From: Raillietiella orientalis
Lineage: Eukaryota
Length of the DNA stretch: 64,000 nucleotides
Assembly: GCA_036172245.1 (NCBI GenBank)
Contig: JAYWIR010000005.1
Location: 1,984,001 to 2,048,000, forward strand
Direction of reading: 5' to 3'
Shown: positions 1 through 64,000 of the stretch, one piece after another
How the letters are laid out: each line of letters begins with the position of its first letter
Numbering within the stretch: position 1 is the first letter of the stretch
Notes under the pieces: model-generated
The model's input: only the letters and a program-made list of their open reading frames with translations
Databases searched by the model: none
Told to the model about the DNA's origin: nothing
Position numbers and translations under genes: made by a program

Positions 1-3000
1 CTATCCCAGATCCTTCGCCCTTTTGACACAAGATGCAGCCTTGGGAAGTGCATCACGCACCGTACCATAAAGAAGCATGGATTTTGGAGGTCTTTTCAAA
101 TTACAAGCAATGGTTCGGAAGTCTTGAAACAACAGTAGGTTCTCTCTCACCAAAGATGTCGGCAAATATTCTTTAGTGTCAGAAATGCTGCAAGGAGTTA
201 GAGCTTCACCTCATCCTTTGCTTGTAACATCTTGCTGTTATTTTTTTTATGCATCTTGTGAATTCTCACCATGTCATGATGATGATCACTAGATGTAGCA
301 CAACCAGAACAATCTGCAAGCTTCGCAACTGCACAACACCCCCAAGGATGCGCGTTTCCTCCATTCGTGATGTACTTCTCAAATCTTCCCCTCCTTACTG
401 TTAAATCCATTCTTTCATTCTTCCATTTGCTTGAAACCGCCAGTTTGATGAGTTTGTCTTCGAGACGAAGTAGCATTTCCTCTCGGGAATGCACCGCATT
501 GCATTCGCACCAATGGTATGAGAAGCTGCGATCTCTGCAAGCTGGGAGTGACTTGCGACCCTTTGCAAACGGCTGATCGTTTTGCCTCAGTTCCACGCTT
601 TGGCTGCCTGCTGGCTCCGCATGCTTCCGGTAGAAAGAAAAGCCTCCACACGCTCTGGCCTGCCATCATACCATCCAGTCGCTTTTCTGGGTTTATGGTT
701 GTGTTACTTTCGGGCGGGAATTTTCCTGAAGGAAATTCTTACCAAGGCTCCAAAGAGTAAAGTTGTTTCTCAAGCCGAAACCACTGGAGTAATGTCTCTG
801 TTTTTTTTTTTTTTATGCTAAAGACAAGCGTGACAATAAAACAAAAGAAGCAGTAGGGATTCTGGAAAGACCGCAAATTGTGAGGATGCTTCCGTGTCCG
901 TTGCAGTTTTTACTCCAGAAACAAGAGTTGTCTCTGGAGACCGCACATCTGAGATTCGAATTTGAAGAAAGTCCCTCGATGGAACACGAAGTGCTTTCGA
1001 CCAGAGTATCGTTGGTTCTTACTGGAGATTTCGAGATGTGAAAGCGTTCCACACGGTCGTTTCTCTATTGTGGAACAAATTTTGATGACCATAATGGCCA
1101 TCAAAATTCTCCCAGAAAATGTTGGGAAATCGTCATTCTGAAAGATTTCCCAACTCGCACCTCCATGCGTGTGCTAATGCCTTTAAGAATTGCAAGTAGG
1201 TTTCTTTCGTTTGACCTAAAGCGAAGCGGAGGAACGGTAAAAAGTCCACTTGGCTTATTTTAAACATCTGCAATCTCTCTCATCCGATGAGTCTGGCAAG
1301 TTCTTCGTCGATCTGTGCTGAATATCCAGCTTCGTGTCTGAATGCCTCTACACTTCTTCAGAACGCTTCTCAGCTATGCTCCCAGCATGCTCGTGGCTCG
1401 GAAAGTTCATGGAGATAAAGACACGCGGGCGAGAAAAAGTTTTACTGCCAAAACTACTCTTTCAATTTCCAATGCAGAAAACTTTTCTTTCAATTCTTCG
1501 GATGGGGCCGTTCAGCTCACCGCTGCAGAGAGACCACCACTTCTCCAAGTGCGCGCGTGCTAGCGCCGCGTAAGTGCCATCGGAGTGCAAAGTCATCACC
1601 CGTGTTTGGAAAGGTTCCCACGAGCTTCAGGCAGCGTCGCCTTTGATTCTGCCACACAGTTCTGCCACGCCCACCAACAGCGGAGACAGTGATTTTCAAT
1701 CCTGAAGACAGGAAAGTCACCGTCGCGATTTTATCGGTTTCCTGTCTGGAGGAGTGGATGACGGTTTTGGAAGATGACTCCGTGCTCTCGAAACGTTCAA
1801 GTGCGCACCCACTGTATAAACGATGTTGTTCATGGATCAGATCATGAGGTGTCTAAGCGGTAACACAGACAACATTTGGCTTCTGAAGTGCGTGACCTTT
1901 GCGACCCTTTGATCTTTGCAACTTTGTTGACACAAGTGTACTGCTGCAGAGTAGCCAGAGTTCTCGCCCTAGTTGTTGATCCTCCTACCAATTATGCCAA
2001 ATCTCTTCTCTTTTTGGTCATTGTCCTCCGCACTCACAAGACCAGCAAGAACGCTGGGAAACTGCTTCTCGCATGGCAACGAATCACGACGACTTCTTCG
2101 CATCGCCGGTTCACCCTCTTGCAATGAGCACAGAACACGCATGGACTTCATTGCGCAATCCAGAGCTCTTCACTGGTGTGAAGAACGACCTTTAAACTTG
2201 CACATCCATTTTTATCGCCATTGCAATGTTACAGCAAGCTGTGGCTTGCTGGACCATGGACTAACCATCTCAGTAAACACGACTCCACGTGTTTCGAATC
2301 ATTTTCAAACAGAATATGCGCATTATTTATTTCATGTAAGCGTTTATAGAAGCACGTTACCATAGCAGCGATTCCATCCAACGATGGAATCGTATCCCAT
2401 TCTTTTCCCATCCTCGGATAGCGCATGCTGCTCAGAAAACAAATTATGGACAATGCAGATGGCGTTGCAGCCAGTTTGGTGTTTTTTTTTTTTTGATCCA
2501 TCTTGCAACCACATTTTACAGCCCATCTCAACTCGGAAATTTTCCTGTATCTGACGACTCTGTGACTGCGAAGCTGGAAGTAAATATCGATTTGTAAGCT
2601 ACGGATAGAAACGGGGGCTGCAGGATAGCATAGACCCGTCGGGAAGAGAATGATGGATATCTCGTCTCTATGATTGTCGACAAACGGTTGACTGCCGGAG
2701 ATCCGTGGGGCCACAGTCCCCACGAAAGGAACACATAAGTGCTGGTTGCGGAGCGCAGCATGCGAAACTCTGTGCAGTTTGGTTCTTTCTTAGTAGAGGT
2801 GAGAGTCTGCAGCAAAACCGAAAGGTCCTATCCCTGGGTATGAAACCACAAGGATGGCACTTGATCCTATACGTATCTTATCCTACGACGACACAGACCG
2901 TGGCTTCCACCCGCACTTTGTAGTTTGCTAAACCTTACAGCGTTTAGAAACGTTGCTATCGCTAAGGTATACAAAGAATTGTCCTCCTTGTAGATAATCT

Positions 3001-5660
3001 CGCCTACTTTAAGACAGCTGATTGTATGCGTTTCTCCCTCTCATTTCCTGGCTGCAACAGGTCTTCTCTCTCTCTCTGAGAAAAGCTCTACACGGCAAAT
3101 TAAAGTTCGCTTGCTGACTAATAAGGGCGCGTGATTTCCCTGAGAAGGTTTGAGGTTTGGAAGAGCGTTTTCAGCCCGCCGGAAATTTTTAAAAAGTTCA
3201 ACTAAGGGATCATGGGATCTTTTTGAAAAGTTTCCGTTTAAATTCTATGGTGATCGGATGATGAGGGATACCAAAGCTAAGAATACGAACCATCCTCCTC
3301 CTCTTTTATTTTTTTATAACAGCTGGGCATTTCCTACTTTTTTCTAGCAGTGTCTGCACCTATTCGGTGCGTTCCCATTCTGGAATTCGAGTAAAATGGG
3401 AACCTCCAAACGCGTACACGACGAATTTGTGCAGCGGTCAGCGGGCTCATACGTCACTTGCCCACGAAAACTGACGTTTATACATCACTGATCGACATCG
3501 AATAGCTGCCTCTCTTTCGAGATTCCTCCGTTCTCAAGTGCAACAGAGGCAGCGTTTCTGTGGAAACTCTGTCCTCCAATATCATGTGCTGCCTAATACT
3601 CTAAACAGATATGACATGACTGCAAATCGAATTCACCGATAATTAATTACGTGCACTAATCAAGTATCCTACATTGACTAACCAAGTATCATACATACAT
3701 TTACGTAATTTTTTGCACAAATATCGGACAGTACAGAGTAAAATTCAAAGCTGCTTTCAGTTCCGTCTACGAATTCTCAACTTGATGCTCTGACATTTCG
3801 ACATTTTTGTTAGAAAGTCGCAAAATTAGCCGGAGACATATTCTTCTGCGTTTCCAAAGCTCAGGAAAACATCGGAAATGTTTTGTTTGGCTCCCAAGCG
3901 AATCCACAGCCGGCGTCTGAAACGCTTGGGCACGTGGCCAGTAGAAAAAATCCCGACAGCACCAGCGACAGTTTCCAAGGCAGCGGATCTGGTAATCATT
4001 TGAGGATCCCGTCGATCAACCGGGCACGTGAAATCCAAATTGAGCCTGCAGTCGCCTCCAGAGTCGATCACCTAATGCTTCTCTACCAGAGGGGGGTCTC
4101 AGTTGCATCCCTGTTTCCAAAGGCATTTGGTCCCGTGGTGACTCCAAAACTCTATTCGGAACAGCCTGGAAAACAATCCCGTCCGATTTTGCGATAGTGT
4201 GACTGCCTCCGTATCTGGCATCTCGTAGCTATTCAGTCTAGCAGACTCCGGAAGGAGTCTCTTTCGGTGGCGACACGGAGGTGGAGACACCATCAGATGG
4301 AACACCGTTGCATCTTCGCCGAGGTTTGCGAAGCTGCTCTCGAAGCCTCTCATTTGAGAGCGCGTGTCCTTCCGGCTTCTCGTACCACAGCATAGTCATC
4401 CTTCAAAGACAAACTGAGGTCAGGTGCTCTCGCCACCTGGATGCCTATCGCTTGGTTTTGTTTTGCTTTCCGTTCCTAAGAACTATGGGAAGAAGGGGAG
4501 CGTCCATTTCCATCCTGGGGACGAATCGATACGCGTCCTCAGGATTGCTTGCATCCTAGCATGGAGTCGAGATTACGCGACCCTTCGAGCATATTGCCGG
4601 ATTACCAAAAGACTTTATGAATTTCTGCTTAAGCCTGTTCCCAATTTCTTCGCCTTCGTATGGATTTTGTTTTTTTTTTTGCTTTTCACATCTTCACAAT
4701 TGATTTCAGCTCTACAATGTCTCTTATTGCTTTGATTAATCCCCAATTCCCTGCTTAGTTTATGGGAATTTATTACCCATTATTAGAGATAAACTTTCCC
4801 CATGAACTGTGATGCATGGATAACATGGCTGGTTTGCGCAAAAAAATCCTCCGTTCTCCTTTCTTTCTTTCCTTTTGCGATCCTTCTCAGACCATAAATT
4901 ATCTGTATCAGTTTCAGTTTTCTATGAGGACACGCATCCTTCTGAGGCGATTGCTCGTACCAATCCATAAGGACAGCTGACAATAATTCTTGACTCGCTC
5001 CAGGATGTAGATTTCAGATGCTCTCAGGCGTTCTTTACCGGGGGGACGGTAGTTCAGAAAGGCACAAGTAGTTCTGGTGATGAAGCGACCGTGCGACTGC
5101 GTGGTTTCTCCATCATGGTGACCCCAAAATTTGAAAGTGCCCATCGCTGATCCATACTGATGCGTCTTCCTCGGCCGTAATGGGTTCAAATTCGTACTGC
5201 CTTTCAGGTTTCATGTAAAGGAATGGTTTCGTTTGTTCATCCAGATGGATGACGATTGGAATCTCATGGAATAAGCCATGCTAAGCGACAGGATAGGGAC
5301 AAACGGTCATCCAAATCGGTTTGGTTTGGGGAAAACGGGAACACATATCTCCAATCCGTGTTGCTTCAGGGAATGCCTGAGGCGTCCCAAATCAACAACA
5401 ATAAGACTTCGTCCCCCAATCTCTTTTCAAAGCGGCTTCAATCTTTCCCTGGAGCTACCCGTTGGGGAATGTGCCTGTTCCACGAATGGCAAAGTATCTT
5501 TGTTGACTGGAGGAAAACTCGCTGCTTTCGAGGGATGTGCTTTCCCCTGAGCTTTTCTTAGGTTGCGGCGCAGGCGAACACGCGTTTCATCAAGGCTTTA
5601 TCTGACCGACGGAGTAGTTCTTGGAAAGGGTAAACCAGATGAAACATGTGTGTTTTTCAG

Positions 5661-5770
5661 ATCAACCATCAATGGCTACTGGGACCCGAGCTCTGTGATA
5701 TGTGGACCTCATGTGATGTTCTGTGCTGCACCGCGTCCATCTTGCATCTTCTGGCCATTGCAATCGATCG
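5661..5770 (+). CDS. 5-HT1: 5-HT1-type serotonin receptor (class A GPCR), internal exon encoding ECL1-TM3
   Basis: Flanked by tttttcag| and |gtaaat. Translates [36 protein letters not shown](R), with the amine-binding Asp of TM3. Ends in phase 2 (CG) within the Arg of DRY. Confidence 0.93.
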
Positions 5771-6185
5771 GTAAATATGTGCAAGGAAATTCCTGATCGG
5801 TTTCGAAGGACGTCAGCTGCGCGCGGCTATTGGACTGAGGCATTGCGAAAGCCACGACCGGAGGGTCGTGGCTTTCGCAATGCTGACAGAACCTTCCGCT
5901 GGCCTTTAAAGTGCACTGTTCACGTGCAAAGAGCGCAAGAGAGTTCAAAGGTCTCCCCTGGAACTCCCGGTTCGCACAAGAGAGTTGAGAGTGTCGAACA
6001 GCTCTCCCTGGTCCAGAAAACTCTCCTCTCGCATCCAGACCACATTTCCCCATCCGCCCCCGTTCCCCACAAAGAGATCTTTTTGAAACGAATTGCGTGT
6101 CGATGAGTAAAGATAACCTTTCGTCAAATCGGCGGCTGTTGAGCAGGACCTTGACGTTGTTTTTCCCAATGTCGTTCATTTCCAG
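5771..6185 (+). other. GT-AG intron of the 5-HT1 gene (415 bp, phase 2)
   Basis: GTAAAT...TTCCAG; splicing restores the frame across the DRY motif. Confidence 0.9.
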
Positions 6186-6978
6186 ATACTTGGCTGTAAC
6201 AAGGGTTGAATATATTCACACCAGATCAGCCAAGAAGATAGGACTGATGATTGTAGCTGTGTGGGTCATGGCCTTTTCTGTTTCTCTTGGTCCACTGTTT
6301 GGATGGAAGGACCCGGAATTCCTGAAGAGGATTACCGTCCAGAAGCGCTGCCTCATCAGCCAGGATGTGTCTTACCAGGCCTTTGCGACTCTGGCTACTT
6401 TCTACCTACCTCTGGCCGCCATCCTGATCCTGTACTGGAAAATCTTCCAAGTCGCCAGGAAAAGAATACGCAGAAAGGTCGGAAAGGGCATCAGCTTGCG
6501 TCTGGAAAAGAAACCCAATAAGAAAAGAGACGAGGTGCAGAGGAGGAATGCGGTGATGGAGAGGTCCGCCTCTTCGGGAGAAGCAGCAGCCTACAACAAC
6601 GGAACTGCCAACCGACAGCAGAGTCCTTCCAGCGACGTCAGCCGCCTGGCAATCTTGACGCAGTACGAGAACAAGAAGACCAGGAAGAACAAGAAGGAGT
6701 CCCTGGAATCGAAGCGTGAGAAGAAAGCCGCCAAGACCCTGGCCATTGTAACCGGTGTCTTCGTGGTCTGTTGGCTGCCCTTCTTCGTTACGGCCATCCT
6801 TATGCCTTTGTGCAAGACGTGTCACCTCAACGACTACATGATAGGCACCTTCTTGTGGCTCGGCTACATCAACTCCACGCTGAACCCCATCATCTACACG
6901 ATATTCTCCCCTGATTTCAGGACAGCCTTCAAGAGGATTCTTTGTGTGAAAGCGTCTTCCGCATGCTCGCTGAAATAG
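6186..6978 (+). CDS. 5-HT1: 5-HT1-type serotonin receptor, terminal coding exon (end of TM3 to TM7 and C-terminus)
   Basis: Acceptor ttccag|A completes CGA (Arg), giving DRYLAVT. Open frame to TAG at 6976-6978 with YQAFATLATFYLPL, ESKREKKAAKTLAIVTGVFVVCWLPFF and WLGYINSTLNPIIYTIFSPDFRTAFKRIL, typical of invertebrate 5-HT1 receptors. TM1-TM2 exons were not found in the window. Confidence 0.93.
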
Positions 6979-8229
6979 CAGCAGAAGCAAGTTCCATCCT
7001 CCTCCTTGTAGCTGCATTTGACATTGGCTGTAGCCGGAAAAGCAGGGGCTTGCTCAAGAAACATGGGATGGAAGTGTTCTGAGCTATACGTCCCCACAGA
7101 AACACTCAGGTTTCTGTTTTCAGTGAGATCTCACTGTCTGGAAGCTGAACGTAACAGCGGAGCGCGCCTCCCGCGAAACCCCGGTGCTCTCCTGCCGTGA
7201 CACGAGATGTCCACGGGACAGGAAACCAGGTGACTCGCTCGCGGGAATCTTCTCGATGATTTCGAAAGCGAAAGTCCGGAGAACTGCGAGAAACCCACCA
7301 AGCAGTGTCCAGCACTTACGCTTCTCCTTCTACGAGTGACGCTGAGGGAAATGTTCGGCAGCGGTCTTTGCATCCGACCGACCTCCCGGACTCAGCATGT
7401 AGATGACCTTACTGTGATACATTCGCTTCTGTTTCCTTGATAGAAAAATTTGCTGATCGCAACGATCGCTGCAATAAAAAAAGCAATCAATGACTGCAAC
7501 ACAGTGGGCGTGTTGTGGATGCTGGGGCATAAACAAACTTTATCATCGGCTAACCAAACACATCTGTGCTCCACGGTATGCTCTGTTCTTCATTTTTATA
7601 AAGTCAAATTCAGCTGATGTACCATTTCGAGCATCACCAGAAATCACAACAAAATAAAAACTTCTCCCTTCACCTGTACCTATTATTACTGGACCTGTGA
7701 ATCGTTAGGATTTATCACTATCGCGGTCAACTCTCTGTTGCAAAATGTCCTCCTAGATGACGTCCTTCCATCACTTTCTAAGAGGTTAAATAGATGGATG
7801 CAGAACAGCATCCTGAGAATGAAAAGCCCTAATGAGTCCATTTTACATTTCATTTTTCCCCAATGCTTGGTTTTACCGACGCTCCGCGAGTGTTCATCCC
7901 GGTTCACTCTTCAAGGCATCATCCTTGCTCGGAAAAAACGACCAGCCACTCTATCCAGGTCTTCAAAAGTATTTTTCTTCCTCGAAGAATCCCTATGCAC
8001 GCATCCCCATGTCTGCCTAAATCGTCCATACGGTCACGCCAGGGCGTTTATGCAATAAAAGAAACAAACCAGTTGAGGATTCGGTTCCCAGCCGAATAGA
8101 TTCAAGGGAAAAGACCACTGACACGCAGGTCGGGACATCTAGAGCTGAGAACGGAAAGGAGGGAAGTATAAACGAATGACAAAATGGTAAGCGTGGAGAC
8201 ACGTGTCACTGGTTAGTACCATTCCTTCT

Positions 8230-9500
8230 GGAAAAGAAAAACTAGGAAAAGTCTGGAACAGGTGGGGAGAGTGATAAATAAATTAATAAGGAGTCACCGA
8301 TCTCGCCTGTTCCTTCCTCTTAGAGCCGGCGAGGGATGGAGCCGATCTGCGTCTTGAGTTCCTCCACGAGGTGAGGCCACCTAGCAGCCCTGGTCATGTA
8401 GGCGACTGTCACCCGAGTGACCTCCCTTTGCTCCTCTTGCGTCTGCAAGACGTGACCGGCCGTGACGGCCGTGACGCAACACGCCGTCACCATCACTTCA
8501 CCACTCGAGAGACTCCGCACCGCGCGCAAAGAACCGCCTCAGCAGGTCACGAGCGGTGTCTTCCCGTCTCTGGAGCGCCAAAGTCAGCCTTCTCCACAGT
8601 TCGTTGGGGCGCCGCAGTCAGAAAACAGGCGATGGGCGGCAGAGTCAATGCCGCACCTGACCCACATAGTTTGAGGATGCAACCCTTCCGAAGGAGATGT
8701 GCCAGCGCTGATTACACTAAAATCTCTCTCCCGAGTGCAGGAGCAGCAGAGCAGCTTGCCTTCAGCTCAAGGGGAACACAGAAGTGTTCAAACACAAGGG
8801 AGAGATTATGAGTTCGTCCGGGGACACACTTGACAGGTCGGATCACCGACGTAGTCACTTTGCCTGCGGTCGAGGAGTGGCACCAGCCCGCTCATTGTCC
8901 GGTCGCTCAGGGTTTCCGCACAGAACTCCCACCTCGCCGATGGCAACTGTCTTCGCTTGCCCTCAGGGCACATAGTGCTGTGGCAAGGAATATGGAGGCC
9001 AGAAACGAAGTGCCAGCACTGGTTGCACTGGAATAACCCATGCAGAAACTGCAGTGCCTCATCTTTCCATTTAAGCGGTCATACTGACGCGTCCCAGCGT
9101 CACGGAGGGACCACGAATTCGTCGGAAGGCTTAGTCCACAGCTGGCTCCACCGACGAAGTCCCTTCGCCATGGTGCGCGGGGTAGCAGCACTCCCCAATA
9201 AGCCGCCTTGCAACCTCCTAGGATTTCGCCTTTCCTGCAGTGTTGGAGAAACACTCCCGCCCTGCCAGTAGGCAACTTTCGTCTCTTGCCCTGAGGGCAG
9301 CAGTGCTGTGGCAAGAGATGTTCTCAACTTCGGTCCCTCCCCTAAAGGATGACTGAGGAAGATTTACAGGCGACGAAGTTCTACTCGGCGCATTCCTTGG
9401 AAAGCAGCTCAGGACATGACCGCCTCCCACGGGCAAGCAGTTGTATTCAGAGGGCTGCTGGAGACCCATGGATGGGCTTCCAGAAGGGAAGGGAGGTGTC
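8230..9500 (-). mobile_element. Decayed 3' part of L1/Tx1-clade LINE (family L, copy a)
   Basis: Minus strand reads xVRCGIDSAAHRLFSDC...LWRRL (degenerate CCHC zinc-knuckle region) and YMTRAARWPHL, shared with the other copies, followed by a pyrimidine-rich 3' UTR. Confidence 0.65.
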
Positions 9501-11299
9501 TTAGGGGGGAGCCAAATACCTGAATCCTGTACCGGTGGTTCAGTAGCAACTAGAGAAGTTTTTCGTTTATTCAAACTATTGGTACCAAAGTGTCTTCCCC
9601 TACAAGTTTTTCATCTCAATTCTGGCTTGTCTTGTGAAGTCAGATCTTTCCGTTTCATCCTGTTTCTTTGCATTTTTATGACTCTCACTGAAAACTGCAA
9701 GTGCAGTTTACAGTGAGAAGGTCATTCGTGACGCAAACTCGGGAATAAGTTCAGGTGCTTCATTTGCAGGATGAATTCCAGATCATGAATGCTGCTCAAT
9801 TTTTGAAATACTGCTGCAGTAACGGACTCCCATCACGACCACATTCACACATGGTGATCGCACTGCTACTTGGAATTACGCAAATCGGATTCGCTTGACC
9901 ATTCGAATGACCCTTCCTCATGGACTGTCAACACTCGGCATTTCTTTCGGTCAGGAATGGCGCACAATCAAACGATTTAGGAAGAACGGTATTGCGCTCA
10001 GTCAACGTTGTCTATAGGCAAATAGAATTTCTCGATGTGTGCCTTTCATCTCAACACTTTCAATGACTTTGCACCTCAGCACCACCACATGCCTTGGAAC
10101 CAGCCTTCGAACGCGTTACATGCGAAGCCTCCCGGTTTGAATTCCTTGAGCCTCCCTTCTCTAGACCCGGCCCCATGTTTTCTATAAGGAACGAATTACC
10201 CCATCTTTGTGTATTCAGTGCAGAGTTCAATTTTCTGATACAGGTTTACAGCTTCCACCATTCCTCTAGCGATCCGTTTTTAATTCCCTTCAGCGCTTCA
10301 CTTTGTTTCACTTAGCTAGCATACTTCAATAGAGTCCTTTATGCATTTCGATATTTCTTGTACATGTGTGCAGATAAAAGTAGCCACCGAGATACATCGC
10401 AGGGAATCTGTTCAACAACTGACTCTTTTTATCGTGGAATTGTTCGATGGCCCGAACTGCAGCATGAAGGATAGGAATCTCACATTTAGTGCATCCAATA
10501 AGCGCAGTCACTCAGTGACATCTGTTTTCTCGAACCCACCCATACTTGTACAAATCTCACTCTAGCCCTTAACACGACTAGCTTCCTAGTGCAGAATTGC
10601 AGAAGGTAGGTCAGATGCGGTCATTAAATCGATTTCTGGAAATGAGGTCATCAAGTGCTCTAGAGTATGCCCTAGTGCAATGCAGCACAAGTCGATTAAG
10701 GAGAGAATCAAATTCTTGGAGCTTAGAATTCTCATTCACAACACAGCTTCTAAAAAAACGCATGCAGTGTCTTGGGTTCTCATTCTTCATTATGCCAATC
10801 ATCCATTCCGTTGATTTTTGAGAATCCTCATTGTACCTTATCAGCATTAATTAAGCCAGTTTACCGACGCTTTCACATTTATCAACACCCCGGTTGAAAA
10901 AAGCAAAAGAAAAAAAAAAAAAATTCTCAACATACCAATTAGGTGGAAAGTTTCTGGGAGCTCAGTATGAACCAGAATATGCAAATGTGCATTGCATCGA
11001 AAAAGATGAAAAAAAAGTAGAAAAATGAAAAAAGATCAAGTTTCTCTTTTCCGCTGGAATTCCGCAGCTAGAGAAAATTCCTTTTCACTCCCTCAAGAAT
11101 CCAGTTTCTCAGCGCTCCATGTATCAGAAACTGCTTCATTTCAAGTATTTCAAGATTAGAAAACTGGCATTTATAGTGTGCTAAATAAAAAATAGCAGGA
11201 AAAGATTCTCATTTAGAAGACAGCACTGGACCACATAACTGGGTTATGTAAGATTAGAAAGCAGACCTGAAAACATTTCTCAATAGAACAAAACATCCA

Positions 11300-13330
11300 G
11301 AAAAAAACCAAGCCACCTCTAATGGGTTTTAATCCCTTTGTAATTTCAAATGTCTAGCCTTTGATAAGCTTGATTTGGGGATGCCAGGATTCCCAGAAGA
11401 ACCCATAAGACTTACGATGAAAAATTTTCCCGCAAAGTGCACACGATGAAGAGGGGTTGATTGTTCGCAGAGGGGATTTATGCCGAATCCTCCAAATTAT
11501 GATAAGAGAGGAACGAATAAAATGATTTTTTAGTGTGCTGGCATTTCAAGAACCAAGTGTTTCTGTTTTGCCTCGAGGCATCACGAACAGGTCTTCTTCG
11601 GTTGTGTAGGCCGTGCCCAGCAGTCTGGGGTTCCCTATCTGTTGCGTAATCTGGCGAAGCAGGAAATGCATTTAGCCGATCCATGAACATCCCGGCAACT
11701 GCTTTCACGTCTTTCGGGAACAAATGTAGGATCTCACTGCTCGCCAGCAAGTGATTTGATTTTTACGAGAACCATAAGAAAAGTGAACGGATTTCCTGCG
11801 TTTTGTGAAACAGATTCTTTGGCAATCCTGTCCAAAGAAGGATGCATCACAGGTCGACTAAAATTATCCAAGTCCAAAGGGCCCTGTCTGGAAGTGACCA
11901 TTTCGAGCATATTGTTATTCGTACATTTGTTCTGGATAACGGCATTCTTTTTCTGCCGAAGGAGCCAGCAACTGGAAAAGGTTACATGCAGCCTGAGAGT
12001 TTCTACATGGGTCCTTGACTCATTTGCAGCAGGCCACAGCATGAAATTGTGAAAACTCAACAACAAGGTTTCCAGACATCTTAAATCCTGTCACTCTATT
12101 CCCGATCAGCTACCTTGAATTCTACATCTCTTGGTATGCTTTCGAATGTATGAGGAAAGGTAGAATCCAGGAAAGTTCATATTACGGGAACCTCTTCAAA
12201 TGGCTACCGAATACCAAGAAAGTTCCTCTTCACAATCCGTGAATGGCCTCATTTCATTAACAGGAAGTGGAAACTTAGCATTGGCTATTGTAGGGTGATG
12301 AATTGGGTTTATCAAAATGCTCGTATGGAGAGCTACTACGGAGAGAGTAGGTGTCCATGCAAACTGACGTGTTTACGTGGGCATAGCATGGAGAACACTT
12401 CACCATAGCATGGAGAACATACTACAGCTTTATTTCTTTTTTCTTTATTAGCTAGGTCTTTCACTGAGCTGTCCTGATCACAGGGAGAAACCAGCCTCTT
12501 GGTAGCGAATTCCCTTTGAAAGAAAAAGAACTTATTGATTCATAGATATCGACCACGTGGAATGAATCCTTTTGGGGGAAGGTGGTTGATCCTTCGCTCT
12601 TTGCATAAGAGTTGCTTTATTGGTTGTTGCGAAAAATACGAAATCCGCATTTGAACTTTTTGTTCCTCCGACCTAGCTGACCTCACAGTCGGGGTGTGGC
12701 TGACTTTTTCACAGAAAGAACCCAGCTGTTGCTGTCCTCGCACCGTGCAGTCTACGTATCCATTTCGCCAAATGACGTCCTCTTCGCCAGACCGAAGCGG
12801 ATCATGGGAGCTGAGCCATCGCAGAGCCTTTGGCCTGCATCATCTGGAGGTGAGTTCCTACGAGGTCATTTCGAATCTGCGAAGCCCAAACTGAGTTCCT
12901 GTGCTTCTCAGGGGAGTGCGTGCCAATACCTCACAAAGTCTCTAACGCACTCACGGATGACAAAGTTCTAACGAAGACCATTTTGAAAGGCGGAGGCACT
13001 GTCCATGATCTCTAAAAGATGACAGCAAGAACTGCTTGGTCTTCACGTCAATTTCCTGCCACGATCAACAAAAATCGATGACGGAAAAAATACATCGGAA
13101 CAAATGAAGGAATCGATGCTTGCTGAAAGTTTGCAAGTAAACAACCACAGCATCCGCAGAAGTACAGAAAGATGAAACATTCGTCATCACTTTATTCATG
13201 GACCCTGTTTCGTTGAAATCACCCTTGTGATGAAGCGGTGAGATGGAGCCCATGGCCTTTTTGGTCGATTTCCACACCACCGATCCTTCAAGGCTCCCCA
13301 TCAGAGGGATGATGAAATAAGGCAACAGAT
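11300..13330 (-). mobile_element. Highly degenerate L1-like ORF2 relic (APE endonuclease, possibly RT start)
   Basis: HKGDFN (GDFN at 13223-13212), then SVIDF and RDH at APE-like spacing. Downstream similarity is weak (LFPK; FEITKGLK). Confidence 0.4.
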
Positions 13331-13349
13331 GACAGCTTCGATATTAACA

Positions 13350-14016
13350 CCACTTGGGTTTCTCAGCTTCTTCTTTTGGTTCGTTAAGTGCTGAGGAGCC
13401 GTTCGACCAGGGGCTCTCGAAGCTCTTTAACACCGTCCACGTCGCGGGTGCGTGTAACTTTTCAGTTAGGGGTAGGTAGTCCGTAGAGACCACCCTGTGA
13501 AACCAGGAATGCTCTGGAGGAAGGAGTCCTTTCCTCTTATGCTTGGCAGGGGAACCCCGAGAGGAGTCTCTTTCTCGTTCCCTCTGTAAGGACCCCCGGT
13601 GGAAGCCAGTCCATTATTTCTACTCCGAAAGGTAGCTGCAGGGGAACCTCTCCTTGGTAATTCTCTGAAGAGAATCCCGAAGAGACACTCCCACATTTCT
13701 CTGAAAGATCGCTCCCTCAAGGGAGCAGCGCACTTCCTGACGCTCTGGAGAGGCCACCCCCCGAGGGAGGTGTCAACCAGTTCCATGGTATACTCGAGGG
13801 ACGGTTTCCTTTTCACAACCGGGAGGGAACCCCTTGATTCCCGAAGGAGCTCCTTGATTCCCGGAAGGACCGCGGAAAGACCACTTCCAATCCCAGTCAT
13901 TCAAACGGAGCATTCGGTTTCCGGCTTCCACCAGCACCGCACCCGAATGTAGGCCAACCGAGGTCATCTTGCGGGGGAATTCGAACCCACAACACAGCCA
14001 TTTCCCTGGCATCGAT
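13350..14016 (-). mobile_element. tRNA-SINE-like family S, copy 1 (head truncated)
   Basis: Shares tail block gctctttaacac..cacg..gggtgcgtgt, the ccct(a/g)tgaa.ccaggaa block and the internal repeat array with the other copies. GGGTTCGAATTCC on the minus strand near 13975-13988. Confidence 0.8.
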
Positions 14017-14017
14017 C

Positions 14018-14570
14018 CTTTATTCGTACTCCGTCACGCCCAAGGGCTTATTGTAAAAAAAAAACAATTCACAAAAAAGACAGTCGTATAACATATAAAA
14101 AATATTTTATATTTTATACGACTTCGTATTGGCTTCGCATGACCACTACCAAGGGAAATGCTTCAGATGTGCTGCTTCTCGAGTTAGCAGCTCCCCCGAT
14201 GAAAACCCGCACAGGAGAAGTGAGGGAACAGGTAAACAATGACAAAAGGAACACACCCAAGAGTTTAAAAATGCCTGGGGAGGAAAAGGAAGGGATCACA
14301 GATTTCTTCGGGGCGTCTCAGCATCCCCTGGACGATGCTGGCATCTTGTCGATCCATCGGTCATCTTGTTCCTTCATAGGATAGCCAAATCTTGTCGTCT
14401 TCCTCATGAAGGAACAGATAATTGCGATGACCTCATCGTTCAACTGACCTCTTTCAGAGGGACTTTTCGCCATTGCCATCCAACGAAGGCAGCACACAGT
14501 TTCTGAATAGAACATGTAAACGCCAAATACAGGAAGCATATCAGCTAAGTGATCCGAGTACCCCATTCGT
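14018..14570 (-). mobile_element. L1/Tx1-clade family L 3' end (copy b)
   Basis: CCLRWMAMAKS...IICSFMRKTTR matches copy c. Shared block agggatcacagatt...cagcatc...gatgctggca. Degenerate terminal motif at 14018-14053. Confidence 0.6.
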
Positions 14571-15309
14571 GTAATCGGTGTTGCATGGCACCGATTGGTG
14601 AAATAATGTCTTTCAGGATTATCAATATAGGTTCACGTCTTTCACATTATAGATAGGCAGCTTTTCCGTTTGGGATGCCTTTCCTGCTGTCCGTGTTGGT
14701 CCATATGCAGCCACTCACTGTGCATGAGATTGAAAGAACTTTCAAGAGAATCAGAAAGCATATTTGCAAGCTCATGCATACCGGTCTCATCACCCTAGGA
14801 GCGAGAAGCCAAATGCGCAGCATCTGAAACGAATGCATCGTCTCTGAAAAGAAAAAAGGAATTGCGATTCCCAAATTTCGGCAAGATTAAAAGAGGAAGA
14901 TTAAGAAATCTTGGCAACGCACTGGGTCGAGGGTCTCTTAAAGTCAACGTTGGAGCTTAACATCTTAGCAGCGAGAAGAACACTCGAGTCTGGAAATCAG
15001 AACTAGACCCATTTTCAGAACTACAGAAAAGAGGAGCAGTTGAGCAATCAGTTGTCCTAGTGAACAGTCGGGGAACATTCGTTGCATTCTTCCCTTAAAA
15101 AATTCCAGATCGCTGGAGTGAGGAATCCGTCAAAGGCAGGGTTTCCCACTTCCCTACAAATGGCAAAGCATAAAAATCGAAAAGAAAAATGCCTTCGGCG
15201 TTGAACGGAGGTTTCAAGCTCATTTCAACCGGGACCACTCTGCTTTCCTTCCCACTTTTTTGTTTCCCGGTTTTCCTTCTTTTTTTTTTTTTTTTTTCCG
15301 CGTTTGGAT

Positions 15310-16760
15310 TGGAAGGGGAAAACATAAACAAAAGGAAAAACCACAAAGGTTCAGTTTTAACATGCTTGGGGAGAGAAGGAAAGAGATCACAGATTCCTTG
15401 CGGGCGTCCTCAGCATCCTCCGGAGGATGTGGGCAACCTTCGCCTTCTACTGGCAGAAACGTGGCCATTTTGTCGCCTTCCTCACGGAGGAGCAGACGAT
15501 CGGGATGACCCCACCGTTCGACCAGCCGCTTTCGGCACGGCTTCTCGCCGCCGCCATCCCAGGAAAGCAGCGCGCAGCTGCAAAGGAAGCTGCAGGCGAC
15601 GTGGAGTCGCGCTTGAAGAGGCGCTGCGGCAACATTGCCTGCCGTTGAGCTGTCTGCCTCTCTGCCTGCCATGTCCATCGGCAGTGGGAGGGCTGCAGCG
15701 ACGCGTTCCAGACGCTCAGGGGGGCAACGCAATTGATCACCCAGTGAGGGAATCATTCCCGTTTGCCCGCACCTGGCACAGTCTGGTGCTGCACTCCCAC
15801 TTGTGCTGTTGGAGACTCGTGCGTTGCATGGGATCTCCCAGTGCAACAACTGCAATGCCGAGCGCTTCAGGGGAAGCGTGCAGCTGTCTACAAACACTGG
15901 CAAGTCCGCACCTCTCCTGAAGGAATGTTTAGAAGTTCCTCCCGGAGAGGAGTTCCTCTGGGGGGGACAGCAGGGTTACATGCGTCAGCCGGAAATGTTG
16001 ACGCGCCTTCCAGCATCTCAGCTGCTTCTTTTTTCCCGCGATTTCGCAGCATACTTCCTATCTTGCGGGCGCATCGCCATTTCCACATTGTCGCGTGGTG
16101 CCCAGCGTGGTTGCAAGTGGCGTGTTCCGTGCCCAGCTGACCTCCTTTCTCGGGCAGTCCACGATCCCCCGCAGCGAGCGCTGTTCGAAAATCTCAGGCA
16201 AAGCGATTGCTCCGGACTTGCGCCGCTTCTTTTCGCCCACGCCTGAGCTGCTTCTTGTTCCCAGGCACCACAGTTGTCAGGGCGGCAGGAAATCCAACTG
16301 TTGACCACGTCAACCGTGTGTCGGGGCTGGTACCCGCGGCCAGGCAACTGTCGGTGGCCAAGCACGAGGAACGTGTCGAGCCTCTCGGCAACGCTTAGCC
16401 GGAAATCTGGCTGGGACGCAACAATCGGTGGTCCAGGTCCTCGCCTCTAGGGCTGATCTGACGCTCCATCCTCTCCAACATCAAGACGCCGAATCCTTGT
16501 GCCGACGCCGCGCCTACAAGTCCTTCAGGCAAACCCGGGACTTCTGAGTTACCTTCGCAGAAGTTCATCAGTTCGCTTTTTTACATCTTCGGGAAGGGCC
16601 AGCAAAAAGCAGGGGTCGGAGGAGGGAGCCACGAACGTGTTCCACAGGACAGCTCGTTCTGGCAAGAGAAACTCATACATCGGACTGAACGCCGATGATA
16701 CCTTTTGGAGGCAACCGGACCAGGGCGTCGATGCTTTACGGAGATTCTAGCCCTCAACGC
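15310..16760 (-). mobile_element. L1/Tx1-clade family L, longest copy (post-RT region, zinc knuckle, 3' UTR; copy c)
   Basis: Minus strand, across frameshifts: ERAVLWNTFVAP; KSRVCLKDL...GFGV; LLHWEIPCNARV...PDCARCG...VINCVAPLSVW; RKATKWPRF...VAHILRRMLRTP. Confidence 0.75.
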
Positions 16761-18869
16761 TTGGTAGCAAATTCAAGGAGCGCAAACTCTTGGTCGCCTT
16801 GACAGCAGGCTTGCAATGCTTTCAAATCCTTGGGGTTCCAAACTTACTCCTGAGGCCAATGCAGCATTTATTTTTGAGCTACCTTTGTTTTAACCCACTA
16901 CTCTGAGGCATGAGGCAGTCGAGCGCCGCCTAGAGTGAGTGTCTTTTTCAAGAATCCCATTTGCTGCCAGTTGCGCCGGACAATCCTGTGAGAGCAAATT
17001 AAGATCGAAGATTCACCCGGAAAGGGTTGTACTATAGCTACATACTAAAGCCTGACCCAATGAGCTGCTTATCAAACACAAAACACGATTGCGCTTCCAC
17101 CATGTAGATAATAAATAAATGCATGCTTGTCAGAAGCTGAATTCCTAACTCAAATTCGTTTTTTAGGTTTTGAAAAGCAGGAAATGTAAAAAAAAGAAGA
17201 AAAAACAAAACAGGGCCAACTCATTTATTCAAAGTGGTTTCAAGATCTACGCTGAGGAAAATGCGTGATGTTCATGGGATCACTTCGCGACTTGAGTTTT
17301 GTCGTATGAGGTCTCGGTTTGAGCGGATTCATTCAACCCTTCGACACGCATCGCTCGGGTGATCATCTGAGAGACGAATCTAATCAGAAGACGGAACTGA
17401 CTCAGTTTCTGTCTTCATTTTGAGCGGCCGTTCGATGAAAGCACCAATGCTCCGATGTTCCAAATACCAAAGCACCAACTGTTCGAAAATGTGCTCTAGC
17501 CCGCAGAGAGATCTTGGCGGTGTCTGCCCAACGTCTCTCTGCAGACAGGGACCTCAAAGCAAGACCTCGTTGGCCCTTCGTGCCCTGGCCCGTTTCCCGA
17601 ATCCGTTCAATGCTATACGCAAAGTTCAGGCACGTGCCGACCCCAAACGACCCGTCGCAGGTATCACCGGAGACACGACCAGCGGGCAAGGAGCGCAGCG
17701 TGAGGGAGGGGGCAGACAGCCCAGGACAGTAGGAATACGTAGGGCTGCGAGGGACCGGCTCGGCGACTGTGCCCTCGATTGTCGCCGAGGGCCTGAGTCC
17801 TGGGCGACAACCGGAGGGGAGGTTATGGAGCTCCCGTACTCTGCCGCGGGCCGCAGCCTACCTACAACTTAGGAATGAAACAGTTTTGAGGGTGACCCAA
17901 GAACAGCATCTGGAGACACATTCGAAATCTCACACAGAAAGGAGGCAGCCTTCACGGAACTGGAAATCTAAAATCAGATCGAACTACAGAAGAATGTAGA
18001 AAAAAAATCCAAATGCTGATTCTAAACCTCCGGCTCGAGTTATTTGGATACCCGAATGAATAGACGAATGCACTGTCGAATTTGGCCAAGAAGAAACCTT
18101 TTCGAAATTGGACGAGCGAAACTGCATGCCGATCCTTTTTTGGACTTATGCATCTGTGAAACAGTTCCCAATGGATTTTGCAGTCTGGAATTGTCACACT
18201 ATTTCGCTGGATACGAAATCTATTATTAGTGCATCCCTTTTTTTTCTAATGAAAACAATTTCACAGTCATTACTAGCAAAGGCGAAGTGGTCTCACATCT
18301 TTCCACTTCGGAATAAATCCACTGCTTCGGAAAAGCGCAGAATGGAGAAGAAATCCTCCAAATTATGGAGCTACCAAAAGTCTATGACGACGAGGCTGTA
18401 TTTTTGAAATTTACGACCAAGGGCATTCAATTAGGATGTTCTTCGCAGTAGTTTCCAGGAAAGTGTCATCTCCTTTTGCGAGGGCTGCGTTTTAGGCTGC
18501 AAGACAAGAACCGAGAATCAGCCAGTATACAGCAGCTGAAAGACTGTCGTTGCAGTCTGTGATCGCTGAATACCTGAACAAAGATGCTGCCATGAAATGT
18601 GGACAGTGGCTTGAGGCATTAACGATGAACTGTAAGCGAAAGCCTCAAGAATGTTCTCAGTTGTCTCGAAATCTGTTGGGATCAGGCACCTGTCCACTTC
18701 AGAGCGTCCGATTCCTATAAAAATCCCGATATCCCCCCCTCTCTCTCTCTCTGAGAAAATCCTGAAGACGTGAGGAGATCAGAGTTTGGTGAGGGTTCTC
18801 GACGAATCAGCAATGCCATCACGAGTCGTCAGAGTAGAGCCCGCTAGTTCTCAATGGACTCCGCGCCTT

Positions 18870-19741
18870 CCTCATTTGAAGAATGGCACATCACATGGAA
18901 ACCAACTTCGTCAGGGTGCATCTTTGAAAAAGTTTGGGTTGGCCTACCTCACTGCGCACCGTTCTCCGCGCATCTTCCCTTGTTGACTTCTGGTTCATCC
19001 ATGCCGCAAGACTGAACCTGCTTCCAGTTGTCTCCTAGGGGCGTGTCGAGAAAACCCCTAGCAGACAGAGCATGCCGACGCTGTGCAGCTTGGGATGAGA
19101 CCGTGACTCACGTACTAAACCACTGCGTGAGGCATTTCCCCGCCTATACGCAGCTGGGAATGGCACCATAGTCGAAGGGCTATCAGGAGCGGCGAAGGAC
19201 ACCGCAGCACATGGAAGTTGGTATCGGCCAACAAACTGTGCTTGGGTCTAATTCGAACCTGAGACCGGATGTGGCACTGCGGAAGGAGAATCGGATGTTT
19301 ATACTCGAAGTCGCCTATCCCTTCGAAAACAAGGAAGAGGTACTCAATCTCACAAGATCCGAAGAAGAAAACGAGTATCAGGAAATCGCCTTTCTGTTCA
19401 CGGGAAAAAGTCTTCAGGCTCAAGTGCGTGCAGGTGGACTGGGGTCGTGCGATGCTCGGTACAGTGGAGTCATTCGTGAGTTGGGCATCCCGGAGCGGTA
19501 TGCGGACGCAGTGAGACATTTAATGGTGGCATCATGTACAGTAAGGACATCTGCTGGGCACACTGCCTAGGACATCATTCAGATCACGCCATGAATCTGC
19601 AGCAAAGAGCAATAGCAGAAGAGCAAGTGTCTCATTTTTAATGCATAAAGATTGATGATAGTCCCAGCGCAAGAAAAAGAGATACGGCAGAACCATCCAG
19701 TTTATTTTTTTATACATATGTAACGGATTTCTCAAAATAAA
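18870..19741 (+). mobile_element. Utopia (NeSL/R2-group, RLE) non-LTR retrotransposon, 3' fragment, decayed
   Basis: DFWFIHAARLNLLP, ACRRCAAWDETVTHVLNHC (CCHC), LRPDVALRKENRMFILEVAYPFEN (PD..D/E RLE motif), GGLGSCD...RELGIP. 3' UTR ends AAAATAAAA directly before a U2 snRNA fragment. Confidence 0.88.
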
Positions 19742-19762
19742 ATCTGTTCTTATCAGCTTAAT
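19742..19762 (+). ncRNA. 21-nt U2 snRNA fragment (Utopia target/associated sequence), not a U2 gene
   Basis: ATCTGTTCTTATCAGCTTAAT matches U2 snRNA just 3' of the branch-point pairing region (GTAGT/ATCTGTTCTTATCAG(C/T)TTAA). Similarity stops after about 21 nt. Confidence 0.85.
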
Positions 19763-20649
19763 GTAGGATTAGTGTCCGTTCTTCGGAGAAGGTGTTTCCA
19801 AGTGCTTCAGCGTTTGCATAGTATGAGTCGATACCTTTAAAAAAAAATGTGTTTGTGTGAGTGTTTCAGTGTTCGAGTGCTTTAAGGAGCATTCGTCCTC
19901 GGAAGGAATAAAATAAAACTGTTTCTTAGAAAACATCAAAGAACTGGGGATAGCGGCCCGTAGCAGACCACAGTTGTTGTTCATTTACCGCTTTAATGTA
20001 TGTATTTTTTATTGGTATTATTGAATTTTCACGTTGGATCTATCGGCAATCCTTTTTGGACTTTTGTATTGTGCTTGGTTTGCTTCCTAAATTTCGATAA
20101 TTTGAGGCTTTTGGTTTTGTAAATATCATGCTTTCTTTATATGTGTTTTTTTTTTTTTTTTTCTAAATTAACCGGTTTGTCAGGGGCTGCGACTGAACGC
20201 CATCCGTTCGGGTCCATCATCTGCTTCTGCCAGCCTCCGAATTCACAGGTTCGGCAAGATAAGTAATGTGCATACCAGTCCGAAGTTTCGATTCAGCGAC
20301 TGAGAGCGGAAAACGGATGTTTGCCTGCAAACCTACTGAAACCTCAGAAAGTCCGAAACACTCCCTGAGAATCAGAAGCTTGAACTTACGAATCGGAGAA
20401 TGTAGGACGGATTGATAAACCGACTATGTAGGCGATTTTCCCAGATCGTATTCCCCGATGGACGCATGCGGCTAAAAGGGCACCGGTTTCCTAAAGCCAT
20501 TGCAACGTGCCAAGGGCTGCATCCTGGAGTTGAAATGATAGGAAAGATGTTCTCGTTGTATCAAAACAGGCAGATGAGTAGCCGAAGGTTAGAACACCCC
20601 TCTTGCATTTTTCATTACCTTTGTCTTTACAGTTCTTTTCTAAACTTGC

Positions 20650-22000
20650 ACTGTGTATTCTGATGAAGCGTAAGGATGCTTGGAATGGTTGCTCTCAAAT
20701 AATTTATGACTCAACTCCTAAACCTCCCTCGTTTGGTTGCGTTCATTCCGTCCATTGGATCCTGGATCATCGTCTGATGGATGGCAGCATGATTGCCAGG
20801 TCAGTTGCTCCCGTTGAGCCGAGACTTGTGAAGAACTTCAACTTTTGGAGTTTCCGCGCTGCCCACCTCGCTGTTTGAGCTCCTGCATCTCCATAGAAAT
20901 TCTTCCGAACTTTTAGAGGATTCGAAAATTTCGAGCTGCAGATGCTAGAACGCACGAGTGTGTAGAGTAACAGTTGCATTACAAAGGAGGATTTGCAGAT
21001 ACGAGAAAACTCGGGTTTGGAATTTCGTTGGATTAACCAGATTTTGCATAATGCAAATCCCTTACGAAGTTCATCGTTATCTAGAATTTGGATCCACAAA
21101 ACCCTTGAAAAGTAGGTGTAAGAAACGGTAAAATCTTCTGGTGGTAGCTTGCGTGTGCAACATAAGCTGATCTCGTACGATCCTCAAAGTTGATTTACGA
21201 CTTTGAAGATGATCAAGAGAGCATATTCAAAGTATCCTGATTTCCCATAGTAGAGACAAAAATTTTGTATCCCTCCAGCAGTTTGCAGAATCTCGAAAGC
21301 AGTGTTAGAAAGCATCAACAGCACTGATCTATGAGGAGAAAATCAGATTTCAAGATTCGGTCTTCACTCCGTTGCTCCGTTGGTCGAATCTGTCATCATC
21401 AAACAGCGATAATCAAGTGTGCTGCAATTTTGCTAAATGATGATCATGGTAACAACTCTATGTGCTGCCTGACTCACCTGCCTCTTGAGGCCGGCTCAAA
21501 AGTTTGAGCCTGACTCTCGGCTTGTACTCTTTCCATAGAATCTTCCTCTGCATACTCTCTATTTTCGTTCGGGTCTTCTTATCAATGCTGCAGAAATCAG
21601 CTACGTAGAGGACCTTGGGGAGTAAACACTCTTCCACGGGGTTGCCCTCCGCTTCATGCTAAAGTCGACCCGGGTAGGTTTGGTTGCATCATGATGACAT
21701 TCGATTGTCATAAATCGACAACTGTAATCTGACAGTAAGTTCTTACAGGACGCAGAAAAATGGTGGCTGCTGCAACCTCTCACTGACTTCCACTGTAGGT
21801 AAGTGTGGCTTCCATAACAGTCGAAGGTCCAACTCCAAACCTTAACTTCTCCATCGAAGAATAATGCAACGGACTTATAACCTCAGCGTGTCTTTGCTGC
21901 AGGTTGATAATGGCCTTGCAAAATTTATCTCCACTGACCAAAACCCTGGAATGTTGATCACTGGCTCACTCGAACTGAGATTATCGATTTCTGGCTCAGC
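20650..22000 (-). mobile_element. Decayed L1-clade ORF2 fragments (post-RT region apparently present twice)
   Basis: LPKVLYVADFCSIDKKTRTKIESMQRKILWKEYKPRVRLKLLSRPQEAG (about 21620-21475) and ARWAARKL...SRIQW...EGGLGV (about 20880-20710). Confidence 0.65.
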
Positions 22001-22694
22001 ACATCTCAATCTGCTGCTCCATGCTCTTAATACTGATGGTCCTGATAAATCCTCGGTGTCTAGCAGCACCAGTCTCGAACCAAGGCAAATCAAGTCTGGA
22101 GGTCTATTTGTTAAAATTAGAATCTTGATTACGAAACTGAACGTTCAGGAATAGGACTTGGGATGCTCTTTTGAAGAATGATGAAATTTTCTTTGGGTTC
22201 ATGCGGATCGATACCCTCCATTCTTTACGAAAGTTTATGGAACCCCGTTTTCAAAACCTCCCACTGCATCCAGTTTCCTTCTAAATTTGATTCAGGCGCT
22301 CATCTGTTTCGATTTATTTGATCTGAGTTCTTTGTGCATGAGTTCCTTTTGGTGAACAAATCATATCGTTTTCGAAGCTCTCAGCACGAGGATTCAAGCT
22401 GCCCGTCACAGAATGTGGAGATCCCGAAAAGCCTTAGCAATCTGATTGGCCACCGTTTTCATTAATCACGCAGTCATCTGCTTGACAAGATGTATGGAGT
22501 TTTTCAAAACTGCTAAGCGTTACCTGGGCATCGATTTGCTGCCATCTGGAATCAGTGGTTTTCTCTGCAGTTCTAATAATTGATAAAAAATCGTGCTCTT
22601 GTTCTCCCACTTAAATCCATCTCGTAACCATGCCGGGGAGAAGGCAGCCATTCGGATAAAATTTCAAATTACCCGCTTTTCGTTTTTTTCGAAG

Positions 22695-23455
22695 GATGAT
22701 GGAAATCCTTCTTTTCTGTCTTCGCAGTTCTTCGACACAGTTCTACGCCACGCGAGGGTGGGTAATTTTTCAATATAGGGGAGGGGTCCGCCCTATGAAT
22801 ACAGGAAGGACTCGGAGTCTGTTCCTCTCACGCCTGGGGAGGGTCCCCGGAAATGGAGATCACCTCCACTCTGGTTGTCCCCGAAGGGAAATCCTTCCTT
22901 ATTCTCTCCGGAGGACCCCTGGGGGTGTTTGCTCCATTCTTTCTTCTCTGAAGGGAACCCAGAAATGATCCGATCCTTGAATTTCTTCTCCAGAGGAATC
23001 CCCCGAAAGGAATCCGCTCCTGTTTCTACTCCTCTGAAGAGAACCCAGAAGGGACGCTTCCGACATTCAGAAGGACGCAGCTTCCCCGAAGGGATCGACT
23101 CGCTTCTCTGCACTCTCTGGAGAGATGGTGGCGACACACCTACTCCATCAGTACGACGCGGAGGATTCCCCCGGAATAGGGGGTCCGCTCCTTTCACAAC
23201 CGGAGGAAAGCTCCCATTCCGTGATTCCTGAAAGTACTCAGAGGTCGAGTCCCACTTGTCCCGACCCTCACCGGAAGCATCCGGTTTCAACCGCTACCAG
23301 TGCCGCACCCGGATGAATCTATGCCAACCAGCATCATCTTGCGGAATGAACTCGGAACCCACGACGCACTGAGTCGATTCCTTCGGGGTATTCGAACCCA
23401 CGGCGCTTGGTGGTGCCACGCGCGCGGAGACCACCGTAACCACACGGACTCCAAC
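22695..23455 (-). mobile_element. tRNA-SINE-like family S, copy 2 (near full length)
   Basis: Minus-strand head with B-box-like GGGTTCGAATACCCC (23399-23385), internal unit array, tail hairpin, and terminus GGATTTCCATCATC. Confidence 0.85.
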
Positions 23456-24489
23456 GTGGGCAAAAAGCGAACTTTTTCGCCTAAATGAATGAAGTGCTTG
23501 GAAACGATTATGTGGTGCCTTCGACATGAAACCGTAAAGGAGGCCAAGATGCTGGATTCAAACCGTTTTGCTCTTCGCAATCTACTATTCCATTCCGGAT
23601 ACCTTAAAATAATGCTCGAAATTGATTTCTCCGTTCGATCGCTCACTCGGAACCATAAACCACCACTCACTGCTCATCGAAACTCAGTGGCAACAACCAC
23701 TAAATTTTCCACCACCTGGCACTTTGCTGCCCGATCTTCCGTTTCATCTCGACTGTATTTCATATTCAATCGAAAGCTCGTATGATGGGCGCGTATCTGT
23801 GTGCTTGCAGTAACTCTGACAGAGCAGGAGATTTTGATCTCATGAAAAGTAACAGCAACGTCTCTCAATCTTCCCCAAATCCAAGCATTCTCTCTCACTT
23901 CTTTCCGTATCCCTTCGACGTCCCCGGGTAAATTCCTAAGCTAAGAAATTGGAAGACTTTCAGTTTAGCACTTCTCAGTTTGGAACTCGAGTGGTGGAAT
24001 GAATGACATCACTCACTGAAGATTTGGATTTCGGAAATCAAGTAGAGGGACTGCTCTCCGTACAGACGTCGGCTCTTGAGCAACTTGTACACAGATCACA
24101 AGCCAGAAACTTTTAGCAAAACTTTAGCCGTCATAAGTCCGCCGCATTCTATTCTCATCCACTGAAAAAGGAGAATATAGAAAGTCTCAAGTCAAGAAGA
24201 AAGTCTATTAAGAAATGTTGTGCTGATGCTAGAGAATCCTTTCATTCCAAGCACTCGACTAGTACCAAGGGAACGGAACAAAGAATAGTTTGCTTTGACT
24301 TGATTGGAGAACTTAAAGACTTGAGTGCAACCTAAGCTGCTTGGATGTTGGGTCCAAGGATGCTCCATCAATGCACTGGAACTTTCAGATAGCGGAAACA
24401 GGAGAAGCTCCATTTGTGTAGCAAAGGCACTTACCGAATAAATGGATGGTGGAAGCAAAGTTTAGGAACTCGAGATCGTAAGCTTTGCC

Positions 24490-25106
24490 TGCGACCTCGA
24501 GTCAGCTGTTGAAATTGGTGTCACCAGCACTTAGGGGTGTTCAGTGTGAGGGGTTCTTCCGTGCAAGAAGTAGATCAGCAAGCTGCCCACATTCTATTCA
24601 AACCTCTTCTTCCTGGCTTTGTTCGTTCTTTGATTCAAATCTTAGGCTCATCAGATGTTTTAATTAATGACTGTGACTTCAAAGCAGAAATTCTCGATGC
24701 TCTCCCATTTATCATCAAGCGATTGCCGGAGCAGATGGAGCCCTGGCTGTTGTAAATCATCAATACAGCATGGTCTGCACTGACCAACAGCAGTGATGCG
24801 TACCTACGAGTTGTCGTTGATGGGACTGACAGTTATGAGGAAGATGTTGATTCAGATGAAGAAGGATGGGGAACGGAAACGCTAATTTTCAATTCGTTTG
24901 ATTTTGCCCAGTGCCTACTCAAGATGCTCAAGTTGCAGTGCATGCCACAAGAGGGGCTACCAGATTTGTAATATTATTCCACGGGTTATGTGCAAATGGC
25001 TGTTGAGCAGACACAAGCCTGGCAAACTGATGTGGACCAGTTTGTGGAAGACAACAGTGAAGAAGCATGTGCACATTCTGTGCGAGTGTCCGCAGTACGC
25101 CAGCTG
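24490..25106 (+). pseudogene. IPO9: Importin-9 pseudogene fragment, intronless
   Basis: One frame reads DCDFKAEILDALPFIIKRLPEQMEPWLL*IINTAWSALTNSSDAYLRVVVDGTDSYEEDVDSDEEGWGTETLIFNSFDF...GLPDL*YY...AWQTDVDQFVEDNSEEACAHSVRVSA, colinear with importin-9 motifs ([36 protein letters not shown]). In-frame TAA at 24753 and 24969. Confidence 0.85.
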
Positions 25107-26699
25107 TTTTCGCACAGATGCAAATGAGCATATCAGAGAATTGGACCCCTATCAGTGGCTGCAGGACTTCTGAGAACCATCAGCTTCACAACCACGCCGC
25201 TGTCGGTTGGCAACTTGTGAACAAAAAGCTCGGTTTTCCTCCTTTTTTCCCCTCTTTGTCGACAGTTTATGCATCCTGACGAAAGAAATGATCCGCTGTC
25301 GAGGTCCTTATTAGCATACGAGAAACACAATTCATCGAAAGATTGCGTGAATCTTGAAGTAATGGAGCTACTTGTTGAGGTACCACAGAAAGTTTCCGTG
25401 GCTTGCGATGTGGTTCCGCAGCGGGACACACCGCATTAACGAAGGGCGAATAGAGGCCACGGATTCATTCCGAAAATGAGCTATCTTAAGCACTCTCTGC
25501 ATGGAATGATCCTGAATAAGCCCCAGTGCCTCTTTCGCTTATTGAATAAACTCGGAAGAATCCAGAGGAAGGGTCTCAGCAGAGGCAGGAGTGGTGGTGG
25601 ATGTCTGGAGGAGCTGCCTTCTAGCCTGAATGACGAATTTCGGCGAAGAACAGAGGGCCATCGGATCCACTCCAGGAGGAGGCAGCTCGAGATGTGCACA
25701 TTCCGCTGCTTGGCATCCTTTCACATGCGTTCCGAATGAATTTCGAAAAACGCGAAAAGGTCCAGAACGAAAATCGATGCCACCGAACGTTCTGGAAAGC
25801 CGTGAAGAAGGACGACCCACTATTGTTCACGAATGTATTTATTTATTTATTTTTTTCTCCACAGGTCATTCGTATTTATCCCTGAGAATTTGGCAACTGC
25901 GAACGATGCGTACGCATAGCAAAGAGAGAGCTTTCATCCAGACGTTTGAATAATGAAGCAATGTTATCAAGGTAGCAATGATGGGAGATTGGTATTGATT
26001 TCTGCTGGGAGAAAGAGTCGGCCACGAAAGCAATCTCTTAAGGCAGAACATTTCTCCTGGAGATGGCTTATTGTGCACATGCGACGCAATGTTCGTTTTT
26101 GCAACGGTAGTTCCCATTTCAACCCTTCGCAATCACTTCCGTGATCAAATCGAACGGATGCAGCGATGTATAAGATGAGGCGTGCACGAGGGGCACATAC
26201 GTGAAAATGTGCGTACATCTATTCCGGCGATAATAGCTACACTTGGGAAAGGGGAGGTAGCATCCTGGAACCATTCGAGTGATAGTTAGCGAGAGAAGAT
26301 TCCTTCGGACAGCCTCTCAAGTTCCAGCTTCGTCAGCAGATGGTGGATCCTTTGCACTAATGCGCAGAGTACTCGTGGGCAAAAGACAATTCTATTTGGC
26401 AATTAGCTTGAGGAATCAGCAACACAACTCATTATCTCGAAGTAGGCATCAGCTAGCCGTTCACCGACTCAACGTGTAATGAGATTTTGATTAAATAGAC
26501 CCACATCTTTCAGCCATTAGCATTCCTTAGAAACCACACTGTTTATCCATTCATTAGATAATTGCCCGGTTACAACGCAACGCCGGTAATGATGCGTGCA
26601 GGCTTCACGGGAGAAATTCAGTCAGCTGCAAGCATGCATCCGTCATATTTCCCTTTCACATGTGTACGGTGTACGTACAACAAGGAGTCGTTTAGGTGG

Positions 26700-27800
26700 A
26701 GCCAACACGAGTGCGGCTGATCCCCGGTTCCGTTATCTACTGACATCAATTTCGGGGACCCGTGTGTTTGAGCTGTGCTTTCGGCCTGAATGATGAGGAA
26801 ATTGCAAATTCAAAAGTGGAAAGGGAATTCGCGCTTGGGACCAAATCCGCAAGAGGCGTCGTAAAACGGGAAACCATCGTTCTGTGGCGTATCAGTCCAC
26901 TATGGAAGTTCCATCTTCCCTGGGCTTTGTTCAGCGTTTCGAAGCGGAACTTGGGAAACCAGAATGCTGGAGGCAGAGAGATGCCAGCTATCATTTTGAC
27001 CGAGCGTTCTTCAGAAACAGGAATACGGCATCCATCTGGCGCAGAGGCGATATCAGCAGGATTCGTTTGCTCACCGTTCCACCAGTCCCGTTCCCTTTGT
27101 TCACAAGTTTGCAGGATTTCTTTCTCAACATTCCTTTCCGGGTATGGCGTCTTTACGTCTTGTCTCTGAGAGGTGGACCCCTCGGACACATCCATGGAGA
27201 TGATCCCGGAAATTCCTTAATGATGCCTCCGACGCACCAATGCGAAGTGAAAATAAGGGACTGTGTCGCACCCAGCACAACTACTGCTCTGCATGGAATT
27301 CGGAGTGGTAGCCAGTTGATGTGCAACTTGAAACAAAATCGACCTTAAGTCGATCTTAAGCGTGGTCCAAAAGACCACACTTAAGAGTAGGAAGTAAAGA
27401 CGACGACTGAAAGGTGCATCTGGAAGTACTCGCAAAGGCACCTGAAAATCACGGCATTCCCTTTTCATTAGCCGTCGTGGTCCAGCGGCATGGGCAAATT
27501 CGATCTTCCAGAAGGAGAAAACTCTGTTAAGAGCACGCTGGTTCTTCCTTTGGCAAACGCAGTGGGCTTCGGGGATCTCCTCAGGTGTGCCAGGGGAAAT
27601 ACGATAGGTTTATCATTTTGGACTCTCCTGAAGAGAAAATGAGATCGAAAGAGATAGAAGACAGAAGGTGCGCGGTAGGTCTGAAATTCCTGCAGCGGAA
27701 TTTCTCGGAAATCATCACTTCCTTCGAGTCTTGAATTTTTGCACACACCTTAAAAGAGTGGACGTTACTATCAGCGTGCTCATCGAATGCCTCAAGGCGG
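26700..27800 (-). mobile_element. Degenerate L1-like APE endonuclease region
   Basis: SNVHSFK...IPLQE at the start and GRWNFHSGLI (L1 G.WK.N.SLL-like) at the end; many frameshifts. Confidence 0.45.
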
Positions 27801-28859
27801 TTCGGTTCAAGCCTTGTTCGGGGACTCAAAAAGGCTTCGCCCTTGGAAGAAGTTCCGCGGATCGATGATGACACTCGCGTTGGACCACATGAATGACGAG
27901 ATGAGCATCGAATCCTTTCTCTTCTCGAGTTTTAGTGAGACGGCGGTCATCGGATGGGATTCTCCGATGCCGCCGAAAACTTTAGATGGCACGGTTTGCG
28001 TGGGGTGCTGGTCATGCAGGGAACTCTCTGGATTCTCGGAAGTAAGGAAGCCTGAAACACTCTTCCGTGTTTCGGCTCGAAACTCAGCGCCCATCCTTTA
28101 GCTGCGGGTGCCGTCGAGAGGGAGCAAATCGACTTTTCGAACAAATCCGTCAACACTTCAGAGAAGAACGAGGGCGCTTCCTCTGGTTACCTCCTCTTGC
28201 AATGCTCTAAGAGCAATTGTTGCGCAGCACCTCTTGCGGAAGATGACTGCTTGACATTTTCGCCATTCTCCCATCCATGTAGCAAACTCTTGCTCGTTTC
28301 ATTTGCTAGAAACTGCTGGAAAACTTCATCTGTCTTTCGGCGAGCTGTTTTCACCATGGTCTTCCTTCAACATCAAATATTTAGATGTGGCGCAAGAGGT
28401 CTAAAGACACTCATGATGGAACTCTGCTTCTACTAATTCTGAAAAGAGGTGTCGCTTATTCCACATGATTCCTGCTGGTGCTGGTCACCGGGACATCTTA
28501 ATCCTCCGGTAGAGAGGGAGTCATCTGAAGCGTGTCGCGGGCGATGAGTCCAATAAATATTCCTGCTGTAGTGGACATTTGATACACCGCGTCTTCTCCG
28601 CATACAATAGAGATAGAGCGAGCAGGTCCTTGAGGACTACATCTATTCTTGGCATCTCCTGTTCCACTTGCATCCTGTCAGATGCCAATTCTTGAAATCT
28701 CATCAACTTTCTTTTCCGTGTCTTCACTATCAATCTAGAACGCGTCGTCTCCATTCTCGAATGGACACATCACATCCAGGATTATTATCCTGTTTTTTTT
28801 TCTGGAGGACTAATCCAGGGCTCAAGGGAGAGTTGGCACGAGGGACTTGTTGATTTGCG

Positions 28860-29543
28860 GATGGTGACTGCCACTTGCAAGCGGTGGCGTTTCTTAGACC
28901 CTCTGAAATGGCAAACCGTGGAAATGGGATATTTTACTGCTTCCGCACTGGGGATTCCGGCGCACCCACCGCATGCACTGATTTTGAGGGGAGTAGCATC
29001 TCCGAACTGTTCCAGGTCCAACAAGGGGAGACAGGATCTTTCCTGCACCCCTTGTTGGACTGCGATGCCCTCGCGGACTTTTGGCGGACACCCGCTTCAG
29101 CGCTCCTCCATCCAGAGAACACCACCAAGGAATTCTTTACGCAAGGCTGTAGGTGTCGTGATTGCAGCGAGATTTTTCATCGCTCCATCGTTACAGGGTA
29201 TCATGAGCTGGAGTCTCGTTCCGAGCAAATGGAAGGCCATAGGCATATCAGCAGCCTTGATGAGGGCGGCTGCGAGATGACCTCACCCGTAAGAAGTTTC
29301 CAGGGTGGTCACCAGCATTCAGCGCCAGCTGTAGGAAGAAAGGAACAGCTAAGAGAAGGGCCTCTGTTCCTTCTCTTTGCCTATTTTTTTTTTACTTTAT
29401 TCATCGTCCCCCTCCCTTTCGCTCCAAACTGCCCTAAAAACCGGCCTGAGAACTCGCGGTCATCACCAGGGAACTTGCGCTTTTGTGAATCATTGTGATT
29501 AATTTATTTTTTAATGAATGTCCCGGCGTGACCGGGTAAAAAA
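28860..29543 (+). mobile_element. L1/Tx1-clade family L 3' end (copy d)
   Basis: PNCSRS...HPLLDCDALADFWR; ALMRAAAR*PHP; T-rich UTR; terminus AATGAA-TGT-CCCGG-CGTGA-CCGGG-TAAAAAA (29513-29543). Confidence 0.7.
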
Positions 29544-30849
29544 CGATAGCATCGTGTCTTGAACAAATAACTCGTTTGCATTTTGGCAGCCCTGCTCGAA
29601 GGAGAGAAGAGACGTTGGTCCCTGGTCACTGGATAACGACTCCTTGAAGAGTTCTTTCTGCTTTCATGAAATCTAAAGTGACGGTTTTGTCCAAATGAAG
29701 CCAGGAATGATTACCATAGTAGGAATCTGATTAATACTCACCAGATTTGGGGCACACAGCACTGCTGGAAATGGAATTCTGAAGTAACGGACGGTCTGTC
29801 ATTGATGACTACATCAGTCTGCAGACTTGCAAGACCGTCAACACCAAAGGTGAACAAGATGTATTCGATTGTCCCCGAGAGGGAAAACACAGCAGCGGCA
29901 TCTATCGGCAAACCTGGCCTGGAAATGGTGTCCAGGTCGGGTGTTCGCCAAGAGGGTTCAAAGTTCAGGAGAAGAATATCGAAAATTCAGGAAACCTAAA
30001 GGAAGGCATGCAAGGAAATTCTTAGCACCAGAAACCAGACGGAGGGGAACATGACCTCCTGATCTGAGGGAACGGGTCCAGCGTAGTCCTGCCATAGTCG
30101 AGGTGCTCAAGCAAGCCATCTGCAACGGCAATTGCTTCCAAACGGAGAGCAGCCACAGGTGCAGTAGATCTTCTTATCAGATTGGCAGGGCTTGCAAGAG
30201 TGTTTCAAGACGTGAATGGTGAAAAATCACACGGCTCGGAGGAATTACAGGGTCACTTAGGAAGTAGAGGAAGCGGCAGTTGAAAGATACGAAGCGGTCA
30301 TGACGACGTTTAGGTGAGTTCAACTCAAATACGTTCATCTTCACTTCCACTCATTGGGAATCCACGTTCTCCACGCCAGCCCACACGGCTGCTAGGGTCA
30401 CATACGCCTACGAGCCGGTGGGAGTTCCTGCGACACATCCCCCGCCATGTGGCAGACAAGGAGAGCAGCCCGTTTTACTCGTAAGAGCATGACATGGTGC
30501 GATTATGGCAGTGGAGAAACGACCTCTGCCCGGTGAGACGCTCAAAGAAGTCTGTTTTGCCGGGACTCCCTTCATCTGGAAGGCGTCATTTCGGTCGGGT
30601 TGATATCTCCTAAGATCTCGGCAGCAACCCAAGATTAGTTGAATCCTACGAAAGTCAGTGGAGCGAGTGACTTTTATCCAGTGTCTTTTCGTGGGGAGAA
30701 CCAAAAAGGATTCTGCATCCGGAAACACCTAAAGTCGTCTACCTATAAGGATCCCTTTTTCTGTCTACACGATCACTTTTGACTGGAAATCTACCGAACC
30801 AGGTTGAACAGAGTTTCTTTCTTCAACCACCGCTCTTTCTACAGCCTAT

Positions 30850-31400
30850 GACTCTCACAATCTGATAGTGCTCTCAGTCTCTGATGAAAATCCATCTAGC
30901 AGCCTCCGCTCTTAAATGTGCTTCCCGAGAGCTCAAGGAAAGCCAAGAGTCTGCTTCTGTGAAGCTCCTCTCGTGGAAATGCCAGCAGCACTTGCCCTCG
31001 GAATCGCATTGACCGGAATCTTGCAGCTTCGGTCTCTTGTAGTCTAACGCACCCGTGAAGTGCTTGCCACCAGCCATCTGGATGAGACGATCCACTTGGT
31101 GTTTCATTCATTTTCATTTCTGTCCCTCAGCTTCTTTCTTTCACTCACATCGTGCCGTTTCCCGCACATCTGTTGCTTTGCAGAGCCTCTGATGGAATAC
31201 CCACGCCATCCGCCCTGTTGCAGGCATTCTTGCGGCTGGTCTGACATTTTGGTTATTGTCCAATCCCTTCCACGATGTCGAACGTGCGGAATATGTCTTT
31301 CTCCCTCCCCGGCAGTTCTAGAACCGACCAAACATCTTGCTGAGAAACAGAATTTCAACGACCGAGCTGACAGGCGAACGGGAATTCTCCCAAAATCTCA
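30850..31400 (-). mobile_element. Degenerate LINE ORF1 zinc knuckle / ORF2 start
   Basis: SDQPQECLQQGGWRGY...MCGKRH (gag-like knuckle remnant) followed by CVRLQET (APE motif). Confidence 0.4.
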
Positions 31401-31879
31401 CAGGTGACCTGTGGGAATTCTCCGTGAAGAATGGCACAGACCGGATCGTGAGCTTCCTTTTGCTTTAGCACTGAGTGGTCCGAAGCAAATAGCTTCATTC
31501 TTCAGATGGTGTGCAATGTTCTGGTCTCCCCTTTCTTTCCATCCTTCGCTGTAGGTTCAGGAATTCGTCCGCCGCTCGTTTTCTGATTCTCTCCTCGAAC
31601 GAACCCCATATGCCTGTGCTGTCTTACGAACGACTCTTTACCTAGGAGCACACGGTGCACTTCTTGTGTTTTAACTGACATCCTTGAAAACTCTCCTGTG
31701 GAAGAGTGGATCGTTTTAAGGAACGTCGACCGGTGTTCATTCAGTGCGAAGAGAAAGAAAGCCAAAAAAAAAAAAAAATGGAAGTAATCAGAGAAGAATG
31801 GGTGAGGCGATTCGAAAACGCATTTAGCAGAGTGGTGGGTCCGTTCAGTTTGATCGCAGGCGAAGTCATCCGACTGGTG

Positions 31880-32200
31880 TTTACACCCAGATATGACAGG
31901 GCATTTATTTTCTCAAATAAAAATACCGTTAATTTTCGCGTGGTGAACCCAAGAGCTCACCACATCAAGACAGCCTGCTGCCTGCCGGTGTTCGACCGGC
32001 GAGGTCCTTCCGACGCGCTGGGGTAGGAAGAAGGAAACAAAAGGAAACAAAAAGTTCAAACGTGGGGAGGGAAGAAATGGTTTGGGTATGGGAGGGCGGG
32101 GAAGGGATCACAGTGGGCGTGGAGGGGTCCCCTAGATCCTGTTCAGGATCCTAGCAAGCTGCGTTCTGCTAGCACCCAGGTGGGGCCATCCGACTAGTGC
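31880..32200 (-). mobile_element. L1/Tx1-clade family L 3' end (copy e)
   Basis: gaagggatcacagtg...gatcctgttcaggatc block, A-rich (+ strand) UTR, terminal AATAAA-TG-CCCTG..CTGGG-TGTAAA at 31909-31880. Confidence 0.6.
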
Positions 32201-33899
32201 TGCAAGTTCACCGGGTCCCTGTAGTGTCACGTGAACGCGATTGCGCGCAAACGGGGTGCTTCCAGGATGTGGATAGTTTGGAAGGCAAGCGTTCCGAAGG
32301 GAAACCCCGAAAAGTTTCCCGAAAACAGTCGGCACGCGCGGACCAACGTGCGCCAAACAAAAGGCTCAAAGTGTGAATTCTACTGAGGAGCCTGGAGAGA
32401 AAAGCACCCAAGAGATGGGTCGGATTGCAGTCTGCAACAAACGCAGATGGCAGTCTCGTGTGACGGTGGATGAAAATCCTTGGTGAAAACCTGAAATTCT
32501 AAAATTAAAAAAAAACAAAAAAAACTGCTTCCACATCCTATTTTATGATCTAATGGAAGACATGAAAAGAGTCAGTGACGCAAATAGCCCATTAATCAAG
32601 TGAACGGAAAAGCACTTCAACAGTGCTCAAAAGTGTTCAAGTCACTTCACCACAAAATGACAGGAATGTCACGTGAAGACAGATACGCATTTTATTTTGA
32701 ATCTCGTTCTGGCTTTCAAACATCACCGTAAATCTCATTTGAGTTTTGATGGCCACAGCCATCCCTTTGGTTGATTTCAGGACATGGAATCTTTTGAATT
32801 CGATCAATTAGCCGGTTGTCGGAATGCGGTAAATCCAGGAACAACCTCCCTTTAGATCAATATTCCTCCCGAAGGAACGTACGACGCCTCACATTTTACC
32901 TGTGAGTGCACTACCCTCCAACTGATGGTTTCTACTGATCTAATTTCTTGGATATCCTCTGACACCCTTAAGCAGGCAGTGATCCAATTCTCCTTATGCC
33001 CGATTCACACAGTCTCCAAGTATTTCTTCCACACTGTAATTTGTTTTCTGACTTCATGCAAATGCCTCATTCCGTGACCCTGCTGTTTGTGCGAGCTTCG
33101 TCGCCTGCAGCCCAAAACAGCGCCAGATTTCTTCCCCTTACAGCATCACAGTATTGAAACTCACTGAGATGACCATCCCAGAGCGTCAAAGACTTTAGAA
33201 ATGCTTTCGTCGTATTCAGTTTTAAAAACACAGAAACATTTTAAAACCCTCCACATTCCAGCAGTCCATTGCAACATGGATACATTACAACAAAGTACAA
33301 AACTATACAATCTCTCCAATCACTGTATACTTTCCGTTCGGTTGATGCAATGTGGACGCACTGTAATCTGCTACTGACTAGTGGTGTCAGCCCACTAAAA
33401 CTGCCTGACTAATTTCGAGAAAATGCACCTTTCAGAAAGTTTCTATACAGCAAATATCAATCATATATTGATTTCCATGAGCTAAGAAATCTGTGAATAT
33501 GGACCACACCCGGGTATCCTAGGAACTTTATGCTGAACGAGGAACCACGCAGGAATAAAAGAGCAGGTACACTTGAAAAACATCATTAGGAGTCACTGAA
33601 ACTGGGGGGAGCAAGCCGAAAAGGCAGTTTCCTGTGAAGTGAGAAACTGCAGGAACCTGTTTTCAGCGTTTCCCCTCAGTTCCTGCAGCTCTCAGCTGTC
33701 GTCTTCACGAAGTGAGGATCCAGCCGTCAGTCTATGGCACATCAAAAGTTCGTTTTAACCTCAGGATCATGCAGCCGTGAATTAATTAATGCTGAGGTCA
33801 ATTAAGCACTCTTTTCACTTGTACTGCGTACTTGCTGATGTACGCATGACTGCTTTTCAATAGGCTGTCGATAATAGAAGCACTTCAAGTGGAACGTGC

Positions 33900-34220
33900 A
33901 TGTACACATCCCTATTACTACACAGAAAGAATCGTAAAAATGCACACTTAGAAAATTCACTAAAATGCATGTGGGATGAGGATTTTCCTTGGAATATGGG
34001 GCGGCGGCGACGAGGTCTCCTCACGTTATTGAAGTCACCTAATTTCATTGCTGATTGGTTTCTACCGGAATGGGAAAATCCGTTTCGGCGGTGCAAGAGA
34101 AAGAGAGAACGCTTCTGGAACAACGACGGAATGTCCGAGCTGCCAAAGCAGGAACGCAACGCGTTCAGAAGGGAATCATCAAACCCTTTAATCACAAACG
34201 GGAACCTTCTGAGCTGAGGA
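33900..34220 (+). mobile_element. Possible degenerate L1 APE fragment
   Basis: GRRRRGLLTLLK (RGVAIL-like) and PKQERNAF (Y.P....R..F-like); weak. Confidence 0.3.
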
Positions 34221-36699
34221 ATGTCGTTCTTTGGATTCTTTTCTGCATTTATTGGTGAAGTTTGCCTTCTCGAATGAACTTAGCGTTCCTCAAGGAGGAA
34301 ACGCGCTCTGTTTGCGAGCGGATTCCTTCTTGAATGAAGAAGAGGGAATGGAAAAGAAATAGCGATCGTGTCTCAGAATCACGAACGGCAGCTTTCCTCC
34401 ACCTCACTCCATGGGACGAGTAGAAATTCCAGACCGATTTTGGATCCGTTGAAGACTGCCTGCTCTCCACCTAACGACATGGAGCCCTATAAGGAGAACT
34501 CTCTCCTTTCACGGTGAAGAAAGACGTCATCTTTGGCGAATTACGGAATATGGGGGGGGGCGCATTCCCATAATTCAGGCTCGTGACGTCTTCTGCCAAT
34601 GTGTGCACACACAGCTTGCAAAGTGATTGCACAGTTCCCGGAATGAGTGTGTAATTTCAAGGAAACGCTGCACGGAGACCGAATCAGGGCTGCCAGGTAC
34701 TTTGTTTCTTGAAGAATTGTTCGGGTCTGTTCCCAAGAAAACTGATTCCTTTTGAACCCAACGTTTGTAGCTCAGGGATTCGGTTTCATGATTACATCCC
34801 GTAGCTCTTCAGCATTTTCCTTTTGCAGAATTACCAAAACCCCTTTCGTTGACTGCAAATCACTTTGGAGCGAACAGTGTTGTTTCTGTATAATTAGGGA
34901 ATCAGCAAGCGCAGTTCAAGTGCCCGCCCACCTATAGGACTTCATAATCATTAAGTGGGGCTCAGGCAGTCTTGAGTTTCTGCTCGTCCCAGTGGAGTGA
35001 AGTGGAGGAAAGGTACCATGGTCCACCATCTGAGTGATCCATCGCGTTTCAAGAAGAATTCGCGCGCCAATCACAAAAAAAATTCCAGTCTTGCTTTTGT
35101 TTGTCCTGACTCAAACAAGCAATCAAGAGTAAGCTATCAAGGTGTTCTTCCTTCCTTCCTCCTTGAGCAACTCAGAGAGTAATGGAAGAACATCCGGACC
35201 GGCTCCTCTTAAGTGGGGGCCCAGCTTCGGAGAAAGAACACTCGCCTCCTTATGGAGATCGTCCAGAGCCATCAAGCGCACCAAGACACATGCTATTCGA
35301 TCCGCTTCGAAGGCCAAGAAGCTCAGAGACGGCCAATCTTGAAATGAGGAAGGCTGCGGCACGCACTGCTACCACAGGACCCTCCATCCTCTATCTCTGT
35401 CTCCGCACTGTCCCCTTGACGTTGATGGCGCCCATCGGAGCTGTCGACGTGGGAGCGCTCTCGCATCTGTCCCGGGATGGAATAAATGTGACCTCAGCAA
35501 AAGGACTGCCGATCAGCCATAGGTGCGGATTTGATTCTCTGTCTCACCTGTACCTAGACAGAAAAAAAAAAAAAAGAGCTACAGGTGCTCTCAATTTTCC
35601 ACCGCAATACTGAGCCAGCATTCATGTGAATGCCTCCCCCGTCACCACGTCCATCAAAGTGGATTTCTGCCCGAAACCAACAAGAAGAATAAAGTTGCAT
35701 TTTGAGAAAGAGCAGCTTCTCGGTTGTCATCCAGGATGCCATGGCAAAGAAAAGCTCATCACAAGTTCTCATCTTTTAATCGGGGCTCTTGAAGATCCCT
35801 TCGAAATTCATAGCTACTAACATGATTCACATATTGAATTTACACCTTCACTCGGCTTATGTACGAACACTCGCATGTTGATATTTTGCAGCAAATCAGT
35901 AGATCCATTCGACGGCCTTAGGTCACGTTCGGTTTCCTTTTCTTCTGATCGAGTCTTCCGTCTGCTCAGAAATGGTCAGCAAGTTTCATTATATAATTCT
36001 GGAAATTTCGATTCTTGCTGCAGCGGTCTTGGAAGAAGATTCGTCCCGAATGGAGCACAAATTCCGCTGATGGCACGGCAGATCTGAAAGCAGCACGAGC
36101 CTGGATTTTCCCATTCAGGAAATGCTGTTGTCCGGACGCGGAAGAATTCTTCGAAAGGGGTTTAAGAGGAGTACACCCTGCCGACTGGATGAATCAGCGC
36201 CCTCCCAAATTCCGGAAGCTACAGCGCCGCTTCCAGCATTATCACATGCAGTTTCCTCGCAGTTATCTCCCACGCAGGTGTCCTTCATGGTTGCTGGTTG
36301 GCCTGCTACCTCGCTCGCCGTGTTCCTTTCCCTCTTGTTTCCTATCTGACTGACTTTGTGATCTAGAGTAAAGAGCTCGAGGAATCAGTTCGCGCTGAGT
36401 TGGGAAGAAACCTTAAGGATTCCGTTCTGGAATGCAGCAACAAGTAGTCTCTTATTTACCAGAAGACTGCTTAAAGACGATATGCTTTCAGTATAGTCAT
36501 TTGAAGAGCTTCAAGATTCATCATGAGTGGCTGCTGGAGCACTCCGTTCATTTCGTAATTACCTACAAGAAGGTCATTTTTTCGATTGGTGCCTCCGTGC
36601 TCGTGCAGCCATTTGGAATGTGGATCTCAGAAAAACACACACTCAAGTGACTGTTCTGTTAGGGATGGCGGTTTACAGCTTGAGAGGGACCCGCAGATT

Positions 36700-37446
36700 T
36701 GATGATTTTCGGAACTTTGGTCAGCAAGGACAACTTTTAGCGTTCCCTCTTGAAAAGCTCTTTAACACTTCCACGCCACCTGAGAGTGGGTGTTAACTCT
36801 TCAGGCTAAGGAGTGCTCCAGTTTGGGACAACCCTATGAATCCAGGAAGGGCTCTGGAAAAAATGAGCTCGTTCCTCTCGCGCCCAAAGGGAACCTCCTT
36901 CCTTATTCTCTCCGGACCCCAGGAAGTAGCAGCTCTATTGTTTCTTTTCCAAAGGAATCCGGAAAGGATCATTTATTGGAAGTTCTTTTCCAGAGGGAAC
37001 CAGAATGGAACTTCTCCTTGTTTACTTCTCTGAAGAGAACCCCGAGAGAACACTTCCCAATTTCTCTGAAGGACCTCTCTGCTAAGGGAGCAGCGTTCTT
37101 CTTCACACTATGGAGAGGTATCAATCCACCAGCCCCCATGGTACGAGATGGTGGGGACAACTCCCTTTTCAACAACCGGTGGAAACCCCAAAGGGCTCCT
37201 TGGTTCCTGGAAATGCCCTGGAAGGTCAGCTTCTAACCCTGGTCACTCAACGGAGGCATCCGATTTGCGGCTTCCACCAGTGGCGCACCCGAAACCTACG
37301 GGCCAAGCAGAGTCATCCTGCGGGGAGAACTCGAAATGCAAAATGCACCCATTTCTCGGAGTCGCTCCGCCATGTGGAGAAATGGGCACATGGCACCCAC
37401 AGCACTTGGTGCCACGTGCAGAGGCCACAGCCACGCGGCCTCCAAC
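36700..37446 (-). mobile_element. tRNA-SINE-like family S, copy 3
   Basis: gctctttaacacttccacgccacctgagagtgggtgtt, ccctatgaatccaggaagggctc, internal array, degenerate head. Confidence 0.8.
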
Positions 37447-39240
37447 TTCGGAATTCTCACATCCGAACTCCTTTCTACCAACACTCTAAGGGATGAGGAG
37501 GAATCCAGGGAGGATTTTTCTTGGGATTTCCAAGATGGCCATTCCCTCTATCAAGACGAATTTGGGAGGGTGAAAGTGAAAGAAGCTCACAGAATTCTCG
37601 CACCTATCAATAGTTCCCGGTTTTCTTATTATCAAATTTGCAAAGTAGCGGATAATTTTATTAACATTAATAATTTTATGAATCTCGTGAATCATGAGAA
37701 AAATGAAACTGTCCACTAGTCTATGATGCATTATCCCTAGAATATTGAAATTCCAGTGAGAGTCGGAGTGGCATTTCTCACCAATATAAGGCAGCTTTCA
37801 GATCATTTGAAAAGAACAGCATCCAAGCTCCATGCAGCGCAAGATATTCCAGAAGCAAAGAGCAATTTTCTTCGAAATGTTGTGAGGAATTTTTAGAAAG
37901 TCAATAAGCGAGTAACTTTGCATTTTCTAGCTTTTTTTAAGTCATGAGAGGTTCAGCACCCTCTAGTTACCTTGAAAGAGATTAGGCACTCCAGCGCTTT
38001 AGCCAAAGAATTTGGCTGCGAATAAAAGGTGGTTTGCATCTTCTGCCTTTGTTAGTTTTTCCTACTGTTTAGATCCATGACTATGAATCCTCTTCTTTTC
38101 CAGCAGATGCTGACGAACTTATTTCCGCGGACGTGCTTTGCTTCTCTGCCTTAACGAGTCATTTGAACACAGCTGCGGGTGTCTCCGAAATGCATCCTGA
38201 AATTACGCGCCACTTGGAGCGAATTCCACTCTCCCTTTCTCGCGCTATTCGCCACATTGATTCCCTGCTGTTCTTACCAATTAATCTCCTTTAGGGAAAT
38301 TAAACTGCTGAACTTTCGAAACAACCAGCTGAAAGTCTGCCCATGGCAGCCTCTCCTCTCCAACTCGAGCTTTTAGGAGACCCAAGGCCCTTGCATTATT
38401 TCAGCAACAGGACATGCTCCAGGACACTTTTCATCTCTGAGAGTATATGAGAACCAGTTATTTCCTCTTAATGGATGCATCGTTAGCTGTTCTCATTAAC
38501 ATTTCGCAGCAGATTTTGAAATGGCAACTGATCCAGTGCTTTGTAGGTGTGTCAGTTGCTACAGCGAAGGGCGCATGCAGATTCCAACTTTCCACGTTTG
38601 GGAAAGAGAAGCACAAATACAGCATGTGAATAGAAATGGTGTGCACTTTGATAAAATGCAGGAAGTGAGCACGTTTCATCCGTGTACATGGAGATTTTTT
38701 TTCGCAGTGCTATCGTGCAGCTGTAAAAGATGCAGCCGAGATATGCGTCCATTACAGAGAAAATAGCAGGAATGTTCCAGAGGAGCAGAAACTTGCTTCG
38801 GATCGTAGAGAAGCAGGGGTAATGCCTATGGGAGGATGCAGAGTTCATGAAGCCAAAAGCCTTGAGGATTAAAGGCCATGAAGCAAGTTTAAGCATATAG
38901 ACAAAGCAGAAAGCATCCATGGGATGGCATCAGATTACTCTGGGCGGGCGTGACAAAAGAAGTAGCAAACGGACTCGGGTGTGGATGCAAGGTTGCTGAA
39001 GAATTCAAAGACACATCCACATTGATCAGATGGAAGACAGAGGGATGTGAGTCCGTTCACCGGGATGGCTATGGAACGGAAAGGTTTGTCAAAATCAGCA
39101 GGAGGATATGCATTATCGGTTCCAGAAGGTTCAGCAAAATCGACGATAGAAAGAGCTTTAGGAGCAACGACTAAAGATAGAAGACACAGCCGGCTGGAAA
39201 GTGCACTTCACTGTGCGCGGTAAAGTACAATTCAGTGATT

Positions 39241-39800
39241 TCACAACCGGGTGCGCTGGGGCGTTTATTTCTCTTAGAGGGATCAATGAAGCCAAAGGGC
39301 TCACCTATCCCAATTATTACATCAAAACTAAGAGTCCAGCAAGGTCCATCACGTACACGAAGGGGAAGGGGGCTGAAACAAAATTAGAACAAAAAGAAAA
39401 CAAACTATGACAAACAACAAAAAAAAAACAAAACAAAAATTATTTGGGGGGAAGGGAAAGGATCACATTTCGCGGTGGGTAAGGCCTCTGCATCCGCTGA
39501 AGGATGCCGGCGAGCTTCTCCTTCTCCCTTTCCAGGTGTGGCCACCTCAAAGCTATCTGCAGGAAGCGGATGGCGTGCAGGGCAGCCCCCCCTTCTCTGC
39601 GGCCTCCCTCGGCGTCGCACTTCGCCGCGACGACACCGCGCACTCAGCACAGCGCTGCGATGGCGGCTGCGGGCGCCATGGCGTCCCGCACGAAGAGAGG
39701 GCCTCGAAGAGTGTCTGGGATCGTCCACGGGGTGCGGAAGGGACGCAGAGAAACGGGAAAGTTCCCCGAGAGCGACACACTGCACTATGAGGTGAGGGAA
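39241..39800 (-). mobile_element. L1/Tx1-clade family L 3' end (copy f)
   Basis: RGVVAAKCDAEGGRREGGAALHAIRFLQIALRWPHLEREKEKLAGILQRMQRP; degenerate terminal motif at 39269-39241. Confidence 0.7.
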
Positions 39801-42347
39801 AGATAGAAGGCTACACACCTGGCACAATTCAGTAATAACAAAGTGGTATGGCTGTTAGAAAAAAGAGCCCGAAAAGCTTAAAAACAGTTGATTAGGATCC
39901 AAAATCGGCACCGGTGCAGCAAGAAGAAAGATAAAATTCTTTCGCAATGAATGGATGCGCTCTGCAAACTCTTACCTGAGGATTTCGCTGAGTTGATCTG
40001 CTCATCATGGATGCTGATGAACTTTTTATATCTCCATCCGCTTCTTTGTTGGACTTCACCGATGCTCCTTGATAGATAGCAATCTTTTGAAACTTTAGCA
40101 TGTTCTACTGCTCCAGGTCATAGAGACTCCACAGGTCATAGTGCGTATTGAAAGAGAAAGTTTGTTTGGACAGGGCAAAGCAGCTTGAGATTTCTTTGGA
40201 AGGAACGGATGCAGCTCGCCGGAGCTTCCGGGAGATCGTGTATCGTGCCGAATGGGAACGGCACGTTTGTTCGCAAATTAACACGGCACTCACCGTCAAG
40301 AGCCATTTGGTCGATTTTTCTGGAACGTCAGACACGGAGCGAGTCTCCTGGATCGACCTGAGAGATTTCTGAAAGGGAACGCAGTGATCCACCGGTGGCC
40401 GATTCCCTCGACATCTGCTCTGGAGAAAAGTGGGGAAAAAGACACGTTTCCTCAAAGCAGTGAGGGTGTTTTCCGGAAGAGTCACAGTTCCTGGATCGCA
40501 GTGCTCCCAAGATGCGATTGAAGCAATCCGTCAGAGCGATGATCCAGAACTCTATGACCAAATCCCCTATTCGGCCCCCCAATTAGCCATTCTGGATTTC
40601 GCTTCCGTTGCGGTCAGCTTCCCGAAAACAGGAGACCTGCGCGCTCACCGGCTGCCTGAACAAACGGAAAGCCGCACAGACTGTTCGTGTGTTCCCGCAA
40701 CTCTTTCAAGGCCGTCCGCGCGTTCCTGTTTGCTTTAAAACGCTTTCCCTATGATACAAATTGAAGAATTAGGAAGCGGAATGATCCGAGTTCCCAGATT
40801 AAGGTCGCTGTCATGTTTTGATAAAATGTGGATCGATGGAATTCTAATTCAATCTCCTGAGCCACTTTGAGGGAATCTTCCAAATTACCTTTCGTTAGAA
40901 GAATTATAGAAACTCCCCAGGGGCCTGCTGTCTGCCTCCAGATTCCATTTGCATGAGGCCTGCTGATCTATTTATTGAGTGCGACGAGCAACACTTTCTT
41001 CTTTGCAGGAAGAGCAGAACGAATGTGGTCCGCGAAGAGTCTGGAGTGCTGAGGACTTTTTCCAAACTTCCTGGAGCGCGCTCGGTAATCTTAGCGGGAA
41101 GCGACCAGGAGGTCGCAGGAGCAGGGAAGTGGGAATGCGTGGAATCCTTTCCGAAGGGTTTCAAGGTTCAGCGGGTGTCCAGGAAGACCTCGCCATCTGG
41201 ATGTCAACTCTGTAGCAATGAGGCGAACACGCCTCCTATCAAGCGCTCTTCACCGCACGGCGCATGTTCCCGCCGCATGCAGCACGCGTAGTTCGGTGTC
41301 TACCGGGAGAACCCGAGGCCCTCAACTAGGATGGTGTCGCTACCTATCATCACTGATGTCAGCTTACCCGGTACAATGAGAAGCAGGGATCGAAACCGAA
41401 CACGGCAAGTGCTTGGTGTTCTTCAATCAAGCGGACCCCGGATTGCGCAGACGAGTCTTCTGGACATGTTCATGCGCACCGGATAGGGATCGAGGGAGCA
41501 TTCGAGAACCTTCCGGACGAAATTCAAGAGATTCGTGTGCTGGCTTGGTGACCGCTCTCGATGACAGCTTTGAGGAAGCTGAAGGATAGCGCTCACCTGC
41601 AAGAGGCAAAGGACTTTCACCGCCGCACGGGCATCCGAGACCTTTGGGACCGCGGGGGAGCCAGTTATTGCCGAGCGGCAAATCAAGTGTTTTCCTCCCA
41701 GACGCCGTAACATTGAGGAAGCTCTCGCTCGTGGAGGAAACTGCTCGATAGATCGGGACAGCAACCTACACACTGGGATGCTGGACTCAAAATGAAGCCC
41801 ACTCCTGGAGTCATCAAGAGGAAGCGAATGATTTATGCTTGAAATTACGTACACGCTTTGGCTGTACATATACTGAAATTATGTCACTGCGAATCCAAGA
41901 TAATCTTTAAGATGCAAACAGCGCCTTTTCCTGTTCAGGTTTTTTGCTTGCACTTGTCCAAAGAAATCCAAAGGGGTCACTGCGCTAGAGAGGAGCTTTT
42001 CTGAAAGGGCTCGCCTGTTTCTGCGTTTCTTAGCTTCCCTAAGGAGTGCTGGTGGGCGCGGAAAGATGCGAAATTCTGAGAATACAGGCAGATGAGGCAA
42101 ACATCACACTTGGATGCAGCTTCCGTGCTATGCAACGCTGACATGCTCAGGATCTCTCGCAGCCTGATCCCGAAGCTAAGCTTCCTTTGCTGACCAAATG
42201 AGTCAGTTTTTTTTTTCCCAAGCTCCGATGCTGGGTACCACTTCCGGTACTTCCACTCTCAGTTTCCTCGCAACTCTCGCCAGCAGGTACTTCCTGTGGT
42301 TGCCAGTTCGCCCGCTACTACTCTCGCCGGCCGCCTTCTGTTCCATC

Positions 42348-42916
42348 TGTCCGCATCGGCGGCGCCAGTGTGGCGGCGGTCTTCTCTCGCACCCAGCGTC
42401 CTGGGTTCGAATCCCACCCAGGGAGGGATCCAGAAATGCAGAGCGCGTCGTGGGTTCGGAATCCTCGTCGAAGGATACCGATGACTGGTCAATGGACTCG
42501 AGGTGAGGCATTGGCGGAAGTCAGAAAACGCATGCCCTCATCAACTGGGCGAAATTGGAAATTCAATTAACAACCCAGGGTTCCCCTCTGGTTGCGACAT
42601 AGAGCCCTCCCCACCTCAGAAACGACCTTCCATCAAGTATCATGGAGACGGTGGATTAATATCTCTCCGGAGTGTCCAGAAGTGCTCTGCTACCCTTCGA
42701 GGAGCGCCCTTCAGAAAAATTGGGAAGCGTCCTTTCGAGGTTCTACCCAGAAGTGTACACAAGGGATGATGGTTTCCTTGCTGGTACCGTCCGTAAATTC
42801 CAGAAGCGGGTCTCTTCCGAGTTCCCTTCGGAGGAGAAACAATGGAGTACCCCCCTCCGGGAGGTCCCTCTGGAGAGAATGAGGAGTAGGTTCCCTTCGG
42901 GGTTTCCTTCAGAGAC
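42348..42916 (+). mobile_element. tRNA-SINE-like family S, copy 4, 5' part (interrupted by a LINE insertion)
   Basis: A-box-like TGGCGGCGGTC (42371-42381), consensus B-box GGTTCGAATCC (42404-42414); body is the reverse complement of the other copies. Confidence 0.85.
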
Positions 42917-43603
42917 ATCTAGTGCCAAAGAACAGCAGTGCCCTCCCCCGGAAGTGGCGGGAGGAAGGCGACACTTCTGCTGTTGCACTAGAGTCTTCCC
43001 TGCAACTCCCGCCGCGCCACTGAACTCTGGGAAGGGCGATCCTGAACTGTCTCAGGTGCGGGTAACGGGAATCCCCCCCCTCCTGCCCCTGCTTGTAGAC
43101 TGCGTCGCCTTCCGGCCCCGTGGTCCCTGATTGGCGTCCACAGGGTCGTTTTACCAAGCTCCTCTTTCTGCGGGATGCCCTGCAGCCAATCGCAGTCCTC
43201 TGCATCCGCGGGACTGCGGCAGCCTGGATCGAAGCCGACAGAGGAAGACATGGGAGGGACAACGTCCAGTTTGCAGTTCTCTTCCTGCGGATAGCGGCCA
43301 GATGGCCCCACCTATTCGGACAGACCTAGCTGGCATCCTGGGAATGATGCAGAGGACCCCCTAGTAGACAGTGACCCCTTCCCGACCCTCCCCCAAATCT
43401 TTATTTTTATTTACTTTTTCTTTTTTCTTTTTAATTTTGTTTTCTCCCCTCCTCCTCCACCTCCGAGGGGAGCCCCGCCGGCCCCTGTACCGGCAACCGG
43501 GCAGGTCCGTGGACAAACGGAATGTGGCCGGACCACGTGCCCCGCCACAATCTATGAGTTTCTTTTAAATTTTAATAAATACCCCGGAGTGTCCGGATGG
43601 AAA
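42917..43603 (+). mobile_element. L1/Tx1-clade family L 3' end (copy g) nested in SINE copy 4
   Basis: NCLRCG*RESPLLPLLVDC; FLRIAARWPHL; LAGILGMMQRTP*; AATAAA-TACC-CCGGA-GTG-TCCGG; flanked by TCAGAGAC and TCGGAGAC. Confidence 0.75.
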
Positions 43604-43725
43604 TCGGAGACTGTCAGGGTGGAGAGTTCCCTTAGGGTGTTCCCTCCCCAGAGTAAAAGGAACGAACCCCTTCCTCCAGAGTCCTCCTGGAGTGACTCCC
43701 TCTCGGGGTACCCCTTATCTTGACA
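43604..43725 (+). mobile_element. SINE family S copy 4, 3' continuation
   Basis: Resumes the family sequence (ggagac..cagggtgg...ccttatcttga) where the 5' part stopped. Confidence 0.6.
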
Positions 43726-46700
43726 CACATTCTTGGGTGGCCTGGAACAGCACCAATAAGCAAGCAGATAAGGCTTGATGACTGGTCGTCTTCCGTGCAG
43801 CCTCACGGCTACGCTGGCTACATTCTCAACGCTTTGGTGCCAGACTGCTTGTTTTGCTGACCCAAAGAACGAAGGAATCCTTGTGGAGCCATCTGCACTG
43901 CCTTTGAGAACTAAAGGCAAGTTTCCCTCTAGAACGGCCATCCCGCTTGCTGGTGACGGCAGCACCTGCAGCACGCTCTTGATCTTCGGTTGACGCGGAC
44001 GAATAGGCGATGCGCAATATGATCAGCGGCCTTTGCGCGCAAATCTTTTGATTCACACAGAATCCTCACTCTCGTTTCCTGCATTTTCCAAGTAACAGTC
44101 AATGGGGCTTGCCCGAGCGCGACGTGGAGATGACCACATTTGAATCTTCGCCCACGTTCCCTCTCCGTAAGTGACTCCCATGCACTTCTATGAACGGGTC
44201 TTCTGAGAGCTCCAATCATATCCACTTTCGTTGCAGTACAAATTGCATGTGTTGAGTTTGAAAAGCCTCAAGTGATCCACTGGGTATCCATGGCTATTTT
44301 TCAGGAAGGTCTCTTCAGATTGAATTTCTGATAAGAATGGCAATGCGCATCGCCCTTCCTTGGGAGTTCCAAGTAGCGAATTCTCGTTTCCAATTACTTC
44401 GTTTTGTCCCTCTGATAAGGTTCATTATTCCGGAGAGGGTAGGACATTTCCTCGCCTAGCGAGCGGTGCTTGTTTATGTACCCCAACTCTTCTCCGGAGC
44501 CGTTTATGCCTTTGCATCCTGTAAAAGACCTTTGAGCAATTAAACCGTGTTGCCTTTTGTGTGCTTCCACTGATGAACTCCCATTACGGTTTCGACTTTT
44601 TTTCATCGCCGCACCCTGCGCCACTGCGAGGCAGGAGCATCCGATTCCCGGAATCTGTAGTTTCCGGGAACTTCTCTCTTAGAGAAAGCAGCTGACTTAC
44701 GACGAAGGTCTGTCTTCGCTCCTAGAGGGGAGAAAATAAACAGGTCTGTTTCGGGTCAGCATCTCAAGTCTCAGCATGGATTCTGCTGCCGTTCCTGCAC
44801 ATTCTCCATTTTCTTTCCCTATTGCCAAAGGGCATAAACTACTGAGGATGGTCCCAAATAAAATCGAACCCTTTCGTTTCGTGATGGTCACAGGAAGCCG
44901 TTGCAGAAATTGCAAAGGAAACACACATCTGAGGTTCCGTAGAACCGCACACAGAAATGCGCACATGAGATCAAAACGGAATCTACGATGAAGGTGGCAA
45001 TGCTGATTCCTCAAGTGTGGGATGAATAGAAACATTCCTCTCGCTGCATAGGAGAATGGAATTGATCTGATAATGCTTAAAACTTTTCTGAACCACGGCG
45101 GGAAAAGCGCGTCCCATGTGCCACAACACTTGAAGACCGGTCTTCGACACTGTTCTTAAAGTGGGCGGACACCGCGACGCATGCTGACACACTGCATCCT
45201 CGGCAGGATCGGTGAAAAGTTGTGTGGCCGTCTGGAATTTGAAGCATTCGAGTCGGCCGAACCTCAGCAGCCCTCCAAAGTAAAACAACACGCCCTCCGT
45301 CGCAATGCAGTAGGTAAGGGGGTAAGGTAGCAGTAAGGTAGGAGGGTTTCTTGTCGCGGCTGTGGTCAGACCCGTGGGAAAATCGTCCTAGCGGGCGGAA
45401 CCTTCCATCGCGCAAGAGGATTGTGCTCGTCCTCATTCTTCTGGACCAGGCGGCTGCGAGCTGGGCGCCGACTTCCCGTCGAGGGTGGAGAGAGAAAAGT
45501 CAGAGACCAGCAAAGCTCCGTTCGGTGGCCTCGTGCCTCGTTTCCCACGCTTTGCAGGAAGACATTTTTGCCTTTTCCTTGAAAGGACCACTGCTTCCGG
45601 GATTAGCAAACGATACGCTCGATGCAATACCGTGTAGGGCATCGGAAGGAGAAAGGAGGGACATCTCACCTGCTTGTTGATTTACAGATCACCATGTGAA
45701 TCTTTACATGGTCTGTGGAGGCTTTCTTGCTGTCAGCGGAAATCTCGCCGGCTGCCACATCCTGCCTGATGCCGAGTTGAGCGCTCCCCACAGAATCCTC
45801 ACGTGCAGCAAGACGCACATCCGGCTTTACCGTGATGTGCCTCGCATGCAGCTCGGTGAAGTTGCTTTTACTCCCGAGATGCTATCGACGCTTCCATGAT
45901 GGAGAGGCTGGAGGGACTGGATTTTTGGCAACTGTCTGGGGATTTTCGTTTTCGTCATTGGCTGCACCCCTATTTTCAGGACGATTTTCTTTATGCGATC
46001 TTCGCTGTTTTAAAGTGATCATGAGCTTATGGTCGTTTGGGGTCCGTAAGAATGATGATCTTCCTTGCAGGATCACAGGACCAGCTCTAGTGGCTAAATC
46101 AGCCATTCCAATCTGAAGGATGCACCCCATTCCTTCTAATAACACTTTCCCTTTGAGGATTAACCACAGCATATCTTAAGCCATTTGAGTTTCACTAATT
46201 CACTTCCACCGCGCTCTTGGATGTTGGTTTCCCTCCCTGAAATTGGGGTAATTCCGAGGATATGTGCAGTCGCTCCACAGGCATCGATTCTTTCTAAGTG
46301 TTTGCATTCTTGCCGACCCAGTGTTCTGGTTCCGTCTCCGAAACGTCGCCCTACACTTGACTGGTTCCCATCCGAAAACCGAAGGTTCCAGAACTCCAGG
46401 TAGCGAAACGGAGGCTGCCAGCAAGCACTTCGACCAGGGGCAACAAGGCAGAGGCTGTGAAGATGGATCGATGAGGAGATGCTCCCAGCTGAACCAACCA
46501 TCCACCAAATGTTAGCATCAGTCGTGTCATCAGTCAGTCGTGTCGGCATTCAAGTGAGAGTTTTATGGGTGGGTTGCCTACCTCAATACTCCTGCATGTG
46601 CGTAGGTGCATGTTATACACTTACAGACACACACGCGCATATATTTATAATGGAATTCCTGGCTTCCTGTTTCGTTGCTTTCCTTCCAGCTTTTCGTTTT

Positions 46701-46744
46701 CTTTGATTCGCTGAGTACTCAAAGAATCGTTCGCCTCCATCAAG

Positions 46745-46803
46745 AAGCTCTTTAACAAACACTAACACTGTACACGACACGCGAGGGTGCGTAGCTCTTC
46801 AGA
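46745..46803 (-). mobile_element. SINE family S tail-only fragment
   Basis: gctctttaac...cacgacacgcgagggtgcgtagctcttcag. Confidence 0.6.
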
Positions 46804-46868
46804 AGTTGGCTTTAACACCCGGTAACGCCGGGTCGTTTATTATAAAAAATAGTAAACATATGTCTATA

Positions 46869-47585
46869 GATGATGGAAATCCTTTTGGGTTCTTTTGGGT
46901 CTGTCTTCGCTGTTTATTCCCTTCCAGCCTTTTTTTCAGGTTTTTTTTTTTTTTGGTACGCTAAGTACCTGAAGAGCCAATCGCGTGCCTCGTGGCCCAC
47001 GTGACTCTTTAACACGGTTCCACGCCACCCGCGGAGGGTGCGTGTTATTCTTCAAGATAAGGTAGGCATCAGGAAGAAGGGGGTCCCTGCCCTATGAATC
47101 CAGAAAGCCTCGGAGTGCGCTCCCCTCACGTTTAGCGAGAAGGGACCGCACCTCCCACCCTGGTTGTCTCCGAAGGGGAACCCATAAGGGAACTCCTTCC
47201 TCATTCTTTCCGGAAGGAGCACCCCGAAAGGGGGATGGTCCTCTCCGGGGATGGATTTCATCTACTCCGGAGGGACCCCGCAAAGGAGCCGCTCCTATTC
47301 ACTCCTCTGAAGAGAACCACGAAGGACGCTTCCGAAATTCAGAAGGGGCGCTGCAGCTTCCCGCAGGGGGATTCCTTGCACTCTTCTGGAGTTCTGGCCT
47401 TCTTTATGGGCCTCCCCCGGCTTAAACCACCACCGATGCTTCGCCCGAATGTCTCGGCCAACCAGCGCCAATGCAGGAGAAACTCGGAACCCAACGACGT
47501 AGTGGCGTCAGTTTCTGCCGCAGTATTCAAACCCGGACGCATGGTGCCACACGCGAAAGCCTTAACCACAAAGCCTCCGACACAG
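46869..47585 (-). mobile_element. tRNA-SINE-like family S, copy 5 (near full length)
   Basis: Terminus GGATTTCCATCATC at 46869, tail hairpin 47010-47047, unit array, head with GGGTTTGAATAC. Confidence 0.85.
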
Positions 47586-47589
47586 GCTT

Positions 47590-48006
47590 CTCTTGGTGAG
47601 CTCTCCCGGAGGGAGAGGCATTTCTTGACACTCTGCAAAGGCAGCCTTCGAAGGTGGGGATCAACCAACTCTTTGGTACGCGATGGAGAGTCGTCCCCTG
47701 AGGGAGAATTGGCTCCATTTTCACAACCGAAAGGGACCTGCACTTTTCGATTCCTGGAAGGATCCCGGAGGGTCGAAATTACAGTCCTGGAGGCCAGCCA
47801 ACGGGGGCATCCGGGGTTTTCTGGCTTCTACGGTGCTTCACACGAATCCTCTAAGGCCAACCAGCGTCATGAGGCGGAGGGGACTCAAGACCCACGGCGC
47901 ACCCATTTCTCGACGTCGATCCCTCCCCGGATGGGTTTGGAACCCTCGATGCTCGGTCCGGCCCCTCGGACACTGAGTAGTCACACGGCCGCCAATGCAG
48001 GCAGGC
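47590..48006 (-). mobile_element. tRNA-SINE-like family S, copy 6 (5' half), in tandem with copy 5
   Basis: Head ctgcattggcggccgtgtg...gagggttccaaaccc is homologous to the copy 4 head; body matches copies 1-3. Confidence 0.8.
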
Positions 48007-48124
48007 GTTCACAACACCCAGGGTTACGGGGCGGTCTCCCATCCCAGTACTAACTGGTCCCGACACTGCTTAAATTTGCCGATCGAACGACAAGAGGTGC
48101 TTTCAGCGTGGTATAGCCGCGAAC
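48007..48124 (-). rRNA. Full-length divergent 5S rRNA-like sequence (pseudogene or SINE3-type head)
   Basis: 118 nt: GTTCGCGGCTATACCACGCTGAAAGCACC...CGATC...TTAAGCAGTGTCGGGACCAGTTAGTACTGGGATGGGAGACCGCC...GTTGTGAAC. Helix I can pair, box A/IE/box C are recognisable, and no oligo-T terminator follows. Confidence 0.88.
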
Positions 48125-50549
48125 ACACACTAATGTTGTGAATGTGTGCGTGAGTACATACGTGCGTGCAGATAGATGCATGTATATATGTCTACATACC
48201 CATATGTATCTGCGGATATCTGTGTGTAGATATTCCTACGAGTATCACTGAGTGACAATGCATGATGGGTATTCCAGTGTTACTACACACTACCACAGAA
48301 AGCATATATTATATTCAGATCCGTGTTCGTAACTCTCGAATTTATCACTAAATGGGTCTTTGAAAGGACTGCATGGACGTTGAAACTCGGGTCTCTGTGA
48401 GAGCAGTAATGGGCACGAAAATAGAAATGGCTTTTAATAATCCTGGAACCTCAGCCCTACATCTTCCCATCCAAGAACACGGAATCTCTATTCGACGAAG
48501 AAGATGAAGTGCCAAGTTTCCACGTGGAGGGCCACTTTTCAGTGCACATCAAAAAAAAATAGGAATAGACTGCAGCATCAGACAGAACCGCATTGCGTTT
48601 TTTGTTTTTTTTTGCAATTTATGGAAAGCCCTTAATCATAAATAATGACTGGCTTTTTCTGGAACAGAGCGTATGAATCTCAGGAACGTCAATCTTTGTA
48701 TGATCGCCGCTTATAGATGCAAGAACGTCGCTGCGTCCACTCAGCAGCCGTTCCGCTGAGCGGCTGGCCCTTGGCGATGAACACGAGGAGATGCATTCAG
48801 AATTTCGCGCTCGGATTCCACACGCATGATGTACAATACGAGATCAAGCATCAGAGATCAGGATGGAATTTCAAGAACTCTCGTTCTTCTAAGTTCTCCC
48901 TAGGAGATGAAACCATGCTTCTATGTGGCGAGTGCAAAGATGGAAACCAATGTTATTGGAATTGTAGACTCGGTGAGTCCCCCTCTGTTAAAGGTACGGA
49001 ACTTGAGTTGCCGGAATTATTGCTCGGCAAATTCGATCGGATTCCCGAGCTGCAGGAAAGCATGGTTTCCGGTCGTTTTACAAACATTGCCTAAGCAATC
49101 CCTATGAAAGATTAAGTAATTTTCCTTTTTTTTGTTTTCATTTTGGCAGAATGAATTTGGGGTCCCCCTTGTGAAGTAGAGCATCCTGTTTTTTACGTCG
49201 ATTGTCAGCAAGAGATGTATCCTGATAGATACTCGCGTTTTCACGGAATATATTCAAGTGTTAATTAAAAATTAAGCGAATCCGTCTGTTGGCAAAAGTC
49301 TGGAAATGGAAGAGGACGAGTCCCCCGAACCTGGAGATTTGTAGGTGTCATTTGCCGAAGTAAAACCAGATGTGTCTTGCAGGCAAGTTTCTTGGAACGG
49401 TGTTCGTGAGAGCGCAGGCCTTGGCAGGAAGTGGATAATAAATCATTCCCGGACGATGGGAGAGGAAGAAAGGGGGGAGAGAAGTGTACTCAATGAAATC
49501 AGGAGTGATTCACATCAACTGGACGAGGGCTTTTTCAGCCTCCTTCATTAATAACAAATTTTACCAGATGTAAAGTTTGCTGTCGTTGATGCCAAAATTT
49601 ACGAGGGTCAATGATAAGAATCGACTTGTTCTCTTTTTTTTAAAAAAAAAAACAAAAAAACTCAGGATTAATGAATAGTAGCCTTCTGTTGTTTGCTGTT
49701 GGGAAAACGTCAAGAAAGCATTTGGGATGAAAATCATCACCCAGAAGTGTTCCAGAAATGCTGGATCCAGTGGTGGTGTCAGACCTGGATAAACCTTCAC
49801 TTCTGATACTACTGAGAAACCCCAAGACTTTGGGCTCCACTCTCTCTGATCTATAAGAAATCACTTTGCATCTTCACACTGATCCAGAAGGAATCCATGA
49901 AGCCTCCAGAAACTCGCAGATTGTTCAAGAGAAAGCAAGAGCGAGCTCCACATAAGCATAGCATCTTTCATTTGGTTGCAGATGATTCCAGACCACGGAT
50001 TATTCCTTCATGTGTATTATATAAGGTCTTATGATGTTTCTTGAGGCATCGGATTGAGGCGGCAGGTTGCATTTTTGTGTGTGTGCAACCCTTTGTCACT
50101 ATCCTGTGTCCTTGATTAAGGAAAACAGTTGACTTTCGTGTTCCTCATGCTTCATCGATCATTCAATGGCACCGTCAAGCCCGAGTGAATTTCCCATCTT
50201 ATTCCTGCACAGCGTTCCTTTTGACCAATGACTGGAGTCTCCTGATGGGAACCGGTGATCAGTTCCCACGGCGACGTATCTTCGTTAGGGATTTCCTGAC
50301 ACCAGCATCAAAGGTCTCACTTCTGCTTTCGGGGAACTTTCTCTTTCATGATTGGTGAGTTCATCTTGTCGTTTCGCGCTGTCTTCTGCCATAAGGTGAC
50401 GTCATTTTAAGGTCAGGAGATCCACAGATTTAGCTGGACTGCCAAAAAGTTCGGCTATTGGTCTGTTCTACTTGGTAACGCATCTCGCGAAGTTTCCGTC
50501 AACCAAGGTCAAGGTGGTGAGTCTTCCATCGTCCACATCAAAAGCAAAA

Positions 50550-51300
50550 GACCTCGGATTGTATTTTCCGGTTCAACAGCGAAATCAAGAAATGAGTGAA
50601 CCTAGAAGGCACTGCCAGTATTCGGCTCCGCCGTTGTCCTGCCGACACTGCCTCCGGTAATCTTCACGCCGCTACCTTTCCGCCAACGCTCGCACGTATG
50701 CAGCCGACGTGCGTCTCCGAGATATTAAGGCTGTTGTCGCGGTCGCGTTCCTGCTTGCTCCTTTGCAGCGAGCTGCCCTTGAGCAGAATTTCTGACTCTC
50801 ATCCTTCCGAGAACCAGCAAACTCCTTCTCGACTTCCTCCAGAAGCTCTCGGAAGCCGAGAGGCTGTGCGATGGTGCCCATATCCTCCGTCCGAAGCCTG
50901 CAGTGGAGTCTCGCGAACTCGTCACCTTCTGCAACTGGCCATCCTTTCCGGGGTGCTGTTTGCCTGCTATCACAGCTTTTCCCACACGCTTCCAGGGCAA
51001 GACACCTTCCTGACCTGCTTCCTCATGTATCTTTGCTCCTGTTCAGGCTCTGCTGTTTCAAACATTCATGTCGTCATTGGCTCCTCCTTGACAGCAACAT
51101 TAAAAGGGAAAGTTCGTGTGGGTTCCTAGATTGTGCCGAGCAACAGTAACCAGCTTGTTGTCAAGGGTTCATTTCCTATTGAGAACAACCCTCTTCTCAT
51201 CTAAAGATTGGATTACATTCAATGCTCTTTCCTTGGCTCTTCTATCTACCGGTGCGATGTTCTCAAGACAATCTCTTTCCATTGACTTTCCACGGAGGCT
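50550..51300 (-). mobile_element. Degenerate L1-like RT region
   Basis: In order on the minus strand: KERALNV (EKAFD-like), LLGTI*EP, ANDDMNV (YADD-like), FWRKSRRSLLVLGRMRVRNS (W..R.LS..GR-like). Confidence 0.5.
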
Positions 51301-52679
51301 CGAATCGAGTCACGGAAAAGGCAATCAATGATGCAGAACATCGAGAGCTCGTTCGTAGCAATTCATAGGAAGGAAGAGCAGCCTTGTGCAGATAGGAGGG
51401 GGCGATCGTAAAAAGTGGGTAAAGTCGAAGGTACGCTGAGAATCACAAGGGAAGGGAACGGCGGATGATGATACTGAACTCAGCTGGAAGGACAAGCAAG
51501 TACCCGTATCCACTTCCAAGACCCAATTTATTCCAAGGAGCAAGGAGTCCCACAAGAAGGAAGGATTTGAAGAGCACTCTACCTAATTAAGGAAACTGCT
51601 CTCCTGGATTCAGTTCCCATCCTGCGGAAGACAGCACAGTGGCTGCAGAATAGGTGACCCCTTGAATTCCTGGACATCAGAAGAGCTGTACCAGGAGGAT
51701 CTCATCACGAAATGCTAACCTTTGGATTCCTGAACGAAATCCCTGGATGTGTTTTCTTTAAGAACTAGCAAACCGTCCAGAGCGCTGTGCTGGAGCTGCG
51801 AATCAGCAGTCCAAATTCGCTTGCGAGCAACACTCCAAATCAGAGACCAAGAGGTGGAGAGCATTGCATGAAGAACGGTTAGGAAACCAACTGCAGGTTT
51901 GAAGTCGTCGCTGTGCGACTAGGGCTCGCAGTCTCTTTCTCCATGGAGCCTCCTATATTCTTTCCATGCACAGTCAGGCAGGAGGGTAGCATGGAACAGA
52001 TACTTTATTCCCAAACCTCGAAGAGTGGTCATCGGGAAAGGTAACTAAATACACCGAGAGCCTTGATGATCTCATCATGGGAAAAGACAGAAACCAAACT
52101 CCGCCTCTTCTCCTGACCAAGGCTGGAATAAGATAAGACATTCACTGATGCAGACAGTCCAGTTTCACGAGAAAACGGTCGTTATGGAACCGGCTGTTCC
52201 TCAGCGCAATCCCTATGGTCAGGATGCAGCTGGCCCTCTTCTCACGAAACTCAAGACGAGGAGGAAGGTGAACACGAAGGGGAGACGAGCCACGGACAGT
52301 CTTCTAGCAACGCTCCACCGTGGGGACGGTCTCCATCGGAAGACGTGGGGAATGTTCCATACCACCCTCAGGTGCAGAAGACACCAGTGGCAGCACGGCC
52401 GCGGAAAAATGCCGTTAAAGGACTGTGGGGGGATGAAAAGAACACTTGGCTTGACCTTTAGAAACGATGCCTATGTCAGAGATCCTTCTTCGACAAGATG
52501 GCAACAAGTTCGCTTAAATTTGCTTTAGAAAATTCTGCTTGATGCAATGCTTTAAGCATTCTTATTTCGTGTCTTCAAGGGTCCCATGCTGAGAGCATTT
52601 CCACACAATTATTATTGGATTTTGAAAGCCACTCTCTCAAAAATGCCTCGACTCTCTTCTAAGACTTTTTATCTTTTTA

Positions 52680-53570
52680 AGAAAGGCCAGTAGCGATCTC
52701 ACGGAGAGATAGCCACTATTGGTCCAGGATGATTATCACTTGGTTAGACCGGGTCATTTATTAGGTAACGCAACAAAAGTGCATTGGTGTGAACCAATGG
52801 TTTCACCAGGCACAATGAACCTGCCGAAGAGCGGTACGCAGACCGACGAGGTCTGCTTTGGCAGTGGGGGGAAACAAAAACAAAAACAAGGAAAATTAAC
52901 AAACAAAACAGGGGAGGGGAAATTGTACACTGGAAGAGGGGGGATCGATTTAGGGATTACAGTGCGCTGCTCGGTGTCCTCTGCATCCTGTTCAGGATGC
53001 TGGCAACTTCTGTAGGTCCATCTCCAGGCGGCCCTCAGGAAGATCCGCGCCCGATGGATGGCGTCCCTGCCATTCCGATCTCTTCTTCCCGCATCCCAGG
53101 CTGCCACGATTCCGCGGGGAGAGCAGGGAGCTGCGAAGGACGCGGCTGGCGGCAGAGCAGCGCCGCGCACGAAGAGGCGTCTGAAAATGTCCCAGGGCTG
53201 CTCGCATGAATACTTAGGATCGTCGAGAGGCGAACCCAAAGAGGTCGGAGGGCAGCGCAGCCCAACAGCAGGTGTGGAAGGGCCTTCTTCCCACATCTGC
53301 TGCACTCTGAGCGCCCACACTCCCCTGTATCCACTGGTGAAGACGCACTTTGCATGGGATTCCTCCATGCACCAACGGCAACTCCAACTCCTGCCAATTG
53401 AGAAGATGTGCAACACTGCTCCAGAACTCTGGGGCCACTTTACCTCCTCCGAAAGGATGTGGAGCAACTCTCCTCAGCGTAAAAGATCCTTGGGGTGGGA
53501 CACTCAGGGTCGCAGCGTCTGTCACTTTCCGAGTTGTCCACGACTCTAGTACTTCCTCTCTGCTACATTG
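52680..53570 (-). mobile_element. L1/Tx1-clade family L 3' end (copy h)
   Basis: CSRCGKKALPHLLLGCAALRPLW (CCHC zinc knuckle); RGIVAAWDAGRRDRNGRDAIHRARIFLRAAWRW; T-rich UTR, AATAAA and an A-rich tail. Confidence 0.8.
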
Positions 53571-53596
53571 ACGAATTAGAATGTCTCTTGGCCTAG

Positions 53597-53880
53597 GATG
53601 ATGGAAATCCTTTTGAATTCTCCTGTCGCTCTGCTTTCTTTCCAGCGTTTTTTTTTTTCTTCCGGGTTTTCTTTCTTTTGGCCCGTCCAAGGGCTTACAA
53701 AACTTTTTCACGCTGTCCACGCCACCTGGAGGTGCGTTTAGTACTCTTAGAAAGTTACTAGGAGGGACCATTTTATGAATCCAGGAAAGCTCCTAAGGAG
53801 TCAATTCCTCTTATACTTGGAATGGATCTCTGAAGGGAACTCTTCCTCATTCTCTAAGGAGGGACCCCCCGATAGGAGCC
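53597..53880 (-). mobile_element. SINE family S copy 7 (3' part)
   Basis: gatgatggaaatcctt, ccacgccacctggaggtgcg, tatgaatccaggaa. Confidence 0.75.
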
Positions 53881-54285
53881 AGATTTCCTCGATGACAGAG
53901 GGCCACTCCGTGGTCGTCCATTCGCCCATCCTACCGGCATGACGGCAGGGATGACCGGGGACGATGTCCTCTGCGCCTTTGGGTAACTCAGCGTGGTCAC
54001 GAGCCGCGGGCGGATGCTGGCCTGGTCCCTGGTGCCGGGCTGGCAGCGGCGCTTGCGAATGGGAACGAAGGGGAAGAGATGCCCCGCTGCGGGCGGGCCA
54101 GGAGTGAGCGCCTCTTCCTTTCATGTTGGCCATCGGCGGAAAATACCGGGCACGTCGGCGCGTCGAAGGGTTGCTTGACCCTCAGCATAAGGCCGAGCTG
54201 TGTGAAGGCATCGCGGTGTCACCATTGGGGGTCAGGTCAAGCCACTTTCTAAAAGAGGTTCGGTTTCGAAATACTGAATGATAGA

Positions 54286-55344
54286 AATCCCGAAAGGTCA
54301 ATCGCACCTCCGCTTTTTCCACAGGGATGAACATACAAATTCATTTTCAACATGAATAGCCATTCCTATTTATTAACGTGTTTATTATTAACAGTAATAA
54401 TATTGGAACACACTTATTTAAGATTTATTGACACTCATTTTATTAATAAAATTAATAAGTTGTTGATTATATTGTTGACATATACATAAAAGAATGAATA
54501 AATGTACATGCTAATTGTATCTACTGACATGTATATTTTTATAAAGATTGACATATACATTGATGTGTATTATGAAGACTATGATGAATAAACACATATG
54601 CTTATTTACATGAATTAATGTACAAATTTACTTAATAGCTATTCGTATTCATTAACGTGCATATTATGAATAGTAATGCTATTGAAGATATATTTATTAC
54701 AATTGACTGACATACATTTTATTAATGCAGTTCATTAGTTGTCATATTCATATTAAAAATACATTGTTCATATCATATAAAATTTCTTTAAAAAGAAACA
54801 TATCTGCTCATCAAATGCATCAGTATTTATAGTTAACATAAATGTATGTGTGAATATAAATATGTACATATGTATGTGAGTATGTATACTTATATATATA
54901 AAAGTGGAAATACACATACATATTTAGAGAGAAACTTGTATATATGTACGTATGCATACATATATATGTAAATATATATATATCTATGTTTAGATATATC
55001 TCTATATATACATATAAGGAATATGTATTTAATGAATACACGAACATTAAATTTTCTTTTTTGCTTCATAAAAATATGCATGTCGATATATACAATGAGG
55101 ATGTACATTTATTTTTTATGATCTTCAATATATATGTCAACAATATTAACGAATTATCAATTACATTAATAAGATGCGTGTCAAATAACCTGAACAAATA
55201 CGTGTGTTCCAATATTATTACTGTTAATAATATGAATTGAGGATGTTAATGAATATGAATTGCTTTGTGTGCTCAAATAAATTTGCATATTAATCTGTGT
55301 GGAATAAGCACGTATGTATTTTCTTTTTATGACGTTTCGGGATT
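54286..55344. repeat. AT-rich foldback/MITE-like element with ~260-280 bp imperfect terminal inverted repeats
   Basis: 54286-54546 is the reverse complement of 55064-55344 (for example tattattaacagtaataatattggaacacac exact, and aatcccgaaa(g/c)gtca at both ends). A third degenerate direct copy starts near 54635; TA/TG microsatellite core. Confidence 0.8.
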
Positions 55345-57799
55345 ATTGGATCGGCACCGTCTAAAAGTAAAGGCGGACCACATCGAAGAGGCTGCTGAAT
55401 CCTTGGAAGCAAAGAAAGGGTCGGTCCAGTTTTGTCCTAGGTGGGGTCATCTGATGTTGATGTCGCAGGTTTATTTCATTTGAGAGCTGCTGGGATTCCG
55501 GAAAGAACGAGCTGCTGAAATTCCATCTTGGCCGCTCAGCATTTACGAGCACCGGCCTTCCAGTCTTTTCCCGAAATTCCTTCTCTTCGTTTCTTCGTTC
55601 ACTCACCGCGCAGCACCCCGCACTCGAAGCATCACAAGCAGCTCCATCTCTGATTGCGAAAAGGTACTAGGCGAATTCCCTGAGGGTCTGGAACGAAGCA
55701 AATGGATCTTAGGTTTGGCCCTCTGGTGTCCAACTCCTTTCACGAAATCCACTCTTCCAACACCTCCCGATAATCGTGAGCCTCAAAGCGGTTCGTCTGG
55801 GATAATGCAAGCCGTTCCTCGAACGGGGAAGAGTAGGGAAAACTGAGACGCCGTTGCGAAACTCTGGGGGTTTTCTGAGAGGGCGAGTGTCTCGAGCAGA
55901 AGCAGCGGAACCCGGAAGAGGCGGGTGTTGGTCATGGTTGATATGATCAGAAAGGATGGCAGTCTGTGAATCCACCCTGGTGAAAAAGTTTGGTTTCGGT
56001 CCCCAGGACAAAGCTGTACAGCTGAGCAGGAGAGACAGCGCTTTCCCAAGCATCCGCGAGCTGTGGGCAACTAGAAAACCGCAGGAATGTTTCAGACAGA
56101 AAAAAAACACAAAAAAATTTCACAGTGATCTTTCTTCCTCTAGAGCGCAGCCGAAGCACTCAGCGGCAACCCACTCTCTCTCAAGCTCCCGTCACACCAG
56201 CTCGAACTGTTTATCAGATATCTCTTGTACTTGGCAACGAGACCCTTTCCATGTCTCTGACTCGGGATTTTCAGCGACGCGCCTTTTCATCCTTTCCATC
56301 CTCTATTGTAAATTGTATTTATTCCATCTACTGTATTTCAGGTTGTAATCTACATGTATTGTAGATTGCATTCCTCTATTGTATTCCATCTTCCATTTGA
56401 AAAAGATAATAGGGGATGGAAGAGCTCGTCGGCAAGGATGATGATCTAGGAATGTAGGCGGAATACACCACCTGATCTCCGAGGTTTCTCCACACGGAAG
56501 CGACACGTTCATGTAGGCCGGATGGACTTCTTTGCCTAAGGCATTACCTCATCAGAAGCCACGCTCATTTGTGCTTCAGTCTGATATGGTATGGGCGCTG
56601 AAAATATCTCACAAGTGGTCCATGACTACGCGGCCGTGTCATACGGACGTGGTGCGATCGTTGAGGTGTCCACTGCTCGAAGTTCTCGTGGAACAGCCCG
56701 AGGAACGATCCCACAGAATGGTTCCTCCTTCCAGCTCGTCGTCCATGCTACTCTCTTGAGCAGATTGTGCTCCCACCGAAATGTGAATCCACGAGTGCTT
56801 GACTCCGGCCGCAGCTGCTCGGCAACAGCGTGCTGAGAAGAATCAACTCGCTTATGCAGAAACCGTGGAAAACGCCCCCGAAAAAATTTCATTTAGGCCT
56901 CCCAAGTCGTTCGGAACAGCCATCCGCTTGTTGATGTTTGCTGCCAAGGCCGCCCGACTGCGTCTTCCAGAGATTTATTGAGCAGCTTGAACCAAGACTC
57001 CATTACAATCACAGGCATTCCGATCAAGAGCATCTGGAATCCGTGCAGAGCGCCTGCTTAATTGACTCGGGTGGAAATCTTTGCCGAGTTGCCTTCCAAG
57101 GCTCAAGCTGAGTGTTGCAGCTTTGGTTATTCGGTCCAACAGCGAAGTGCAGCTGCCTTCCTTCTCTCGAATGGAACAGGCACGAGATGCGGGAGAAGAG
57201 AGAAGAAAATGCATCTGATGAAATGAGGAACGGAATGATGATTAAACAGCTCTTCACGCTATTGCTCAGATGTAATGACCCGAAGACTTTGTGTCAACTG
57301 CGATGGTATCACAGAGAACTGTTAATGAAAGCTACGCAAGAACACGGAATGGAAACTGTATCCATGAAAACGAGAAAAGTCGATGGAAGGCAAGTGAATT
57401 GCATCGCTGCATCGAAAAAGGAAAGGGAAAGATGAATCACGTTGCAAATGGAATCTACCAGACATCTTAAAAGAATGCATCAGGCAACCTAATGGCTGCA
57501 GAGAAAGAAAAGCGTTTGATCCGTAACACCATAGAAAAGGAAATTCTCGCCGCAGGGTGTATTCAGGCTAGGTGGCCCGACCTTTTGCAAACCTTTCATA
57601 GGCAGTTGGAAGATGCTGTTCAAGAAAATGAAGGAAAAAAAAAAAAACGCGTCACGGGGGATTTCGGATGATTCAAGCAGTCACCAAAAATTGGAAAGCA
57701 GGCAAGAGATTCCTCGGATCTCAACATCCTGAGGACGGAAGAGCTCCCGAGGTTCGCAAGACTTCTGCCGCCTCCTCTGCTGAAAATGAGACTTTGTGG

Positions 57800-58100
57800 C
57801 TCATAATGACTTCGAGAGATTAGGCGCAGCGACCGAATGGATGAATGCAGTCTTATATGGGAGCGAAATGAAGTGTCCGCGCGTCCGTCTCATCAAATAC
57901 GCAACAAGCCTTCCCGGATCAACTGGAAGGATCCTTCCGTGTTTTATCGAACCACAAACTCCCATGGTGATAGACTCAAGCGGTAGAATGCAACTTTCGC
58001 TCAGTGACCTGAGTGTCAGCGGAATAAGAAGGCATCCGATGCGTTCTCCAACTGTTCCAAAGCGTGGCCTTGCATTGAACGATTAGAAGCTCTCAGAGGC
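57800..58100 (+). mobile_element. Possible degenerate LINE RT N-terminal relic
   Basis: TSLPGSTG (K.PG.DG-like) and VPKRGLALND* (IPK.G...NWRP-like); weak. Confidence 0.3.
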
Positions 58101-59199
58101 CAACAGCAATACGACGCAGAAAGCAGTATCAGTCACGCGATTCGACACGAGATGCAAAATCTATGGATTCCAAAGATGGAAGCGGCAAGGGAGTTTCAAG
58201 CTGTCAGCATGGAAACAATTAGGAGGCCTTCCGTGACTAAGAAAAAAGAAACGAAGCGACCGAGAGCAGTGTGGTGCTGGGGAAGACACTGGAAACTCTT
58301 TGGAGCGTGGAGCGGAAGTTTGTGTTTTCAGCCCGTCTCGTCAGAGGAATCTGAATAAACATCGAGGCATCAGCCAATCCCACCAGGACTCTTACGAATG
58401 ATGAGCAGCATCCTGGCGGCGGAAGAGATTAAACTCGTACGAAAGCACAGGAAGCTTAGCGTGAAATGTCTGGATAATCTCGTGTGATGTGGCACTCCAT
58501 CCCCCATGCACCATTTGAGACTAAATGCATCTCGAAAATAGGAGTCACTTTTCTTGCAGGAGTGGATAAACTGCCCTCCTCCCCGCAGAACGTTTCTAGG
58601 AGAAGTTAAAAACCCATCTGCTTCCCCAAAGAGAGGAGAACTGGTAAAGAGCAGAAAATATGGCTGCAGAGGCGAATTTTCTCTTCAGTTTCCTGTTCAG
58701 CCGGAGGACAGTAGTTTCATTAAAGCGTTTCTGGTTCCGCCCGAAGACAAACATTCTTCTTTACCGTTAAGTGGACCATTACGTCACTGCTTGAATTCCC
58801 AACGACATGAGTCAAGGAGACACACGTGTAACCCTGATACAAAACACGATACATTCTACGGGTGCATGACTTGCGTAGCTGAGCGACCGGTCCCGAGAAC
58901 GACGCTCGACGAAATCCCTGAGAGGGAAGTGTGTGGGAATTCCCACTGTATTTCGCTTTGTGTTCTCCTCCCCTCCATTTCCACTCACATCCGTCCCACG
59001 AGTCCAACTTCTAAGTCGCCGCCCGCCCAAGTCTTAGTCGAACTGCGGTAAAATTGGAACCGCGAGTTTCCGAATTTTTTGAAAGTTCCATCATGGTTTT
59101 CGCCACCGATCCTCAAAGAGGGATTCATAGGCGCACAGTATGACACGAATAGGCAGCAGCACGAGTCACGAGGCTCCGTGAAGAGTGTCTGCATTTCTT

Positions 59200-60030
59200 T
59201 TTTTTTAAACAAAGCCAGTAGCGATCTCACGGGGAGATAGCCATTATTGGTCCAGGATGATTATCACTTGGTTAGACCGGGTCATTTATTAGGTAACGCA
59301 ACAAAAGTGCATTGGTGTGAACCAATGGTTTCACCAGGCACAATGAACCTGCCGAAGAGCGGTACGCAGACCGACGAGGTCTGCTTTGGCAGTGGGGGGA
59401 AACAAAAACAAAAACAAGGAAAATTAACAAACAAAACAGGGGAGGGGAAATTGTACACTGGAAGAGGGGGGATCGATTTAGGGATTACAGTGCGCTGCTC
59501 GGTGTCCTCTGCATCCTGTTCAGGATGCTGGCAACTTCTGTAGGTCCATCTCCAGGCGGCCCTCAGGAAGATCCGCTCCCGATGGATGGCGTCCCTGCCA
59601 TTCCGATCTCTTCTTCCCGCATCCCAGGCTGCCACGATACCGCGGGGAGAGCAGGGAGCTGCGAAGGACGCGGCTGGCGGCAGAGCAGCGCCGCGCACGA
59701 AGAGGCGTCTGAAAATGTCCCAGGGCTGCTCGCATGAATACTTAGGATCGTCGAGAGGCGAACCCAAAGAGGTCGGAGGGCAGCGCAGCCCAACAGCAGG
59801 TGTGGAAGGGCCTTATTCCCACATCTGCTGCACTCTGAGCGCCCACACTCCCCCGTATCCACTGGTGAAGACGCACTTTGCATGGAATTCCTCCATGCAT
59901 CACCGGCACTGTCACTCACTCCACTTGAAGGAGAGGGTGTCGAGCAGCTGTCTTTAGCGTGAAAGTCCGTGGGATGGGACACTCGGGATCGCAGCGTCCG
60001 TCACTTCCCGAGTAGTCAATGCTCCCCAAG
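59200..60030 (-). mobile_element. L1/Tx1-clade family L 3' end (copy i), near-identical to copy h over ~685 bp
   Basis: 59214-59899 equals 52686-53371 (offset 6528) with about 7 substitutions counted by eye. Confidence 0.85.
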
Positions 60031-60039
60031 GATGGCTCA

Positions 60040-60330
60040 AAGAATGAAAATCCTTTGGGGTTCTTCTGTTTTCGCTGGTTTTCTTCCAACTTTTTTCTTC
60101 TTCGTCTTCTTCGGGCTTTCCTTTTTTCCCTGGTTCTCAAAGACTCCTGAAGAACCACTCGTCTCCTCAGGGAAGGCTCACAAAGCTCTTTAACCCTGTC
60201 GACGCCATCCGAGGGTGTGTGTGACTTCAGTTACGGAGAAACCTAAGAGGGCTCATGCCATGAATCCAGAAAAGTTCTGGAGGAGAGAGTCCTTGTCTCT
60301 TGTTCTTCCTGGGTGGGAGCTGAAGGGAGC
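60040..60330 (-). mobile_element. SINE family S copy 8 (3' part)
   Basis: atgaaaatccttt, gctctttaaccctgtcgacgccatccgagggtgtgtg, catgaatccagaaa. Confidence 0.7.
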
Positions 60331-62019
60331 CTCGCACAGGTTCTCTGGTTGCTCGCCAACAAGCCAGGGTGAGGTTTTCCGGGTGGTTCCTCCCTCCCTT
60401 CCAGCTCATCGAGTGGCACTTGTGCAGAAGCTGCAGAAGCCATGAGCTGGCGTTCGGGCGCTTCCGATTCTGCAGTCCAAGTGGAGGCTGCTCATTATCT
60501 GAGTGGATGGCTCCGATCATTCCTTATGAAGCGCTCACGGCCCGAGGATTTTCCTTCTGAGAATCCAATCAGTCAGGATCCTCTTATTTTCTGGATTTCA
60601 TATCTTCGAGGATTAATTTTCCGCAATAGCTGCTGCTGCAGCAGAATCTTTCCAACAGATTTCGGGATTTCACACATCTGCGACTGGATCGAGAACAGGA
60701 TTAAAAGTCAGAGAATTTATTTGCATTAATCACCTCTGCGCGGAAAGAGATTATTTAGGCACGGGAGGGAACTTCAGATGTCGTCTTCATAAGACGACTG
60801 GCTACTCGGGTGTTTCCGCTGGGAGATGAGTTTCCGTGTCCTCGTATCTGCGTCATCGGACGGAAGCTTCGAAGGAGGTCGGAGACGCAGCTCCGAAAAC
60901 CGCTGGCGGCGACAGCGGCGAGCGAACGGAGAGTTTTCCAACTTCTTCGAGAAGACCCTACCCCTCGAGGAAGCACTCTTGTAGATGCAAGCGCCTGAAC
61001 TCCTGGAGACTCCTGGAGTGAGGGAGGTGAGCTCCATCTATGGGGAATGAACCCGCGTGATCGAGCGGAAGGGGGAGGTGCATCCATCCACTCGCTGAAC
61101 GATGAACGAAATAGGGCAGAAAGGGGCTCGTGACGTCGAGAGAGCACTGGCAAGCAGAAGCCGGAGATGCAAATCAAGATCATCAGACGAGCTTCCCTTC
61201 TGCAACCATCGGATCCTCCGACTACGGTTCGATTTCCTCGGAAGAGGTTCTTCCTTTTTTTTTTTTTTTTTTTCAAGGGATCCGCTGATCTTAATATTTT
61301 GCTGAAAAATCCTTCTCGGCGTAGGTTTTCAGGCTACCGTGCATCTTCCGGGAGGTGTGGTTGTGATCGAAACTTTTCGCAAGAGTGTGCCAGTCTCAGT
61401 CCGTGCAAGAGTTCCGTATGATACCCTGCGCCTGCTCCTTGTAAGTTCTTCCGTCTGTTGCAGATCATGCGTGGAAGGCCATTGAAACCTAACCAGAGAG
61501 GAGCACACATGCGTTGGTGGGTACTCTGCGGTGCGTAAAACCTGCTAGTTGAGTTCAGCATTCAGAAAACCCTGGTCCATTCAAGAGAAGCCTTCGACTG
61601 CTTTCAAATCATCCCCTCAAGCTCGGGCCCTCGTAAAGAAAGCTGAAATGTACGAAGAACACCGATTTCGGGGGTCGTTTTTTGCTTGAAACAGTCATCG
61701 GCTGAAAGTAATTGCTTCCACTGAGGACTAGCAATTATAGATGGAACCATCACCACGCCTCGAGACGTAGGTTGGTATCCTCTCAGAGGGGAACATAAGG
61801 CGTGTTGGAGTGCTTTCTTATCATTAAGAAGCAAAAGGTGGTACATCTGAAAAGCCTGGATTTCTCAACGTCACTTTCGACTTTCCATGCACACTCTAGC
61901 ATAGCGAAGCTTTCCAAAACAAGAGTCCCACAAGTAAAAAACCTGTTACCACCATGCTTCAACTCTAAGATACAACGGTGATGTTCAGTGTTACCAGGTT
62001 CAGTGTTGGATGTTCAGCG

Positions 62020-63200
62020 TTACTATGAAATTACTCACCTCACCGGACAACGCAGTAAAAGGTTAGCGTACGAAACTCGAGGCGAAGTGGTTCAGAAAAG
62101 AATCCACGAAGCCCTGACAGATGAAAATCTCGGGGAATTTATGTTTGGGATTTCATGCAGGAGAACACACAATCTGGAAGCGATATAGAGAGCCTTTAGT
62201 CAAAAGGAACGAAGGCCTCTAGAAGAGAAGAAGCTCGCTGGAATTTTCGAGATGGAGAACCGAGTATGACGGTCGACAACGTCATCTTCACCAGCAGCAC
62301 AAGAAGCAAGCTTATCTCCGGCGCGAGAACACTGCAAAGGGAGCACATATGGTAATCCCTAATCCAAAATCAGATTAGTCAAGGGAAAGTCATGCAGTGT
62401 GTGGGCATGCATCGCTCTTCGAGCTTTTTCCACACTAATGGATACCACCTGAGACTCCCGGATTACAAGTTCATTCACGCAGCAAGGCTAAACCTATTGC
62501 CAATCCACTCTGGGCCAACAAAAAAACCAGAAGGCATCTTTCGGCATTGCAGGACAGAGGACGAAACGCTGTCTCATGTGTTAAATGGATGCAAGAAACA
62601 CGGTACTCTGTCCATGGCACGCCACGACGCGATTCAAGAAATAATCAGGAAGGCCGCAGTGGATGAAGCAAGATGGAGTCTTGTGTCAGGAAACCAGAGA
62701 GTGCCAGGAACAACTCCCGCCCTAAAGCCAGACCTGGTCATGCAAAAACGAGGTTTTCGTGCTAGACGTCTCCTGCCCATAGGAAAATGGAAAGGAGACG
62801 TTCAGCACAACCAGGAAGAACAAGGAAGAGAAATACAAGGACGTAGCAATGCAACTGGGAAAAGGTGGAAAACAAAGCAAAGTACACGCGTTCATCGTCG
62901 GCTCTCTAGGAGTATGGGATCTTGATAACGAAGAAGTATTACAAGATATAGGAATACCAAAGAAGAAGCTGGTGGAACTGAGGCACCGGATGGTGGCTGC
63001 GTGTATCCGATACTCAAGTGATATCTATGCAGCCCACGTCAAAAGGAAAACCGATAGCCAGATGGAGAACCCAGACAATCTTTTCCCACCGGAAGAGAGG
63101 AGACACCATAAAGATGGGGTGAAGGGCGCCACAGAGGAACAAAATAATAACTGCGAAAGATAGTCCAGAGCATCCTGAAACAAGCTATGTAATTGCACAC
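62020..63200 (+). mobile_element. Utopia/NeSL-type RLE retrotransposon, second (diverged) 3' fragment
   Basis: KLLTSPD; ASRREEARWNF; SQGKVMQC; DYKFIHAARLNLLP; RHCRTEDETLSHVLNGC; ARHDAI; LKPDLV; VLDVSCP*EN...KEEKY; IVGSLGVWD; IRYSSDIYAAHV. Contains stops and frameshifts. Confidence 0.88.
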
Positions 63201-63689
63201 ATCAAAAACAACAAAGTTACCAGAACAAACAGAGCTAATGATTTCTGATTTGGGAGTCACTCTTAGGGGCGTTGCGTATGTTTGTTCTGATTCTGATTTG
63301 TTCTGATCTCCAGCCAGTCTGACAACCCTCGATGAGGCGCGATGTGGGAACCAAAAGTTCCAATTGACAAGAACGCTCCATCTATCCGACCATCGAAGAA
63401 ATCTCCGCTGTGAGACGAAATGACAAACTGGGGGCCGATTTCAAAAGGAGATTCTGAGCGTTCAGCCCTGGAGACTTCGCCAGTGTACCACTGATGATGA
63501 AGTCTGAGCCTTTAAGAAAGACTCGACGAGACCAGGGGACACTCGTATCGCCTCCATAAAAGCAACCGACGCCCTTTCAGCTACGAAGCACCAAACACCA
63601 TGTGGCATCTCAAGAAAAGCGGAATCTTTCTCCTAGGAGATAGTCGGAACTATCCATAAGGACTTAGTTCATTCCAATCCCACGTTGGA

Positions 63690-64000
63690 GATTTTTTCAA
63701 GATAGGGGGTGGTATCCCGGGTGAAGACCACCCTATGAATCCAGGAAGGGCTTCGGAAAAGGGAGTGCGTTCCTCTGACGACTGAGGGGGAACCCCCGAA
63801 GGAAACACCCCCAACCTGGTTTTCTCCGGAGGGACCCCCGGCTGGGTACGCTCCATTTTTCTTCTTTAAAGAGAACTCGGAAAGGATTCGCTAGTAGAAA
63901 CTCCTTCTCCAGAGGGAACCCCGCAAGAGAGCCGCTCCTGTTTATTCCTCCTCTGATGAGGACCCGAAGGGACACTTCCGAAATTCAGAAGGGCGCTGCT
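63690..64000 (-). mobile_element. SINE family S copy 9 (runs off the window)
   Basis: ccctatgaatccaggaaggg followed by five ~40-45 bp units. Confidence 0.8.

Follow-up and report, generated by a model that had tools for sequence, protein, structure and literature searches.

The window analyzed here is a stretch of 64,000 bases, and near position 48,000 its minus strand carries a complete 5S rRNA-derived module directly before the tRNA-like head of a dispersed repeat, here called S. The S part that follows the 5S module (copy A) is cut by a second S-type element (copy B), and a further S tail fragment lies beyond that. The whole pile of copy A, copy B and tail fragment sits in TG/CA/TA-rich low-complexity DNA. 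Read along the minus strand from 5' to 3', the features and the evidence that defines them are as follows.

48125..48225, minus strand: TG/CA/TA-rich low-complexity 5' flank, which holds the sole candidate direct repeat (sequence).
48006..48124, minus strand: full-length 5S rRNA-derived module of 119 nt, without a terminator behind it (Rfam RF00001, pairing and fold).
48003..48005, minus strand: junction, at which the 5S model ends 0-3 bases before the positions common to the S heads begin (alignment of five heads).
47590..48005, minus strand: copy A, the 5' ~395 positions of the S repeat, with tRNA-like head, shared core and part of the body (alignments).
46868..47589, minus strand: copy B, a younger S-type element whose tRNA-like head is at 47586-47415 (nhmmer, BLAST and X1 depth).
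46844..46849, minus strand: TTTTTT, the first T run 3' of the 5S start (run scan).
46652..46804, minus strand: 5'-truncated S tail fragment downstream of copy B (BLAST and nhmmer).

Comparison of the window with Rfam by cmscan matches the 5S model RF00001 at 48124..48006 on the minus strand with 62.5 bits (E 9.5e-11), the gathering threshold of the model being 38 bits. The match is untruncated (model positions 1-120 of 120) and is the sole Rfam match at gathering threshold in the 64,000 bases. A permissive rescan of the same 64 kb with E up to 5 gives ten matches, of which one is 5S and none is tRNA; the remainder are simple-repeat matches to microRNA models, far under threshold. A sequence-only reading of this DNA had described a 5S-like sequence of 118 nt on the minus strand with a pairable helix I. 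The identification and the strand are borne out, the length is corrected to 119 nt, and helix I is paired at nine of nine positions in exactly the pairing proposed (GTTCGCGGC/GTTGTGAAC), three of the pairs being G-U. The Rfam model structure has 34 pairs, of which the module keeps 28 as standard ones; helix II is fully paired (7/7), four of the eight pairs in helix III are broken, and helices IV and V together have two broken pairs out of ten. The minimum-energy fold of the module alone is a 5S-like three-way junction of -40.8 kcal/mol, an ordinary energy for such a sequence (z -1.4) that is equalled by 18 of 200 shuffles. Identity to the Rfam consensus, counted by eye, is 31 of 54 columns in the center of the module versus 18 of 44 and 9 of 22 at the ends; the central part is where the internal promoter of a 5S gene lies.

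A functional 5S gene has an oligo-T Pol III terminator directly behind it. The same reading had noted the lack of such a terminator, and a run scan extends the observation: there is no run of four or more T on the minus strand from 48300 down to 46849, where the TTTTTT listed above begins, 1157 nt downstream of the 5S end. Judged from the letters, any transcript started in the 5S module would meet its first Pol III stop at this run. A stretch of 1257 nt free of T runs is nevertheless within chance for the composition, as 122 of 1000 shuffles also lack any, and T-run depletion was accordingly rejected as a sign of Pol III transcription. Because helix I has three G-U pairs, six model pairs elsewhere are broken and the terminator is missing, the module is a 5S-derived sequence and not a working 5S gene.

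The S family was defined within the window by BLAST, nhmmer and MAFFT. At least nine S-type fragments are present in the 64 kb, dispersed and on both strands. Besides copies A and B they include the following.

~23465→22700, minus strand: copy c23, which keeps its 5' end.
~37457→36760, minus strand: copy c37, which keeps its 5' end.
42348→~42950, plus strand: copy c42, which keeps its 5' end.
14020→13420, 63999→63662, 53914→53595, 60346→60040 and 46804→46652: copies that are headless or cut.

S copies are about 700-770 nt long and end in ...GGATTTCCATCATC without poly(A). The tails finish in ...CATCATC, and the lack of poly(A) suggests a LINE partner that recognizes the tail. Pairwise identity over the first ~400 positions is 52-66% (15 pairs). 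S heads contain an A-box-like and a B-box-like motif (the latter GGGTTCGAATCCC in c42 and GGTTCCAAACC in copy A), the core has a second B-box-like motif (CGTCGTGGGTTC.GAGT ... GCTGGTTGGCC), and the body is built of short CCCTTCGGGG-type hairpin units. The head of copy A had been called tRNA-derived in the sequence-only reading. The A- and B-box-like motifs agree with this, but neither Rfam nor ARAGORN does: Rfam gives no tRNA, and ARAGORN at default settings calls no tRNA gene in the window and none in the five S heads. Relaxed ARAGORN settings give discordant calls for the heads (Pro, His, Ser and undetermined), and it is from the box-like motifs that S is described here as putatively tRNA-headed. 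The five ORFs that overlap S copies contain no Pfam family. Compared by eye, the S core has no convincing match among the SINE consensus sequences from bivalves and decapods taken from the supplements of PMC4824008 and PMC5804259, respectively. As defined in the SINEBase description (PMC3531059), a SINE head is at least 60% identical to tRNA, 5S or 7SL RNA over at least 60 nt; in size and dispersal S is in keeping with the SINEs of that description, being short (<1 kb), interspersed and non-tandem. An intact 5S plus S element would measure ~820-890 nt and would still be below 1 kb. The ratio of observed to expected CpG is 0.82 in the window, 1.10 in the 5S module and 0.52-0.87 in S copies, and CpG decay was discarded as uninformative for an age clock.

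The junction between the two modules is precise. Alignment of the heads of copies A, c23, c37, c42 and B places the 5' end of the S family in copy A at ~48003-48005 (...CTGCCTGCATTGGCGGCC...), and the last 5S model position is 48006, so that a linker of 0-3 bases separates two modules that lie end to start on the same strand. Neither the sequence itself nor the run scan reveals a T-run, an A-run, a repeat or a duplicated flank between them. None of the four other S copies with a head is preceded by 5S (c23 at ~23465, c37 at ~37457, c42 at 42348 on the plus strand, and B at 47588). The sequence-only reading had anticipated both the direct run of 5S into the S head and the missing 5S in the other copies, and it had named a target-site duplication (TSD) or poly(A) belonging to the 5S part as evidence against a fusion; neither was found. 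We calculate a probability of about 4e-4 that, in 64 kb, one of five heads would by chance have the 3' end of a 5S in the same orientation within the 10 nt upstream of it. A full-length, sense small RNA at the 5' side, joined directly and without tail or terminator, is the arrangement by which a template-switch chimera is recognized, and the locus shows it.

Copy A is an ordinary, divergent member of S. Its B-box-like motif GGTTCCAAACC is at 47944-47934, and from 48003 to 47650 it is colinear with c23 (23462-23124; 61.5% identity over 364 columns by BLAST). By nhmmer it matches c23 with E 3.8e-19 and c37 with E 3.6e-20, and its identity to every other S copy is 56-60%. Position 47590, the lower bound given in the sequence-only reading, is not the end of an element; a second S-type element starts there and interrupts the first. 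This copy B has a head (47586-47415) that corresponds to positions 11-192 of c23 (nhmmer, E 8.3e-11) and a body (47392-47001) that corresponds to positions 348-747 (E 3e-34); in the BLAST alignment its 47391-47006 lies on c23 23122-22729. It contains an internal A-run at 46954-46941, ends in ...GGATTTCCATCATC, and interrupts copy A at S position ~395. The composite of 5S and S is therefore not intact.

Further sequence was available from X1, the sole public run with the locus (DNA, low coverage, share 0.12), which was matched at 80% likeness or more. Summed contig depth in X1 is 11-32 over 47127-47553, within copy B, 7.5 over 47554-47614 and 2.2 above 47615. It is 0-2.3 over copy A, which thus has no relatives at that likeness. 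The tail of copy B is 84% identical to the S copy at 63904-63999. Because the X1 depth of 11-32 there contrasts with ~2 on the single-copy flank, copy B belongs to a younger S-type subfamily with close relatives, and copy A and the 5S module have none in X1 at 80% likeness or more.

The join between copies A and B has features of its own. An S-body segment (…CCAGAGAGTGCAAGAA…CCCTTCGGGAGAGC…TCGGAGGC) is found before and after the B head, at 47575-47645 and 47325-47385 on the minus strand, and the join has the word GTCGGAGGC in common with the start of the B head. Copy B could have come to lie at copy A by recombination or by a second template switch at microhomology instead of by plain insertion. 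Downstream of B, the fragment at 46652..46804 is 64.8% identical to the S copy at 60230-60094, also matches the copy that starts at 53914 and c23 (22772-22735), and has an nhmmer E of 1.5e-06. It may be what is left of the tail of copy A, or else have inserted independently.

The S 3' end of copy A is not identifiable because the S part is cut at ~395, and target-site duplications were sought at four candidate 3' boundaries. None of the four yields a convincing TSD for 5S plus S. The best common word is the 9-mer TAGACATAT, which occurs 61 nt upstream of the 5S module and again 1 nt after the end of copy B; it is a weak candidate, since 9 of 300 shuffles also give a 9-mer. The TG/CA-type simple repeats at 54838-55017 and 48138-48202, the latter within the 5' flank, give sub-threshold matches to mir-297, mir-466 and similar models. 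These matches (25-39 bits against thresholds of 81-100, with mir-297 at 48138-48202) are low-complexity artefacts.

Other copies of the fusion were sought in X1 and by a pattern scan. At 80% likeness or more, no X1 contig other than the locus itself extends over the 5S module and the junction. Over 47981-48285 the summed depth is ~2, and the contigs behind it (records 7 and 8) have 0 differences to the locus; nothing matches 47737-47858 at 80% likeness. A comparison at this level would miss old siblings, as S copies differ from one another by 34-48%, and conserved sequence that resembles human DNA may have been filtered from the run. Record 7 (47983-48133) crosses the junction with 0 differences to the window, with only ~21-23 letters on the S side; the bridging rule used for X1 records requires 31 letters there, and the record falls short of it. 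The junction pattern that was scanned consists of a 5S box-C motif, a gap and an S-head motif. It occurs in five stretches of metagenome contigs, none with 5S by cmscan, in five stretches of prokaryote-genome contigs, all bacterial MAGs, and in no viral contigs. The stretches in those collections are chance or unrelated occurrences. Nine of the ten (L001-L004 and L006-L010) have nearly equal match lengths of 52-53 nt and come from soil-type metagenome contigs and from actinobacterial or myxococcal MAGs; they probably represent one conserved bacterial gene that is unrelated to the 5S-S fusion.

The origin of new SINE heads is commonly sought in jumps of reverse transcriptase from SINE RNA to another Pol III RNA. 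Knowledge of such jumps comes mostly from lineages that succeeded and whose old head is already trimmed, and a complete 5S directly before a complete tRNA-like head has the form of the raw product. The precise end-to-start junction on the same strand, without terminator or A-tail, points to a fusion at the RNA level. A plausible scenario is that S RNA was undergoing target-primed reverse transcription when the reverse transcriptase of the partner LINE reached the 5' end of the SINE RNA, jumped onto a mature 5S rRNA at the 3' end and copied this second template through to the 5' end. The 5S plus S product would have integrated in one orientation and, without detectable progeny, decayed, and the younger S-type copy B would later have landed in, or recombined with, copy A at S position ~395. 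The template switch, this order of events and the lack of progeny are what we infer from the arrangement of the modules and the X1 comparison. We favor, at a little short of even confidence, a single-event, one-off chimeric retrocopy. The S tails agree with it: a LINE partner that recognizes a tail without poly(A), as they suggest, could carry a bare 5S rRNA only as a passenger. Such a reading is in line with the origin given for the composite 5S/tRNA heads of SINEs, namely template switching to 5S rRNA, in passages of PMC4824008 and PMC4758252, and non-propagating chimeras of small RNAs with LINE-1 are explained likewise in part of bioRxiv 10.1101/2025.02.02.635956. Several points stand against a one-off: no TSD brackets 5S plus S, the sole common word TAGACATAT being displaced and weak; the lack of progeny is read from one low-coverage run in which old siblings would be missed; the 5S piece of human 5S/LINE-1 chimeras is usually truncated and antisense (bioRxiv 10.1101/2025.02.02.635956), unlike the module here; and a random 64-kb window would be far likelier to include some member of a family with a thousand copies than one of perhaps a few dozen one-off chimeras.

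That base rate bears on a second explanation, to which we give a real though somewhat smaller chance: that the locus is an old, interrupted member of a composite SINE subfamily that once propagated, with a 5S head and a complete tRNA-like head and thus type 1 and type 2 Pol III promoters. Its founder would stem from the same template switch but would have been transcribed and amplified. S-type fragments are dense enough in the window to make this plausible, old siblings would be invisible to a comparison at 80% likeness or more, and, as no Pol III stop precedes 46849, a transcript begun in the 5S module would include S; the absence of T runs is, however, not beyond chance. The closer match of the 5S center to the Rfam consensus might similarly reflect a retained internal promoter, but it may equally reflect the part of 5S that is most conserved across life. 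Against a subfamily, one copy is seen, none of the four other heads has 5S, and X1 holds no further contigs at the likeness used. The 5S module is moreover complete, with a canonical fold and with helices I and II fully paired, whereas the 5S heads of insect elements are only ~63% identical to 5S rRNA in the portion of PMC8010984 that describes them. The architecture is nonetheless that of the ancestor postulated, in sections of PMC4758252 and PMC4824008, for the 5S plus partial-tRNA heads of vertebrate DeuSINEs. The sequence-only reading had offered both origins, a template-switch chimera and a dual-promoter subfamily; the former fits the locus, and the latter has so far gained no support from the single copy, X1 or the pattern scans.

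An independent retropseudogene would have a tail or TSD to itself. It is improbable that two separate events, or a rearrangement of DNA, produced the locus: S could have inserted behind a dispersed 5S gene or pseudogene, a 5S retropseudogene could have landed before S, or a deletion could have joined the two. The pile-up of insertions (A, B and the tail fragment within 1.5 kb) in TG/TA-rich DNA suggests a hotspot, and no TSD proves a single insertion. Both ends, however, would have to coincide within 0-3 nt in the same orientation, the coincidence that we put at ~4e-4, and no terminator remnant, A-tail or TSD lies between the modules. Target priming on the T-run of a 5S terminator would, in addition, be expected to give the element in the opposite orientation, its tail beside the 5S. 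Independent adjacency is thus unlikely because the 5S is complete from position 1, abuts the S 5' end in the same orientation and has nothing between. In some animals 5S genes are dispersed or linked to other genes, as one part of PMC10946416 describes, a point in favor of separate events. An assembly join, or a 5S-bearing element of another class such as a Cassandra-like LTR element, is very improbable. The junction is not bridged in X1 by the 31-letter rule, but record 7 is identical to the window across it; a Cassandra-like element should have two 5S-bearing terminal repeats a few kb apart, and the 64 kb hold one 5S even with E up to 5; and the ORFs over S copies are without a protein family, which speaks against other element classes.

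Vertebrate DeuSINEs with 5S plus partial-tRNA heads were reportedly described by Nishihara et al. in 2006. In the parts of PMC4824008, PMC4758252 and PMC3234267 that treat AmnSINE1, SINE3 and their relatives, these elements resemble the locus in having a 5S module upstream of a tRNA-derived SINE region and in their origin by template switch to 5S rRNA; they differ in being vertebrate and in carrying a Deu domain, whereas the locus has a complete tRNA-like head and an unclassified S core, comes from an arthropod and is known from one copy only. Closer in host are the lepidopteran elements HaSE3 (PMC3272025) and PxSE4/PxSE5 (PMC8010984), arthropod template-switch chimeras with a 5S head on a body and tail shared with a tRNA-derived SINE. 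According to the passages on them in these two papers, the lepidopteran 5S SINEs number 532-4415 copies, with heads of the divergence given above. In the account of HaSE3 (PMC3272025) the 5S replaces the tRNA head, whereas the locus retains both heads and is the only copy seen.

Human U6/L1 and 5S/L1 chimeras, in the section of bioRxiv 10.1101/2025.02.02.635956 that covers them, are likewise small Pol III RNAs joined 5' of a retroelement in one non-propagating event. The U6 pieces among them are full-length and sense, as is the 5S here. The human 5S pieces, in contrast, are mostly truncated and antisense, and their 3' partner is a LINE and not a SINE (same section); TSDs are reported there for six of the eight small-RNA/L1 loci checked, whereas none is convincing here. 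Double template jumps, as presented in part of PMC2104539, are related known events. Among crustacean SINEs, the decapod CORE-SINEs (Potri, Peci, Gayu, Procla and Homa) in the element descriptions of PMC5804259 are also tRNA-headed, but they are 238-355 nt long as against ~700-770 nt for S, have a consensus that is dissimilar by eye, and lack a 5S head; the only 5S head in those descriptions is that of the scaphopod element Ante. Judged by title and abstract, none of 12 papers retrieved on the subject describes a 5S SINE in a crustacean.

What the locus means depends on whether siblings exist. If they do, it would be an intermediate with two promoters and would add a SINE with a 5S head to a group for which none is listed. 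We regard it as unlikely, though far from negligible, that an arthropod SINE subfamily, probably a crustacean one, with a complete 5S before a complete tRNA-like head has left a fossil member here; such a subfamily would be the intermediate toward the 5S plus partial-tRNA heads of DeuSINEs that has been postulated yet not observed as a family. If the locus is unique, as in the one-off chimera that we favor, it is an ordinary dead-on-arrival product and a caveat for annotation, in that a high-scoring 5S match is not a gene. Events of this kind are well known, and the locus is a new instance that is unusual only in that both heads are complete.

Among the other features of the window, we note that the ORF at 5989-6978 on the plus strand codes for a receptor of the rhodopsin family (7tm_1, E 2.3e-38). 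Among named proteins it is closest to 5-HT receptor-like proteins of decapods, at 55-56% identity over ~78% of the frame, and next to proteins of insects and chelicerates, which makes the host an arthropod and probably a crustacean. Two direct copies of 300 nt, at 52666-52965 and 59194-59493, are 97% identical and 6.5 kb apart. This pair is far younger than any S pair and so reflects a recent duplication or a young repeat.
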